Shown here in pieces: positions 1 through 32,000 of a stretch of 32,000 nt of DNA. Source of the stretch: Candidatus Heimdallarchaeota archaeon B3_Heim (GTDB taxonomy: Archaea; Asgardarchaeota; Heimdallarchaeia; Hodarchaeales; Hodarchaeaceae); contig NJBF01000007.1 of NCBI GenBank assembly GCA_003144275.1, positions 9,994-41,993 on the forward strand, given 5' to 3'. Position numbers and translations under genes: made by a program. Within the stretch, counting starts at the first letter, position 1. The number at the start of each line of letters is the position of its first letter. The notes under the pieces are model-generated. The model was not told the DNA's origin and did no database searches. It saw only the letters and a program-made list of their open reading frames with translations.

Positions 1-2
1 TC

Positions 3-1655
3 CAAGAACGTCTTATCTGGAATAAATTGGAGATTGGCAAGAATTTACTTGAATTAACTACTTATGAGGGGATTTCCTTCTGGTGGAATATCGACCATCT
101 TTTCTATCACTTCTTATTATCCACCCTAGAGAGTAATGGAAAAGTCCCTAGTGTAACTAGAAGGAATTTCCTTACCGTTAGACTATTTGGAACGAGAATA
201 GGATTATTAATTTTCTTAATACTTGATATCCTTTTATTTTTGTTCGGTAAACTAATCATTTTAATTGCTAAGGTAAGTAAAAACGAAAAAAAATTAGACT
301 ATAGAAAAAAACCTATTTTCCTTGTTATTAGCTATGATGCAGCTTGGGTTGCAACACCTAGTTATTTATCTGGATTAATAAGAAAGTCAGATCATCTTAA
401 AGACTCTGTGATGGAGACACTTCAGCACAAAGCAGATTTTTTGGGAACTTCATCATTTCGATACCGCAAAGCAAGCTTTAAAATTGCACTAGAACGATCC
501 CTTTTCTGGAATCATTCTTATAACTTACTGAACGTATACTGGTCACCAAAGAGCTGGTTAAAACAGGTTTATGCTTTTAACTTCTTTAAAAGAAAATTGA
601 AAATGATAAAAAATGATTCTAAATTTCGTAAACAATGTCAACAAAATAATAACGATTTCTACGACATTCTTATTCAGGAATTTGATTATTATTTTTGTTT
701 CTTATTACCACTTTGCGTCAGCTGGGTAGAGACATTCACATCTCTAATTGACAAAATAAAACCCTCTCTTGCACTTATCTCAAATGAAACTGGACATTCG
801 GAAAAGAGTCTGATTATTGCTTCAAAAAAACATAAGGTTCCTGTATTAGCAATGCAACATGGGGTTATTGACCCCACAAATCGTGGATATATTTTTTCTA
901 AAAAGGATATTAGTAAAAGTGGATCAATTCACTCACCATATAATCCAATTACTGATAGAACCGCAGTATTTGGTACTAAGTACAAGAATTTCATTGATAA
1001 AAACAGTAATTTCCCTGAAGGCAGTGTGGTAGTAACTGGCAACCCAAAATTTGATAAATTATTTCAAATGGTTAACAAATTTAAAAATCGGGGCCATATT
1101 CGACGTTGGTTGAACATTCCAGAGGATAAACCCATTCTGCTCTGGACCACACAAACGCATTGGCTTTCTACCGAAGAAAACCGTAAGAACGTTGATGCAG
1201 TCTATTCTGCTCTGGAAGAATTGAATGATGACATTACACTAATTGTGAAACTTCATCCTAATGAGGACCAAAGAGCTCCTTTTTATCAAGAAGATTCTCG
1301 CATTAAACCTATCTATCTGGGAAAAGAAGTTGATATCCTCCAACTGATTTACGTTTCAAATATTATATTAACGAAACACTCAATGACGGCAACCGAAGCT
1401 GTTGCACTTGACAAACCTGTTATAATTTTAAATCTCAGTGGAAATCCAGATATTATTGACTGCGTTGATGAAGGAGTAGCTGTTGGAGTTTATAAGAAAG
1501 ATGATCTAAAACAAGCTATCCTTTCACTACTAGTTGATGATTCTAGAATCGCTAAAAATCGGTCTCGATATGTGGAAGCTGAATACTATTTAATTGACGG
1601 AAAATCTTCAGAAAGAATGGCCCGTCTGATGGAATCAATGATCAAAAAAAATTAA
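3..1655 (+). CDS. Membrane-anchored GT-B-like transferase (CDP-glycerol glycerophosphotransferase / capsule-synthesis-like); 5' end probably outside the window
   Basis: ORF 27..1655. The frame stays open back to nt 3, so the TTG at 27 may not be the true start. There is an N-terminal hydrophobic segment (LLIFLILDILLFLFGKLIILIA). The C-terminal half shows GNPKFD ... KLHPNE ... TEAVALDKPVI, a pattern I associate with GT-B enzymes of the TagF / 2-epimerase / capsule-synthesis type. Family assignment is from motif memory only. Confidence 0.45.
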   Translation, partial: QERLIWNKLEIGKNLLELTTYEGISFWWNIDHLFYHFLLSTLESNGKVPSVTRRNFLTVRLFGTRIGLLIFLILDILLFLFGKLIILIAKVSKNEKKLDYRKKPIFLVISYDAAWVATPSYLSGLIRKSDHLKDSVMETLQHKADFLGTSSFRYRKASFKIALERSLFWNHSYNLLNVYWSPKSWLKQVYAFNFFKRKLKMIKNDSKFRKQCQQNNNDFYDILIQEFDYYFCFLLPLCVSWVETFTSLIDKIKPSLALISNETGHSEKSLIIASKKHKVPVLAMQHGVIDPTNRGYIFSKKDISKSGSIHSPYNPITDRTAVFGTKYKNFIDKNSNFPEGSVVVTGNPKFDKLFQMVNKFKNRGHIRRWLNIPEDKPILLWTTQTHWLSTEENRKNVDAVYSALEELNDDITLIVKLHPNEDQRAPFYQEDSRIKPIYLGKEVDILQLIYVSNIILTKHSMTATEAVALDKPVIILNLSGNPDIIDCVDEGVAVGVYKKDDLKQAILSLLVDDSRIAKNRSRYVEAEYYLIDGKSSERMARLMESMIKKN

Positions 1656-1670
1656 GAAAAATAGCTGATA

Positions 1671-2861
1671 GTGAATTCAATGGGAAATAATTCAATTATC
1701 TTCTTGGCGACATATGCTTACTTAGCAATTCCTCAGTACCTCTCAATAACTCCTAACCTAACAAATTACACAAAAATATTGTTTAACACAAGAGATCTAC
1801 TCTCTACGAAATACGACAGCAAATTTATTACCCAAGACATTAAAAAGAATTATTTTGATGATTTTTTTGAACTAAAAGATTTTTCTTTCAATGTAAAAGG
1901 TCCATGGAAAAAGTATCAAGCTTTCAGAAGATGGAAACGAGCAATAATCTTATATATGAACCAGATTTTCCCCCAAGTCGTTGTTAGCTGTTCAGATCAG
2001 TCAATGACTGATAAAATTATCAGTTCTTGGTGTAAAAAGAATAAAAAAGCATTCATTGTCTTGCAACCCTCGTTTATTAGTGGGATGCATTATAAAAAAT
2101 ATGGAATCAGTCACAAAATTAGGTATCTCATTTTTAATAAACTTTTAAATCTGCCTAGGTATCGTAAACAGCATTTATTTGGTAATGAAGAACATTGGAC
2201 TCACTTACTTCTTTGGAGTCAGTATTTTATTGAAGATCCTAAAAGACCGAACATGTATTTCGTTGGCAATCCTGCTTTTGATGTGCTTTTTAGTCAATTT
2301 ACTAGCAAACGAACACTGAAAAACAATGTTTTAATATGTACACAAAATATTAAGGCAATGGTGGGAAAAGAAGCGTTTGATCAAGTTATCGATATGTACA
2401 TTCAAGCAATTAATGCAAAACCTGATCTTACATTCTACATCAAAGTCCATCCAAGAGAATCAATTGAGAAGTATGAATTATTATTCCCCAAAGACCATTT
2501 TCCAAATGCTAAAGTGGTTCAAGAGGATAACTTGTATGATCTCTTCAGAATTAGTGATGTTCAGATATCAGTATCTTCTTATACTTCCTTTGAAGCAGTA
2601 GCAACGGGATTACCAATTATTATTGTGAATCCTAATAATATGTTCGATTTTATTGATCATTTTAGGCAAGAAATAGAGATAAAGGTTACAGATCTGGAGA
2701 AAATCGCAAAGGCTATTGATTTAGCTAGGTCTGAACATTATTGGATGGAGTTTGTCAAAAAGAGGGAAAAATATTTTGACTATATGGTCCATTCCACTGA
2801 TGGAAAGAGCGGAAAGCGAGCTGCAGAGAAAATGGAAGAGATTATCAATTTTAGTGGATAA
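1671..2861 (+). CDS. GT-B-like transferase, paralogous in architecture to the upstream ORF (candidate sugar transferase or hydrolysing 2-epimerase-like enzyme)
   Basis: 396-aa ORF with GTG start (an ATG follows 3 codons later). It shares the motif order of the C-terminal half of ORF 27..1655: VGNPAFD ... KVHPRE ... FEAVATGLPIII. It lies in the same operon as the nonulosonic-acid genes. Confidence 0.4.
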   Translation: MNSMGNNSIIFLATYAYLAIPQYLSITPNLTNYTKILFNTRDLLSTKYDSKFITQDIKKNYFDDFFELKDFSFNVKGPWKKYQAFRRWKRAIILYMNQIFPQVVVSCSDQSMTDKIISSWCKKNKKAFIVLQPSFISGMHYKKYGISHKIRYLIFNKLLNLPRYRKQHLFGNEEHWTHLLLWSQYFIEDPKRPNMYFVGNPAFDVLFSQFTSKRTLKNNVLICTQNIKAMVGKEAFDQVIDMYIQAINAKPDLTFYIKVHPRESIEKYELLFPKDHFPNAKVVQEDNLYDLFRISDVQISVSSYTSFEAVATGLPIIIVNPNNMFDFIDHFRQEIEIKVTDLEKIAKAIDLARSEHYWMEFVKKREKYFDYMVHSTDGKSGKRAAEKMEEIINFSG

Positions 2862-2916
2862 TGTGTCAATTATAAAATATGTTATCTGTTAAACAAACAA
2901 TTATGGACGTTAAAAA

Positions 2917-3669
2917 ATGAAAACAGGATTTCTAATAACTGCACGAATGAAATCAACTAGACTACCCAAGAAATTGACCCTAAAAATCAATGATCGTGAA
3001 ATAATTGCCTGGTTGATTGATAGATTGAAACAATGCCAGAACTTGAACGAAATTGTAATAACCACCTCTTCAAATCCACAAGATAAAATACTCTGTCAGA
3101 TAGCAAAACGGGAGAATGTTAAATGTTTTGAAGGGAGTGAAATTGATGTTCTTGAACGATTATACATGGCTGCAAAAAAATATGAATTAGATTATATTAT
3201 TAATATTACTGGTGATTGTCCTTTAGTTTCTTTCGATTTTATTGACCAAATTCTAGCAGCATATGAAAAAACCAATGCTGATCTAATTACGACGTTTAAA
3301 TTACCCCATGGCTTCTATATTTATGGGATAAAGATCTCTGCATTAGAAAAAGTGTTAGAAATTAAAAATGAGGTTGATACTGAAATTTGGGGAGCATATT
3401 TCACCGAAACAGGACTATTCAATGTTGTAGATTTAGATATTCCTTCTGATTTGCACCGGAAAGACTATCGCTTAACCCTTGATTATCCAGAGGATTTTGA
3501 TTTCTTCAAAGCTATTTTTGCGGGGCTTGGAAGAGACACATTTAAGAAATCGACAAAAGAGATTATCGAATTCCTAGATACTCATCCTGAAATTGTACAT
3601 CTCAACTCGCATTGCGAAGAGCTTTATCAAAAACGATATGATCAGCAAAGGAAATTAGAGCTAAAATGA
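2917..3669 (+). CDS. Cytidylyltransferase of the SpsF/NeuA (CMP-sugar synthetase) type
   Basis: N-terminus ITARMKSTRLPKK and the later ITGDCPL motif are typical of COG1861/acylneuraminate cytidylyltransferase-like enzymes. The stop overlaps the next gene's start (3666..3669). Confidence 0.75.
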   Translation: MKTGFLITARMKSTRLPKKLTLKINDREIIAWLIDRLKQCQNLNEIVITTSSNPQDKILCQIAKRENVKCFEGSEIDVLERLYMAAKKYELDYIINITGDCPLVSFDFIDQILAAYEKTNADLITTFKLPHGFYIYGIKISALEKVLEIKNEVDTEIWGAYFTETGLFNVVDLDIPSDLHRKDYRLTLDYPEDFDFFKAIFAGLGRDTFKKSTKEIIEFLDTHPEIVHLNSHCEELYQKRYDQQRKLELK

Positions 3670-4649
3670 AGATTGGAATCATAGGTTTAGGATCAATTGG
3701 TCGACGACATGCACGATGCCTTCACAAAATTGGAGTTACCGACATTGTTGCCTTAAGAACAGGGAAGGGTACGAAAAAGGAACTATCTGAAGACCTAAAA
3801 AACATTAAAGAAGTTTTTGATAGAGAGGATTTCTATTCTTTGAACCTAGATGGACTTATTATTTCAAATCCCACATCATTTCATGTAGAGTCTATGAAAA
3901 CTGCTTTAGAATATGAAATCCCAATTTTGATTGAAAAACCGATAGCCTCATCCCTAGAATCGATTGAAAAATTAAAAATTCATGATTTATCTAAAATTTT
4001 GGTAGGTTACTGTCTTCGATATGATGAAATAATAAATGTGGTAAAAGAGTTCATTGATTCCAACAGATTGGGGAGAATTTTCAAAGCTCACCTTTTTTGT
4101 GGACAGTATCTACCTTTATGGCACCCATATGCTGAATATAGAACAGAATATTATTCCCGTAAGGATTTAGGGGGTGGAGCCCTTCGTACGCTTTCTCACG
4201 AGATTGACCTGATGCATTATTTTTTTGGTAATGTTGACGAACTCTTTGCTAGCGTAGAGAAACTTTCTAACTTAGAAATCGATGTAGATGATAATGTTCA
4301 CATTTTTTGCAGGATGAAAGGGGGTTCAAGGATTCATGTTGAATTAGATTACCTAAACCCGACATATCAGAGAACAGGAAGAATTCTAGGCGAGGTAGGA
4401 GAATTAACATATTCCTTTTCAAATAAGAAGGTATCTTTTACTGATTTTAAAGGTAAAACAGAAATAGTCTACGAAAATCTTGTGTTAGATCCAAATGGAA
4501 TGTATCTCAACCAAATTAAAGACTTTATCAATTTAATTAAAGACCAAGTCAGAGTTCGTTGCACATTTAATGATGGGGTAGAAGTGATGAAAATTATTAA
4601 AACTTCCGAAGATTCATCGCGATTGAAATCGTGGCAAAAAATTGAGTAG
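3666..4649 (+). CDS. Gfo/Idh/MocA-family NAD(P)-dependent oxidoreductase
   Basis: Rossmann N-terminus KIGIIGLGSIGRRH and the EKP motif (LIEKPIAS). There is a 4-nt start/stop overlap with the upstream cytidylyltransferase. Confidence 0.8.
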   Translation: MKIGIIGLGSIGRRHARCLHKIGVTDIVALRTGKGTKKELSEDLKNIKEVFDREDFYSLNLDGLIISNPTSFHVESMKTALEYEIPILIEKPIASSLESIEKLKIHDLSKILVGYCLRYDEIINVVKEFIDSNRLGRIFKAHLFCGQYLPLWHPYAEYRTEYYSRKDLGGGALRTLSHEIDLMHYFFGNVDELFASVEKLSNLEIDVDDNVHIFCRMKGGSRIHVELDYLNPTYQRTGRILGEVGELTYSFSNKKVSFTDFKGKTEIVYENLVLDPNGMYLNQIKDFINLIKDQVRVRCTFNDGVEVMKIIKTSEDSSRLKSWQKIE

Positions 4650-4657
4650 GGTTAATT

Positions 4658-5485
4658 ATGAGAGATCTGTTTAATTTAGATTCAAAAGTCGCAGTAGTAA
4701 TTGGTGGTAATGGGTATTTAGGAATTGAATTTTGTAAAACTTTATTAGAATATGGAGCAGTGGTCTATTGCTGTGATGCAAGTATTCAAGAATCAGAAGA
4801 AACAAACGCAATTAAGAAGAAATTTCCTGATAAATTTAAGATGATAAAAACTGATGCGACTAATAAAGAAAGTCTTGAAACCCTGAGAAATGATATATTA
4901 GGAACAGAAAAAACGGTTGATATCCTGGTCAACACAGCAACAATGAAAGGTAATGATTTCTACTTACCTTTCGAAGAAGTCTCACTGGAAGGATGGAATA
5001 TTGGTATTTTGGGAAATCTAACCATACCATTTCTAACAATACAAACATTCATTCCTTTGATGAAAACACAGAGAAAAGGCTCTATTATTAACATTTCCTC
5101 GCACTATGGAATAGTTGGAAATGATCAACGGATCTATGTTGGTAGCAATTTACACGAACTCTATGTGAAGGACTCCCCTAACATTGAACAAGTATACTCA
5201 CATGGAGTTTATAATGCTTCAAAAGGTGGGATTATTAACTTCACCCGATATCTAGCCGCTTATTATGGTGAGTACAACATTCGAGTGAATTGTATCTCAC
5301 CAGGAGGAATTCATTATGAGGATGAGAATGAGACTTTTGTACAAAAGTATTCAGAGAAAGTCCCACTTGCAAGAAAAGCCAGGAAAGCCGAAATCAATGG
5401 AGCGCTGATCTTTCTAGCATCTAATGCATCTTCATATGTTACTGGTCATAATCTTGTTGTAGATGGGGGATTTACAATCTGGTGA
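4658..5485 (+). CDS. Short-chain dehydrogenase/reductase (SDR)
   Basis: Glycine-rich VAVVIGGNGYLG, catalytic YNASK (YxxxK), and the C-terminal GHNLVVDGG motif typical of classical SDRs. Confidence 0.8.
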   Translation: MRDLFNLDSKVAVVIGGNGYLGIEFCKTLLEYGAVVYCCDASIQESEETNAIKKKFPDKFKMIKTDATNKESLETLRNDILGTEKTVDILVNTATMKGNDFYLPFEEVSLEGWNIGILGNLTIPFLTIQTFIPLMKTQRKGSIINISSHYGIVGNDQRIYVGSNLHELYVKDSPNIEQVYSHGVYNASKGGIINFTRYLAAYYGEYNIRVNCISPGGIHYEDENETFVQKYSEKVPLARKARKAEINGALIFLASNASSYVTGHNLVVDGGFTIW

Positions 5486-5652
5486 TAATCTTCTTAGCCA
5501 GAAATTACAGAAGTAAAAATGCTGGGCTATATCACATTTCAAACTGAATTAACTATTCAATCTTCTTCTCAAAATCACAACACATCAATTATAATATAGT
5601 TTAGATAATTTGAAATCATTGAATTTACCCTCTGGAACATGGAAGAAAAAAC

Positions 5653-6762
5653 ATGAGATATTGTAAAAAATGCGTAATGCCTGACACAAGGCCTTACATG
5701 AAATTTAATGAAGAAGGGGTTTGTTATCCCTGTATCCATTATGAAAACAGGAAAAATGTTGATTGGGACGCAAGATGGAAAGAGTTAGAAGCTCTTGCTG
5801 ACAAACATCGCGGTCGGAATGGGAACTATTACGATGTTATTATAACTGCCAGTGGTGGTAAAGATAGTCATTACCAAGTAGATGTATTTAAAGAAAAATT
5901 GAACATGAATCCTTTGTTGGTGTCTATTGATAACTTTAGCTGGACCAAAACTGGTCGAGAAAACTACGAGAATTTGGGGGATAGATACGGTGTGGATATT
6001 CACCTGATTACCTTAAATCGTAAGGTTGCCAGAAGAATGCTCAGTAAGGGTCTTGATAAAGGTCTTTATCCAACATGGATATGGGATAGAGCAGTCTATG
6101 CTTATCCCTTACAAATGGCCATTAAATTAAACATTCCCCTAGTTATTTGGGGTGAAAATACAGCCTATGAACGCGGAGGCCCTATACTTGAGGACACTCC
6201 TGATGCAATGGTTCAATTGAAGAATGATGTTGTTAAACCGATTCCATTAGAAGAATGGGTAGATGAGGAAATTACCTTGAAAGATTTAAATCCCATTATC
6301 TATCCATCAATGGAGGAAATTGAAAAAGCGGGAGTTGAAGCTAGATTTTTGAGTTATTATGATCCTTGGAGTGACCATGGACATTACGAATACGCCATCA
6401 AGAACGGTTGGAAGACATTGGAGGAAGAATGGGTACGAGAGGGGCTTCCAGGCTTGCATTACTTACAAGTTGATACCATTGGATATCTTGTCCATAATTG
6501 GGTTAAATTCGTGAAAATGGGTCATTGGGCTTTGACAGATTACTGTAGTTTAGATATTCGTGAAGGAAGAATGACCCGGGAAGAAGCCGTGAAGCTAATC
6601 AATCAGGAAGAGTATAAATTGGACCCAAAAATGCTCAAGGATTTTCTAGATTTTACAGGTGTTTCTGAAGAAAGATTTTGGGCTCTTGTTGATAAATTTG
6701 CCAATAAAGATATTGTTGAGAAGCGCAACGGTATATGGAGATTAAAACAACCTCTGATGTAG
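5653..6762 (+). CDS. N-acetyl sugar amidotransferase (PseA/WbpG-like PP-loop ATPase)
   Basis: N-terminal Cys pairs (CKKC ... CYPC) are followed by the PP-loop SGGKDS. This is the architecture of the LPS/flagellin-glycan amidotransferases that make acetamidino sugars. Confidence 0.8.
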   Translation: MRYCKKCVMPDTRPYMKFNEEGVCYPCIHYENRKNVDWDARWKELEALADKHRGRNGNYYDVIITASGGKDSHYQVDVFKEKLNMNPLLVSIDNFSWTKTGRENYENLGDRYGVDIHLITLNRKVARRMLSKGLDKGLYPTWIWDRAVYAYPLQMAIKLNIPLVIWGENTAYERGGPILEDTPDAMVQLKNDVVKPIPLEEWVDEEITLKDLNPIIYPSMEEIEKAGVEARFLSYYDPWSDHGHYEYAIKNGWKTLEEEWVREGLPGLHYLQVDTIGYLVHNWVKFVKMGHWALTDYCSLDIREGRMTREEAVKLINQEEYKLDPKMLKDFLDFTGVSEERFWALVDKFANKDIVEKRNGIWRLKQPLM

Positions 6763-6821
6763 GTTTACTTCCCTCTCCCTTATTTTTCTCTCTTTCTAAT
6801 ATTTCAGTAAAGACTATTTTC

Positions 6822-7907
6822 TTATTTGAATTCCAGTTGTATTCCCAAGAGATCTTGAATTACTTCTTGAATTAACACCTTTATTTGTTCTTTAGTCAAG
6901 ATTGAAGCATTTTCTGATGAGTATAACGCTTCATTATTTTTTGGTTCTATCTTGACTGCTAGATTATCATAATAATTTATCAGATTTTCAACTAATTCAG
7001 GATGATAAAAGGGATTATTGGGAACTAAAATGAAGATCTTGTCCTTTTTGTAGATGTTTGAAGTTTGCGTTTCATAATCGCTTAATAATTCCTCGTATTT
7101 CTTTTCTCCAATGCGATCTCCAATAGTCTTGATCTGTATTTCTTTTGGCTCGAGTTTAAAATATGGAGCTACAACTTCAATCATAGCTTCAACTAGGTCG
7201 CCTGTATAGATCGCTGGCATTTCTAGAATGAAAATCTCTCCACCTTTCGCAAATGTTGCTGTGTTTAAAACCAGACTGACGGCCTCTTCCATTTTCATAA
7301 TGAATCGAGTCATTTTGGGATCAGTAACTGTAACTGGTTCTCCTTTTTGTATCTGCTTGAAAAAAATTGGGATAACCGAACCTCGTGAACCTAGCACATT
7401 CCCAAATCGAACGGCAGAAAAGGAAATGTCTTTTAAACCAACATATAAATTGGCTGCAATGGTTAGCCTTTCCGCGAGTAGTTTAGTAGCACCCATAACA
7501 TTTGTAGGGTTAATAGCTTTATCTGTACTAATAGTAATGAATTTCTTCACATTATTGGTCAGTGAAGCTTGGATTAGATTTTGTGTACCTACTATATTTG
7601 TTTTTATTGCCTCAAATGGGTTATACTCGCATAAAGGAACATGTTTCAATGCACCAGCATGGAAAACTATATCTACATTTTCTAAAGCAAATTTCACTCT
7701 TTTCGAATCACGAATATCTCCAATAAGTACTCTTAATCTTTCTGATTCAATCAGCTGGTCTAAATAGAACAAACCAGTTTCATCTATATCTAAAGCTCTA
7801 ACTACTTCTGCTTCTAGGTTAATAAGCTGCCTTACGAGTTCTTTTCCAATCGATCCTGCAGCTCCAGTTACTAAAACGGTTTTATCTTTAAAGTAATCAG
7901 TATCCAC
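6822..7907 (-). CDS. Nucleotide-sugar 4,6-dehydratase of the CapD/PglF/WbpM type
   Basis: VLVTGAAGSIGKEL Rossmann motif and STDKAINPTNVMGATK. The latter carries the TDK triad with Met where classical SDRs have Tyr, as in the PglF/CapD family. Confidence 0.8.
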   Translation of the reverse strand: MDTDYFKDKTVLVTGAAGSIGKELVRQLINLEAEVVRALDIDETGLFYLDQLIESERLRVLIGDIRDSKRVKFALENVDIVFHAGALKHVPLCEYNPFEAIKTNIVGTQNLIQASLTNNVKKFITISTDKAINPTNVMGATKLLAERLTIAANLYVGLKDISFSAVRFGNVLGSRGSVIPIFFKQIQKGEPVTVTDPKMTRFIMKMEEAVSLVLNTATFAKGGEIFILEMPAIYTGDLVEAMIEVVAPYFKLEPKEIQIKTIGDRIGEKKYEELLSDYETQTSNIYKKDKIFILVPNNPFYHPELVENLINYYDNLAVKIEPKNNEALYSSENASILTKEQIKVLIQEVIQDLLGIQLEFK

Positions 7908-7918
7908 TTGTCTTCACC

Positions 7919-9052
7919 TTATTTTTTTGATTCAAAAAATTCATAGATTTTCTTAATGACATATTCTTGTTCTTCTTGAGTCATCGTTGGATAAATCGGT
8001 ATGCTCAGTATTTCCTGAGAAATATTCTCGGTTACGGGTAGATGTATGCTATACTTCATTTGTTCTTTGTAGAAGTAAGTGAGGTGGATAGGAAAGAAAT
8101 ATACTTTAGAAGAAATTCCATTTCGCTTAAGAAAATCTACAAGTTCATCTCGAAAACCATGTTTAATTCTGATGGAAAACAGTTGAAACACATGCCTTCC
8201 ATCTGGAGGTGTAAAAGGGAGTATAAGTCCGTCTATCCCTTTTAATTTTTTAATGTAGTTATTTGCAACCCTTAAACGTTTTTTAATAATTGTTTCTACC
8301 TTTTCTATCTGTGAAACTCCTAAGGATGCATTAATATTAGATAAACGTAAATTATACCCAAGTTTCACATAATTACTAGAAAAAGCGTCTGTAAAATAAC
8401 CTTTGTCATCTTTTCTCCCATGGGATCGTATAAGCAATAATTTTTCATAGATTTCTTTGGAATCGGTGACAATAGCTCCACCTTCTCCAGTCGAGATTAC
8501 TTTGTTTTGACAAAAACTCAGCATTCCACTATGACCAAAAGATCCTGTCATTTGGTCTCCTAGCTTTGCCCCAAAAGATTCTGCAGCATCTTCAATGAGT
8601 ATTAGATTATGATCAGTAGCAATTTCTTTTAAGGCACGAATTTGAGCAGGGCAACCTCCATAATGGACTGGCATAATTAATTTTGTTTTTGAAGAAATCT
8701 TTTCTTTTACATCTTCAGGAGCTAACCCCAATGTTTTTTCTTCGATATCAGCAAATATAGGTTTTCCCTGCACGAATAATGGTGCATTAGCAGTAGCAAT
8801 AAACGTCAAAGAAGGTACTATTACCTCATCATTTTTTCGAACATCATAAGCAACCATAATGGCATGCAATGCGGACGTTCCTGAATTAAAGACAGCACAA
8901 TAACGAGTTCCGATGTACTCAGCAATCTTCTGTTCAAATGTACTTACTTCTGAACCAATTGCCCAATTCATCCCAGATGTAATGACTTTTTTTATTGCCT
9001 CAACATCTTGGTCATCGGAATAGATCTTGAATAGAGGTACATTGGGTGCCAT
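7919..9052 (-). CDS. DegT/DnrJ/EryC1/StrS-family PLP-dependent sugar aminotransferase
   Basis: SFCQNKVISTGEGG (PLP-lysine motif) and overall family-typical layout. It lies immediately upstream of, and co-oriented with, the dehydratase gene. Confidence 0.85.
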   Translation of the reverse strand: MAPNVPLFKIYSDDQDVEAIKKVITSGMNWAIGSEVSTFEQKIAEYIGTRYCAVFNSGTSALHAIMVAYDVRKNDEVIVPSLTFIATANAPLFVQGKPIFADIEEKTLGLAPEDVKEKISSKTKLIMPVHYGGCPAQIRALKEIATDHNLILIEDAAESFGAKLGDQMTGSFGHSGMLSFCQNKVISTGEGGAIVTDSKEIYEKLLLIRSHGRKDDKGYFTDAFSSNYVKLGYNLRLSNINASLGVSQIEKVETIIKKRLRVANNYIKKLKGIDGLILPFTPPDGRHVFQLFSIRIKHGFRDELVDFLKRNGISSKVYFFPIHLTYFYKEQMKYSIHLPVTENISQEILSIPIYPTMTQEEQEYVIKKIYEFFESKK

Positions 9053-9114
9053 TTTCTCAATACCTACCGTAGAATTTCAATTCTGTTTCTGTTATCTATC
9101 TTTATATTTTATTG

Positions 9115-9582
9115 TTAAAATCCTTCTGTCTCTGCTTCCATATTTTCTATTTCTTCCTGAGACAAATTCCTCTTTACCTCAACTGGAACACCAAACGCGA
9201 CAACATTACTTGATACATCTTTGTTCACCAGGCTGAATGCTCCAATTATTGTATTTTCCCCTATTGTTACGCCTGGCATTACAAGAGAATGGCTCCCTAT
9301 TCTGGCGTTTCTTTTAATTTCTACTTTTCCAGATTTCCCATCGATAGTCGATTCGGAATAGATAGAACAATGAGAACCGACCTGGACAAAATCTTCGATT
9401 TCTACACCAAATTTAGCATTGATATAGGTAAAAGCGCCTAAATCTGTATATTTTCCTAATTTGAGTGTGTCTGGATATTGAACTAACCAATTCCATTGTG
9501 TTAATTGTCCATGTTGAATTTCAGGGGTCTTCCAATCTTTGAAGTTTTCTCTTTTCATTAACTTGTAACCATCCTGAATCAT
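9115..9582 (-). CDS. Left-handed beta-helix (hexapeptide-repeat) acetyltransferase
   Basis: Repeated [LIV]-G-x4 hexapeptides (IGSHSLVMPGVTIGENTIIGAFSLV). It is the first gene of the minus-strand acetyltransferase-aminotransferase-dehydratase operon. Confidence 0.7.
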   Translation of the reverse strand: MIQDGYKLMKRENFKDWKTPEIQHGQLTQWNWLVQYPDTLKLGKYTDLGAFTYINAKFGVEIEDFVQVGSHCSIYSESTIDGKSGKVEIKRNARIGSHSLVMPGVTIGENTIIGAFSLVNKDVSSNVVAFGVPVEVKRNLSQEEIENMEAETEGF

Positions 9583-9790
9583 AAAATTCCAGAGAGACTA
9601 ATCAGTATGAACTACGGCTCATTCACAAGAATGATAGTGCAAATAACCAATCATGAGAGCCTATTTAGAACTTCGACTAATACTTTTTGTCTTGAAGAAT
9701 ATTACTTCAAATAAATATAGTTTGGTACACTTTTAACTAAATTAATGAATACGTACATGAATATGTCTTAAATGTGGAGAACTGATACTA

Positions 9791-10879
9791 TTGCAAATTA
9801 ATGATCCTAAAAGGAATATTCCGTATATAATTGGCGAAACAGCCTATAATCATGAAGGTGATATCAATTATTTATTTAGAATGATTGATGAGATAGCAGA
9901 GTTACAATTAAATGCTGTAAAGTTTCATTTATTACTAAATTTAGAAAGTTATATTCAAAAAAATCATCCACTCATTGCAACTTTAAAAAAATGGATTTTT
10001 AATCAGTCCCAATGGGATGAAATTATCGATTATTCTATTGAAAAAGGGTTGGACGTCATTGCTCTTTGTGATGATGTTGAAAGTTGTGAATATCTTATAA
10101 ATACTGGAAAAAAGATCGATTCGCTCGAACTACATCCAGTAAGCATTAATGATCACTTCTTGCTGGATTCTATTTCAAATTTCGATGGTCGAATCATTCT
10201 CGGAGTGGGAGGGGCATCCTTAGAGGAAATACGATATGCAATAGATTTTCTGACGAATCGAGGGAGGAATAACATTCTCTTGATGTTTGGCTTCCAGAGC
10301 TATCCTACAAATTATCAAGAAATAAATTTATCAAAAATGATTAAAATTAGAGATCTTTTCGATCTTCCAGTTGGATATGCAGATCATACAGCGTACAATG
10401 ACCCTGATAATACGTTTATTAGTATTTTAGGGGCTGCCATGGGCTTTGAAATTCTTGAAAAGCATTATACTCTCAATGTCGGACAGGAGAGAATTGATTA
10501 TCATGCAGCGATTGGGAAGAAACAGATGAAAGAGATAAATCGATTAATGAAGCTCGTTCTAGATGTGTACGGGATTGGATCAATAGAAATGAGTAAAGCA
10601 GAGCTAAATTATGGGAATATTGGGCCTATGAAGAAAGCTATCGTGGCAAAAACGGATATTTCTAAGGGAACACAATTATCTCTTGATAATTTATGGTTTA
10701 AAAGAACTCAAGAGGAGAGCTACATTGAACAAAATCAATTTCTTAAATTATTAGGATTAGAAACCACTGTTAATATTAATAGTGATGAGATAATAGATTA
10801 TTCTAAGATCAAATATCAGTTTCAGAAGATGAGTGAAAAGGACTTTACAAATATAGGTAAGAATGAAGAGAAAGATTAA
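9791..10879 (+). CDS. NeuB-family nonulosonic acid synthase (legionaminic/pseudaminic/N-acetylneuraminic acid synthase type) with C-terminal SAF domain
   Basis: YIIGETAYNHEGD ... AVKFH N-terminal TIM-barrel motifs and a C-terminal SAF-like segment (KAIVAKTDISKGTQLSLDNLWFKR). TTG start. Confidence 0.85.
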   Translation: MQINDPKRNIPYIIGETAYNHEGDINYLFRMIDEIAELQLNAVKFHLLLNLESYIQKNHPLIATLKKWIFNQSQWDEIIDYSIEKGLDVIALCDDVESCEYLINTGKKIDSLELHPVSINDHFLLDSISNFDGRIILGVGGASLEEIRYAIDFLTNRGRNNILLMFGFQSYPTNYQEINLSKMIKIRDLFDLPVGYADHTAYNDPDNTFISILGAAMGFEILEKHYTLNVGQERIDYHAAIGKKQMKEINRLMKLVLDVYGIGSIEMSKAELNYGNIGPMKKAIVAKTDISKGTQLSLDNLWFKRTQEESYIEQNQFLKLLGLETTVNINSDEIIDYSKIKYQFQKMSEKDFTNIGKNEEKD

Positions 10880-11382
10880 GTCTGTTTTCTCTGTTTTGGA
10901 GAAGAAAATTCCCAGATATGATCACAGTAAGCACTCCCTGTTACGATCTCATGATTTCTAGAAAATTGAACGCCTGGGAGAACATTTTCCGTAAAAGTTT
11001 GATCTGAGATACAGTATGCATAGGCCAAGTCAGCTAATCCTTCATCGGTTAGAATTTCATAGAATGGACAGCGAGTGAATTTCACCTTCAAAATTGTTGA
11101 TGCAGACTCTATAATTTCACAATATGGTGTTTCGCTTGCAAATTGTACATATGACTCACGAAAACGATTAAAACGTTCTTGAGAACCAGGTTCGAAATCT
11201 GAGAGTATGTTCCTGTAATAGGTGGTCATGAATTTGCCAAACGCATCTGAAGCCACCTTAAATGCCATTTCTTTGTTTAGATTTTCATTTATCGATGTTA
11301 AAAATGAAACAGTGGCTAAAGACTGCAGTTTTTTTTGCGTGTAAATTCGATCTTTTTGAGGCGATTTCCTGTTCTTTCTCAA
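10876..11382 (-). CDS. L-2-amino-thiazoline-4-carboxylic acid (ATC) hydrolase-like small protein
   Basis: Cys pattern CP...C(x)SD...C(D)H in KFTRCPFYE ... YAYCISDQ ... SAYCDHIW resembles the ATC_hydrolase family as I recall it. It is the last gene of the minus-strand GT2 operon, and its stop overlaps the NeuB-like stop by 4 nt. Confidence 0.4.
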   Translation of the reverse strand: MRKNRKSPQKDRIYTQKKLQSLATVSFLTSINENLNKEMAFKVASDAFGKFMTTYYRNILSDFEPGSQERFNRFRESYVQFASETPYCEIIESASTILKVKFTRCPFYEILTDEGLADLAYAYCISDQTFTENVLPGVQFSRNHEIVTGSAYCDHIWEFSSPKQRKQT

Positions 11383-11420
11383 GTGAATTTATCTCCTAAA
11401 TTTAGAAAAATATTTTTCTT

Positions 11421-12287
11421 CTAAAAATGAAGAAAGAATTTCCAACCAAAATAAGCTCTAACCTCTTTGTCTTTTAATTTCCACTTCTCTTTCCGGGCAC
11501 TCCAATAGCCCTTTAAAATTTTAATCCCATTAAATCCCGCAAGAATTGTTTTTAATAGCAATAGGATCGGATTGTAGCCAAAGTGGTATGTTAACCGTCC
11601 ATTTCGAAATAAATCCTTCTTAGCAACTCTTGTAGTAGGTCGTTCTTGGATCATATAAACCTCTGATAGTTCACGAGCTTTCATTTTTCTTATTTTTGCC
11701 CGAGTATTAATCCAAGTATCCCAATCAACCTCTGGGAAATATTCCGAAGGCGTTGACTCAAGGAGTGAGCTCCGGATGACTTTACCGGATCCCCGTGCAT
11801 CTTTTCTGCCAAATTTCGCGCCAACATTAATTTGCTCTACATATTCGTTCAATTGATCCTTTACTACAATAATCCCCGACACACACCCTAAAGAAGGAGT
11901 GTTACCCATTGTTGTAATGATTTTTTCATAATAATAAGGTTCTAGACGGGTGTCTGCATCAAGAGTCGCGACATAGTCATATCTTGCGGCTTTTGCTAAT
12001 TCAAACCAAGCAGTATTAAATGTACGTCCAACCGTGTCCAAATTTGGTACTGTTTTTATTGATAATTGGAGCAATTTCAAATTTAAACTCGGATATTTGT
12101 TAATCAGTCTTTCAATTTCAACTCTAACGTTTGGATCAGGAGACCCATCATCAATAATTATCACTTCATCAGGTACTAAAGTCTGTTCTAATAATGATTT
12201 TACTAATTCTTCCAACATTTCATACTCATTATAGACCTTTACGAATACACAGAATTTTGTACGCAAGCTCTGATCCTTTTCAATCAT
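11421..12287 (-). CDS. Family 2 glycosyltransferase (GT2)
   Basis: VIIIDDGSPD and the DxD motif (TLDADT), an N-terminal GT-A fold signature. Confidence 0.8.
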   Translation of the reverse strand: MIEKDQSLRTKFCVFVKVYNEYEMLEELVKSLLEQTLVPDEVIIIDDGSPDPNVRVEIERLINKYPSLNLKLLQLSIKTVPNLDTVGRTFNTAWFELAKAARYDYVATLDADTRLEPYYYEKIITTMGNTPSLGCVSGIIVVKDQLNEYVEQINVGAKFGRKDARGSGKVIRSSLLESTPSEYFPEVDWDTWINTRAKIRKMKARELSEVYMIQERPTTRVAKKDLFRNGRLTYHFGYNPILLLLKTILAGFNGIKILKGYWSARKEKWKLKDKEVRAYFGWKFFLHF

Positions 12288-12417
12288 GATTCTTACCTTT
12301 CAGGAAATAACATCTTATGATTGCCCAATGCCACGATATTTAATACCTAATTCTTTAATTTTTTCACTATCCAATATGCCCTATATACCCTAACCCGATT
12401 ATTGCTACTTTTTTCAT

Positions 12418-13419
12418 TTAATTATTTCCTTTATGTATTCTCTCATGATTTCCTGTAAGTTCCCGTGTTGTCCATAACAAGAAGAGCAATCCAAGGCCCA
12501 CTCCAAACCATAGAGTTGTGAAACGAATAACTAAGGTCAAAGCAACTGATTTTGTATATTTTACGTTAAGAAGATCGATAACCAGGAATTCTAACCCGCC
12601 TTCCATTAATCCTAACCCGCCTGGTAGGAATGAAATAGCACCTATAATGGAGGAAGTGGCATAAATAAACATAGCCATTTGGAAACTCATTTGTATGCCC
12701 AAGCTTTGCGCCACCAGCATAAAAGCTAAGCATTCACAGGCCCAACCTACCATTCCGAGGAGGAGTGCTCCAGTGAATACTGGTAAGCGAAAGGTGACAA
12801 TGACATCTGCACGAAAATTATCAACATATCCACCTAATTTCCGCCATGGTCCAAAGATAAGAATTCGTGAAAAAAAGTGATAGAGAGGATCGAATAAAAA
12901 TGTGATCACACCAATCATTACCAGAAAAAGAATTATTAGAAGGATAAAAAGATAATCTGAACTGAAACCCATTATAATAATACCAATTATTGATAATAGT
13001 GTGACGGCCAGTAAATCTATCAATCGTTCAGAGAAAGTTGATGCAAGCCCCTTTGAAATATCTATATTACTCCTTTTTTTCAGTAGTAAAGCACGGATTG
13101 CTTCTCCAGCTTTTGCGGGAGTTATTGCCAAAGCTAAACCAGCCATAAAGACTTTGAAGTTATATAGAGGGGGAATTTCTAATTTTAAACTCCTTGTAAA
13201 TAGAACCCATTTTAGAAATCTACATAGATAATTGAGAAAACTTAGGCCAAGTGCAATGAAAACTACTTCAACTGGAATCCCAGCTAAGTAGATAAGAAGT
13301 TGGTTCCGATTACTGATAAATATCAGAACTAAATAAACTCCTGCTCCCAAAATTAACCCAAATACAAAATTACGGAATGTAAAGATCTTACTATAAAAAG
13401 ATTCACTCTTTAATTCCAT
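12418..13419 (-). CDS. Polytopic membrane protein, flippase-like / lysylphosphatidylglycerol-synthase-TM (UPF0104)-like
   Basis: 333 aa with about 8 hydrophobic helices. The common pairing of this family with GT2 enzymes matches the context. Family call is tentative. Confidence 0.5.
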   Translation of the reverse strand: MELKSESFYSKIFTFRNFVFGLILGAGVYLVLIFISNRNQLLIYLAGIPVEVVFIALGLSFLNYLCRFLKWVLFTRSLKLEIPPLYNFKVFMAGLALAITPAKAGEAIRALLLKKRSNIDISKGLASTFSERLIDLLAVTLLSIIGIIIMGFSSDYLFILLIILFLVMIGVITFLFDPLYHFFSRILIFGPWRKLGGYVDNFRADVIVTFRLPVFTGALLLGMVGWACECLAFMLVAQSLGIQMSFQMAMFIYATSSIIGAISFLPGGLGLMEGGLEFLVIDLLNVKYTKSVALTLVIRFTTLWFGVGLGLLFLLWTTRELTGNHERIHKGNN

Positions 13420-13426
13420 AAGCTTC

Positions 13427-13643
13427 CCGTTCTGAAAGACTTACCCAAATCGGACATTTAGGGACAATTAAGATTTTTATGTTAATGATGCTAATTATCA
13501 CCAGTCGGTATTGGTGCTATTCTTCCTGCTTCCTCGACGCGTGCCTGTTGGTACACAGGTCTTACCGCCTCTCCACAGGCATTTAAGGTCTCCGCGGAAC
13601 TCTCGGCGACAGGAATTATTAGGGGTTCCTTCTTTATAAAATC
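13427..13643 (-). ncRNA. Solo (tnpB-less) copy of the TnpB 3'-end / omega-RNA (right-end) module plus 24-nt 3' flank
   Basis: 13516..13615 aligns without gaps to 13722..13821 (the tnpB 3' end) at 86 of 100 identical by hand count. This includes a compensatory stem change (cctgT..Acagg vs cctgC..Gcagg). No RuvC or Zn-finger coding sequence lies upstream of it. The 69-aa ORF 13491..13700 is only the relic TnpB C-terminal frame. Confidence 0.5.
13633..13640 (-). promoter_or_regulatory. TATA-like box (TTTATAAA) upstream of the solo omega-RNA-like copy
   Basis: The palindromic TTTATAAA sits just upstream, on the minus strand, of the point where homology to the tnpB 3' end begins (about 13626-13612), so the implied start site would fall at the 5' edge of the scaffold-homologous region. 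The background is AT-rich, so this is weak. Confidence 0.25.
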
Positions 13644-13649
13644 ATCAAA

Positions 13650-13830
13650 CCGTTCTGAAAGACTTACCCAAATAAGACAGTTAAAAATAATTAGGAACAA
13701 TTATTACAAACCGTCCTTGGAGCTGTTCTTCCTGATTCATCGACGCGAGCCTGCTCAGATGCAGGTTTTACCACCTCTCCACAGGCGTTTAAGGTCTCCG
13801 CGGAACTCTCGGCGACCGGAAATAGTCGGA
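13650..13830 (-). ncRNA. Predicted omega-RNA (reRNA) region overlapping the tnpB 3' end and right end
   Basis: In characterised TnpB systems the guide RNA comes from the tnpB 3' end plus the right end. The conserved block 13722..13821 has a second copy with a compensatory stem substitution. Exact 5' and 3' ends are not determinable here. Confidence 0.5.
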
Positions 13831-14971
13831 ACCGATAGATAACATAATAATTGGCTACATTGCACGCAGCATTCTGATCACGATCTAATACCAACCCACA
13901 TAACGGGCAATGAAAAACCCGATCAGCTAACGTTAGATCCTGCTGGTAATACAGGCAATTAGAGCATAATTTCGAGGAAGGAAACCAGCGATCGATCTCA
14001 ATCAACGTAGAACCATAGAAAGGTGCCTTATATGCGAGGAAACGCTGAAACAGACCATGTGAAAGATCGGCCCAATATTTACTCAGCTTCTTATTTTGCA
14101 TTAATCCTTTGACATATAAATCCTCGGTAACTATCACGCTGTGGTTTTTAGCCAGATAGGTAGAGGTTTGATGCAAAAAATTATGCCGTTGGTTTGTAAT
14201 TCGACGATAGAATTGCGCTAAGCGGAGGGCAGACTTTCGTTTATTATTTGAGCCGTTCTCTTTCCGTGAATGAGCTTTTGATAATCGACACTGTTTCCGA
14301 GCTTGACGGAGGAGGAAATTAGGTCGTGCGATGGGGATTCCAGAAGATAAGGCGGCAAAGACGGATAATCCTTTATCCAACGCAACGAGTGGGCCACCGT
14401 TTGGTTTACGATCCGGTTGTTCCTCTTTCACGGTAAGAGCCACAGACCAGCGATCCGCAGTCCGAGAGATCGTGGCACTCAGTATCCGTGCCGATACAGG
14501 TAAATTTGGCGTTTCTTTTAGCCGTAATTTCCCCAAACGAGGTAATTGGACCTGTTTTACCGCTGGAAAAAGGCGAACCACTCCCGTCAATCGAAAGCTG
14601 TCCTTACACTTGCCTTTTTTCTTGAATCTGGGCAATCCGACATAGCGGATGGTTCGGTTCTTTTTTCTTTGTTGATGATTGGTGAAGAAATTCTGATAGC
14701 CACGATCTAAGTCGCGGAGGGCCTCTTGCGGGACACATTTCGAGACCTCATACATCCAGGGAAAATCAGTGTTTTTCAAGCGATTTAATTCTTTATGTTG
14801 TTTTATAGCATCGGTATAACGAGCTGTACCTGTTTGCGTGCGATAACGTTGTTTTCGACTGGCTAATCCCCAGTTCCAGGTAAATCGTGATATACCTGCA
14901 CATTTGGTCAGTAGCGTCCGTTCCTTGTTATTTACACATAATTCGTACTTATATCCTCGTGTACGGAGCAT
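13691..14971 (-). CDS. tnpB: TnpB RNA-guided endonuclease (IS605 OrfB family), apparently intact
   Basis: 426 aa. RuvC-like motifs are present: VALDKGL (D), VIVTEDL (E) and DRDQNAACN (D). The zinc finger is CSNC...CPLC, and there is an N-terminal OrfB-type HTH region. Confidence 0.9.
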   Translation of the reverse strand: MLRTRGYKYELCVNNKERTLLTKCAGISRFTWNWGLASRKQRYRTQTGTARYTDAIKQHKELNRLKNTDFPWMYEVSKCVPQEALRDLDRGYQNFFTNHQQRKKNRTIRYVGLPRFKKKGKCKDSFRLTGVVRLFPAVKQVQLPRLGKLRLKETPNLPVSARILSATISRTADRWSVALTVKEEQPDRKPNGGPLVALDKGLSVFAALSSGIPIARPNFLLRQARKQCRLSKAHSRKENGSNNKRKSALRLAQFYRRITNQRHNFLHQTSTYLAKNHSVIVTEDLYVKGLMQNKKLSKYWADLSHGLFQRFLAYKAPFYGSTLIEIDRWFPSSKLCSNCLYYQQDLTLADRVFHCPLCGLVLDRDQNAACNVANYYVIYRFRLFPVAESSAETLNACGEVVKPASEQARVDESGRTAPRTVCNNCS

Positions 14972-15039
14972 CCCTGACCATCCTTACTAGCACTCACTAA
15001 CATAACATAGCAATACTGATTGATTACGCGCTTTTCTTC

Positions 15040-15046
15040 TTATAAA
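15040..15046 (-). promoter_or_regulatory. TATA-like box (TTTATAA) inside the IS left end, about 70 nt upstream of the tnpB ATG
   Basis: Minus strand reads ...cgtaggTTTATAAgaagaaaagcgcg... A similar string (TTTATAAAGAAGGAA) precedes the solo copy. Position is plausible for an archaeal promoter. Confidence 0.3.
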
Positions 15047-15068
15047 CCTACGAGGCCACGTGATCTAA

Positions 15069-15562
15069 ATCAAAATTGCTAATATTCCGTTATTTTATTG
15101 TTAAAAGGTTAATTAGGTCATCACTGGAACTATAATCTCATGAGATCTGTTTATTTCTCTATTAATTATATCTTTTAGTCTCTCCTCCCTCTTCCTAAGT
15201 TCCATTGCTTTTTGTTTCCCTTTTCCCCTTGAAATTCACTTTTCCTATTTGTCTATAAATGTCTATATTTGGCTATTATTCAATAGATAGTTTACAACCC
15301 TACATTCCAGATCAAACGGGGTTCCTTTCCCTCATTTTAGCGTTAATAGGTTAACTAGCCCATCGTTTTATCTATAATCCAATGAGACAAATTAAATCCC
15401 CAGTCATTATTATAATTCATGTTCTGTCCCCGTTTCTTTCGTTGTTCTGTATGCTGTCTTAAACTTCCTCTTCGTCCTGTGTGTCCATAAATGTCGATAT
15501 CTATCCATTGATTCGCTAGCTATTATCAACCCTTTGAGTATCACTTTTAAAATGCAGATCAA
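15069..15562. repeat. Two degenerate tandem repeat units of about 240 bp (A 15075..15310, B 15317..15557) bounded by TTGAT motifs
   Basis: Best-aligning stretches are 15086..15146 vs 15326..15386 and 15243..15290 vs 15474..15530. The minus-strand boundaries read TTGATCTG (15555..15562), TTTGATCTG (15308..15316) and TTTGAT (15069..15074), the last abutting the IS left end. Confidence 0.6.
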
Positions 15563-15658
15563 TGAATCACCATCAATAACCACTAAAAAATCCCTTCTGA
15601 GTTCTACCAGTGCATCATTTAGAAAGGATTTCTCTGACCTAGCAAATTTTTTTACCAC
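15410..15658 (-). CDS. Hypothetical 82-aa ORF, doubtful; its C-terminal half is encoded by repeat unit B
   Basis: ORF only, with no recognisable domain. The equivalent frame in repeat unit A is broken by stops. Confidence 0.2.
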   Translation of the reverse strand: MVKKFARSEKSFLNDALVELRRDFLVVIDGDSLICILKVILKGLIIASESMDRYRHLWTHRTKRKFKTAYRTTKETGTEHEL

Positions 15659-15699
15659 AACCTACATCAAACATCATTTTTTTTGTCTCCTGATCGTCT

Positions 15700-16080
15700 T
15701 TGTTGCGAGAAAAAGAATGTCTTGAATGTAAACAACATTTTCCTGTACCGTCTATGATTAGAGGTGTAAAGACTAACCAATATGGGGATAAGGAAAAATA
15801 TGGTTATCTCTGCGGAAGATGTTATCGGAATAGCGTGGAAAAACGATCAAAAATCCTCCTCTTTTTCACTGTGGGTTCTGGGGTTATAGGATTTATTTTC
15901 TTTAGTCTAATCTTGTATATGTATCTATTTGTCAAAACTCTTTTAGCTGATCAGTTCATATCTACAGTAGAAACTTTTTCATCCTTGGGTATTATTTTCA
16001 TTTTATTTTCTTTGGTCTTGTTTTACATGCGTCACAAAGAGTTGTCTAAAATGCGGAAGCAAATTAAAACTCTTCGTTAG
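15700..16080 (+). CDS. Small zinc-ribbon membrane protein (hypothetical)
   Basis: N-terminal CLEC ... CGRC Cys pairs are followed by two long hydrophobic helices. TTG start. No family recognised. Confidence 0.4.
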   Translation: MLREKECLECKQHFPVPSMIRGVKTNQYGDKEKYGYLCGRCYRNSVEKRSKILLFFTVGSGVIGFIFFSLILYMYLFVKTLLADQFISTVETFSSLGIIFILFSLVLFYMRHKELSKMRKQIKTLR

Positions 16081-16095
16081 TTTTTTATCCGTACA

Positions 16096-17163
16096 TTATG
16101 AGGAGAAATCATTATAATTAAGAAGCTTATTCATAGTTGGATGTTCTTCAAGTTTAGTAATTATTTTCTTTATTTCGTGAGCTCTCCCCTTTTTACACAC
16201 AAAAATGCAATCATTTGTATCAATTATGACCAAATCTTCAATACCCAGTCCGACGATTGGTTTTTCTCCGAATATTATACTATTTTTCACATCGACACCT
16301 AGGAAATCTGATTGAATTATATTACCTTCATTATCTCTGTCCATGATTCTGTCTAGAGAATCCCAAGTTCCAATATCATCCCATTCAAAATCTCCTTTAA
16401 CGACTACCAGATCACTTGACTTTTCCATAATTCCATAATCTATCGAAACTTTCGATAACGGTTCAAATACTTTTTTTGCTACCTGTGGATCAAAATTTTC
16501 TTTTCGAATTGTTTCTAATCCCTCATAAAGAGTTGGCATGAATTTTTTATAGCTCAGATATAGAAAAGAGGGTTTTACAATGAACATTCCTGAATTCCAC
16601 AGATATCCAAGACGTATATACTCTCGGGCTGTAGAAGATGTGGGTTTTTCTTTGAAAGAATTCACTTCAAATGTATTTTCTGTTGTAGCAGTCAATCTAT
16701 TTCCTGGTTCGATATATCCAAAGCGGGTTTCAGCTCTACGTGGTTTTATACCTATTAGTGCAATCTTATTTTGTTCAGCTAATTTGACGGCGGGGTTTAT
16801 CGCAAGTTTAAATTTTGTTAAATCTGGTATAAAATAATCTGCTCCCATAAAAATGGTTACATCATTCTGATCATCATTCAATAAGTGTGAACAAGCATAA
16901 CCAATGCCTGCGGCTGAATCTCGACCTAAAGGTTCGACGATTAGATTTACATCTGGCAATTGTTCTCGAATTAGCTGTTTAAGACTATCCCGCGTCGAAA
17001 TATGAATTTTTTTTGAATCAACAATCTTACAGGCATTATGATACGTCTGTTGGATCAATGAAACGCCTCTATCAAGGGAAATACATTGTTTAGGTTTGTT
17101 TTTACGTGATTTTGGCCATAAGCGTTCCCCTCCGCCTCCTGCTAATATCACAATATTGACCAT
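16096..17163 (-). CDS. Mannose-1-phosphate guanylyltransferase (NTP-transferase domain type)
   Basis: VILAGGGGERLWPKSRKNKPKQ N-terminal signature and overall ManC-like nucleotidyltransferase layout, without a C-terminal isomerase domain. Confidence 0.8.
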   Translation of the reverse strand: MVNIVILAGGGGERLWPKSRKNKPKQCISLDRGVSLIQQTYHNACKIVDSKKIHISTRDSLKQLIREQLPDVNLIVEPLGRDSAAGIGYACSHLLNDDQNDVTIFMGADYFIPDLTKFKLAINPAVKLAEQNKIALIGIKPRRAETRFGYIEPGNRLTATTENTFEVNSFKEKPTSSTAREYIRLGYLWNSGMFIVKPSFLYLSYKKFMPTLYEGLETIRKENFDPQVAKKVFEPLSKVSIDYGIMEKSSDLVVVKGDFEWDDIGTWDSLDRIMDRDNEGNIIQSDFLGVDVKNSIIFGEKPIVGLGIEDLVIIDTNDCIFVCKKGRAHEIKKIITKLEEHPTMNKLLNYNDFSS

Positions 17164-17250
17164 CCTAGTTTCCTCTAAATTTACCCTGCGTGTTATTTCA
17201 ATTGAAAATTTCTATGGACCAAGAATAAAAAGCTTACTCGAATATTCGAA

Positions 17251-17655
17251 TTAATTTTTATGCAAATATTTCCCGATTATTCGAAGTAATTCCGCAGAAC
17301 TGAATGGCTTTGTCACATACTCTTCCGCCCCTGCTTGAAACCCCTCTTCGATATGATGATCAAGAACCTTTGCTGAGAAGATGATAATAGGAATAGATTT
17401 ATGTATAGGATCGGTTTTTAATCGTTTACAAACCTCTATACCATTTAATTCTCCAGGCATTCTGATATCAAGAAGAATTAAATCGGGTTTCTGCTTAACT
17501 TCCTCTAAGGCTTCCGAACCATTTAGGGCCTTGAGTACATCGTAACCTTCATGTCTTAAGATTGTCTGCATTAATTCAAGAGTATCAGGTTCGTCATCAA
17601 CTACTAAAATACTTTTTTTCTCCGAAACCATTCGAAAAACCCGTGGATAATGCAA
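17251..17655 (-). CDS. Stand-alone response-regulator receiver (CheY-like) domain protein
   Basis: ILVVDDEPD, DLILLDIRMPG (phospho-acceptor Asp), IIIFSAK and KPF motifs. The true start may be the internal Met (MVSEKK). Confidence 0.85.
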   Translation of the reverse strand: MHYPRVFRMVSEKKSILVVDDEPDTLELMQTILRHEGYDVLKALNGSEALEEVKQKPDLILLDIRMPGELNGIEVCKRLKTDPIHKSIPIIIFSAKVLDHHIEEGFQAGAEEYVTKPFSSAELLRIIGKYLHKN

Positions 17656-17783
17656 TATAAGCAGAATTTGTAACTTTTTACAGGCTAACTTAGTTAGTTT
17701 AATAATTTTATTTCAGAGTCTATCGGCTTGTAAGATTCTTACTCTTATTTCTGATGAATTATATTGAATAGACCATCCTTTAT

Positions 17784-18392
17784 TTAATTAAAGATCTGTT
17801 CAAGAAATTTTTTATAATTTTCAGGTTCATTCACAGATGACAGATGATTTTGGAGATACTTAACATCGGTGGGAGTGTCTAAATCTCTTGCGCATGGATC
17901 TAAATCTAATATTTCAAATTCTATATGATTCATTTGTGCAGATTGGACATATCTATTTTTACTCTTCAACCCAAAACTGAATGGAAGTAATTCAGGATGT
18001 CTCATATAAAGCATAGCAGTCCCCTTTTTCTCTCCTATCCCCGAAATTGAGGGAACTATCAATAATTCTACATTCTGAGCGCGTTTCAATAATACGTGAA
18101 GACATTTGACAGAAAAAAACGGAAGATCTGGCATTATAATAAGTACTGCTTGTGTCGGGGGTAGTTTTTTACTTGCTTGAGAAAGGGCCTTGTTTAAATC
18201 TGTGCCTTCATCAATATAAGTGAAGTCAGCCCCTAGTTCCAAGCTAAGATCTATTATTTCCTGTGATGGGGAAATTACGCCGAAAGATATACCCCTCCTT
18301 TGAACGACTCTCATTGTCTGCTTGAATATAGCTTTTACTAAGCTTTCAATCGCGTGATTTCGTGTTGAGGCCAGCGTGGATTTAATACGCAT
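17784..18392 (-). CDS. cofC: 2-phospho-L-lactate (or PEP) guanylyltransferase CofC; annotated start probably too short
   Basis: MobA-like fold motifs: LIIMPDLP, GTAMLYM, FSFGLKS and LDLDPCARDLDTPTDV. The family-typical N-terminal LIPIK strand is encoded in frame upstream of the ATG (18393..18449). Confidence 0.7.
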   Translation of the reverse strand: MRIKSTLASTRNHAIESLVKAIFKQTMRVVQRRGISFGVISPSQEIIDLSLELGADFTYIDEGTDLNKALSQASKKLPPTQAVLIIMPDLPFFSVKCLHVLLKRAQNVELLIVPSISGIGEKKGTAMLYMRHPELLPFSFGLKSKNRYVQSAQMNHIEFEILDLDPCARDLDTPTDVKYLQNHLSSVNEPENYKKFLEQIFN

Positions 18393-18496
18393 TTTTGTTC
18401 TTGTAATTTCCTTAATGGGAATTAAAACTAAAACATCTGAAGCCGTTTGCTACTCAACACCTATTATCTGTTGATTTGGGAGAATCGAATAGATTC

Positions 18497-19252
18497 CTAA
18501 AAATCTTTTACCAAGGAGCAAAAAAAACTATTGTTCTTTGTTGCAGCTCGAGCTACTGAAAAATAATCGGCACCTGTTTTTAAAATAGCCTCAGCACTCT
18601 CTAGGTCAACTACTGAATTATTACCAATCACTTCAGTTTGGCTGAATCGCACAAAGCTGGTTAGAAGATTTAAATCTGTACCGGCCATTCCAGTTTGATA
18701 AGAATCTACGTGCAAGTAATCTACTCCCCAATTATTAACCAATTGAGCGAATGAACGGGGATCTACAGTATTCCCACGAATTTTTAAAGAAATAGTAAAA
18801 TCCTTGGATTTAAAAATTGATAGAACGTGAGATAATATTTCAGGCCGATAAATCAAACTTTGGCCTCCTCCGTTTTCTACAAATTCTTGTTGTCTACAAT
18901 GAGCATTTACTTCGATAATTGGACTGGAGGAAATTCTTTCTGAGAGCTCTCTAGCAAAAGATTTAGTGTCTTCTGGATCATTTATCCTTACATTTACAAT
19001 TGTATTAGATATTGATGTAAGATTTTCTAATTCATGAGCAATGTAATCTGCCTCTTCTCCCAATTGCATCATAAATTCAGTACGTCCCCGTTGAGTTGAT
19101 TTAACTGCAGCATTTATCATTTCTTTACCGATTGAATATCCCCCAATTGTCACCTTTCCTAAACAGCCTGTGTCATAAAACCTAGCGGCAAACTCTCCAT
19201 TTGTAATCCCAGCCATTCCTGCTAATATCACTTGTGAAGGGGAAATTTTCAT
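18497..19252 (-). CDS. TIM-barrel flavoenzyme-like protein related to NifR3/Dus and dihydroorotate dehydrogenase
   Basis: ILAGMAGITNGEFA resembles the Dus LAPMAGITD motif, and EVNAHCRQ resembles the N-x-(G/S)-C-P active-site Cys loop. The start lies 1 nt after the cofD stop. Confidence 0.55.
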   Translation of the reverse strand: MKISPSQVILAGMAGITNGEFAARFYDTGCLGKVTIGGYSIGKEMINAAVKSTQRGRTEFMMQLGEEADYIAHELENLTSISNTIVNVRINDPEDTKSFARELSERISSSPIIEVNAHCRQQEFVENGGGQSLIYRPEILSHVLSIFKSKDFTISLKIRGNTVDPRSFAQLVNNWGVDYLHVDSYQTGMAGTDLNLLTSFVRFSQTEVIGNNSVVDLESAEAILKTGADYFSVARAATKNNSFFCSLVKDF

Positions 19253-19253
19253 T

Positions 19254-20186
19254 CTAAAACTCTTCCAATAAGATGTTTAGAATTTGCTGTGCATCAGTTT
19301 GAGTTTTAATGATAATATTGCCAAATAAGGCTTTAACTCCTAATTTTTGGGTCGCACTTTCAAGATTACGGTCAGATTCATGTAAGAGAATGCCATCTAA
19401 AAAGTCGTGAAAAAGTTTAACGACTACAATCGGAGAAGTTTCATAATTCCATGCATGAAGAAATTTGGCAGTAGGGCCAGAAAGGGCCGCATTTCCAATA
19501 ATTGGGCTAATCGCAAATTTTTGGGCTTTTGAGGTTCGGAGGGCATCACGAATAGGGGAGATTGCAACAATTGGTCCTAGGGAAGAAACGGGATTGCTAG
19601 GGCCTAAAATTATGCAATCAGCTGATTCAATTGCAGTAATGACTTCAGAAGTAGTAATGCTCAAATCACCCTCAAAAAAGACATTGAGTACATCTAAATC
19701 TCCCTTGTGTCTTACCCAGTATTCTTGAAGATGTAAAATCTCATTTTCAGTACGAATAATTGTTCTAATTGGCTGGTTAGCCATTGGAAGAATTCTTGAT
19801 TTGATATTCAAACGGTTTGCAAGTTGTTTTGTTGCCTCAGTCAAAGACAAACCTTGGTTTAATAACCACGTCCGAAATAGACATAGACCTGCATCCTGAT
19901 CTCCAAGATTGAACCAAACATCCTCTTTTAAGTTATTTTGTAACATTTTTACCATATTAAATGTATCATTATGAATACCCCACCACTTTGTTGAATCTAT
20001 CAGGTTTGCCAAGGTAAATAATATACTGTCAATATCAGGAGAGACATAAAGACCATAATATCGCCAATCATCCCCTGTATTTCCAATAACTGTAATATCT
20101 CGAGGATCAATAAGAGAATTGATACCTTGTAGTAATTTTGGGGTACCAGTCCCACCTGATAAAAAAACAATCTTTAATGAGCCCAT
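19254..20186 (-). CDS. cofD: 2-phospho-L-lactate transferase CofD (F420-0 synthase)
   Basis: KIVFLSGGTGTPKLLQG, WWGI.NDTF, LGDQD, ILGPSNPVSSLGPI and SPIIGNAALSGPTAKF match CofD along its whole length. Confidence 0.9.
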   Translation of the reverse strand: MGSLKIVFLSGGTGTPKLLQGINSLIDPRDITVIGNTGDDWRYYGLYVSPDIDSILFTLANLIDSTKWWGIHNDTFNMVKMLQNNLKEDVWFNLGDQDAGLCLFRTWLLNQGLSLTEATKQLANRLNIKSRILPMANQPIRTIIRTENEILHLQEYWVRHKGDLDVLNVFFEGDLSITTSEVITAIESADCIILGPSNPVSSLGPIVAISPIRDALRTSKAQKFAISPIIGNAALSGPTAKFLHAWNYETSPIVVVKLFHDFLDGILLHESDRNLESATQKLGVKALFGNIIIKTQTDAQQILNILLEEF

Positions 20187-20274
20187 ATTGTCCCACTTTT
20201 ATCACAAAGTCTTTACCTCATAAATTCCTAATGACATTTAACTTGATTGTATGAAGTACATTATCTGACCTGTA

Positions 20275-21390
20275 ATGAATCAAACTATTCCAGAATGGGA
20301 CTTAATAATCCTTAGAGAGAATGATAGCTTAAATACACAAGTAGTTTGGCATGCTGCTGCATTAGCTAGAAGTCGGGGGATACAAACTCGTGATCTTATC
20401 ATTATCGATTGGCCCACTGATCCAATCGTGGTATGTGGGTTTCATCAAGTTATTGAGCGTGTGGTTGATATTGATTATTGTAAGAAACATGGAATTCCTA
20501 TTAGTCGCCGTGCTTGTGGAGGAGGGGCTGTTCTTTTAGATTCAAATCAGCTTTTTTATAATATCATTTCCCATATTGATTCCACGATTATTCCCAGGAA
20601 TATAACTAAGTTCTTCGAAAGAACACTTGAACCAGTGGCTCAAACCTACCGCCATTTCGGTATAGATGCGGAGTACAAACCTGTTAACGATATAATTGTC
20701 AATAATCGTAAAATTTCTGGTAATGGTGCCGGCTTACTTGAAAATGCTCAAATCTTAGTTGGTAATTTTATCTTAGACTTTCCTCGGAAAGAAATGGCCC
20801 AAATTTTAAAAGTTCCCAATGAGAAATTCCGCGATAAAGTAATTAAATCTTTGGAAGCAGGTATTAGCTCATTTCAAGACGAATTAGGATATATTCCCCC
20901 TCGTGATTCGATCATTAAGGAATATATCAAACAGGTTGAAACAGCTTTTAATATTCGTCTTGTTGAAACTCAGTTTGAACCAGGCACTCTTGAGCTTATA
21001 GAGGATCTTAGAAAAACTTACTTAACCGATGATTGGCTTTACCAAGTGAAGGCCCGAGGAAAACAACTTACTAGTAAAGTAAAGATACACGGATCTGCAC
21101 ATGTGGTTGAGGGGATGTATAAATCTATGGGCGGGTTAATAACGGTGATTTGTGAGTTTAATGATACTATACTCACAGACATTCTCATTAGTGGTGATTT
21201 TTGGATTCTTCCAGACACGGTTCTGCCCAAGCTTGAAAAATCGTTATTAAATCATGATCTAAAAAAAGGAGATCTTATTGATCAGATTGGTTCTTTCTTG
21301 GATGACAATGAATGTGAAACTCCCGGTACATCTGCCTCCGATCTGGCTCAGGCTATTCAGAACGCATTTGACAGTATTTCTAAATTATAA
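20275..21390 (+). CDS. Lipoate-protein ligase A (LplA/BPL_LplA_LipB) family protein
   Basis: RRACGGGAVLLDSNQLFYN and NNRKISGNGAG (the lysine motif of LplA-type ligases), with a C-terminal accessory domain present in the same polypeptide. Confidence 0.7.
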   Translation: MNQTIPEWDLIILRENDSLNTQVVWHAAALARSRGIQTRDLIIIDWPTDPIVVCGFHQVIERVVDIDYCKKHGIPISRRACGGGAVLLDSNQLFYNIISHIDSTIIPRNITKFFERTLEPVAQTYRHFGIDAEYKPVNDIIVNNRKISGNGAGLLENAQILVGNFILDFPRKEMAQILKVPNEKFRDKVIKSLEAGISSFQDELGYIPPRDSIIKEYIKQVETAFNIRLVETQFEPGTLELIEDLRKTYLTDDWLYQVKARGKQLTSKVKIHGSAHVVEGMYKSMGGLITVICEFNDTILTDILISGDFWILPDTVLPKLEKSLLNHDLKKGDLIDQIGSFLDDNECETPGTSASDLAQAIQNAFDSISKL

Positions 21391-21469
21391 AAGTCAATGA
21401 CTTTTACAGATAATTTCATCCGTTTCCTTAAATATCTAAGTTCCATTTCACTCAATAACAAGATTTATC

Positions 21470-24382
21470 ATGTCTATATTGATCATTGAGTGCGTAAGAA
21501 CCATGAAATTTTCCAAGATAAATCCAAATCGTATCGGACACTATTCAGGGAGTGAAAGGTTAGAAGATCCAACCTTAGAGGAGCCTGATGAAGATACAGA
21601 GGAAGTTGCTCATCGTTGGCATGACGATCCTGAAACTAAAAATAAAATGATTAAGGAAATGAACAATAAACTCAAAAAATGGGATCAAGACATATTTGGA
21701 AAGTATCCTCATTCCAAAATGTCGTTTCATTTAGTGGGACAGTCACACATTGATATTGCATGGTTGTGGAGAATTGAACAAACAAGGAAAAAATCAATTG
21801 TAACCTTCAAAAAAGCGGTTTTTCATACTAATCGTTTTCCAAAATCATATTGCTTTGCTCTTAGTGAACCAATTCTACTTGAGTGGATTTTAGAAGATGA
21901 TCCTGTATTGTTCAAAGATATTCAAAGAAGTGTTGAGAAAGGAGGAATAGAATTAGTTGGTGGATCTTACGTCGAACCTGATTGTATGATGCCCTGTGGA
22001 GAGGCAATGACTAGAAGTCGACTATATGGACAAAGGTTTTTCTTTAAGCATTTCAACCGTCTTCCAAAAGTTGAATGGTTTTTAGATTCATTTGGGTATT
22101 CAGCTGGCCTACCTCAAATTCTTAAGAAGAGTGGAGCTGAATATATATGGACAACAAAGTTATCGTGGAACTTACAAACCGATTTTCCATTTTGCAACTT
22201 TTATTGGGAAGGTGTCGATCACTCACAAATTCAAACTGGAATTTTTCCTATGAGTTATGGTTCTTTTGACAAATGGGATAAATTTGAGGTTGGTCATCAT
22301 CCTCTTAAACCTAATGTAACATATCGGGGAAATTATGAAAGAGATTATACTGATCTTACCCAATGGGTAGAAAAGGATGAGATCATTCCCCATATCGGAT
22401 TATTCTTTGGTTTGAGTGACGGAGGCCATGGGCCTACTTATGAAGAAGTCGCTCGGGCCAACACATTGGTGGAATTAAGTAACACATTTCATTGGAGTCG
22501 AGTAGAAACATTCTTTCAGAAAATAGAACAATGGAAGGATCGTTTTCCTATTTGGGCCGATGAATTGTATTTGGAGAATCATAGAGGATGTTTTTCAGTC
22601 CATGCTGAGGTTAAAAAGAAGAATCGGGAATTTGAAAATAAACTCATTTCAACAGAAATCCTAAGTACGATAAACTCTATCATCAAAAGTAACTCAAATC
22701 AAACACACACAGAAGAACTCGAAATAATTTGGAAAACTCTCCTTAAAAATCAATTTCATGATATACTTCCTGGAACATCGATTCCTGAGGTATATGATGA
22801 TGTTCACGAGGATTGGCTGTCCTCTGATCAGAAAATACAGTTAATTAAGGATGATATTAGTAGGAAGTTGAAAGGCCCCACCGAAAAATGTCAATTTGTG
22901 ATGTTTAATTCCCTCTCTTGGGAGCGAAATGCTAGGGTTTTTCTCCCGATAGATATAGTTAAAGGAAAAATCCCTCTTGATAACGATGGGTGTCCTCCTA
23001 AGGCAACTCTTACATATTTTAATCCAACCAAAATGACTGAGCTTGTGCAGCCAGTCTCGGCAGAACCAGAGGAATGGCTTGATGCCCGATCTGCAGGTTG
23101 GTGGACAATCATACGACTCTCAGCAACAAGTCTTACCCCAGGATATCTTTCTCTGAATGTAGAGATGGATAATGGTAAAGCAATAAAATCCGAACAGTAT
23201 TGCTTAGATAACGAATTAGTTAGTATCATACTTGACTCCAATACTGGTGGTATCCTCTCTCTAACTAATGTTTCAGTTGCAGACAATGCAAATTTACTAA
23301 TGGGTTCAAATAGTAATTTGACGGAGGCTTATGAGGATATATCCGATATTTGGCCAGCTTGGAATCTCACCTCTGAATACTGGAACCACCCAATTGAACT
23401 ATCTAATTCACAAGATGTACAAATCTTTCTACGTGATGCAGGCCCCATTTTTGCTACTATTGAAGTACAAAGAACCTTAGGAAATCCAAAAAATTCAGTC
23501 ACACAGCGTTATACTCTTTTTAAGGGACGAAAGGAAATTTTTCTTGATTACATTGCCGAGTGGCAGCAACCCCAAGTTATGTTGAAAGTGGGATTACAAT
23601 CAGCAACTAATGCAAATCGTTGCACAACTGATGTGATGTTTGGGGCTATAGAACATAGTACAGTTCCAGAAACACCCGCTGATAAAGCACGATTTGAGAA
23701 AATTTGTCATAAATTTTATGATTTAAGTACGCTCTCGAATGAATGGGGGATTGCTACTCTTAGCCAAGATAAATATGCTTTTAGTGTCACAAATGGTGAT
23801 AGCTCCCTCACAATGCTACGTTCTCCACCTTATTTTCCAGCTTCACCAGAAGCCTGGGTTCATGAAGAACGAGCTAAAAGAAAGGAAAAATACGGCACAG
23901 AGGTACCTGAGTATTCGGGTCTTGGTCCACTTCGTAGTCAGTATGCTTATCTTTCACATAAGGGAGGTTCACTTCTTACTCAAGATGAAAAACCCAATCC
24001 TGTTGTTCGACGAGCTGCAGAAGAATTTAATCAACCTGTACAGCTTCTCAAAATAACTTCTGAAAGAGACGAAGAAAAAACACAAGTTGTAGGAAAATCC
24101 CTAATTGAAATTGATTCGGCTATAGCGATGCTCTCAGCTCTGAAAATGAATGAATGGAAAACGAATGGTAATCTAGTAATTAGAATAGTAGAAATATTAG
24201 GAGTCGGTGGCAAAATACAGGTAAAATTTAATTCAATTATTCAAAGTAAGATTAAATTAGTTCGAGAAGTAGACTTACTTGAACGACCCGTATCAGAAAC
24301 AACAATAGAAAAGGAAGATTCAGGATTTACAATTACTTTAACCCCATTTGAGGCAAAATCTATAGAATTAATTATCTATTAG
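21470..24382 (+). CDS. GH38 alpha-mannosidase
   Basis: HLVGQSHIDIAWLW, DSFGYSAGLPQILKKSG and the NQFHDILPGTS motif. Size is about 970 aa with no signal peptide. The true start may be the internal MKFSK. Confidence 0.85.
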   Translation: MSILIIECVRTMKFSKINPNRIGHYSGSERLEDPTLEEPDEDTEEVAHRWHDDPETKNKMIKEMNNKLKKWDQDIFGKYPHSKMSFHLVGQSHIDIAWLWRIEQTRKKSIVTFKKAVFHTNRFPKSYCFALSEPILLEWILEDDPVLFKDIQRSVEKGGIELVGGSYVEPDCMMPCGEAMTRSRLYGQRFFFKHFNRLPKVEWFLDSFGYSAGLPQILKKSGAEYIWTTKLSWNLQTDFPFCNFYWEGVDHSQIQTGIFPMSYGSFDKWDKFEVGHHPLKPNVTYRGNYERDYTDLTQWVEKDEIIPHIGLFFGLSDGGHGPTYEEVARANTLVELSNTFHWSRVETFFQKIEQWKDRFPIWADELYLENHRGCFSVHAEVKKKNREFENKLISTEILSTINSIIKSNSNQTHTEELEIIWKTLLKNQFHDILPGTSIPEVYDDVHEDWLSSDQKIQLIKDDISRKLKGPTEKCQFVMFNSLSWERNARVFLPIDIVKGKIPLDNDGCPPKATLTYFNPTKMTELVQPVSAEPEEWLDARSAGWWTIIRLSATSLTPGYLSLNVEMDNGKAIKSEQYCLDNELVSIILDSNTGGILSLTNVSVADNANLLMGSNSNLTEAYEDISDIWPAWNLTSEYWNHPIELSNSQDVQIFLRDAGPIFATIEVQRTLGNPKNSVTQRYTLFKGRKEIFLDYIAEWQQPQVMLKVGLQSATNANRCTTDVMFGAIEHSTVPETPADKARFEKICHKFYDLSTLSNEWGIATLSQDKYAFSVTNGDSSLTMLRSPPYFPASPEAWVHEERAKRKEKYGTEVPEYSGLGPLRSQYAYLSHKGGSLLTQDEKPNPVVRRAAEEFNQPVQLLKITSERDEEKTQVVGKSLIEIDSAIAMLSALKMNEWKTNGNLVIRIVEILGVGGKIQVKFNSIIQSKIKLVREVDLLERPVSETTIEKEDSGFTITLTPFEAKSIELIIY

Positions 24383-24448
24383 GACAAGAAGTGCAAAAGT
24401 TCACTCATTCAATTATTTCCAAACCAAGAATGCCTGATGACATAATTA

Positions 24449-24673
24449 TCAGTGCACGAAGGAAATTATTGTTAATTTTGCCCTTTTTTCTTCTTTAATT
24501 ATCTTTTTCTCCTTTAAAACGTTCAGAGCTTGAAAAAAATATAAGTTGGCTAATTTTGATTCTTTCTTGAGAGCCAACAATGTCATAGATCTATTGTTTC
24601 TTTGTAATACAGCAATAATAATATTCTTATTTTCAGAAAGCTGTTGATTCATCGCCAAAAAAATACCCCACAA
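24449..24673 (-). CDS. Small winged-helix-like DNA-binding protein (putative regulator)
   Basis: 74 aa. The pattern IIIAVLQRNNRSMTLLALKKESKLANLYFFQALNVLKEKKIIKEE resembles a minimal wHTH. It lies 18 nt downstream of GH130 on the same strand. Weak call. Confidence 0.35.
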   Translation of the reverse strand: MWGIFLAMNQQLSENKNIIIAVLQRNNRSMTLLALKKESKLANLYFFQALNVLKEKKIIKEEKRAKLTIISFVH

Positions 24674-24691
24674 ATATGTTTGGAAAAAACC

Positions 24692-25597
24692 CTAAAGAGC
24701 CTGCATTAGCTTAGATTTATCAATAGTGGCAACTCCAATGACTTTATCTGCGCCCCCATAATATACAAAATACTTGTTTTCCTTTTCCACCACTCCACAG
24801 GTGAAACAAACATTTGGTACATCGCCATGGATTTCGTAATCTTCTTCTGGACTTAAAATTGGCTCTTCTATTATAGATATAATCTTACTGGGCTCATTTA
24901 AATCTAATAACATTGCACCCAAACTATAATGTAGGTTTTTGTCAACACCATGGTAGAATTCTAGCCACCCTTCTTCTGTCTTGATTGGTGGCGCACCAGC
25001 TCCGACCTTGAAATCCTGCCAAGTATTCTCTATAGGTGCGAAAAATTTTGTATGATCTGTCCAATTTTTTAAATCTTTCGAATAAGCTATCCACATATCC
25101 GGTTCAGGAGCACGATGCATCAAGACATATCTCCCATTGATTTTTTCAGGAAAGAGAACTCCATCCTTATCACGATATTCATTAATTATTGTTCCATGCC
25201 TTTCATAGTTCTTAAAATCAAGGGTTGAGGCAATACCAATATGAAATTCTACATCACCCACAGGTATCAATGTTTTGACCGCAGTATAGGTAATATAGTA
25301 TTTTTCATCTAAAAACGTAATACGAGGATCTTCAATCCCGAATTTTTCATACTCTGCTTCAGGGATCATATTTGGTTCTGCAAACTGCTCGAAATTATAA
25401 CCGTCTTTACTCAGAGCCAGACCGAATGTCGAAATATATGTTTCATAATTCCCAATTGCACGATAAAGCAATGCTACTTGGTCATTGTACATAGTTGCAG
25501 CACAATTGAAAACTCCCCCTTTTTCCCAATCATGATTTTTATTGGGTACAATGATAGGATTTTTAGTATATCTTGTTAAAGAAACCATTATTGTCAA
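24692..25597 (-). CDS. GH130 beta-mannoside phosphorylase/hydrolase family protein
   Basis: EDPRITFLDEKYYITYTA, the FPEK..GRY..MHR block, and YYGGADKVIGVA at the C-terminus are typical of GH130 (DUF377) five-bladed propellers. Confidence 0.8.
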   Translation of the reverse strand: MTIMVSLTRYTKNPIIVPNKNHDWEKGGVFNCAATMYNDQVALLYRAIGNYETYISTFGLALSKDGYNFEQFAEPNMIPEAEYEKFGIEDPRITFLDEKYYITYTAVKTLIPVGDVEFHIGIASTLDFKNYERHGTIINEYRDKDGVLFPEKINGRYVLMHRAPEPDMWIAYSKDLKNWTDHTKFFAPIENTWQDFKVGAGAPPIKTEEGWLEFYHGVDKNLHYSLGAMLLDLNEPSKIISIIEEPILSPEEDYEIHGDVPNVCFTCGVVEKENKYFVYYGGADKVIGVATIDKSKLMQAL

Positions 25598-25716
25598 CCT
25601 TTTTCGTAAGAATTAATGATCAGAAAATTGACCAAAGCATGAACAGAATGAATTTGTTGAGCCTTAATCAAAATTATTTAAAATTCTTCATTTTTCTTGG
25701 GTGTTTACCCCGATTA

Positions 25717-28164
25717 TTAACTCATTCTATTATCTGCCCAAGTACTAAAGAACTTAGAATCATCTTCTGGTAGGTTCTCAACCTTAATACTGTATGTTTC
25801 GTTTGGTAATAAATTGAAACAATTATCTTGAGGTCGTAGTTCCCACGAGATTGTTACTAAGAAAGTAAAAACATTAGAAATGAAAGTTATTGTGTTTTCA
25901 TCAGCATTAATATCAAATTTCACCTTGGGTTTACCAAATTTGAGATTCACAGGGTCATTTAACAAGAAAAAATTGTTAAAACTACCAATATTGGATTTAA
26001 AGTCCATTATTACAATATCATCTTTATTCTGTTCATTTAGCGGATATTCAAGCTGTATGGTACCATTTCCTTTAATCGACAGCTCATAATTCATGTTCTG
26101 AGTCATCCTTCCCGGTAACTTAATAGTAGATATTTTTAATACCCCTGATATCTTTGTAAATGTGTCATTTATTAAGATAATCTTCTGTTCATTCTTATTA
26201 TAAGAAACTAATACTGGAGAATATGCATTTTTGGTATACCAATATGCCATCTTCGGAACTCCATAATAATCAATTAATGACCAACAGATAGTAGGCCAAG
26301 GTTCATTAAATTGCCATATTAATGACCCACTATTTTTAAACTTCCGTGATCTCCAAATTTCAATGGCAAATTTCATTGCAAACGCTTGAGCTGTCTGTGA
26401 ATAGAGAATCCACTCATTAATAGTTTCAGGCTTTCCAAATTTACTAATATTTACATTTATTTTGTCTAAAACCAAATTATGAAATTTCCATATATCATTT
26501 GGCTGACTTTGGCTAGTTTTACTTAATATTTTTGAGAGGGTGGATTTTGAAGGAAAGCTCTGGATACCAAACTCAGACACAAATCTTGATTTAAATATCC
26601 CATACTGCTCATAAGTAGGAGGTTCTAAATTGGGTTGGTTCACTCCATGCCAAACTTCCCAATTATGAGAATTACCTTCTTCTTGAGAGTTGGGATCGAA
26701 CGTATACTCATTTTCAGCTGAAGGACTCCAAGGACTAGATCTCCAATACGGTCGAGAAGGATCTAAATTCGAACAAAGCCTTTTTTTCAAAAGATGTAAT
26801 TTTTCTCCGATTTTTTTCTCCTTCCTGTCCTTGAGCGGAATTTTTTGAAAGTCAATCCACTCATTTTCGTTGTTTCCACACCATAAGACAATCGAAGGGT
26901 GGTTTCTTAACCTTTTAATTATTTGTTGAACCTCTGCCTCTACTTGCGTCAGAAATTTATCAGTCTCAGGATATATACTACAAGCAAATTGGAAATCGTG
27001 CCAGATCATTATTCCTAGACTGTCACATAGTTCATAAAATTTCTCTCTCTCAACAACTCCACCTCCCCAAATCCTTAGCATATTAAAATTCGCCTTTTTT
27101 GCCATTTGGATTAAATTCGAGTATTTCTCATCTTCACAATAATTGAGCAACGCATCAGTTGGAACCCAATTTGCTCCCTTCGCATAAATCATTTCACTAT
27201 TTATCTCAAAAGTAAAACGATTCTCTAATTCATGGTTTAGGATTAGTTTAACCAATCTAATGCCAAACAAACGCTCCTTGCTCTCATTAATTCCTTCAAC
27301 TGTAAGTTTTATCTTATACAAATGTTGAGCGCCGCACCCATTTGGCCACCACAGTCTTGGGTCATTGAGTACAACTTTGGTCTGGTATTTATTCACACCT
27401 TTAGTTAGTGCATAAAGAGATTGATCGTTGTAGCATATTTTGTTATCTTCTGGTTCAAATACTTGTATCGTGATTGGTAATTCATCCTCAACTTCACTAT
27501 GTATTTCCCATTCAAGAAACTGCAAACAATTTTCTTTTTGGATTTCTAATGTATAGATAAAAATATCTGAAATTTCAATTAATCCCGTTCTAGTTAGCGT
27601 AACCTTTCCTATACCTTTTGTAAGTGACCGAGGGGCAAAATCCCATCCATAATTATAAGTAGGTTTTCGAAAGATAACCCTTTCATCAAGTTTCTGGGTA
27701 TAATCAGTTTTCTTTGTTTCAGGAAGAGGAGGATAAATAAAAAGACTTATTGAATTGATTCCCTTTTTCAAATACTCTAATGGGAGTTCAACTTTGATAA
27801 CCATGTGAGCACTTCTTGTTTGTTTAATCAAGTTACCATTTAGGTAAACATCACACACTGTATCGATATAGTCAAAGGTTAGTATGTTTCTCTCATCAAA
27901 GTACTCAATATTAACCTCAGTAAACAAAACTAAAATCATTTCCTCATATTTCTTGAAATTTTCCATATTTTTTTCATAATAAGGATCTAGACCCATGTGT
28001 CTTACGATATTCGACTGTAAAGTTCCTGGTACAGTAAATTTCAATAATTTCAATGGTAAGGAGGAGGGGGTGATATTTTTAGTGATTAAATTCAAAATAC
28101 TCTCTTTTTGAGTCCTATCTATTGGACTAAAGAGCCAATTTGAAATTACCGTTCTGTTTAGCAT
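25717..28164 (-). CDS. GH2 beta-mannosidase
   Basis: NMLRIWGGGVVEREKFYELCDSLGIMIWHDFQFACSIYP and WCGNNENE (acid/base Glu region). 815 aa with no signal peptide. Confidence 0.85.
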   Translation of the reverse strand: MLNRTVISNWLFSPIDRTQKESILNLITKNITPSSLPLKLLKFTVPGTLQSNIVRHMGLDPYYEKNMENFKKYEEMILVLFTEVNIEYFDERNILTFDYIDTVCDVYLNGNLIKQTRSAHMVIKVELPLEYLKKGINSISLFIYPPLPETKKTDYTQKLDERVIFRKPTYNYGWDFAPRSLTKGIGKVTLTRTGLIEISDIFIYTLEIQKENCLQFLEWEIHSEVEDELPITIQVFEPEDNKICYNDQSLYALTKGVNKYQTKVVLNDPRLWWPNGCGAQHLYKIKLTVEGINESKERLFGIRLVKLILNHELENRFTFEINSEMIYAKGANWVPTDALLNYCEDEKYSNLIQMAKKANFNMLRIWGGGVVEREKFYELCDSLGIMIWHDFQFACSIYPETDKFLTQVEAEVQQIIKRLRNHPSIVLWCGNNENEWIDFQKIPLKDRKEKKIGEKLHLLKKRLCSNLDPSRPYWRSSPWSPSAENEYTFDPNSQEEGNSHNWEVWHGVNQPNLEPPTYEQYGIFKSRFVSEFGIQSFPSKSTLSKILSKTSQSQPNDIWKFHNLVLDKINVNISKFGKPETINEWILYSQTAQAFAMKFAIEIWRSRKFKNSGSLIWQFNEPWPTICWSLIDYYGVPKMAYWYTKNAYSPVLVSYNKNEQKIILINDTFTKISGVLKISTIKLPGRMTQNMNYELSIKGNGTIQLEYPLNEQNKDDIVIMDFKSNIGSFNNFFLLNDPVNLKFGKPKVKFDINADENTITFISNVFTFLVTISWELRPQDNCFNLLPNETYSIKVENLPEDDSKFFSTWADNRMS

Positions 28165-28260
28165 AAAAAACTTACAAACTGCTTATTAATTATTAATTTA
28201 CTGGTTTGTACAATAATTAATGAGCATAAAATCTCAGTTATTTCAGTTAAGTGATCTCAA

Positions 28261-28725
28261 ATGGCATCATCCAAAAAATCATCTTTGGAAAAAACAAGTA
28301 AACTGGAGAAGAAAGTTCTTCATGTTACCAAAGAGGAATTTTTTTCATTAAAACCTATTCAAAGTACATTCCTCACTGTTTTAAAAGAAAAAGAAGATGG
28401 CTTATTATTAGAAGTTAATATTGCACAATTTAAGAAAAAATCGATAAGAAGAAGATTAATTCCTTCACCAAATTATAGGAAAATCCAATTAGATAAACTG
28501 GGTAAATTTACATTCGAATTATGTAATGGAAATAATACAGTTAAGCAGATCATTCGAAAATTTCAAGAAACATTTAAATTAACGCTAACTGAGACAGAAA
28601 CAGCAGTTGCAAAATACCTGACGTTACTTAACACACGACACTTAATTGGTTGGCAAATTCCTCAAGATATGATTGAAGGGACTGATTCGAAGGACAAAAA
28701 AGTTGACGAAATTTCTCTGGATTAG
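28261..28725 (+). CDS. PqqD-like (RRE-type) domain protein
   Basis: The C-terminal half, KIQLDKLGKFTFELCNGNNTVKQIIRKFQETFKLTLTETETAVAKYLTLLNTRHLI, follows the PqqD pattern (ligand-binding helix, then ..eeae.dv..fl..L...glI). Confidence 0.55.
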   Translation: MASSKKSSLEKTSKLEKKVLHVTKEEFFSLKPIQSTFLTVLKEKEDGLLLEVNIAQFKKKSIRRRLIPSPNYRKIQLDKLGKFTFELCNGNNTVKQIIRKFQETFKLTLTETETAVAKYLTLLNTRHLIGWQIPQDMIEGTDSKDKKVDEISLD

Positions 28726-28746
28726 CTTGTCTTACAGAGTAATCAT

Positions 28747-29715
28747 TCAATTCTTGGTGATTGCAAACTTTACTACATTCTCAATTATTCGTCTAATATG
28801 CTTATACGTTGAAGTCTGAGTTTTATACTTGAAAATTAAACAGTAGATATCATTTTTTTCTTCACTTTGCCAAAAATACCCTTGAAATTCGGATCCTGAC
28901 CTCAATGGGAGTTTTCTTTTCTGAATATTCTTGTTATACTGCCATAAAACTCCCTCTGTTTGCCCTATTTTCTTTTTGCTGAATTCACTTTCACTCGGTC
29001 TAAAACCTGAAGGGATCCTAGGGAGCTTTTTTGGATAATAATTCATGAACCACACTGGTAACTCATCAATAGAGTTAATTTTTTGGTTTGCTAAACCCAA
29101 TCTATAACAATACATATCTAGAGACTTATATCGAAGCTGGAAAAACGTTAATCCTACTAGAAAAGACTGTTTAACTAGGTTCATTGATCGTGGGGTCATA
29201 ACGGTCAGATTTGGTGCAATCCATTTACTCTCATAGTCTATTGGATGACAATTTATTGTTTCAAGGATTTGCATGATGTTAGCTTTAATTTTATTAGCTT
29301 GATCGCTTGAAAATTGGCTTTGCATTATGATTAATCTTTTTAGTACATCACAATTCCATACTACGATATAACCGTGTAGTGTCATATCCTCAGTTATCCA
29401 GTATAATGTTTTAGCCGAATGATCATTAACCTTAATTCCACTTTCGGTACGTTTCTTGATTTTCTTTCGCTCTTTCAGAATAGTCTTGAAATAATCATCA
29501 ATTACAACATCTAAATCAGGGGTTTTCCCCTTCTCAACTTCGACCCAGCGAAATTCCAATATTTTTTTTTCTGTAGTACGAAAACCAAAATAACCCGTCA
29601 TCTCTTTGCCTTTCCTCTTCTGTGTTTTCGTTGCAAACACCATTTCCCATTCATCTGGGACATTTAAGACTATATCCTGCCAACCGATGGTTTTAAAGTC
29701 CATATTAAGATCCAC
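28747..29715 (-). CDS. Hypothetical protein, no recognisable domain
   Basis: Long uninterrupted 322-aa ORF with composition like its neighbours. No motif recognised. Confidence 0.5.
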   Translation of the reverse strand: MDLNMDFKTIGWQDIVLNVPDEWEMVFATKTQKRKGKEMTGYFGFRTTEKKILEFRWVEVEKGKTPDLDVVIDDYFKTILKERKKIKKRTESGIKVNDHSAKTLYWITEDMTLHGYIVVWNCDVLKRLIIMQSQFSSDQANKIKANIMQILETINCHPIDYESKWIAPNLTVMTPRSMNLVKQSFLVGLTFFQLRYKSLDMYCYRLGLANQKINSIDELPVWFMNYYPKKLPRIPSGFRPSESEFSKKKIGQTEGVLWQYNKNIQKRKLPLRSGSEFQGYFWQSEEKNDIYCLIFKYKTQTSTYKHIRRIIENVVKFAITKN

Positions 29716-29774
29716 TCCTATAAAGACTCTGAGGAAAGGTAACTATTGGAAGATGAAATAGAGGTTTATTAGGG

Positions 29775-30821
29775 TTGTTAAATAACGTTGCTCTATTTAC
29801 TGAGCCAAAAAGCATTAATCTTCAAACGATTGATATTCCCAAGATAAAAGAATCAGAAATTCTGGTAAAAACAGCATATTGTGGACTCTGTGGAACGGAT
29901 ATTCACCTTTATGATGGAAAAGTACCTTTTGCAAACTATCCATTAGTGCCTGGTCATGAATTTTCAGGAGAAATAATTAAGGTCGGTTCCAAGGTAAAGA
30001 ATGACCTGAAAATTGGTGATAGAGTAGCAATTAATCCGAATTTGTCCTGTTATGACTTACAGAAGAAATTATGTTATTATTGCGAAAAGAATCGAAAACA
30101 TTTCTGTGTGGCATGGGAAGCGATAGGAGTTACCTTGAATGGTGCTTTCGCAGAATATGTCATTTGCCCAAGCACCGTTGCTTATAAAATTCCCGATAAT
30201 GTCTCTTTAAAAGCTGCTGCGTTTATGGAACCACTTGCTTGCTGTTTACATGGCTTAAACAATATGACGATAATGGATTCAGATGTTGTCTTTATTATTG
30301 GCTGCGGACCCATTGGTTTATTGATGCTCTCTGTTATAAAAGCAACTACGTCTTGTAAGGTAATAGTAAGCGAGCCTGTAAATTCTCGAAGAAATTTAGC
30401 CAGAAAAATTGGAGCAGATGTGATATTAAATCCATTAAGCGATGAAATAGTCCCAATTATTAATTCCGAGACATGTGATAAAGGAGTGGATGTTGCGATA
30501 GAGTGTGTGGGATTATCAAATACTGCAAAGCAAGCGATTGGTAGCCTGAACAAAGGAGGAAAAGCATTGATTTTTGGGGTCGCTGATCCTTTATCAACTA
30601 TAGATTTGGATATTCACAGACTATATTCTAATGAAATTTCAATTTTTGGAAGTTTTACTAATCCCAATACAAACATGAGAGCTTTAGACTTACTATCTAA
30701 GGATATACTAACACCTATTCCAATTATTTCTCATGAATTCCCAATAAAGAGGATTGAAGAAGCCATTTCTCTTATAAAAAGCCATGTAGATAATGTGAAT
30801 AAGATTTTAATAAATCCCTAA
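29775..30821 (+). CDS. Zinc-dependent medium-chain alcohol/polyol dehydrogenase (threonine/sorbitol dehydrogenase-like)
   Basis: CGLCGTDIHLYDG, GHEFSGEI, the structural-zinc Cys cluster (C..C..C.......C region) and the GCGPIGLL Rossmann motif. TTG start. Confidence 0.85.
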   Translation: MLNNVALFTEPKSINLQTIDIPKIKESEILVKTAYCGLCGTDIHLYDGKVPFANYPLVPGHEFSGEIIKVGSKVKNDLKIGDRVAINPNLSCYDLQKKLCYYCEKNRKHFCVAWEAIGVTLNGAFAEYVICPSTVAYKIPDNVSLKAAAFMEPLACCLHGLNNMTIMDSDVVFIIGCGPIGLLMLSVIKATTSCKVIVSEPVNSRRNLARKIGADVILNPLSDEIVPIINSETCDKGVDVAIECVGLSNTAKQAIGSLNKGGKALIFGVADPLSTIDLDIHRLYSNEISIFGSFTNPNTNMRALDLLSKDILTPIPIISHEFPIKRIEEAISLIKSHVDNVNKILINP

Positions 30822-30911
30822 AATTAACTTGGGAATTGAGATACTCCAAAAGTAAATTAACCCGTGAATTTAATAATAAACAAACTTCTTGAATAATCCA
30901 AGGAAAAGAAA

Positions 30912-31292
30912 ATGATGTCTGAAAGCACCATTCAATGTCCCTGTGGCCGAACAATCCATGATTATTCGGACTATTCTCTTCTGTATTTGAAAAAAGAATT
31001 TGGTGAAGGAGGAGAGATCGATATTCTATGTAAAAATGATTATTGCTATTTGAGAGAGCTAGGGTACTTGAAATTTAGTATTGACAAAGCCAAAAAAGTT
31101 ATTTTAGAAAAAGGTAAATTCTATGCCCCATATGTGACATGGAACGCGACAAGAATGTCCGAAGATAGGACTGTTGAAATTCTCAAACAGCATCTAGTTG
31201 ATATTACAGAAAAGCTAGTTCAATGGCAGAAAGTTATGAAAAGTACAGATGAAGAAAAGGTACAATCAATTTCTGAGGAAGTAATTACGTGA
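30912..31292 (+). CDS. Small soluble Cys-containing protein (hypothetical), translationally coupled to the permease
   Basis: CPC ... C....C cysteines and no TM segment. The stop overlaps the GTG start of the next gene (31289..31292). Confidence 0.45.
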   Translation: MMSESTIQCPCGRTIHDYSDYSLLYLKKEFGEGGEIDILCKNDYCYLRELGYLKFSIDKAKKVILEKGKFYAPYVTWNATRMSEDRTVEILKQHLVDITEKLVQWQKVMKSTDEEKVQSISEEVIT

Positions 31293-31891
31293 GCTTAGAT
31301 TTACCAGAACCCAAATTTTCAATCTCTGAGGTTTTTTATTTATCTTATTCAAATATTAAAAGACGATTTTTCCGTTCTGTTATAACAGCCTTAGGAATTA
31401 TACTAGGAATCGCATTTATGGCTGCATTATTAACAAATTCACTTATTTTAGATTGGTTACAGACTGGATCAGGTGTAGAAGCATATCAATATTGGTTAGT
31501 AGGGATTTCATTAATAGTTGCTTTTGGAGGAATAACCAACTCAATGCTGATGGCTGTTAACGAAAGAGTAAAAGAAATTGGGGTTTACAAATGTATTGGA
31601 GGATTAGATAGTCACATTGTTCGGTTATTTATAGTAGAAGCCTTACTTTTAGGAATATTGGGAGGTTTCCTTGGAGGAATTATCGGCATAGGAATGGGAA
31701 TTGGAATTAATTTAAATCGAGCTTCATTACAGGAGTTATCCGTCCTCCTAGAGTCGAATATCACCTCTCTGATATTGCTTTTATTGGCTTGTATTGTCCT
31801 TGCAATAGTATTAACTTCACTCGCTACATTCATTCCTGCTCGTAGAGCTTCTAAACTATCACCAGCGGAAGCTTTAAGATACGAAAACTAG
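31289..31891 (+). CDS. FtsX/MacB-type ABC transporter permease, minimal form lacking the extracytoplasmic domain
   Basis: The N-terminal RRFFRSVITALGIILGI, MAVNERVKEIGVYKCIGG and the C-terminal PARRASKLSPAEALRYE are canonical FtsX-domain motifs. Only about 15 residues separate TM1 and TM2. Confidence 0.75.
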   Translation: MSLDLPEPKFSISEVFYLSYSNIKRRFFRSVITALGIILGIAFMAALLTNSLILDWLQTGSGVEAYQYWLVGISLIVAFGGITNSMLMAVNERVKEIGVYKCIGGLDSHIVRLFIVEALLLGILGGFLGGIIGIGMGIGINLNRASLQELSVLLESNITSLILLLLACIVLAIVLTSLATFIPARRASKLSPAEALRYEN

Positions 31892-31906
31892 TATGGCGGT
31901 TAATTT

Positions 31907-32000
31907 ATGAGTTTAGAAGAATTCGTCGTTGAAATAGATGATGTATACAAGGAATATACTTTAGGAAAGGTTATAATCCATGCTCTTCAGGGAGTTTCAT
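31907..32000 (+). CDS. ABC transporter ATP-binding protein (N-terminal fragment, runs off the window)
   Basis: ATG at 31907. The translation MSLEEFVVEIDDVYKEYTLGKVIIHALQGVS matches the N-terminal strand pattern of MacB/LolD-type ATPases (..v.K.Y......v.aL.gvs). Confidence 0.6.
   Translation, partial: MSLEEFVVEIDDVYKEYTLGKVIIHALQGVS

Follow-up and report, generated by a model that had tools for sequence, protein, structure and literature searches.

Gene content and organization of the locus

The window analysed here, a stretch of 32,000 nucleotides from a contig of Candidatus Heimdallarchaeota archaeon B3_Heim, contains two related transposable elements next to a host gene for a flippase-like protein. 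Read along the minus strand, the left half of a tnpB-less mini-element (15529..15298) comes first, followed by a full insertion sequence (IS) encoding TnpB only (15297..13650), then by the other half, the right one, of that mini-element (13649..13427), and last by the flippase-like gene. The features, all located on the minus strand, are given below with the evidence for each; homologous loci from other genomes and metagenomes are numbered L001 onwards.

12418..13419, minus strand: host gene, LPG_synthase_TM / flippase-like (Pfam; 100% identity to CEE45_04060)
13407..13426, minus strand: predicted guide of the mini-element omega-RNA, GAAGCTTATGGAATTAAAGA (uninterrupted L099 locus)
13427..13450, minus strand: 24-mer copy 2, right-end terminus of the mini-element (exact match, right-end profile)
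13427..13649, minus strand: right part of the mini-element (colinear gap-free alignment with full-length left ends and L097)
13630..13649, minus strand: predicted guide of the full IS omega-RNA, TTTGATGATTTTATAAAGAA (TnpB biology; boundary from right-end flank comparisons)
13650..13673, minus strand: 24-mer copy 1, right-end terminus of the full IS (comparison of relatives, covariation)
13650..13817, minus strand: omega-RNA scaffold 1 (covariation on 23 sequences; minimum free energy (MFE) fold with matching helices)
13650..15297, minus strand: full tnpB-only IS, ~1,648 bp (blastn to L001-L004)
13691..14971, minus strand: tnpB CDS, 426 aa (Pfam, NCBIfam, translation)
14972..15297, minus strand: left end of the full IS (alignments and repeat family D3)
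15298..15529, minus strand: left part of the mini-element, LE2 (blastn and nhmmer)

The full IS runs from TTGTAAAC... to ...CAGAACGG, with a target GGG on its left (15298-15300); its left junction reads ...GTAGGG/TTGTAAAC, the crossover base inside the GGG being ambiguous by sequence. By blastn, L001-L004 cover the window from ~15300 to 13650 at 80-88% identity, and alignments of the upstream region with related elements are conserved throughout to ~15300. Because homology with L001-L004 reaches this far, the TTTGAT motif at ~15069-15074, which the sequence-only reading had taken as the left border of the full element, lies about 225 nt inside its left end. The same left end displays three ATAGMCA direct repeats in a 10-nt phase (~15277-15243) and a TATA box, TTTATAA (15040-15046), that is invariant in every left end.

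The TnpB protein comprises the Pfam domains HTH_OrfB_IS605, OrfB_IS605 and Cas12f1-like_TNB, and scores 247 bits against the NCBIfam guided_TnpB model (cutoff 100). Its translation shows intact RuvC D/E/D motifs (VALDKG, VIVTEDL and LDRDQNAA) and an intact CxxC..CxxC zinc finger. The nearest TnpB proteins, with up to 88% identity, are encoded by Hodarchaeales/Heimdallarchaeota metagenome-assembled genomes (MAGs). A partial TnpB from B3_Heim itself, P0043, encoded on a contig of 57.6 kb, matches the window TnpB with 88% identity over three quarters of the query, so that the B3_Heim genome holds at least one further copy of the IS.

By profile search, the window has two left ends and two right ends and no more. 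The second left end, LE2, runs from TTGATAAT... to ...GGAATGTAGGG and has its own target GGG (15530-15532). It was detected by blastn (15533-15475 matching 15301-15243, and 15387-15327 matching 15145-15085, each with 75% identity) and by the nhmmer left-end profile (15533-15306, E=3.9e-49), while the solo right end matches the right-end profile at 13623-13427 (E=3e-53). Joining 15529..15298 to 13649..13427 rebuilds a tnpB-less element of 455 nt, which is colinear with full-length left ends through the invariant TATA box and then jumps to the first scaffold helix. Its right part holds the remainder of the left end, the deletion junction (~13621-13611), scaffold 2 (13611-13427) and the right-end terminus. 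Both ends and the scaffold are thus retained, there is no protein gene, and, by analogy with L097, only tnpB residues ~383-417 are left; a second omega-RNA/right-end module that lacks a nuclease gene, as previously proposed, is supported.

The TATA-like TTTATAAA (13633-13640) and the minus-strand TTTGAT (13644-13649) reported for the solo copy are both present. The former corresponds, by homology, to the TTTATAA that stands invariant in every left end, in the promoter region of tnpB; the latter is ordinary interior of the mini-element left end, since the rebuilt mini-element aligns without gaps through the join. In the comparison with L097, an uninterrupted 469-nt mini-element from a metagenome having an equal architecture and promoter-to-scaffold junction, GGAATGTAGGG/TTTGATGATTTTATAAAG stands against GGAATATGGGGTCTGATAATTTTATAAAG with no gap at the join, the overall identity being 74.5%. 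The two elements have unrelated flanks and a common deletion junction, TTTTATAAAG..CCTAAT..TTCCTGTCGCC, which is known from these two copies (window and L097).

The flippase-like protein matches CEE45_04060 of Candidatus Heimdallarchaeota archaeon B3_Heim at 100% identity, and the ATG of its gene is located 7 nt after the right end of the mini-element. About 2.1 kb of transposon DNA separates the gene from its native upstream region, and outward transcription from the elements may now be needed for its expression. A pair of adjoining 20-nt near-repeats, CCAGGAATTCTAACCCGCCT and CCATTAATCCTAACCCGCCT, occurs within the gene (12582-12622). On the other side of the elements, an ORF of 126 aa without Pfam match (15700-16080, plus strand) lies between the mini-element and an NTP-transferase gene; the L099 locus has a called gene of 93 aa that is placed and oriented in the equivalent way with respect to its neighbours.

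The omega-RNA scaffold and its terminal 24-mer

The two right-end/omega-RNA modules share their orientation and are 38 nt apart. Scaffold 1 overlaps the final ~42 codons of tnpB and extends to the right-end terminus. The hand alignments of the sequence-only reading were reproduced: 13516-13615 and 13722-13821 are identical at 86 of 100 positions without gaps, the 24-mers at 13427-13450 and 13650-13673 match exactly, and the two stems, cctgT..Acagg (13544-13559) and cctgC..Gcagg (13750-13765), were confirmed. Its statement that identity ends at the edges of the 24-mer holds for the exact run but not for the similarity, which continues at 83% over 47 nt (13427-13473 versus 13650-13696). No further copy of the 24-mer was found in the window even at 3 mismatches (0 expected by chance); the 24-mer and a 29-nt scaffold core occur there twice each, with zero occurrences expected.

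Whether this 24-mer belongs to the element or to its flank can be read from related loci. Among species-representative genomes, a scan turned up 73 distant loci (~45-50% identical) and seven close ones, L001-L007 (77-88%). The 24-mer is found just downstream of tnpB in all of L001-L007, with 0-2 mismatches in six of them and five in L007; these loci, from different Asgard MAGs, end in ...CAGAACGG, and together with the two window copies they show nine distinct flanks. An exact search of metagenome contigs with the 22 nt at the end of the 24-mer retrieved 18 loci, again with flanks that all differ; as these were chosen by the 22-mer, variation within it was judged on L001-L007 and on bacterial relatives. 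Viral contigs gave no match to the 22-mer. In the 7 Asgard and 18 metagenome loci alike, conservation stops at ...TTGGGTAAGTCTTTCAGAACGG and a different flank follows each time. Ten bacterial relatives end in ...GGGTAAGTTnnnnnGAACGG, their terminus being ATTTGGGTAAGTTCTGTGGAACGG or like variants, followed by unrelated DNA. The terminus ...GTCTATCAGAACAG in L003 (6299-6322) reads AG where the others have the GG core and is mismatched at one helix position; it may represent a decaying, immobile copy.

The terminus is also part of a conserved RNA structure. An alignment of 23 sequences (A2) supports six helices, which are paired in 88.5% of cases, compared with 32-45% when the partners are slid, and 11 pairs change on both sides. 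The 24-mer consists of the 3' arms of two of these helices followed by AGAAC and the GG core. In A2 coordinates, helix 100-105/187-192 pairs TCTTTC with GGAAGA (98.6% paired), and helix 109-116/177-183 pairs TTTGGGT with GC.CCAAN (95% paired), its pair 116-177 occurring as five types (G-U, U-G, A-U, U-A and C-G). These two helices surround a variable, poorly alignable hairpin. Folded separately by MFE, both window copies and nine of the ten bacterial relatives have the matching architecture, which is kept despite sequence change (for instance, GUUCUGUG or GUUUUUUG instead of GUCUUUCA). That the 24-mer is identical in both window copies while the enclosed hairpin drifts is explained by its being the paired terminus of the scaffold and ending in the GG crossover dinucleotide. 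The mini-element of the window has a U-C mismatch at the first pair of helix 1.

The stem with the double substitution noticed at the outset belongs to this real covariation, and conservation at the RNA level is genuine. It corresponds to a local hairpin with moderate support (columns 67-72/77-82), in which pair 71-78 varies among the 23 sequences (U-A in 9, C-G in 6, U-G in 2, unpaired in 6) and pair 70-79 flips to A-U in L007. The enclosing helix 55-60/85-90 covaries as well (pair 58-87 as G-C, A-U, U-A and G-U). RNAalifold, run on 9 sequences, proposed as an alternative to the local hairpin a pairing of GCCTGT (46-51) with GCAGGC (78-83); both are ~84% paired, and the local hairpin with helix 55-60/85-90 was preferred because only these show two-sided changes. 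The folding energies of the window copies (z = -1.9 and -0.5) are weak evidence, and no Rfam family matched at gathering thresholds.

We interpret the 24-mer not as a shared guide but as the conserved sequence in which both the element and its omega-RNA scaffold end on the 3' side. The proposal that it was flank, and thus guide, is contradicted by all other copies, which end with the 24-mer beside unrelated DNA, an outcome that the sequence-only reading had itself named as disproof; the first alternative listed by the sequence-only reading, a true terminus common to two related elements, was correct. TnpB systems take as guide the DNA that adjoins the right end on its 3' side. By analogy, each module should yield its own omega-RNA, with the DNA 3' of ...AACGG as predicted guide: TTTGATGATTTTATAAAG... 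in the full IS and GAAGCTTATGGAATTAAAG... in the mini-element. That the flanks after ...AACGG differ throughout the related loci is consistent with this. The former (13630..13649) is interior DNA of the interrupted mini-element; the latter (13407..13426) is native host DNA over the start codon of the flippase-like gene, where L099 reads GAATTCAATGGCATTATCC.

A nested insertion and the alternatives to it

An orthologous locus from another MAG (L099) has the gene order of the window, with a 643-nt spacer that shows no left-end or right-end homology, and the window minus both elements aligns to it end to end. Removal of the full IS gives the predicted join ...GGAATGTAGGG + TTTGATGATTTT, and removal of the mini-element the predicted join ...ACTCAAAGGG + GAAGCTTATGG. 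We favour, with a probability of about 0.9, the reading that the full tnpB-only IS inserted into the tnpB-less mini-element and split it, the 24-mer being a conserved terminus and not a guide. The full IS landed at a GGG within the left end of the mini-element, 8 nt upstream of the TATA box of the latter, and two right-end/omega-RNA modules stand in tandem because the insertion took place inside that left end. Nested insertions are common among IS elements and MITEs, and the tandem at this locus is best described as an ordinary case of them: one element lies within another, and the outer one is rebuilt exactly by excising the inner one. The sole oddity relative to other nested insertions is that the predicted guide of the inner element now matches the family of the outer element.

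A different order of events is very unlikely, though it fares best among the alternatives. In that scenario the older element was still a full tnpB IS when it was hit, its tnpB was deleted later in place, and the mini-element was never mobile. The insertion site (13649/15298) does not coincide with the deletion junction (~13621-13611), so that the sequence alone sets no order between the two events, and several distinct deletion derivatives in the family (L083, L084 and L085) are in keeping with such a course. Against it stands L097, which has the identical junction at another genomic site, is ~25% diverged and is uninterrupted. Because the junction recurs elsewhere, the deletion predates the split between the L097 and window copies, and the deleted form transposed.

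Still less credit can be given to a local duplication of the right end, whether through replication slippage, gene conversion or aberrant homing repair, with later divergence of the copies. The adjacency and shared orientation of the copies would fit such an event, which nevertheless does not predict the matching, diverged left end found across the full IS. The solo right end is nearer to L097 (86%) than to its neighbour (81%); a hairpin insertion of 17 nt and the promoter-to-scaffold junction are likewise common to it and L097. With the solo right end nearest to L097, and the left ends of the window just 58% identical to each other, a local duplication is effectively ruled out, and the tandem, once thought to be a duplication or proto-array, is accounted for by nested insertion with a second left end upstream.

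The idea of two diverged scaffolds carrying an identical 24-nt guide, as an intermediate between omega-RNA and repeat-spacer arrays, is refuted: the modules are indeed in tandem, in shared orientation, 38 nt apart and with identical 24-mers, but the 24-mer, or a variant with 1-2 mismatches, ends related elements elsewhere where a guide would vary by site, it is base-paired with the upstream scaffold through covarying pairs, and the nested insertion, with its second left end upstream, explains the tandem. A CRISPR-like array would consist of duplicated or acquired units with variable guides; the units here are two elements and the 24-mer is scaffold. A candidate for a second natural tandem, in L006 (6080-6540), was rejected as an assembly or scaffolding artefact, since the duplicated stretches (tnpB 3' end and scaffold) show 100% identity and are separated by an N run.

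The mini-element was mobilised, as its deleted form occurs at unrelated sites (window and L097). The internal deletion of ~1.2 kb brings the first scaffold helix close to the TATA box (13640-13633): the conserved pairing of helix 1 begins at 13610, ~26 nt downstream of the centre of the box. Judged from this spacing, transcripts from the tnpB promoter may now begin at the scaffold, and the TATA box kept from tnpB would drive the omega-RNA of the mini-element. Acting in trans with a TnpB that is compatible with it, this RNA would direct the cutting of empty sites and so lead to retention of the mini-element, which, on established TnpB biology, would need both TnpB and TnpA in trans.

Other mini-elements with differing junctions were found in L083 (~505 nt, 1529-2033, minus strand), L084 (~300 nt, 5476-5776) and L085 (~220 nt, 660-879), along with right-end remnants in L092 (2133-2302), L086 (9594-9675) and L081 (1192-1259); tnpB is located upstream in 10 of the 18 metagenome loci. 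Some of the tnpB-less derivatives have the whole scaffold, others just the final 60-90 nt of the right end. The presence of these minis and remnants suggests that internal deletion of tnpB with retention of the ends is frequent in the family.

Affiliation with the IS607 family and significance

About 30 of the distant bacterial relatives possess an ORF of ~190 aa directly upstream of tnpB and overlapping its start, which encodes an IS607-family serine transposase (NF033518, 214 and 203 bits versus a cutoff of 110). These tnpA-bearing loci begin with GGGTTCTCAAC... and end with ...GGGTAAGTT.....GAACGG, and these bacterial ends (on the right, ...GGGTAAG...GAACGG) are homologous to those of the Asgard elements. 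Among 15 elements, 14 have (R)GGG at the left-end junction, with a TTGATAAC-like sequence after it, and the right end reads ...AACGG. GG is thus found at both junctions without target-site duplication, the rebuilt mini-element being gap-free against L097. Both left ends in the window carry three ATAGMCA/ATNGAYA motifs spaced by 10 nt (15243-15277 and 15475-15509), and a single inverted GACATTT-like motif is situated ~25 nt from each right end; these motifs are candidate transposase-binding sites.

A tblastn search of the window and of the Asgard loci retrieved gave no serine TnpA, so that the window and Asgard elements are non-autonomous; judged by their ends, both window elements are IS607-family derivatives. 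A serine-recombinase TnpA encoded elsewhere would move both through GG-to-GG exchange without target duplication. The window TnpB itself is assigned to neither subtype by NCBIfam, its scores against the IS607_TnpB and IS200_TnpB models each falling short of the cutoff.

ISDra2/IS605-type elements have a TTGAT target-adjacent motif (TAM) abutting the left end and a Y1 TnpA. They resemble the window element in encoding TnpB together with an omega-RNA from the tnpB 3' end and right end, with a guide from the 3' flank (in the window, a predicted one). They differ in that the TTTGAT motifs of the window are internal to the left ends and do not adjoin the transposon, and in that the TnpA of the relatives is of the serine type; no Y1 TnpA was seen, the relatives carrying serine TnpA. 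An IS605-type reading with a TTGAT TAM and hairpin ends was rejected on these two grounds, and TTTGAT, formerly suggested as target-adjacent motif, gives way to (R)GGG with a GG core as the junction motif.

IS607 elements have GG at both termini, a (G)GG target, no target duplication and subterminal direct repeats (PMC6188088), and in an IS607 IStron TGGG is both the target and the TnpB TAM (10.1101/2023.11.20.567912). The window element agrees with IS607, IS1535 and CboIStron in its GG junctions without target duplication, its (R)GGG target similar to (G)GG/TGGG, the phased subterminal direct repeats in its left end, and an omega-RNA that overlaps tnpB at the right end; its ends are, moreover, homologous to those of tnpA-carrying relatives. 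In contrast to these three, the window element, like the Asgard relatives fetched, is without tnpA; it has no group I intron, and its left end is unusually long (~326 nt) and carries an archaeal TATA promoter.

Standalone mobilised omega-RNAs of OMEGA/TnpB transposons are known from Altae-Tran et al. 2021, according to the summary of that work in PMC10691335, and PATE-like elements encoding omega-RNA from Meers et al. 2023 (PMC10055086). The mini-element of the window, which likewise has both ends, a whole scaffold and no protein gene and occurs at unrelated sites, joins these already described elements and does not constitute a new type of system. It differs from them in having IS607-type ends (serine recombinase, GG core) instead of IS200/IS605 hairpin ends, in its Asgard archaeal host, in the direct fusion of the tnpB TATA box to the scaffold start by deletion, and in being interrupted by a full-length relative.

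A doubtful but conceivable extension is that the nesting is functional, the TnpB of the full IS cutting all uninterrupted mini-elements of the genome and the IS homing into them, so that a multi-copy parasite would serve as landing pad. The predicted guide of the full IS, beside a GGG TAM, matches DNA from inside the mini-elements of this family. If transcription continued past tnpB, a single RNA would comprise scaffold 1, the 38-nt stretch in which the first predicted guide lies, and scaffold 2 with a further guide; and nested insertion would be a natural route to tandem scaffold-guide units.

The main value of the analysis is corrective: a seeming shared guide or proto-CRISPR array is a conserved transposon and scaffold terminus doubled by nesting. 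The true ends of an abundant TnpB element of Hodarchaeales/Heimdallarchaeota are now set, with an (R)GGG target and the terminus ...CAGAACGG, end homology ties this element to the IS607 family, and a covariation-supported model of its omega-RNA scaffold is at hand. Asgard genomes carry omega-RNA-only mini-elements in which the tnpB TATA box is located ~26 nt from the scaffold start. These results are useful for predicting the TAMs and guides of Asgard TnpBs, and for the study of guide-RNA-only parasites that exploit TnpB in trans.

Follow-up and report, generated by a model that had tools for sequence, protein, structure and literature searches.

In methanogenesis, and in many redox reactions of archaea and actinobacteria, the central hydride carrier is F420. 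To our knowledge, the origin of the lactyl group of archaeal F420 has been open since about 2001, and the proposed lactate kinase has never been found. A revision of the pathway in 2019 reportedly left archaea without a dehydro-F420-0 reductase. The known enzyme for this reduction is FbiB's C-terminal domain, or FbiE (FbiB-C/FbiE), an FMN-dependent dehydro-F420-0 reductase of the nitroreductase fold (TIGR03553; Bashiri 2019; Braga 2020, as cited in PMC8498797), which acts after CofD (PMC6450877). Archaea have been suggested to possess, perhaps, a dehydro-F420-0 reductase yet to be discovered (Bashiri 2019; PMC6450877). The CofC and CofD proteins of M. jannaschii and M. mazei prefer 2-PL/LPPG (Hasan 2022, PMC8764529), a preference that fits either a reduction upstream of the CofC step or a route through lactate kinase that needs no reduction.

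Reduction of C=C bonds is also carried out by flavin enzymes of an unrelated fold, the TIM barrel. Dus enzymes (PF01207, COG0042; for example E. coli DusB, 6ei9, and T. thermophilus Dus, 3b0p) are FMN TIM barrels whose reaction is the reduction of a carbonyl-conjugated C=C. Class 1 DHOD and DPD PreA are flavin TIM barrels whose active-site Cys has an acid/base function towards a carboxylate or amide that is alpha,beta-unsaturated. The MJ0144 family (NCBIfam TIGR00736, nifR3_rel_arch) is classed as a 'hypothetical equivalog' and is experimentally uncharacterised; no functional assignment was found in the literature searched. Here, we describe a member of this family that is encoded between cofD and cofC in the window, by which we mean the whole 32,000-nucleotide stretch of DNA analysed, from Candidatus Heimdallarchaeota archaeon B3_Heim (contig NJBF01000007.1).

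The cofD–barrel–cofC operon

A sequence-only reading of the window had placed cofD, a TIM-barrel gene and cofC on one strand, with a single nucleotide separating the first two. The sequence bears out the positions of all three open reading frames, which lie on the minus strand, and the single base can be read directly. The features of the locus are as follows.

19254..20186, minus strand: cofD (2-phospho-L-lactate / enolpyruvyl transferase), which heads the unit, 310 aa
19253..19253, minus strand: the one base that separates the cofD stop TAG from the barrel-gene ATG
18497..19252, minus strand: MJ0144-family (TIGR00736) gene for a predicted FMN TIM barrel, 251 aa, proposed F420 side-chain ene-reductase
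17784..18449, minus strand: cofC (guanylyltransferase); counted from the first ATG, the open reading frame is 17784-18392
17251..17655, minus strand: response-regulator gene (PF00072 at 2.3e-30), occupying the cofG-cofH place of same-genus relatives

With 295.8 bits, the cofD product exceeds the TIGR01819 cut-off of 257.45, and it matches Pfam CofD at 1.7e-48. The cofC product passes Pfam PF01983 (55.8 bits, cut-off 22) and, when scored from the first ATG without its N-terminal strand, reaches 93.4 bits against a TIGR03552 cut-off of 105. Upstream of that ATG, positions 18393-18449 form 19 in-frame codons that contain no in-frame ATG, GTG or TTG and are conserved at the protein level in the relative L028 (dN/dS 0.11 over the 19 codons). 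Because these codons encode the conserved first beta-strand of CofC, the true N-terminus probably lies upstream of the first ATG, with translation from a non-canonical start. The cofD and barrel genes also abut or overlap in relatives. The earlier description of the barrel gene as 'fused into' the cofD–cofC operon holds in that the gene is embedded there, but it is not fused to a neighbour. A promoter and terminator scan of 17100-20400, using bacterial models unsuited to archaea, gave counts equal to the shuffled expectation.

The same locus in a same-genus relative (L030) reads cofD, barrel gene, cofC, cofG, cofH, manC, and in the window it reads cofD, barrel gene, cofC, response regulator, manC; neither cofG nor cofH was found in the window's own genome. 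The window's lineage has lost cofG and cofH, yet it keeps cofD, the barrel gene, cofC and cofE, and dN/dS values of 0.14 for cofD, 0.20 for the barrel gene and 0.25 for cofC indicate purifying selection in this lineage. Since cofD, the barrel gene and cofC are kept despite the loss of cofG and cofH, the role of the barrel protein would lie downstream of FO.

Family, fold and conserved residues of the barrel protein

The best-scoring family of the barrel protein is TIGR00736 (177.8 bits, E 2.4e-52, positions 1-230 of 231), followed at a distance by DusB with 31 bits. The curated cut-off is 218.7 bits, and the score falls short of it because the model derives from methanogen proteins: most members from Asgard archaea and Halobacteriota are below this value, and 78 of the 101 Methanobacteriota members are above it. 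An alignment of 20 family sequences, including Asgard, Methanoperedens, ANME and Archaeoglobi members with identity down to 27%, contains 26 invariant columns, all of which are retained in the window protein. The invariant motifs of the family are MAG..F, GGY, RGRxEF, NxR, E.NAHC.Q, K.R, H.D, GNNS and S.AR. Two motifs singled out previously are indeed present: LAGMAGITNGEF spans residues 10-21, and NAHCRQ spans residues 116-121 within the active-site loop EVNAHCRQ that carries Cys119. The barrel protein is a member of the MJ0144 family; lacking a helical domain for tRNA binding, and with a second, true Dus encoded in the genome, it is not an ordinary Dus.

The AF2 model of the protein is a TIM barrel (pLDDT 94.6) whose closest folds are DusB, hDus2, DHOD-B (1ep1, E 1.4e-9) and DPD (1gth), together with the flavin C=C reductases OYE and FabK. 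Against DusB, the values are profile E 8.6e-21, TM-score 0.71 and Foldseek E 7e-12. In the profile alignment to DusB, Cys119 and K157 coincide with the Dus catalytic Cys and Lys, and the correspondence extends to the Lys/Arg pair, the His and the phosphate-binding GNN/ARA motifs; by analogy, the barrel protein may likewise reduce a carbonyl-conjugated C=C. Likeness to DHOD and PreA is weak at the sequence level (TIGR01037, 20 bits), and their Fe-S or FAD partner subunit was not found near the window gene. Some MJ0144-family members, among them those of Methanosarcinales and other Halobacteriota, are fused to a Cys-rich 'methanogenesis marker 9' domain; the window protein is not, and a search of the window's own genome found no such domain.

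The barrel protein has no match to TIGR03553 or PF00881, and its fold is unrelated to the alpha/beta dimer of the nitroreductases. Both it and FbiB-C/FbiE are encoded as immediate neighbours of cofD, but the barrel gene lies 3' of cofD, whereas FbiB-C/FbiE lies 5' of cofD or is fused to cofE. The reaction and cofactor proposed for the barrel protein by analogy, reduction of the enolpyruvyl C=C of dehydro-F420-0 by FMNH2, would be shared with FbiB-C/FbiE; any equivalence between the two would be functional only.

Linkage to cofD across archaea

In a survey of 151 Asgard genomes, the MJ0144 family was found in 33, all 33 of which have CofD; it occurs in none of the 49 Asgard genomes that lack CofD, nor in any of the 52 CofD-less genomes in the whole sample. 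Among 14 control genomes, the family is present only in three F420-producing archaea and is absent from the 11 that do not produce F420. In 32 of the 33 family-holding Asgard genomes, the barrel gene is the immediate 3' neighbour of cofD and shares its strand, an order that is far from chance, and the linkage is kept in eight Asgard families. In operons of the Heimdall class, the barrel gene also directly precedes cofC. Outside the Asgard archaea, the cofD-then-barrel order recurs in 25 of 77 Halobacteriota members, within two groups, while in Methanobacteriaceae the order is cofE, cofD, GTP cyclohydrolase III, barrel gene. Linkage to cof genes is absent in Methanosarcinales, Methanoperedens and Archaeoglobi. 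Conservation of the cofC/cofD linkage in other genomes had been named as a check on the original proposal; for cofD it is found in Asgard archaea, Halobacteriota and Methanobacteriaceae, and the proposal is not refuted on this count.

Alternation with the nitroreductase

The barrel gene alternates with a nitroreductase of the FbiB-C/FbiE type, whose best NCBIfam match is TIGR03553 and which is carried by Asgard genomes with CofD but no barrel gene. Of the 151 Asgard genomes, 53 have the nitroreductase and 33 the barrel gene; none has both, and no family is mixed. Where nitroreductase and cofD occur together in Asgard genomes, the former lies directly 5' of the latter in 49 of 51 cases, and fusions to cofE also occur. 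In Methanobacteriota, all 101 genomes have the barrel gene and none has the nitroreductase. The nitroreductase-linked CofDs form one clade in the CofD tree, so the mutual exclusivity reflects roughly one replacement rather than many independent ones, and the swap looks like a single evolutionary event. Homologues of FbiB/FbiE have already been reported from Lokiarchaeota (PMC6450877, PMC8498797), and the earlier remark that no archaeal equivalent of the dehydro-F420-0 reductase had been assigned needs to be qualified to that extent.

Genomes with neither gene

CofD is not always accompanied by one of the two genes. Of the 118 Halobacteriota genomes with CofD, approximately 41 have neither the barrel gene nor the nitroreductase (five of these were checked by family profile at E 1e-3), and both genes are likewise missing from the Asgard families f4, f5, f9, f18 and f22. 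A third analogue beside cofD was sought in the Halobacteriota genomes of this kind, where the neighbours proved to be unrelated (M24 peptidase, Fic, DUF763, a methyltransferase, and CitG with DUF447). A conserved 305-aa open reading frame in family f5 was rejected as a reductase, as its fold resembles that of metallo-beta-lactamases but the His ligands are not conserved. In four closely related genomes of family f3, the barrel gene has been cleanly deleted, leaving an otherwise identical operon with cofD and cofC; assembly gaps were rejected as the explanation, as the cofD–cofC operon is intact. This clean loss implies that the step is dispensable or replaceable.

Proposed function

Fold, catalytic residues, genomic linkage and distribution together suggest that the barrel protein probably reduces a C=C of the F420 side chain at some level, and so serves F420 biosynthesis rather than acting on RNA. 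A narrower reading, which we put forward tentatively, is that it acts as an FMN ene-reductase on dehydro-F420-0, which the CofD of the gene immediately upstream would produce and which is the likeliest substrate. The barrel protein would then be a non-homologous functional analogue of FbiB-C/FbiE, saturating the enolpyruvyl C=C derived from phosphoenolpyruvate (PEP) to give the lactyl group of the mature cofactor. By analogy with Dus, DHOD and DPD, hydride would pass from N5 of reduced FMN to the terminal CH2 carbon, and the invariant Cys119 would protonate the alpha carbon. The phosphate and carboxylate may be held by the family-specific invariant arginines R55, R57, R89, R120 and R159, and the Cys-rich marker-9 domain, where fused to the barrel, may feed in electrons. 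The conserved cofD linkage and the mutual exclusivity with the nitroreductase both support the suggestion, already made from the window alone, that the gene is a candidate for the dehydro-F420-0 reductase or for some related step in side-chain formation.

A broader picture is conceivable, though more speculative. The MJ0144 family may be the ancestral archaeal maker of the F420 lactyl group from a PEP-derived enolpyruvyl group, working with marker 9 in many methanogens; PEP would be the universal precursor of the side chain, the lactate kinase 'CofB' would be unneeded, and the nitroreductase-type FbiB-C/FbiE would have taken over later, one Asgard clade included. The family is in any case a directly testable candidate for the unassigned lactyl-forming step of archaeal F420. 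If the proposal is true, a widespread 'tRNA-dihydrouridine synthase' annotation would be corrected, methanogenesis marker 9 would gain its first functional context, an alternative part would be available for heterologous F420 production, and the pathway variant used by each Asgard lineage would be revealed.

Alternative explanations

The same chemistry might occur earlier, converting PEP to 2-phospho-L-lactate or EPPG to LPPG, in which case the barrel protein, and not the lactate kinase 'CofB', would be where 2-PL actually comes from. The evidence from linkage, distribution and fold applies equally to such a step, which we nevertheless regard as unlikely. The position of the barrel gene directly before cofC in Heimdall-class operons would suit it, but the conserved partner is cofD, with cofC lying elsewhere in Methanobacteriaceae and Halobacteriota. 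Several of the invariant arginines could well accommodate a small molecule bearing both phosphate and carboxylate groups. Against such a step, free 2-PL is regarded as a glycolytic inhibitor. The 2-PL/LPPG preference of the cognate M. jannaschii and M. mazei CofC/CofD, from two groups that hold the MJ0144 family, is also in its favour, whereas the alternating enzyme FbiB-C/FbiE works after CofD (PMC6450877). Co-occurrence and adjacency show association with CofD only, and the barrel protein might have another role linked to F420: supplying L-lactate for the kinase route by a flavin-dependent step, reducing or repairing FO or F420, or acting as an F420-dependent oxidoreductase that travels along with the operon. 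The departure of the gene from the operon without visible replacement is compatible with a role of this kind, as is its place beside GTP cyclohydrolase III, a flavin/deazaflavin head-group gene, in Methanobacteriaceae. A head-group function sits poorly, however, with a lineage that has no FO synthesis and retains the barrel gene with cofC, cofD and cofE. More generally, these roles do not account for the fact that the barrel gene and the dehydro-F420-0 reductase exclude each other at one and the same locus, and a catalytic-loop Cys placed as in Dus and DHOD favours C=C reduction over alpha-hydroxy-acid chemistry; we consider them decidedly improbable.

Databases label the barrel protein as an archaeal RNA dihydrouridine synthase, which would make its place in the operon a matter of chance. 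The nearest solved relatives by both sequence and fold are indeed Dus enzymes, the FMN-site and catalytic residues are Dus-like, and the protein passes the Pfam Dus (PF01207) threshold at 25.4 against 20.4 bits. It stops after the barrel at residue 251, however, and lacks the helical tRNA-binding C-terminal domain of Dus proteins (306-340 aa), its match to DusB ending at residue 258 of 340; residues 33-83, which include the invariant GGY and RGRxEF, form a family-specific insert with no Dus counterpart. The genome encodes a separate true Dus of 306 aa (160-184 bits, the higher value against the DusB model), from which the barrel protein is separated in the tree by 5.3 substitutions per site. 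Net charge, considered as a sign of tRNA binding, does not discriminate: this Dus is basic (pI 9.0) and the barrel protein acidic (pI 5.3), but values across the MJ0144 family range from 4.7 to 9.4. An ordinary Dus that is merely adjacent, the conservative alternative in the sequence-only reading, is weakened by the missing domain, by the presence of the separate Dus, and by the strict confinement of the family to genomes with CofD in our sample and its absence from the non-F420 controls. The position of the gene beside cofD is also fixed across phyla, and we regard the Dus reading as very improbable.

The cofD–barrel–cofC locus

The sequence-only reading had described a flavoenzyme gene (here the barrel gene, encoding a predicted FMN TIM-barrel protein of the MJ0144 family) lying between cofD and cofC and one nucleotide from the former. 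All three open reading frames are found as described:

19254–20186, minus strand: cofD (295.8 bits against the NCBI equivalog cut-off of 257.45)
18497–19252, minus strand: barrel gene, 251 aa (best family TIGR00736)
17784–18392, minus strand: cofC (above the Pfam cut-off, below the TIGR03552 cut-off)

The spacer, read from the TAG of cofD to the ATG of the barrel gene, is indeed a single base. The conserved first β-strand of CofC (DVLVLIPIK) is encoded at 18393–18449 on the minus strand, 5′ of the first ATG (18392), and this stretch contains no in-frame ATG, GTG or TTG when searched back to a TAG. It is conserved as protein in the relative L028 (dN/dS 0.11, 19 codons), and in both L028 and L034 the strand likewise lies upstream of the ATG with none of these three codons in frame. 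A non-canonical start codon for cofC is likely.

A Dus-like TIM barrel without the tRNA-binding domain

The barrel protein matches TIGR00736 ('MJ0144 family RNA dihydrouridine synthase-like protein', a hypothetical equivalog) over the whole model with 177.8 bits, short of the curated cut-off of 218.7, and Pfam Dus with just 25.4 bits. No functional assignment of the family was found in the literature searched. The Dus/NifR3-like motifs noted previously are present at residues 10–21 and 116–121, and an alignment of 20 members (identity down to 27%) has 26 invariant residues, including MAG..F, GGY, RGRxEF, NxR, E.NAHC.Q, K.R, H.D, GNNS and S.AR. The AlphaFold model is a single TIM barrel (pLDDT 94.6, pTM 0.93), whose best structural matches (DusB, human Dus2, T. 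thermophilus Dus, DusC, DHOD-B, DPD, OYE and FabK) are all flavin-dependent C=C reductases. In profile searches against PDB sequences, Cys119 aligns to the DusB catalytic Cys, and K157/R159 to the Dus Lys/Arg. Residues 33–83, which bear the invariant GGY and RGRxEF, have no counterpart in Dus, and the protein stops at the end of the barrel, lacking the helical tRNA-binding domain. In addition, the genome has a separate Dus of 306 aa (160 bits to Pfam Dus, 184 to the DusB model, only 27 to TIGR00736), which lies 5.3 substitutions per site from the MJ0144 family in the tree.

Linkage to cofD across archaea

The gene-neighbourhood comparison proposed alongside the original observation shows that linkage to cofD is conserved. 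The order cofD, barrel, cofC is retained in 19 of 21 genomes of the genus, with barrel identity down to 45%. Among 151 genomes of the Asgard phylum (family called at E ≤ 1e-15), 33 carry the MJ0144 family and 102 carry CofD; every one of the 33 holders has CofD, and the family is missing from all 49 genomes without CofD. In 32/33 the barrel gene is the immediate 3′ neighbour of cofD, on the same strand, across eight taxonomic families; the remaining case is cut at contig ends. Other Asgard families have a cofE, cofD, barrel, cofC unit with stop/start overlaps, and the same-genus relative L030 has cofD, barrel, cofC, cofG, cofH.

In a sample of 121 Halobacteriota, the family occurs in 77 genomes, all with CofD, and the barrel gene immediately follows cofD in 25 of these. 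The cofD-linked genes are of two types, a high-GC 258-aa form and a 368–398-aa form fused to methanogenesis marker 9. All 101 Methanobacteriota sampled carry the family, with the order cofE, cofD, GTP cyclohydrolase III, barrel in Methanobacteriaceae. In 14 named control genomes the family matches only in the three F420 producers. No linkage to cof genes was seen in the neighbourhoods examined from Methanosarcinales, Methanoperedens and Archaeoglobi. Almost every clade of the family tree contains members adjacent to cofD, so the linkage looks ancestral.

The marker-9 domain (TIGR03277) is a Cys-rich orphan. Barrel proteins carry it as a C-terminal fusion in Methanosarcinales, in ANME-2 and Methanoperedens, and in other Halobacteriota (L140:3620–4726, L141:3687–4844, L047:5956–7092); L140 and L141 have this fusion gene immediately after cofD. 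Methanogenesis marker 9 would thereby gain a first functional context. Three genomes of Asgard family f20 (G058, G077, G092) each carry, besides true cofD, three more CofD-like paralogues at other loci (180–200 bits, below cut-off).

Exchange with a nitroreductase

Where Asgard genomes have CofD and no barrel, cofD has as its neighbour a gene for a nitroreductase-family protein (about 205–212 aa), whose best NCBIfam match is TIGR03553, the FbiB C-terminal domain (99–175 bits); in one family this domain is fused to the C-terminus of cofE. Judged by these matches, it is the known type of dehydro-F420-0 reductase, FbiB-C or FbiE, previously reported in Lokiarchaeota (PMC6450877, PMC8498797). The nitroreductase is found in 53 of the 151 Asgard genomes, the barrel in 33 and both in none, and no taxonomic family mixes them; exactly one is present in 84 of the 102 CofD-bearing genomes. 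Of the 51 genomes with both the nitroreductase and CofD, 49 carry the nitroreductase gene immediately 5′ of cofD. The nitroreductase was absent from all 101 Methanobacteriota, and the Halobacteriota sample gave no strong match. In the CofD tree, nitroreductase-linked CofDs form one clade (100/99) nested beside barrel-linked CofDs; the exclusivity therefore represents about one replacement event, maintained since.

Possible roles of the barrel protein

The linkage to cofD, the exclusivity with FbiB-C/FbiE and the C=C-reductase fold support the earlier proposal of a candidate reductase. The barrel protein is probably an FMN ene-reductase that would act on the F420 side chain; its substrate may be dehydro-F420-0, the PEP-derived CofD product, a tentative assignment. 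Reduction of PEP or EPPG instead is less likely. The preference of cognate methanogen CofC/CofD for 2-PL/LPPG (Hasan 2022, PMC8764529) would fit either a reduction before CofC (PEP to 2-PL) or the supply of 2-PL by the classical kinase route. That the protein is an ordinary RNA Dus, as its motifs might suggest, is highly improbable given the missing tRNA-binding domain and the separate Dus in the genome.

Genomes with neither barrel nor nitroreductase gene

About 41 Halobacteriota with CofD have neither barrel nor nitroreductase, a result for which the family profile at E 1e-3 served as a check in five of them; the genes beside cofD there are mutually unrelated. Both genes are also missing from Asgard families f4, f5, f9, f18 and f22. 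In four f3 genomes (L144–L147, corresponding to G127, G143, G172 and G163), cofD, cofC and a 381-aa gene are present and the barrel is cleanly absent, while in their sisters L130 and L131 the barrel stands between cofD and cofC, with that 381-aa gene also present. This is a recent presence/absence polymorphism. From this clean loss it follows that the proposed step is dispensable or replaceable. Such a loss could be tolerated if 2-PL or 3-PG supplies the side chain, or if the side chain stays unreduced; according to a review, reduction mainly stabilises the F420 molecule and 3PG-F420 is functional with normal F420 enzymes (PMC8498797).

In f5, a conserved ORF of ~305 aa with no family match lies directly upstream of cofD (L117:4949–5866, L118:3625–4545, L142:868–1782, L143:1574–2500); its predicted fold is metallo-β-lactamase-like (pLDDT 74), without conserved His ligands. 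The locus L134:3323–6341, from one Halobacteriota genome without the barrel, has CitG-like and DUF447 genes after cofE and cofD; these gene types are associated with methanopterin biosynthesis clusters.

A lineage without cofG and cofH

The window's own genome (94% complete) encodes cofE, and a search for cofG and cofH found neither; its nearest relatives have the same complement. The lineage lacking both comprises G000 (the window's genome), G013, G020 and G018, and also G001 and G016, while cofH lies beside the cluster in 14 of 21 genus members. In L030 (7475–9765), cofG–cofH lies between the same flanking genes as the following feature of the window:

17251–17655: response-regulator gene, in the place of cofG–cofH between cofC and manC

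Despite this loss, cofD, the barrel gene and cofC are under purifying selection (dN/dS against L028 of 0.14, 0.20 and 0.25), and the role of the barrel protein therefore lies with the steps after FO, not in head-group synthesis. As the genomes lacking cofG and cofH retain cofC, cofD and cofE, FO is probably taken up from the surroundings. The window's genome also carries a second CofE-like gene (G000:C57:38996–39601; L024:1501–2106), which scores 170 bits to TIGR01916, below cut-off, and also resembles the putative folate γ-glutamate ligase TIGR04132.
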